Notes under the pieces: model-generated | What the model saw: only the letters and a program-made list of their open reading frames with translations | Told to the model about the DNA's origin: nothing | Databases searched by the model: none | Assembly (NCBI GenBank): GCA_003345595.1 | Contig: PRDI01000127.1 | Location: 1 to 14,987 of the forward strand | DNA from: Candidatus Thorarchaeota archaeon | Lineage (GTDB): Archaea; Asgardarchaeota; Thorarchaeia; Thorarchaeales; Thorarchaeaceae | Length of the DNA stretch: 14,987 bases | Direction of reading: 5' to 3' | Made by a program: the position numbers and the translations under genes | In this document: piece after piece, positions 1 to 14,987 of the stretch | Numbering within the stretch: position 1 is the stretch's first letter | How the letters are laid out: each line of letters opens with the position of its first letter

Positions 1-474
1 CCCGTGTCCAAAAAGAGGACCTGGGAAGTCTGTGACATAACGGCTGTCACCGTGAAAGAGGATCTGAAACCATTCTCGCACAGTGTTGAGGTGCGTGTCA
101 TTGGCAATACGGTCTGCCCTCATTGCATGGCAAACAACGATGGCATGACGCACATGCAGAGAGCTTTGGGTGTTCTGCGTGTGGTTGGAGCAACTAGCGA
201 CATTCCAAACTACGGCGATATGATTGACGTCATCGAGAGGTCGTTCTCAAGCCGGACGTACTCATTGCTCAAGATCGAGGATGAGGTCTACGTGACGAAG
301 CAGATGCATGAGAATCCCCAGTTTGTGGAAGACGTGTGTAGAAACATACTGCAGAATGCAAAGGAGGCCTTCAAGGACAGGAATCTCGAGATGTATGCAG
401 AGGCAACGTCTCTAGAGAGCATTCACAAGCATGATGTCATTGCCCAAGGCCGTCTAGTGACCAATGGTCAATAG
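1..474 (+). CDS. mptA: GTP cyclohydrolase, FolE2/MptA family (GTP cyclohydrolase IB/IV); 5'-truncated by the window edge
   Basis: Frame 1 is open from base 1 to TAG at 472-474. It carries FolE2/MptA motifs in the expected order: TVCPHC, THMQR, SSRTYSLLKIEDE, HENPQFVED, ESIHKHD. The GTG at 4 is probably internal. Confidence 0.9.
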   Translation, partial: PVSKKRTWEVCDITAVTVKEDLKPFSHSVEVRVIGNTVCPHCMANNDGMTHMQRALGVLRVVGATSDIPNYGDMIDVIERSFSSRTYSLLKIEDEVYVTKQMHENPQFVEDVCRNILQNAKEAFKDRNLEMYAEATSLESIHKHDVIAQGRLVTNGQ

Positions 475-708
475 AGTATCGCATTGTTTATGGAGGTCTT
501 TTCGCAGTATCATGTAGAATTCGGACGGTCTTGTAGGTTCTCCGGAATGGGTTCTGTGCTAAGAGCTGGCGACTACCTCGCATGAAGGTTTTTCTTGGTA
601 AATTCAGCGTATGAGGTCACTTGGACATATCAAGTCCATGTCGAACCGGCAAGGTCTTGGTTATCAAGCGCCTTAGTGCCGAATCAGGTGTCGCCGAGGT
701 CAAAAGCA

Positions 709-3700
709 ATGTCGCGCATCGCCTTTGCAGTGCTAGTCTTAGCTACGATGTGTTTCGCCCAGATGGCAGGGATTGATCTGGTGATCTGGCGCAGCCAGGG
801 AGGGGAATACTGGGGTGGAGATGAGTACTCTGTGAACCAGGACTCACAGAGGCCCAACGAGGGTTCAATCGAAGAGGAGGTCAACTCGGAGGTCCCGATT
901 TCTGCGACCAAGACTCAGTTCGTGCGGGCCGAAGAGCAGATCTCCGGGGTGCTGCAGCCAGTGACCATTGAACAGAGGGGCTATGATTCATCCGGGAATC
1001 TGAGTGCCCGCACTGACACACGAGAAGGAATGAGTACAGATCTGTCAATTGACGCTCTTCATGGCTGGAAAGGGAGCTTGGCGGAGGTGAACGTGTCCGG
1101 TCTCCAGAGGCTCTATGTTGTGAATGGTTCGTTCAACTCTGGCACACCTGGTTCGAACGTGAATCCGAATGGCTCCGTTACATATCACCCTACTAATTGG
1201 GATGCGATCAGTTATTCGGCTGACATTAGCAACCTCGAAGCCCAAGTGGCTACGTACGATTCCAGTGGTTCTCGATTCATTTCCGTTCAAAACCAGGGCA
1301 AATCTCTAGGCTCTACATCCTACAAGCATTTTGCAGGGTCTTACATATTATGGACTCAAACTGTGACTAATGTTCCTAAGACCACTCAGTTCACTCTTAG
1401 GTTCAGTTACCTCTATCTTACAGGACCAATTGGTCTGGGTGTACCCGGTGCATGCCGACTGACTGTTTACCTGAATCAAACCAGAATATGGAATCAGAGC
1501 CTTGCAGCCCTTGGCGAGAGGGGTGTTTGGTACAGCACTGGTTCGGTACTTGTAGACAAGCCAACCATAGGCAACGTGTTTGACTTCAAGGTCGGCATCG
1601 TGATTGACAGCGACATGACGCTCAGTACCACTGCTAACTACACCGGCAGTTACATCAACGCCGCGTACATCACCGTTAACATCGAGGATGTGCTTCTTAT
1701 CAGCGCCGCTCCACCATCCTTCGGTTCGGTGGCACTGCAGTTCAAGGCTGGCAGCACGACCGTTGCTGTAACGGGTTCATCGGGAATCGGCTACGCCCGC
1801 ATTGTGAACTCCAGCTATTGGACATCTAGCTCGCTGACCGTTGGTCTGCAATCAAACATCAGTGTATCCTTCTACTACACAGCTCGTGTTCTTTGTCTTC
1901 ACTTTGGGAACTCGAGTTGGACGAGTGATGTAACCAAGACAGGGGTCGCGTATGATGCCCACCTCTGGTCAAGCTCTGATTTGAGTCTCTTGACATACCT
2001 CGGGTCGCTTGGCAGCTATGAGCAGTTCTCTCTTCGCATCACGACTCCTTGGGATTGGGCAAACGCGACAGTCCTTGATCCATTCTCTGCAGATGTCACC
2101 GCGCAATGCTCGATAGGCCCTGGGCTAGTGACTGTTCCTCAGAGCGTTCTTAGCCTCCTTGGATGGTGGCAGGTGACACTTCAGGCACCAAACTACTTGA
2201 AGGCAGTTGTAACTCAGAAGTACAATTCGCAAAGCAGTTCCTGGTCGAATGAGAGTTCATTCAGGTCGGATAATGTGACAAGGGCGCTTGTCAACATAGG
2301 AACGCAAGAATCAGTTCCAGAGGACCTGTCGAATGTAAATGCCACATGGGTACTTCCTAACGGGAGCGTGTGGGCAGACGAGTCTCTCAGTGGAGGGGCG
2401 TCAGGTTGGATAAGCAGCAGTTCACATGTCATTGACAGTTCGGCGGCGGGCTCGTGGTCGGTGATAGTTTCTTGGAGCAATGGCTCTGAAATCGCGTACG
2501 GTAATGTCCTCCTGGGTGTCTACCACAGAGCAACTCTGTTTGCAGTTTACGACGAGATTGAAACCGATGCTGGTCTTGTGATAACGAGTCTTGTCAGGTT
2601 GACTGACTCCGAAACCGGTCGATACCTGATGGATGACTCGGTTTCAGTCGTTGGCAATTGGTCTGGCGCCGACACTGTTTTCCTGCCCAACGTGGGAAAG
2701 AACTGGTGGGAAGGCAGCTTTGACACATCACTCGTCGAGCCTGGCTTGTATGTAGTTAGAGTCAACGCATCGCGACCATACTATGATGGCTCCTACTGCC
2801 TCTTTGTCATTAGGTCAACAGCTGAAACGCGGTTGGCGTCGCCAAACTCGCCGTGGTCCAGCTGTGCTTGGAACTCGACATTGCAGCTCACGTTCGCATA
2901 CGAAGTGCTTGACTTTGAATCACATGTGTGGATACCCGTGACGAACTCATCAGGTGATGTACACGCTGGTCTCAACTGGACTGCTGGACATTGGTCGGTA
3001 TCACGGAACGAAACCCTTGGAGTCTATGTGTTCATCGTAGACACAGGGAGTCAGCCATCAGGCAACTGGCTATTGAACTTCACATTCACCAAGCCGGCTC
3101 ATCAGCCACAACAGCTGCTCATCATGCTTCTGGTGTCCCCAGTCGTTACAACACTCACGTTCGATTGCCCGACATCCGGGCGAGTCGACATCAATCAGGA
3201 GCACTCAATGAAAATCATGTATGCCGACAGTAACGGGGTTCCAATAGGGTCGGCAAACGTGACTGTTGATGACGTTTCTCCTGCAGAGGGACTTCAGTTC
3301 TCCCCGATTGCGGAAATTCCATCCGAACCTGGAAACTACACCGTGACACTGACACCGAGATCTCCTGGCCTTTATACAGTCAGATTCCTTGCTACTAAGA
3401 GTGAACGGCAATCTGCAACTTCCATCTTCGTGCTACTGGTCAATGACGTTGCCGCCTCTCTCAGCATCATGACTGGCCACAGCGCCGTGATTGATTTCAC
3501 CGATGTCTACACGGCCGCGTTCCGCCACGAGATGCTGAATGGCTCGGGTATTGAAGGTGCCCTGATAGACATTGTCTTCTCAGGTCCTAGTGGGGGCCTC
3601 GAGTGGTCGGCTCCTCTGCAGACTGGTGTTGGCAACTACAGTGTGGAGTTCAGCCCAACCACTCCGGGAACCTATCTGGTGACCATTGCAGCGTCAATGC

Positions 3701-6342
3701 CATACTACCAGAGCAGCTCTGACTCGTTCTTCCTGATCGTGAACGACATTGCCACCTCTCTCGACATCATCACTGGCGGCAGTGCCGTAATTGGTTTCAC
3801 GGACGTCTACACGGCCGTGTTCCACTACGAGATGCTGAATGGCTCAGGTATTGAAGACGCTCTGATAGACATCGTCTTTTCGGGCCCTACTGGAGGTCTC
3901 GAGTGGTCTGCTCCTCTGCAGACCGGCGTGGGCAACTACAGTGTGGAGTTCAGCCCATCCACTTCGGGAACCTATCTCGTGACCATTGCGGCGTCGATGC
4001 CATACTACCAGAGCAGCTCTGATTCATTCTTTCTGTTTGTCGGTGAAATATCTTCTGGGCTGGCGTCTGTCAACGGCACGGCGGCCTCTATTCTGTACGG
4101 TCAGAGCTACAGGCTTGTTGTCCGCTATACCAACTCTTCGGGCTCTGGCCTGGATGGTGCAGATGTGGGGGTGGAGTCAATCAGTCCTGTTGGTGCTCTG
4201 GAAGTTTCTGCAGTTGAGCCTCTGGGGCAGGGCAACTATTCTATTGTTCTCAGCCCCACACAGACAAAGACCGTTTCCGTTCTGATTAGTGCCAGTTTCC
4301 TGAACCATCAGACAGGATTTGCCACCTTCACTCTCACGACCTTGCCGATACCTGCCTTCCTCTCAGTAGCAGACTCCACGGCTGTGACCTCAATCGACTG
4401 CAACTTTACTCTGTATATGGGTTTGAGGACCGACAACTTGGTGCCGCTGGCTGGAGCTGCCATCACTGTCCAAAACCCCCCAGTTGGAGTCGCTTTCGTG
4501 GCCCCAGTTGATTTGGGCAATGGCCTTTATGCACTAACGATGGTCCCCGTCAGTATTGGAGCATATGACATGCTCTTCAGAGCCACCCTTCCTAACTATC
4601 AGAATGCAACTGCTGCATTCACTCTGAACATCGTCAAGGTTCCCACAACTCTTCGCATTGCAGGTGGTCTTTCATATGCGGCAGTGCGGTTCGGAAACGC
4701 CTATGCACTCCGTGTGATGTATGAGCGGGCAGACATGATGCAAAACATCACCGATGCAACAATCGGTGTGTATCTATCCCCGGAGGAGGGTCTCACATGG
4801 ACCGTTCAACATCTCGATGGCTACTATAGCGTCGGGCTTCTGGCCGAATCCTTGGGCAGATGGACAATCACGGTTTCTGCTGAGAGAGAGAACCACACCC
4901 CAGCATCAGTTCAGTTCGTACTTGATATCATCACCATCAGTACGACACTGGATGCTGCGGCACATCCAGGAACTGTAAACTACAGCAGGCCATTCCTATT
5001 CACACTCACATACCGCATCCTAGACAATCAAAGCGGTGTTTCTGGAGCGAGCCCCCTTGCTTCAGGTGATGGCTCCGACTGGATTTCGATTCATGATTTG
5101 GGAAACGGCATCTACAGTGTGAACGTGACACCCTTCGGCCTTGGGGATTTCTCTCCTCTGCTGACTTTCGACAAACCTGGTTACGAATCAAAGCAATACA
5201 GGCTTTCATTCACGGTCGTGAAGATACCTCTGAAGGTTCAGCTCATGAGCAGCTCCTTTGCCACTGAGGGTGTGCCCTTTGACGTCATAGTCAAAGTCAC
5301 AGAAGAAGACACTGGCAGACCTGTTAGTAACGCGTCGGTTTCATTCAGGATCTCTTCAGACCTTACAGGTGATTACCTTTCCATGGCCGAAACCGATCTA
5401 CCCGGTACATACAGCCGCCAATATGTCATGCCTACGTGGGTGGCCCAGACCGGCTATACGCTGGAGATCGCTGTTTCCAAGGACAACTACCAGCTCCGAA
5501 GCGGATTCTCTGCCGCCTTCTTCAAGGATCAGGATTTAGCGGTAAGGATGGCGCCTGTCGTTACCTATACAGGATTCTTAGCTATGGCTGGGCTCGTAAC
5601 GGCTGTTGGCGTCAGAATCTCTAAGAAGCGACAGAGGCGGCGAAATCTCGATGCCTTGAGTGTCAAGAAACGTTTCGATGACGCCGCCAATATCATTGGT
5701 CTGATTGTGTTGCACAAGGTCAGCGGAGTCCCTCTGTATTCCAAGATTCTGAGAGGTGGTTTCGAGGAAGGCATGATCTCAGCTTTCGTTTCAGCAATTA
5801 CCTCCTTCAGGTCTGAATTTGGAATGGATGAAAGTCATATGGAATATCAGGTGATCCCGATCTCAGACATTATCACTGCGGTGGCGACCAGAAACCTGAT
5901 TTGTGCCTTCATGACCGTGTCGGCGCCTTCGGCGTATCAGCAAGTGAAGATGGAGGCATATGCGAGATCCTGTGGTGCCATGTTTGATGACACACTCGGT
6001 GATGTTCGGGCACACGTCGTCGATCAGGAAACTGTGAAGGCGCTCGACTCCCTGTTCTATGAAGTCATGGATGGCAGCCTCTTGGTGCTATACAGGCGGA
6101 GAATGGAAACTGAGTTACCACGACGGCTTAAGAGTCTCCTATTAGCTGTATCATTCATTGAACGGCCAGATGGTTTCTTGCTTAGCGAGCTCGCAAAAGA
6201 GATGACCTCCAGTGGCGTCGAGGAGAGTCAAGCATACAAGCTCATCATGGACGCCATGGACGGCAAAGTGATTGTTAGGGCAGATAACGCTAGTATAGAG
6301 GCTCCGCCGCTTACTGTGGACAAGAGTAAAAGAACATCCTGA
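709..6342 (+). CDS. Giant single-pass membrane glycoprotein A (~1877 aa): signal peptide, CBM-like beta-sandwich, ~10 Ig-like repeats, TM helix, cytoplasmic longin/roadblock-like domain, wHTH-like tail
   Basis: 5.6-kb ORF. ATG at 709 has GAGGT 8 nt upstream and is followed by a signal-like segment (MSRIAFAVLVLATMCFAQ); GTG 688 is an alternative start and TTG 595 is unlikely. Dense N-x-S/T sequons. ~100-aa repeats with G-x-Y-x-V-x-F-x-P-x-x-x-G-x-Y. TM at ~5548-5613 followed by RISKKRQRRR. C-terminal domain begins IIGLIVLHKVSGVPLYS...MISAFVSAITSF. Confidence 0.9.
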   Translation: MSRIAFAVLVLATMCFAQMAGIDLVIWRSQGGEYWGGDEYSVNQDSQRPNEGSIEEEVNSEVPISATKTQFVRAEEQISGVLQPVTIEQRGYDSSGNLSARTDTREGMSTDLSIDALHGWKGSLAEVNVSGLQRLYVVNGSFNSGTPGSNVNPNGSVTYHPTNWDAISYSADISNLEAQVATYDSSGSRFISVQNQGKSLGSTSYKHFAGSYILWTQTVTNVPKTTQFTLRFSYLYLTGPIGLGVPGACRLTVYLNQTRIWNQSLAALGERGVWYSTGSVLVDKPTIGNVFDFKVGIVIDSDMTLSTTANYTGSYINAAYITVNIEDVLLISAAPPSFGSVALQFKAGSTTVAVTGSSGIGYARIVNSSYWTSSSLTVGLQSNISVSFYYTARVLCLHFGNSSWTSDVTKTGVAYDAHLWSSSDLSLLTYLGSLGSYEQFSLRITTPWDWANATVLDPFSADVTAQCSIGPGLVTVPQSVLSLLGWWQVTLQAPNYLKAVVTQKYNSQSSSWSNESSFRSDNVTRALVNIGTQESVPEDLSNVNATWVLPNGSVWADESLSGGASGWISSSSHVIDSSAAGSWSVIVSWSNGSEIAYGNVLLGVYHRATLFAVYDEIETDAGLVITSLVRLTDSETGRYLMDDSVSVVGNWSGADTVFLPNVGKNWWEGSFDTSLVEPGLYVVRVNASRPYYDGSYCLFVIRSTAETRLASPNSPWSSCAWNSTLQLTFAYEVLDFESHVWIPVTNSSGDVHAGLNWTAGHWSVSRNETLGVYVFIVDTGSQPSGNWLLNFTFTKPAHQPQQLLIMLLVSPVVTTLTFDCPTSGRVDINQEHSMKIMYADSNGVPIGSANVTVDDVSPAEGLQFSPIAEIPSEPGNYTVTLTPRSPGLYTVRFLATKSERQSATSIFVLLVNDVAASLSIMTGHSAVIDFTDVYTAAFRHEMLNGSGIEGALIDIVFSGPSGGLEWSAPLQTGVGNYSVEFSPTTPGTYLVTIAASMPYYQSSSDSFFLIVNDIATSLDIITGGSAVIGFTDVYTAVFHYEMLNGSGIEDALIDIVFSGPTGGLEWSAPLQTGVGNYSVEFSPSTSGTYLVTIAASMPYYQSSSDSFFLFVGEISSGLASVNGTAASILYGQSYRLVVRYTNSSGSGLDGADVGVESISPVGALEVSAVEPLGQGNYSIVLSPTQTKTVSVLISASFLNHQTGFATFTLTTLPIPAFLSVADSTAVTSIDCNFTLYMGLRTDNLVPLAGAAITVQNPPVGVAFVAPVDLGNGLYALTMVPVSIGAYDMLFRATLPNYQNATAAFTLNIVKVPTTLRIAGGLSYAAVRFGNAYALRVMYERADMMQNITDATIGVYLSPEEGLTWTVQHLDGYYSVGLLAESLGRWTITVSAERENHTPASVQFVLDIITISTTLDAAAHPGTVNYSRPFLFTLTYRILDNQSGVSGASPLASGDGSDWISIHDLGNGIYSVNVTPFGLGDFSPLLTFDKPGYESKQYRLSFTVVKIPLKVQLMSSSFATEGVPFDVIVKVTEEDTGRPVSNASVSFRISSDLTGDYLSMAETDLPGTYSRQYVMPTWVAQTGYTLEIAVSKDNYQLRSGFSAAFFKDQDLAVRMAPVVTYTGFLAMAGLVTAVGVRISKKRQRRRNLDALSVKKRFDDAANIIGLIVLHKVSGVPLYSKILRGGFEEGMISAFVSAITSFRSEFGMDESHMEYQVIPISDIITAVATRNLICAFMTVSAPSAYQQVKMEAYARSCGAMFDDTLGDVRAHVVDQETVKALDSLFYEVMDGSLLVLYRRRMETELPRRLKSLLLAVSFIERPDGFLLSELAKEMTSSGVEESQAYKLIMDAMDGKVIVRADNASIEAPPLTVDKSKRTS
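3439..4038 (+). repeat. In-frame 300-bp tandem duplication (3439-3738 and 3739-4038) encoding two copies of one 100-aa Ig-like module
   Basis: VNDVAASLSI...SSSDSFFLI versus VNDIATSLDI...SSSDSFFLF, 14 differences in 100 aa by manual alignment. Paralog B has a single copy at 9692-9991. Confidence 0.95.
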
Positions 6343-6461
6343 GGTAGACCACACAAGTCAGATTGGACATGATGTGTTTCCGTGGCCAATCTACCCTTGT
6401 GAAGGTTTTGAGTCCAAGCTATTTGGTGTGAGATACACTTCCTGTGAGCCTCTTTCACAGA

Positions 6462-6715
6462 ATGCCCGAAATCATCGAGAAGTCGTTAGCGAGCAAGGAA
6501 TACTCGTTGCTCAAGGCAGAGGACGAGGCCTATATGACCAGAAACTGCATGAGGCTCCCGATTTCGTGCAAGATGTGTGGAGGAACATACTGCAGAACGC
6601 CAAAGTAGCTACAAAGGACAGGAATCTCGGGATGCACGGGGCGACGGCCACCTTGGAGAGCATTCACAAGCATGATTTCTACGCCCAAGGCTCAGTTGTC
6701 CCCAATCGCAATTGA
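6462..6715 (+). pseudogene. mptA: Frameshifted relic of the 3' end of mptA/folE2 (homologous to 220-474)
   Basis: MPEIIEKSLASKEYSLLKAEDEAYMT / 1-nt deletion near 6537-6541 / KLHEAPDFVQDVWRNILQNAK...LESIHKHDFYAQG aligns with MIDVIERSFSSRTYSLLKIEDEVYVTKQMHENPQFVEDVCRNILQNAK...LESIHKHDVIAQG. Lengths are 254 versus 255 nt and the stop is at the same position. The upstream catalytic region (CPHC, HMQR) is missing. Confidence 0.9.
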
Positions 6716-6958
6716 CCGACCGTCAATTGAGCGAGGCAGTAGACCTGAAGGACGCCTTCCTTTGGTCATGTGTGCGTGTGGAATCCCGCTGTGTGTCTAT
6801 GCTGCTGAATCTGAATCACGGCATGAATGTTCGAATATGACGTTGCATGCTTGGTTCGCCATAGAAACCCTTTTTCTCGTTCGTGTGTCCTCCTGTGGCA
6901 CATTAGAACGGGCTCTACAAGAGTACAGGTTCGCCCGTCTGAGGAAGGTTCACGCCGG

Positions 6959-9900
6959 ATGCAGTGTCGCAGATGTGCCGCGGTTATACTGCTTTTCACA
7001 TGCCTTACACAGCTGGCCGTCGTCGTCGGTGTCCCTACGTGGAACCTGCCTTTGATTTCTTCTGATCCCTTTGGATCAAATCCGGAGAAGGACACAGAAT
7101 ACGATCAGGATGGGGCAACGCCGTCAGAGCCAATCGCCTCTGCTGCTCAGCGTACTTCCCTCGTTCGGAGCTTTTTAGCTGCTGGGGAAGAAACAAGCGG
7201 TACATTGAATCCGGTTCCCGTGGAACAGAGAGGGTACGCTGCGTCTGGAAACCTCTCCGCACGAACGGACACTCGTACGAACATCAATACCAGTCTGGCG
7301 ATTGACCAGGAACACGGATGGGAAGGCAGCCTTGCCGAGGTGCAAGTTTGGAATCTCACAAGGCTCTACGCTGTAAACGGGTCCTTTGACACAGGATCTC
7401 CCGGCTCGAACACGAATCCGAATGGCTCTGTTGCTTACCATCCAAGTAGCTGGGATTCAATCAGTAACAGTACAAACACTGGGCAGACACAAGTATCCTC
7501 GTATGACTCTGGAGCAAACAGTTACACTTCGGTCGAGAATCAGGGGGTAAAGACAGGTTCCAGCGGCAAGCGTTACATCCACTATGCGGGTACTCGTGTA
7601 CTGTGGACCCAGAATGCAGTCAACTTGCCCATGATAACGCAGTTCTATCTTAGCTTCAGATACCTGTATCTCAGAGGCCCCCTTGGTTCTACCACCCCCG
7701 GCGATTGCTCGATTGCCGCGTTTGTGAACAATGCGTCAGTCTGGAGTCTGAAGCTGCCGGATGTCGGCCAGAGGGGTGTTTGGTACAGTACTGGTAGAGT
7801 CCTGCTGAATCTTTCCGCTGTCGGCGCCACATTTACTCTTATGATTGGACTTGTGATAGACGAGGATATGGATTTGAACGCAGACCAGGGCTATGCTGGA
7901 GGTATTGTGAATACCGTCTATATCACTGCATACCTAGACGACATCTTGTTGGCAGGCGCAAATCCTCCTGGTTTCTCGGCAGTATCACTCACCTTCAGTG
8001 CAGGCGCCATGACCGCCTCCATATCCGGGAGTTCTGGCTCGGGAAGTGCAAGCATCTCAAACCCAGCGTACTGGACCGCAGACCCTCTGACGGTCGGAAT
8101 AACGTCGAACACGAGCGTTTCATTTGACTATGAAGCGCGGCTTTTGTCACACTATGTCAGCAACTCAACTTGGAGCACAGACATTGGCAAAGTAGGTGTG
8201 TCCTATGAAACGAACCTGTGGTCAAGTGTAGACGTTTCTCTGTTCACCTATCTTGGGTCACTCGGCAACTACGAGGACTTCCTCATCTCATTGACTGTGC
8301 CCTTAGACTGGGACAACGTGACTGTATACGATCCGTTCCTGGTCAACGTGACAGGGCAGTGTTTGGTGACATCGGGCCAAGTGGTCGTGCCGCAGGGTGT
8401 TCTTTCTCGCCTTGGATGGTGGCAATTGAGATTCCAAGCACCCAACTACTTGAACGCCGTCGTGACTCAGAAGTACGATTCACAGAGCGGTTCTTGGTCG
8501 AATGAGAGTGTATTCAGGCCGGCGAATGAAACAAGGGCGCTTCTCCACATAGGAACGCAAGAATCAGTCCCAGAGGACCTGTCGAATGGAAGTGTCACAT
8601 GGATACTTCCTAACGGGAGCGTGTGGGCAGACTGGCCATTCAGTGGAGGGGCGTCAGGTTGGATAAACACCAGTTCATATGTCATTGACAGCTCGGCGGC
8701 GGGCTCGTGGTCGGTAGTGGTTTTTTGGATCAACGGCTCTGAAGTCGCATATGGTGATGCTCCTCTCGATGTCTACCACGGAGCGACGCTGTCGGCTGTG
8801 TATCAGGAGATTGAAACCGATGCGGGTTTCGCTGTTACGAATCTCGTCAGGTTCGTTGACTCCGAGAATGGGCGGTACCTGATGGATGACTTTGTGACAA
8901 TCGTTGGCAATTGGTCCGGTGCCGACACGGCATTCTCTCCCAACTTGGTGAAGAACTGGTGGGAGGGGATCTTTGATACCTCTCTCGTTGAGCCCGGCAC
9001 GTATGTTGTCAGGGTCAACGCATCACGACCGTTCTATGACGAATCGTATTGCCTGTTTGTCATCAGATCGACAGCTGCAACACGGCTGGCTTCGCCGAAC
9101 TCACCATGGACGAGCTGTGCTTGGTACTCGACAATACAGCTGATCTTTAGTTATGAGGTGCTTGATGCTGAAACGCACGTGTGGTCGCCTGTGATGAATT
9201 CAACGGGCGAAGTGCGTGTTGATCTCAACTGGACTCTCGGACGTTGGTCAGTATCTCAGAATGCGACCTCTGGTATCTATGAGTTCATGCTAGACACCGC
9301 AGCCCGGCCCTCTGGCAATTGGCTTCTGAACGTTTCATTCACTAAGCTGAGTCACCAGCCACAGCAGATGTTCCTCATGCTACTTGTGTCTCCAGTAGTC
9401 ACAACACTCACTGTGTATGGGCCAACGTCCGCGCAAGTTGATATCAATCAGGAGCATTCGCTTAAGGTCATATATGCTGACAGCGGCGGGGTTCCGATAG
9501 GCGCGGCAAACGTTACTGTTGATGATGTTTCGCCTCCGGAAGGACTCCAGTTCTCTCCGACTACAGAGGTGCCATCGGAATCTGGAAACTACACGCTATC
9601 GCTAACACCGAAACACCCCGGTGTGTTTACGGTCAGACTTGTCGCCGCCAAAAATGGGTCTCAAACTGCGACTGCCGTCTTCGTACTGGTGGTAAATGAT
9701 ATTGCGAGTACTCTCAGCATTACGACTGGTGATAGTGCCGTGATTGGTTTCACGGACGTTTACACAGCCATGTTCCGCTACGAGATGGTGAATGGTTCGG
9801 GTGTCGAAGACGCCGTGATCGCCATTGTCTTCTCTGGTCCTACTGGAGGTCTCGAATGGTCCGTTCCTGTGCAGACAGGCGCGGGCAACTACAGTGTGGA

Positions 9901-12295
9901 GTTCAGTCCAACCACTTCGGGAACCTACCTTGTGACCATAGCGGCATCGATGCCATACTACACGCGCAGTTCTGACTCGTTCTTCCTGATTGTCAGTGAC
10001 ATATCTTCTGGGCTGGTGTCTGTCAACGGCACTTCGGCCTCTGTTCTGTACGGTCAGAGCTACCGGCTCGTCGTCCGCTACACCAACTCCTCCGGCTCTG
10101 GCCTAGATGATGCAGATGTGGGTTTAGAGTCAGTCAATCCGCCTCGTGCTCTGGAAGACCCTACGGTTGAGCCTCTGGGGCAGGGCAACTACTCAATTGT
10201 CCTAACACCCAAGCAGACAACGACCGCAACCGTTTTGATTAGTGCTAGATTGCCGAACCATCAGACCGCTTTTGTCACGTTTACGCTCACAACAATGGCA
10301 ATACCCTCTTTCCTCACAGTCGCGAACTCTACGGCTGTGACCACAATTGACCGCAGCTTCACGCTTTATCTGAAACTGCAGACCGAGAACAAGGTGGGAC
10401 TGGCGGGTGCTGTGATTGCGATCCAGAGTCCTCCAGCCGAAGTGGGTTTTGTAGATCCAGTGGATATGGGCGATGGTTTCTATGCCTTGACGATGATTCC
10501 GAATGAAATCGGAGCGTTTGACATCCTTTTGAGAGCGAGCCTTCCGAACTATCAAAATGCGTCGGCTGCATTCACGCTGAACATCGTCAGGATTCCTACG
10601 GCTCTTCGAGTTGCAGGTGGTCTTTCGTCTGCAACGGTCGGGTTTGGAGATACATACCCACTCCTCGTGATTTACGAGCGGACCGATATGATGCAGAGCG
10701 TCGCTGATGCTACAGTAGGTGTGCATGTATCCCCAGACGAGGGTCCCACATGGATCATTCAACAACTCAATGACTCCTATATCGTCAGGTTAGTGGCAGC
10801 GTCCTTGGGTAGGTGGACAATCACGATTTCTGCTGAGAAAGAGAACCACACTCAAGCATCAGTTCAGTTCGTACTTGATATCCTAACGATTGACACGGAA
10901 CTAGACGTTGGGGAGTCCTTCAAAACCGCATACTATGGTAGGACATACCAGTTCGTGCTAACATACCGTGTGCTGAGCAACCAGAGCGGCATCCCTTCAG
11001 CGAGCGTCCTCGTTTCGGGTGATGGATCTGACTGGATTTCCATTTATGACTTAGGAAATGGCAGCTACCGTGTGAATGTGACGCCTGTCGGCCTTGGGGA
11101 CTTCTCTCCTCTGCTGACTTTCGACAAACTTGGCTACGAATCCAAGGAGTCCAGACTTTCGTTCACAGTCGTGAGCATACCTCTGAAGGTTCAGGTCCTG
11201 AGTGGCCTATATGCCATTGAGGGTGTGCCCTTTGATGTCATAGTCAAGGTCACGGAGGAAGATACTGACACGCCCGTCAGTGGTGCCGCGGTTTCCTTCA
11301 GAATCTCCTCAGATCATGCAGGTGATTTTCTTCCCATGGTTGAAACTGAAACACCTGGCATATATAGCCGCCAATTCGTGATGTCGCTGTGGGTGGACCA
11401 GACAACCTATACACTGGAGATTGTTGTCATGAAGGACACCTATGAGCTCGATGGTGGGTTCTCCACCACCTTTCTCAAGGAACCGGACTTCACCGCTAGG
11501 ATGACACCTGTGGTTGCCACTACCGGGTCATTGGCTCTTGTGGTGCTCATATCGGCGTTCGGCCTTAGAGTCATCAGAAAACGGCGAAGGCAGCGCAATA
11601 TAGATGCCCTTAGTGTCAAGAAACGCTTCGATGACATCTCCAATATACTTGGCATAATCGTATTGCACAAGGTCAGTGGGGTCCCCGTGTACTCCAAGAT
11701 CCTGAGAGGTGGTTTCGAGGAGGGCGTGATTTCGGCTTTCATTTCCGCCATCACTCACTTCAGGTCGGAGTTCGGAATGGATGAGAGTCACTGGGAGTAC
11801 GAAGTGATCCCAATCTCAGACATAATCAGCGCCGTCGCGACCAGGAACCTGATTTGTGCCTTTCTGACTGTCGCAGCACCATCAGTAGCTCAGCAGGTAA
11901 AGATGGAGGCGTATGCGAGGTCTTGTGGCGCTATGTTTGATGACTTGCTTGGAAACGTTCAGGGGCAGGCTCTCGATGAGGAAACCGTGAAGGCGCTCGA
12001 CTCCCTGTTCTATGACCTCATGGATGGCGACCTCTTGGCTCTATACAAGCGGAGATGGGAGGCTGCGTTGCCACGACGGTTGAAGTGTCTTCAGGCAACT
12101 GCATCCTTCATTGAGAGACCGGATGGCTTCTTGCTTGGCGAACTGGCGAAGGGGATGACTTCCTGTGGGATTGAAGAGAGCTATGCATACAAGCTCATCT
12201 TAGAGGCAATACAGAACCAATTCCTCGTCAAGGCGGAAAGAGCAAACGAGGCGGCTAGCACCCAGCTTGTGGATGGGAAAACAGAATCATCCTGA
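6959..12295 (+). CDS. Giant single-pass membrane glycoprotein B (~1778 aa), paralog of A with the same architecture and one fewer Ig-like module
   Basis: 5.3-kb ORF collinear with protein A. ATG at 6959 has GAGGAAGG upstream (6941-6948) and is followed by MQCRRCAAVILLFTCLTQLAVVVGV. TM at ~11501-11566 followed by RVIRKRRRQR. C-terminal domain begins ILGIIVLHKVSGVPVYS...VISAFISAITHF. Confidence 0.9.
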   Translation: MQCRRCAAVILLFTCLTQLAVVVGVPTWNLPLISSDPFGSNPEKDTEYDQDGATPSEPIASAAQRTSLVRSFLAAGEETSGTLNPVPVEQRGYAASGNLSARTDTRTNINTSLAIDQEHGWEGSLAEVQVWNLTRLYAVNGSFDTGSPGSNTNPNGSVAYHPSSWDSISNSTNTGQTQVSSYDSGANSYTSVENQGVKTGSSGKRYIHYAGTRVLWTQNAVNLPMITQFYLSFRYLYLRGPLGSTTPGDCSIAAFVNNASVWSLKLPDVGQRGVWYSTGRVLLNLSAVGATFTLMIGLVIDEDMDLNADQGYAGGIVNTVYITAYLDDILLAGANPPGFSAVSLTFSAGAMTASISGSSGSGSASISNPAYWTADPLTVGITSNTSVSFDYEARLLSHYVSNSTWSTDIGKVGVSYETNLWSSVDVSLFTYLGSLGNYEDFLISLTVPLDWDNVTVYDPFLVNVTGQCLVTSGQVVVPQGVLSRLGWWQLRFQAPNYLNAVVTQKYDSQSGSWSNESVFRPANETRALLHIGTQESVPEDLSNGSVTWILPNGSVWADWPFSGGASGWINTSSYVIDSSAAGSWSVVVFWINGSEVAYGDAPLDVYHGATLSAVYQEIETDAGFAVTNLVRFVDSENGRYLMDDFVTIVGNWSGADTAFSPNLVKNWWEGIFDTSLVEPGTYVVRVNASRPFYDESYCLFVIRSTAATRLASPNSPWTSCAWYSTIQLIFSYEVLDAETHVWSPVMNSTGEVRVDLNWTLGRWSVSQNATSGIYEFMLDTAARPSGNWLLNVSFTKLSHQPQQMFLMLLVSPVVTTLTVYGPTSAQVDINQEHSLKVIYADSGGVPIGAANVTVDDVSPPEGLQFSPTTEVPSESGNYTLSLTPKHPGVFTVRLVAAKNGSQTATAVFVLVVNDIASTLSITTGDSAVIGFTDVYTAMFRYEMVNGSGVEDAVIAIVFSGPTGGLEWSVPVQTGAGNYSVEFSPTTSGTYLVTIAASMPYYTRSSDSFFLIVSDISSGLVSVNGTSASVLYGQSYRLVVRYTNSSGSGLDDADVGLESVNPPRALEDPTVEPLGQGNYSIVLTPKQTTTATVLISARLPNHQTAFVTFTLTTMAIPSFLTVANSTAVTTIDRSFTLYLKLQTENKVGLAGAVIAIQSPPAEVGFVDPVDMGDGFYALTMIPNEIGAFDILLRASLPNYQNASAAFTLNIVRIPTALRVAGGLSSATVGFGDTYPLLVIYERTDMMQSVADATVGVHVSPDEGPTWIIQQLNDSYIVRLVAASLGRWTITISAEKENHTQASVQFVLDILTIDTELDVGESFKTAYYGRTYQFVLTYRVLSNQSGIPSASVLVSGDGSDWISIYDLGNGSYRVNVTPVGLGDFSPLLTFDKLGYESKESRLSFTVVSIPLKVQVLSGLYAIEGVPFDVIVKVTEEDTDTPVSGAAVSFRISSDHAGDFLPMVETETPGIYSRQFVMSLWVDQTTYTLEIVVMKDTYELDGGFSTTFLKEPDFTARMTPVVATTGSLALVVLISAFGLRVIRKRRRQRNIDALSVKKRFDDISNILGIIVLHKVSGVPVYSKILRGGFEEGVISAFISAITHFRSEFGMDESHWEYEVIPISDIISAVATRNLICAFLTVAAPSVAQQVKMEAYARSCGAMFDDLLGNVQGQALDEETVKALDSLFYDLMDGDLLALYKRRWEAALPRRLKCLQATASFIERPDGFLLGELAKGMTSCGIEESYAYKLILEAIQNQFLVKAERANEAASTQLVDGKTESS

Positions 12296-12604
12296 AGTGC
12301 ACCACTCATCTTCTGCTGGGTAGTGCAGCCTGCCGACATACTGCATCTTGTCACTGGCATCGGGCTTTGGTCTTCGAGATCGGGTTCGCGTCCACTCCGC
12401 CTCTGCATTCACCGGACCGAAGTCGTTCATTCCTGTGACAGCGTTTTCCTACCCTGTCCCCTCTCCTTCTAGTGGACCGACTCTTGAGTGCACTTGAGTC
12501 GCGTGCGTAGATGCTCTCAGGAGGCCTAGCCACGAGGGTCATACTCACATGGTCCGGACGTGATACTATGGTATTACCTTAGTATCTTGTATGTTGTATC
12601 AAGC

Positions 12605-12611
12605 TTTAATA
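12605..12611 (+). promoter_or_regulatory. Candidate archaeal TATA box (TTTAATA) upstream of the small ORF
   Basis: TTTAATA lies in a locally AT-rich stretch, ~65 nt upstream of ATG 12676. It could also read as TATTAAA on the minus strand. Confidence 0.35.
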
Positions 12612-12675
12612 GCAACGCAGAGGAAGTAGAGGGTAGTTGTACCGCGCAGTTCGGATATGAACGGAGACACGAATC

Positions 12676-12828
12676 ATGGCCCACAACATACGCACCAAGA
12701 CAAGACCCGCGTCGACTCTGCAGAGAAACGCGCAGGTTCTGCACGTTCTATACGGACTCCTTGACAGCGACAAGGAACCCACTGATGCCGACGCAGAGAA
12801 GCTCAGATACCTCTATGCGAGTTCCTAG
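12676..12828 (+). CDS. Small hypothetical protein, 50 aa (MAHNIRTKTRPASTLQRNAQVLHVLYGLLDSDKEPTDADAEKLRYLYASS)
   Basis: Translated by hand; it is below the size of the smallest ORF in the track. GGAGA lies 8 nt upstream of the ATG, a TATA-like box lies further upstream, the sequence has a two-amphipathic-helix pattern, and a hairpin follows downstream. Confidence 0.55.
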   Translation: MAHNIRTKTRPASTLQRNAQVLHVLYGLLDSDKEPTDADAEKLRYLYASS

Positions 12829-12905
12829 GCACTTTCACGCTCCTCATTTCATATGAGGCCAGATCGTTGTCTCCATGCGTGCACCTCCCGGCAAGCAAAG
12901 AGACA

Positions 12906-12938
12906 GTGGGGGCAGACTGAAAATCGGTCTGCCCTCAC
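12906..12938 (+). other. 15-bp stem-loop (GTGGGGGCAGACTGA-AAA-TCGGTCTGCCCTCAC); possible terminator, stability element or operator
   Basis: 13 Watson-Crick pairs plus 2 positions that are both G-U on the + strand transcript, with a 3-nt loop. Confidence 0.6.
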
Positions 12939-13099
12939 AAATCCTCTCCTCTAATCGGAAGGAATCAGACATCTCATTCTAGTCCGTTATGGTTAATGCG
13001 TAAGGAAACAATCGTCGCCATGATTGATTCTTAGTGATGTATCTGAATCGCTGGAGATAAGGGCGGGATATGTCAATATGAATAGCCAGATGTTCTACA

Positions 13100-14410
13100 A
13101 TGCTGGAGAAGTATAGGCAGTCAACCCCGACTTCGAATGAGTTGTTCAAACGCGCTCTTCGGTTGTTTGCAGGTGGGGTGAACCACAACATTCGCACATT
13201 TGGACTTGTGCACTCCGGGGCATATCCTCCATTCATGCGTGCTGGCAAGGGCAGTCACGTCTGGGATGTTGATGGCAATGAATATGTTGACTGGTGGATG
13301 GCTCACTACTCGGCCATTCTGGGTCACAGTCATCCGAGAGTCATGAAGGCTATCAGTGCACAGCTGATGAATGGGTGCCACCTCGGAACCCTAAATGAGC
13401 AGCAGGTTGTCTTTGGAGAGAAGCTGCAGGAAGCCATCCCATCTATGGCCAGAATGCGTTTCTGTTCCACAGGAAGTGAGGCTACGATGTACGCAGTCCG
13501 TCTCGCACGCCTTCATACTGGAAAACCTTTGGTCGCAAAAGCGCTGGGTGGCTGGCACGGCGGCAACGACACATTAGCATACCATCTCAAGTACCCGTTC
13601 AACGACGAACCCTTCTATAACGGCGTCTCCTTCGACTTCAATGACCGCGATAGCGTTGACAATATGATCAAGAAGCACGGGAATGATCTGGCCGCGATAA
13701 TCGTTGAACCAGTGCTGGGAGCTGGCGGGGGCATCCCTCCAGAGCCCGGGTTTCTGCCACACCTCAGAGAGATCACCAAAGCACATGACATACTCCTAAT
13801 CTTTGATGAAATCGTAACAGGCTTCCGGCTTCGATATGGGTCAGCTGGAAAGGAGTTGTTCGGCGTTGAGCCGGATCTCACTACGCTTGGCAAGATTGCT
13901 GCAGGCGGTATGCCCCTTGGGGTGTACGGGGGAAGAGAGGATGTAATGTCATTGGCTGCTCCGGGAGCTGAGCGAGGTCGCTGGGTCGGAGGCGGAACGT
14001 TCTCAGCTCATCCTCTGACAATGGCCGCCGGAGCGGCGACTCTGGATCAGCTCCGGTCGATGAGAGGGGAATATGATGCTCTCAACAAGCGTGGGGATCG
14101 ATTTCGGGTCCGCGTCAACGAGGTGTTTGAGAAGATTGGAGTGAATGCTCTCGCAACAGGTTTCGGCTCAATAGTATTCATTCATTGGTTCAAACATAGA
14201 CTTGACAGCCGGCCTCTCACAGGTGGCAACATCGGAGAAGCTCTGAACCACGACCGCTTGGACCTCTTCCAGAGTCTGTTGCTCGAAGAAGGTGTGCTTG
14301 GCTACCATGGCCTAGGCGCAGCGTCGTTTGCACACTCGGACGGGGACATAGAGAAGACCCTCAGGGCCATCGAGACGGTGAGTCGGAAGATGCAGACGAT
14401 TAAAGAGTGA
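13100..14410 (+). CDS. hemL: Class-III PLP-dependent aminotransferase, glutamate-1-semialdehyde 2,1-aminomutase-like
   Basis: Motifs GGVNHNIR, WDVDGNEYVD, ILGHSHP, STGSEATMYAVRLAR, LIFDEIVTGFR, PDLTTLGKIAAGGMP (PLP lysine) and GGTFSAHPL. The family call is secure; the exact substrate is less so. Confidence 0.8.
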   Translation: MLEKYRQSTPTSNELFKRALRLFAGGVNHNIRTFGLVHSGAYPPFMRAGKGSHVWDVDGNEYVDWWMAHYSAILGHSHPRVMKAISAQLMNGCHLGTLNEQQVVFGEKLQEAIPSMARMRFCSTGSEATMYAVRLARLHTGKPLVAKALGGWHGGNDTLAYHLKYPFNDEPFYNGVSFDFNDRDSVDNMIKKHGNDLAAIIVEPVLGAGGGIPPEPGFLPHLREITKAHDILLIFDEIVTGFRLRYGSAGKELFGVEPDLTTLGKIAAGGMPLGVYGGREDVMSLAAPGAERGRWVGGGTFSAHPLTMAAGAATLDQLRSMRGEYDALNKRGDRFRVRVNEVFEKIGVNALATGFGSIVFIHWFKHRLDSRPLTGGNIGEALNHDRLDLFQSLLLEEGVLGYHGLGAASFAHSDGDIEKTLRAIETVSRKMQTIKE

Positions 14411-14444
14411 TACCCGGCCCAGCAGCAGTCTGGCTGGCAAGAGA

Positions 14445-14987
14445 ATGACTGGAGTCGTGAATCGGTTGAGGTACGAGTGCGTGAAAGCGAAGTCACTTCT
14501 GTCAAAGCAGATCGTTGCAGACAGCTGGTTCCACGTCAACCGTTCTCTCAACGGGTACCGGGGTTGCGAACATGGTTGTGTCTACTGTGATGGTATGTCC
14601 GAGAGTTATCACGTTGACGATTTCTTCACCTGTGTCCGCGTCAAGGAGAACGCGGCCGAGGTACTGCGCCGCGAGTTGAAGAAGATTGGCTACACTGCTA
14701 CGTCGGAACTTGAAAGTGAAACCCTGTTCAAGTTTCTTGACCAAGAAGACGCGGCGAGTCTTTCGAGGCGGTCGCTCAGGAAGCAAGTGATAGGGGTCTG
14801 TGGAGGGGTCTCAGATGGCTACCAACAGGCTGAAGGAGAGCACAAGGTCACTCGAAAGAACTTGGAGGTCCTACGTGATTTCGGACTGCCCGTGTTTGTT
14901 CTGACCAAATCTGACCTCGTGCTAAGAGACCTCGACATTCTAAAGGAGATACATGAACGGGCGTTCGCCAACGTCACGTTCACCATT
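14445..14987 (+). CDS. Radical SAM protein, SplB/spore photoproduct lyase-like (COG1533-type); 3'-truncated by the window edge
   Basis: Manual translation from ATG 14445 is open for 181 codons to the window end: ...SLNGYRGCEHGCVYCDG (CxxxCxxC at 14565-14588)...VRVKENAAEVLRREL...GGVSDGYQQAE...TRKNLEVL...VLTKSDLVLRDLDILKEI. Not in the ORF track because it has no stop in the window. Confidence 0.9.
   Translation, partial: MTGVVNRLRYECVKAKSLLSKQIVADSWFHVNRSLNGYRGCEHGCVYCDGMSESYHVDDFFTCVRVKENAAEVLRRELKKIGYTATSELESETLFKFLDQEDAASLSRRSLRKQVIGVCGGVSDGYQQAEGEHKVTRKNLEVLRDFGLPVFVLTKSDLVLRDLDILKEIHERAFANVTFTI

Follow-up and report, generated by a model that had tools for sequence, protein, structure and literature searches.

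Tandem giant putative surface glycoproteins of a Thorarchaeota archaeon with a predicted longin and winged-helix-like cytoplasmic tail

Introduction

Longin and roadblock domains are Asgard eukaryotic signature proteins which have so far been discussed as small soluble GTPase regulators. The locus described here raises the question of what a longin domain would do when it is placed at the inner end of a giant protein of the cell surface. The window analysed, i.e. the whole stretch of 14,987 nucleotides at positions 1 to 14,987 of contig PRDI01000127.1 (assembly GCA_003345595.1), comes from a Candidatus Thorarchaeota archaeon, and all features given below lie on its forward (+) strand. An earlier note, made from the letters alone, had described in this DNA a tandem pair of receptor-like proteins linking an extracellular Ig stalk to a cytoplasmic longin-like domain and had placed them in an Asgard setting, which the Thorarchaeota origin supports. 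No description of a transmembrane (TM)-anchored longin on a giant Asgard surface protein was found in open-access papers or bioRxiv; Tran et al. (Commun Biol 2024; PMC10933270) give longin homologues for Loki and Odin, not Thor, and make no mention of membrane-anchored forms.

Gene organization and predicted topology

Gene A (709..6342; 1877 aa, ATG at 709, stop at 6340-6342) and its paralogue, gene B (6959..12295; 1778 aa, ATG at 6959, stop at 12293-12295), are open, intact frames whose starts coincide with the public gene calls P0161 and P0022, respectively, and GAGGT is found about 10 nt 5' of the ATG of A. In each protein, the two 19-mers of top hydrophobicity correspond to a cleavable-looking N-terminal signal segment and a single membrane anchor. 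The signal segment of A (709..780), after M-S-R, provides its most hydrophobic 19-mer (Kyte-Doolittle 2.17), and the anchor (5557..5619; aa 1655-1675) provides the second, followed by R-I-S-K-K-R-Q-R-R-R. The anchor of B (11510..11572; aa 1562-1582 of P0002; Kyte-Doolittle 2.15) is followed by R-V-I-R-K-R-R-R-Q-R, such that both proteins carry a polybasic stop-transfer with 7 K/R per 11 residues. The ectodomains of A and B comprise 1592 and 1492 aa, respectively, and the cytoplasmic tail 240 aa.

The ectodomains contain 40 (A) and 39 (B) N-x-S/T sequons, as compared to means of 15 and 14.5 and maxima of 30 and 25 in 1000 composition shuffles, corresponding to 2.5-2.6 sequons per 100 aa, whereas the background value for the genome is 0.56. 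The tail of A has one sequon and that of B none, so that the excess is confined to the ectodomain. A predicted type-I topology with the C-terminus inside is thus supported for A and B by hydropathy, the positive-inside rule and this sequon asymmetry, in line with the orientation assumed in the earlier note, and the two intact frames with a signal segment, one TM helix and a polybasic stop-transfer that it had reported were borne out by the frames and hydropathy profiles. Its description of beta-rich, sequon-rich ectodomains of more than 1500 aa holds for the sequons and the beta folds and, as to length, for A, B being just short of it. Together, A and B are intact tandem paralogues, each a giant putative surface glycoprotein with one TM helix.

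Head, middle region and stalk

The ectodomain of A begins with a conserved all-beta head (940..2265; aa 116-557 of P0001) modelled by AF2 with a pLDDT of 91.1, and a head of about 460 aa is kept at the N-terminus of 61 representative homologues. VIA and Foldseek identified within it a CBM4/CBM70/MAM-like jelly-roll (about 1105-1722), which was matched by CBM70 and CBM4-2 domains, with VIA Z scores of 13.7 for 4d0q_A (rmsd 3.4, 152 residues aligned) and 12.9 for 4bj0_A (Foldseek E 1e-6). Other structural matches of the head include MAM domains, Eph ligand-binding domains and phage fibre tips. The A head has no match to a curated CBM family, and Pfam CBM_4_9 was matched in 2 of 54 head sequences with E-values of 6e-4 or weaker. 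CBM-like jelly-rolls are common scaffolds, and the CBM-like fold of the head is therefore no proof of sugar binding.

The head of A is followed by a middle beta-sandwich region (2272..3171; aa 560-859), present in 70 homologues by phmmer, with weak MG2/DUF2914 Pfam matches and two partial Ig-repeat matches, and then by a stalk in which 8 Ig-like repeats, each of about 100 aa, stand in tandem (3172..5496; aa 860-1634). All 8 repeats of A are full (E 1e-19 to 1e-33, iterated HMM), and B has 7 full repeats. The Pfam Filamin score reached 39.2 bits in A and 42.0 bits in B, the cut-off being 26.9, and Big_1 and YtkA were also matched in the A stalk. With scores above the gathering cut-off and tandem repeats of about 100 aa, both proteins belong with Filamin/Big_1-type repeat proteins, and the Ig-like nature proposed for the stalk is confirmed by these matches, which lie above or near the cut-offs, over 8 and 7 repeats.

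Cytoplasmic tail

The tail is confidently predicted to adopt a longin fold followed by a winged-helix-like (wH) unit (AF2 model, pLDDT 87.5, pTM 0.82). In A, the model places a juxtamembrane helix at 5620-5688, the longin domain at 5689..6087 (tail residues 24-156; supported by AF2, VIA and dN/dS) and the wH-like C-terminal unit at 6091..6285 (tail residues 158-222; order H-(E)-H-H-E). The corresponding longin domain of B lies at 11642..12040, the same HMM being matched over positions 2-232, and its wH-like unit, placed by alignment to A, at 12044..12238. The longin elements form a five-stranded antiparallel sheet with helices in the order b-b-a-b-b-b-a-a (E25-32, E38-43, H50-67, E78-80, E85-89, E93-99, H105-122 and H136-149 in the AF2 model) before the wH-like unit.

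The top Foldseek matches of the tail were all longin or roadblock proteins. Solved longins gave VIA Z scores of 9.8-11.7 with 110-129 residues aligned over model residues 24 to about 155, the best including TRAPP (7b6d_H; Z 11.7, rmsd 2.9, 123 aligned), AP-3 sigma (Z 11.3), sedlin (Z 11.0), VAMP7 (Z 10.8) and SRX, whereas roadblocks gave Z scores of 7.4-8.8 with 85-99 residues aligned over model residues 20-125 only. The roadblock topology, a-b-b-a-b-b-b(-a), has no second C-terminal helix; the tail shows an N-terminal, juxtamembrane helix and also two C-terminal helices, and Robl_LC7 from Pfam was matched in one of 45 family members, weakly (E 0.043). The longin fold that the earlier note had set as a test of its reading is thus predicted, with TRAPP, adaptin sigma, sedlin, VAMP7 and SRX as the best matches. 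At the sequence level, the tail showed no significant Pfam, NCBIfam or PDB match, either with single sequences or with a 45-row profile, and neither tail nor any of the 45 family members scored above the Pfam cut-offs for Longin, Fuz_longin_1, Sybindin, Sedlin_N or Clat_adaptor_s. For the wH unit, there was a weak match to the MCM_C wH and a best VIA Z score of 8.2 for residues 151-224, as read from the whole-tail model. When the tails of A and B (residues 1-228 of each, with separate alignments) were modelled as a complex without controls, ipSAE values of 0.02 and 0.00 were obtained, which weigh neither for nor against a dimer.

A SNARE-like reading of the tail was rejected on the basis of the model, in which the membrane-adjacent helix spans only about 22 residues and the order of TM helix and then longin would be the reverse of that in longin SNAREs.

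Conservation and family distribution

The earlier note had ranked the tail among the best-conserved regions of the two proteins, and the comparison of A with B agrees: a 100-aa window over the longin domain is 86% identical, the highest value of all windows, the whole tail is 73% identical, and the longin dN/dS of 0.095 is the lowest in the protein, as compared to 0.21-0.23 for the stalk and the wH unit. Within the tail, the b1-b2-a1 stretch is the most conserved and the wH unit the least. The longin-type motif quoted in the same note is present as well, since SG-x-P-x-YS ... SAF-x-SAI-x-x-F is nearly invariant across 45 family members and is seen again in soluble longin-like paralogues of this genome. 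The head is the fastest-diverging part between A and B (dN 0.375) and the longin the slowest, which fits paralogues having different ligands outside and a common partner inside.

The family comprises 135 representative clusters, in which the tail is C-terminal in proteins of 1100-2300 aa and the shorter members look like contig-end fragments. In a related-loci search based on a 13-row alignment, nearly all members were from Thorarchaeota MAGs. The family was found in 85 of the 85 Thorarchaeota-family genomes searched, and this genome encodes at least 4 paralogues. Every complete homologue retrieved carries both head and tail: of 21 proteins with a head, 19 also possess the tail, and the other two are truncated. 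A distant Hermod/Promethearchaeota subfamily has the same layout. As part of an overall explanation towards which the evidence leans slightly (see below), the A/B family of giant type-I surface glycoproteins would be Asgard-specific.

Genomic context and soluble relatives

The window opens with the 3' part of folE2 (1..474; Pfam GCHY-1, E 5.9e-33), a conserved neighbour of this orthologue group which, in 17 related loci, lies upstream in the same orientation. Between A and B (6432..6706), a frameshifted remainder of the 3' end of the folE2 gene for GTP cyclohydrolase I type 2 was recovered by tblastn as two pieces in different frames (E 1e-17), with 75% identity at the DNA level to window positions 230-450. 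This decayed fragment shows that the pair arose by segmental tandem duplication. When all ORFs were clustered over 74 related loci, the recurrent neighbours of the giants were folE2, PTPS, MetRS, PEMT-like, AlkZ-like and DNA ligase genes, together with a convergent gene for a multi-TM protein downstream of the giants in relatives; topoisomerase IB and RadA are also among the neighbours, in conserved housekeeping synteny. In this window, the 800-bp gap at 12296-13099 lacks both a convincing ORF and any trace of the membrane gene that relatives have downstream, and an Rfam scan of the whole window gave no match. Ras-superfamily matches number at least 25 in this genome and roadblock genes at least 12, to which 5 longin proteins can be added. 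No ParA/MinD, GTPase or roadblock gene was linked to the giants in the 74 related loci, and no ParA, GTPase or roadblock gene adjoins the paralogue copies C30, C94 and L073, the neighbours of a distant subfamily being likewise uninformative.

Soluble relatives of the tail have a different setting. The tail profile aligned with soluble longin-wH orthologues at an hhalign probability of 95.7% (E 8.8e-9) over 172 collinear columns, tail residues 28-214 against soluble residues 18-199, at about 19% identity, and the wH end of the tail aligned collinearly with the wHTH end of the soluble paralogues. Like the tail, these 'NPRL2-like' ParA partners combine a collinear longin and wH and carry the motif G-(L/I)-P-x-Y-S ... 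S-x-F-(I/V)-S-A-I-x-x-F; unlike the giants, they are of about 210-310 aa, without a signal segment or TM helix, and are encoded in operons with ParA/MinD genes. Such operons are conserved in Thorarchaeota, and in 12 of 13 loci, spread over 8 genera, the soluble longin-wH gene comes after that of a ParA/MinD ATPase. One soluble paralogue scored 25.8 bits for Fuz_longin_1, just under the Pfam cut-off of 26.1, and the soluble homologues have weak TrmB/HTH_47 wHTH matches.

Proposed function and alternatives

The explanation that is slightly favoured is that A and B are functional tandem duplicates of a giant Asgard glycoprotein family, in which the head binds outside and the tail docks a nucleotide switch. 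Outside the cell, the head would bind a ligand, most probably a glycan or a partner cell's surface, and the stalk of putatively N-glycosylated Ig-like repeats would keep it tens of nanometres away from the membrane. Inside, the longin-wH tail may act as a platform, tethered to the membrane, on which a nucleotide-dependent switch of the cytoplasm docks; this switch would be recruited to the receptor once engaged, or else would position and cluster the giants in the envelope. For the class of switch, a ParA/MinD-type ATPase is the best current candidate, since the tail's soluble homologues are encoded in conserved operons with such ATPases; a small Ras/Arf/Rag-like GTPase may come second, on the analogy of eukaryotic longins and Ragulator. 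As the giants have no linked partner gene in the loci examined, the receptor or signalling role suggested in the earlier note is still to be taken as inferred. A more specific proposal, in which the membrane-tethered tail would serve a ParA/MinD-type ATPase as cargo adaptor and this SIMIBI-class switch would position or cluster the giant adhesins or couple them to ligand binding, is considered unlikely in that exact form.

A purely structural role is somewhat unlikely. The giants would then be the main Thorarchaeota coat, as an S-layer substitute or glycocalyx, with a tail that only anchors them, either to a scaffold beneath the membrane or to one another, and does not signal. Very large, sequon-rich ectodomains with Ig-like repeats, the occurrence in every genome searched and the housekeeping synteny of the genes are all consistent with a coat, as is the report that cultured Asgard archaea are without an ordered S-layer and have visible 'complex surface proteins' (PMC9834061). 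However, several divergent paralogues per genome with fast-diverging heads are untypical of a single lattice protein, and a strongly constrained, two-domain cytoplasmic module of 240 aa exceeds the needs of an anchor. There is also no S-layer family match in Pfam or NCBIfam, in agreement with the view that this is not a characterised S-layer family. Archaeal S-layer glycoproteins and bacterial Big/filamin-repeat adhesins are likewise large, N-glycosylated (putatively so in the giants) and equipped with Ig-like repeats and a C-terminal anchor, but lack a large conserved cytoplasmic module; the giants differ from S-layer glycoproteins by this module, by the missing family match and by their at least 4 paralogues.

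The other alternatives turn on the partner inside. Docking of small GTPases, with A/A, B/B or A/B longin dimers acting as a platform, GEF or GAP in the manner of Ragulator, TRAPP and Mon1-Ccz1, is distinctly unlikely: the best matches of the longin (TRAPP, adaptin sigma, SRX, Mon1-Ccz1 and Fuzzy), the position of the most conserved stretch at b1-b2-a1, the Ras-superfamily and roadblock repertoire of the genome and the near-threshold Fuz_longin_1 score of a soluble paralogue would all suit it, but GTPase and roadblock genes are unlinked to every giant gene examined and the closest soluble homologues of the tail pair with ParA/MinD ATPases. For the same reasons, the 'eukaryote-like arrangement' of the earlier note can be retained as a fold-level analogy only. 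The wH-like end of the tail and the TrmB/HTH_47 matches of its soluble homologues could instead indicate a membrane-tethered regulator, the wH binding DNA at the membrane or after proteolytic release, or a sensor arm of ParA-wHTH immunity against mobile elements, of the kind proposed for the soluble forms; Li, Burroughs and Aravind (bioRxiv 10.64898/2026.10.19.760177) interpret the ParA-wHTH systems of archaea, several of which include a profilin-longin-like domain, as immunity. This is very improbable: members of the family have an acidic wH region (median net charge -4), an uncommon property for a wHTH that binds DNA and the reason for rejecting the DNA-binding regulator, conservation within the tail is weakest in the wH, effector genes are absent nearby, and the giants are inherited vertically in housekeeping synteny and not in defence islands.

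With regard to the favoured explanation, docking of a nucleotide switch by the tail, a longin is here hard-wired to the inner end of a giant surface protein with a ligand-binding-like head, and such docking would provide a direct physical link between the Asgard surface and longin-based regulators. This surface is where contact with syntrophic partners, central to models of eukaryogenesis, would occur, and the giants offer concrete candidates for the 'complex surface proteins', so far unexplained, of Asgard cells in culture. From the tail's homology to soluble longin-wH proteins linked to ParA, a testable hypothesis on the partner follows; if the ParA/MinD adaptor proposal were true, the giants would represent a prokaryotic receptor-adaptor-switch circuit using the same longin part that was later paired with small GTPases in eukaryotic trafficking.

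Comparison with known systems

The b-b-a-b-b-b-a-a fold predicted for the tail is that of eukaryotic longins, including TRAPPC2/sedlin, TRAPPC1/C4, AP sigma and mu-N, zeta-COP, VAMP7/Sec22/Ykt6, SR-alpha SRX and Mon1/Ccz1/Fuzzy, and its cytoplasmic, membrane-proximal location resembles that in SRX, longin SNAREs and Ragulator-type platforms. In contrast to eukaryotic longins, the longin of the giants is C-terminal to the TM helix of a type-I glycoprotein, is followed by a winged helix and has no sequence-level match to them. Solved Asgard roadblock and Roadblock-Longin proteins (9jue, 7yh1, 8yqg and 8yqk) belong to the same superfamily and the same phylum as the tail, with Z scores of 9.7 for the Loki longin 8yqg_B and 7.6-8.7 for the Asgard roadblocks, but are small soluble proteins or GTPase fusions. 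Single-pass metazoan receptors and adhesins such as RPTP-mu, Eph receptors and neuropilin, which carry a MAM/CBM-like head on an Ig/FN3 stalk, resemble the giants in having a distal jelly-roll, Ig-like domains in tandem, a single TM helix and a folded domain in the cytoplasm. This is an analogy of layout only, the inside of the giants being a longin-wH and not a kinase or phosphatase, with no homology implied beyond common folds; the A head matched the RPTP-mu MAM domain with a Z score of 10.7 and the EphA2 ligand-binding domain with a Z score of 9.8.

Locus organization and origin of the tandem pair

The source genome (2.73 Mb, 83% complete, 52% G+C) contributes the window as one entire contig of 14,987 bp. 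On its forward strand the window opens with folE2, of which the 3' end is present (1-474), and continues with two giant ORFs that are open and intact, a class-III aminotransferase gene (13100-14410) and, at the window end, only the beginning of a radical-SAM gene. The giants, referred to as A (709-6342, 1877 aa; P0161) and B (6959-12295, 1778 aa; P0022), start in the public gene call at ATG 709 and ATG 6959, respectively, each with a GAGG-type motif 10-15 nt upstream. Between them, on the forward strand at 6432-6706, lies a frameshifted relic of the last ~90 folE2 codons, which shares 75% DNA identity with the intact copy (230-450). The relic is the scar of a segmental tandem duplication that gave rise to the pair, the duplicated unit having begun within folE2 and included the giant gene. 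A mechanically called ORF at 6374-6715 spans the relic and was rejected as a gene.

In a close relative (locus L004, with flanking genes 91% identical in DNA), a single giant gene, 77-83% identical to A and 78% to B, is found between folE2 and the aminotransferase gene; this single copy could conceivably be a tandem pair collapsed in the MAG. Tandem giant pairs occur in 6 of 74 related loci. At L004:3318-8717 the ORF scan reads the giant as 252 + 1540 aa, pointing to a possible break or alternative start, and behind it lies a further ORF of 621 aa for which the window has no equivalent. The ~800 bp downstream of B (12296-13099) contain no convincing ORF, no Rfam match and no trace of a multi-TM gene that in 20 related loci lies behind the giant gene in convergent orientation and that is located on contig C129 in the window's genome; the first ~650 bp of this interval are 78% identical to L004.

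Topology and ectodomain of the giants

The two most hydrophobic 19-residue windows of each protein correspond to an N-terminal signal segment and one anchor near the C-terminus, the latter followed by 7 K/R in 11 residues. The ectodomains (1592 aa in A, 1492 aa in B) contain 40 and 39 N-x-S/T sequons, respectively, against means of 15 and 14.5 and maxima of 30 and 25 in 1000 composition shuffles, whereas the 240-aa tails contain one and none. Sequon density in the ectodomains is 2.5-2.6 per 100 aa, compared with 0.56 in long ORFs of the same genome. The charge distribution at the anchor and the uneven spread of sequons agree on a predicted topology with the large part outside the cell and the tail in the cytoplasm. 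The signal segment, single TM helix, polybasic stop-transfer and sequon-filled ectodomain described in an earlier note on this DNA are thus borne out, and its observation holds at every point with one quibble, that the ectodomain, said to exceed 1500 aa, does so in A and falls marginally short in B.

The ~460 residues after the signal segment form a conserved head, N-terminal in 61 representative homologues. Its model (54-row alignment, pLDDT 91.1) is all-beta, and model residues 77-282 (A aa ~171-376) match carbohydrate-binding jelly-rolls, including CBM70 (4d0q_A; Z 13.7, rmsd 3.4, 152 aligned) and CBM4-2 (Z 12.9), with MAM domains, Eph ligand-binding domains, reelin repeats and phage fibre tips at Z 9-11. 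The modelled head is shown to be CBM-like, and its predicted fold suggests ligand binding, perhaps of glycans; Pfam CBM_4_9 is present in just 2 of 54 head sequences, and weakly. Some 300 aa of further beta-sandwiches separate the head from tandem Ig-like repeats of ~100 aa, eight in A and one fewer in B, for which Filamin matches exceed the Pfam cut-off. With Ig domains of typical dimensions, this stalk might extend over some tens of nanometres.

The cytoplasmic tail and its constraint

The AlphaFold2 model of the tail, built from an alignment of 45 tails (pLDDT 87.5, pTM 0.82), comprises a juxtamembrane helix (residues 2-23), a b-b-a-b-b-b-a-a domain (residues 25-149) and a C-terminal H-(E)-H-H-E unit (residues 168-220), whose succession of elements is that of a winged helix (wH). 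No match to the tail was found at the sequence level in Pfam, NCBIfam or the PDB. The top Foldseek matches were all longin or roadblock proteins, at E of only about 1e-3. A Foldseek-independent search returned the TRAPP subunit 7b6d_H (Z 11.7, rmsd 2.9, 123 aligned), AP-3 sigma (Z 11.3), Sedlin (Z 11.0), the VAMP7 longin (Z 10.8), Synbindin (Z 10.6), Sec22 (Z 10.3), SRX (Z 9.8) and a Lokiarchaeota longin (8yqg_B, Z 9.7), and all longin matches cover residues 24 to ~155. Since the roadblocks (MglB, LAMTOR, Asgard Roadblock3) score lower (Z 7.4-8.8) and match residues 20-125 only, a roadblock identity appears unlikely; the modelled tail is a longin, in line with the longin-like domain named in the earlier note. 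Matches to the wH unit are weak (MCM_C at E about 0.09; Z 8.2 for residues 151-224). Conservation within the tail is highest over b1-b2-a1.

A and B are ~60-65% identical in global alignment, with a peak of 86% in a 100-aa window over the longin, in keeping with the note's claim that the tail is among the best-conserved parts. Nei-Gojobori estimates of dN/dS for A against B are 0.095 for the longin, 0.21 for the middle region, 0.22 for the wH unit and 0.23 for the Ig stalk; the longin is under strong constraint. In the head, dN is 0.375 and synonymous sites are saturated (pS 0.78). Synonymous divergence is uneven (compared spans 940-5500 and 7193-11450), dS being ~1.1 for the tail and ~0.73 for both the middle region and the stalk. 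This suggests a mosaic history in which the paralogues may have undergone gene conversion or swapped parts.

Soluble relatives of the tail

The tail HMM detects in the same genome four soluble proteins of 213-311 aa, with the b1-b2-a1 motif as in the tail and a wHTH-like end, together with a TPR protein with a C-terminal longin. The TPR protein is cytosolic, 717 aa long (contig C50:1477-3627, reverse strand; locus L082), and its longin-like end matches at a domain E of 1e-9. One soluble relative scores 25.8 bits against Fuz_longin_1, the first longin of FUZ, MON1 and HPS1 (Pfam cut-off 26.1), and matches HTH_47 and TrmB besides. Two soluble longin-wH genes share operons with genes for ParA/MinD-superfamily ATPases with the deviant Walker A motif KGGTGKT, on contigs C31 (8958-10396; L078:2213-3651) and C23 (18198-21258; L081:873-3933). 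The C31 arrangement, with the ParA gene immediately 5' of its longin-wH neighbour, is conserved in 12 of 13 loci representing eight genera. The C23 operon also contains the gene for a 442-aa TrmB-like wHTH protein.

When the profile of the giant tails was aligned with that of the soluble orthologues, the probability was 95.7% (E 8.8e-9) over 172 collinear columns, covering both the longin and the wH. This match shows that the tail and the ParA-linked soluble modules are homologous; the tail is thus a membrane-bound version of a longin-wH module that, in its free forms, is a conserved partner of ParA/MinD ATPases. A recent preprint (10.64898/2026.10.19.760177) lists 'ParA-wHTH' systems of archaea, among them some that include a profilin-longin-like domain, and proposes that they act in immunity; membrane-anchored giants are absent from it.

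Proposed function and alternatives

The anatomy and fold of the giants can be stated with high confidence. In the proposed mechanism, the head would bind a ligand outside the cell and the tail would dock a nucleotide switch, a ParA/MinD ATPase in the first place and a small GTPase in the second; alternatively, the tail may itself be positioned by such a switch. The docking mechanism is put forward tentatively, and the statement as a whole is considered slightly more probable than not. The giant-gene neighbourhoods yielded no partner candidate, the recurrent neighbours being housekeeping genes in conserved synteny. The genome has at least 25 Ras-family matches and at least 12 roadblock genes, several in MglA/MglB-like pairs, and no small-GTPase or roadblock gene was found near any of its giant genes; the small-GTPase platform envisaged in the earlier note appears rather improbable. 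A purely structural coat function is also unlikely, if somewhat less so. The wH unit might point to a DNA-binding or immune sensor, but it is acidic family-wide (median net charge -4), which argues against DNA binding by the predicted unit, and such a sensor is given very little credence.

Longin domains are known in Asgard archaea, being listed for Loki and Odin, not Thor (PMC10933270), and multidomain cytosolic longin proteins are covered in ESCRT surveys (PMC10936438). No giant surface glycoprotein carrying a longin on its cytoplasmic side was found described in open-access papers or bioRxiv. The head fold, the folE2 duplication scar, the domain-wise selection profile of A versus B, the head-tail coupling and the collinear homology between the tail and ParA-linked soluble longin-wH proteins are new here.

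Distribution and paralogues

Among 1.84 billion representatives searched exhaustively with HMMER, 135 clusters matched the tail. Tail homologues come almost only from MAGs labelled Candidatus Thorarchaeota, which confirms an Asgard origin. The tail is C-terminal in members of 1100-2300 aa, and shorter matches look like contig-end fragments; named members are all called 'hypothetical protein' or carry comparably generic names. A head-based search returned 21 proteins, 19 of which have the tail while the other two are truncated, so head and tail are coupled family-wide. Across 400 sampled genomes of the phylum, matches to the tail that are strong (E below 1e-60) fall mainly in the window's own family, in which all 85 genomes match at E <= 1e-5, usually 5-6 or more times each. 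Weaker matches (1e-8 to 1e-43), which comprise soluble longin-wH proteins among others, extend to nearly all other families (385 of 400). The full layout of signal segment, 56-79 sequons, TM helix, polybasic stretch and longin is present in four loci of Hermodarchaeota/Promethearchaeota MAGs. A soluble 303-aa protein in a Heimdallarchaeota MAG (L077:7986-8894) has the longin b1-b2-a1 motif at its start; the free module thus occurs outside Thorarchaeota too.

The window's genome encodes at least four giants, namely A, B, a copy on contig C30 (1584-aa frame) and a copy on contig C94 truncated by the contig end. The latter (C94:8676-10298, reverse strand; L083:3001-4623) retains an Ig-like part, the TM helix and a full longin-wH tail, and has an acidic low-complexity C-terminal extension of ~190 aa that is absent from A and B. 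At the C30 locus (L084:1053-3086 and 7940-9190), the gene ahead of the giant encodes a topoisomerase IB of eukaryotic type, and 19 bp behind the giant comes the gene for a membrane Acyl_transf_3 acyltransferase, which might modify surface glycans.
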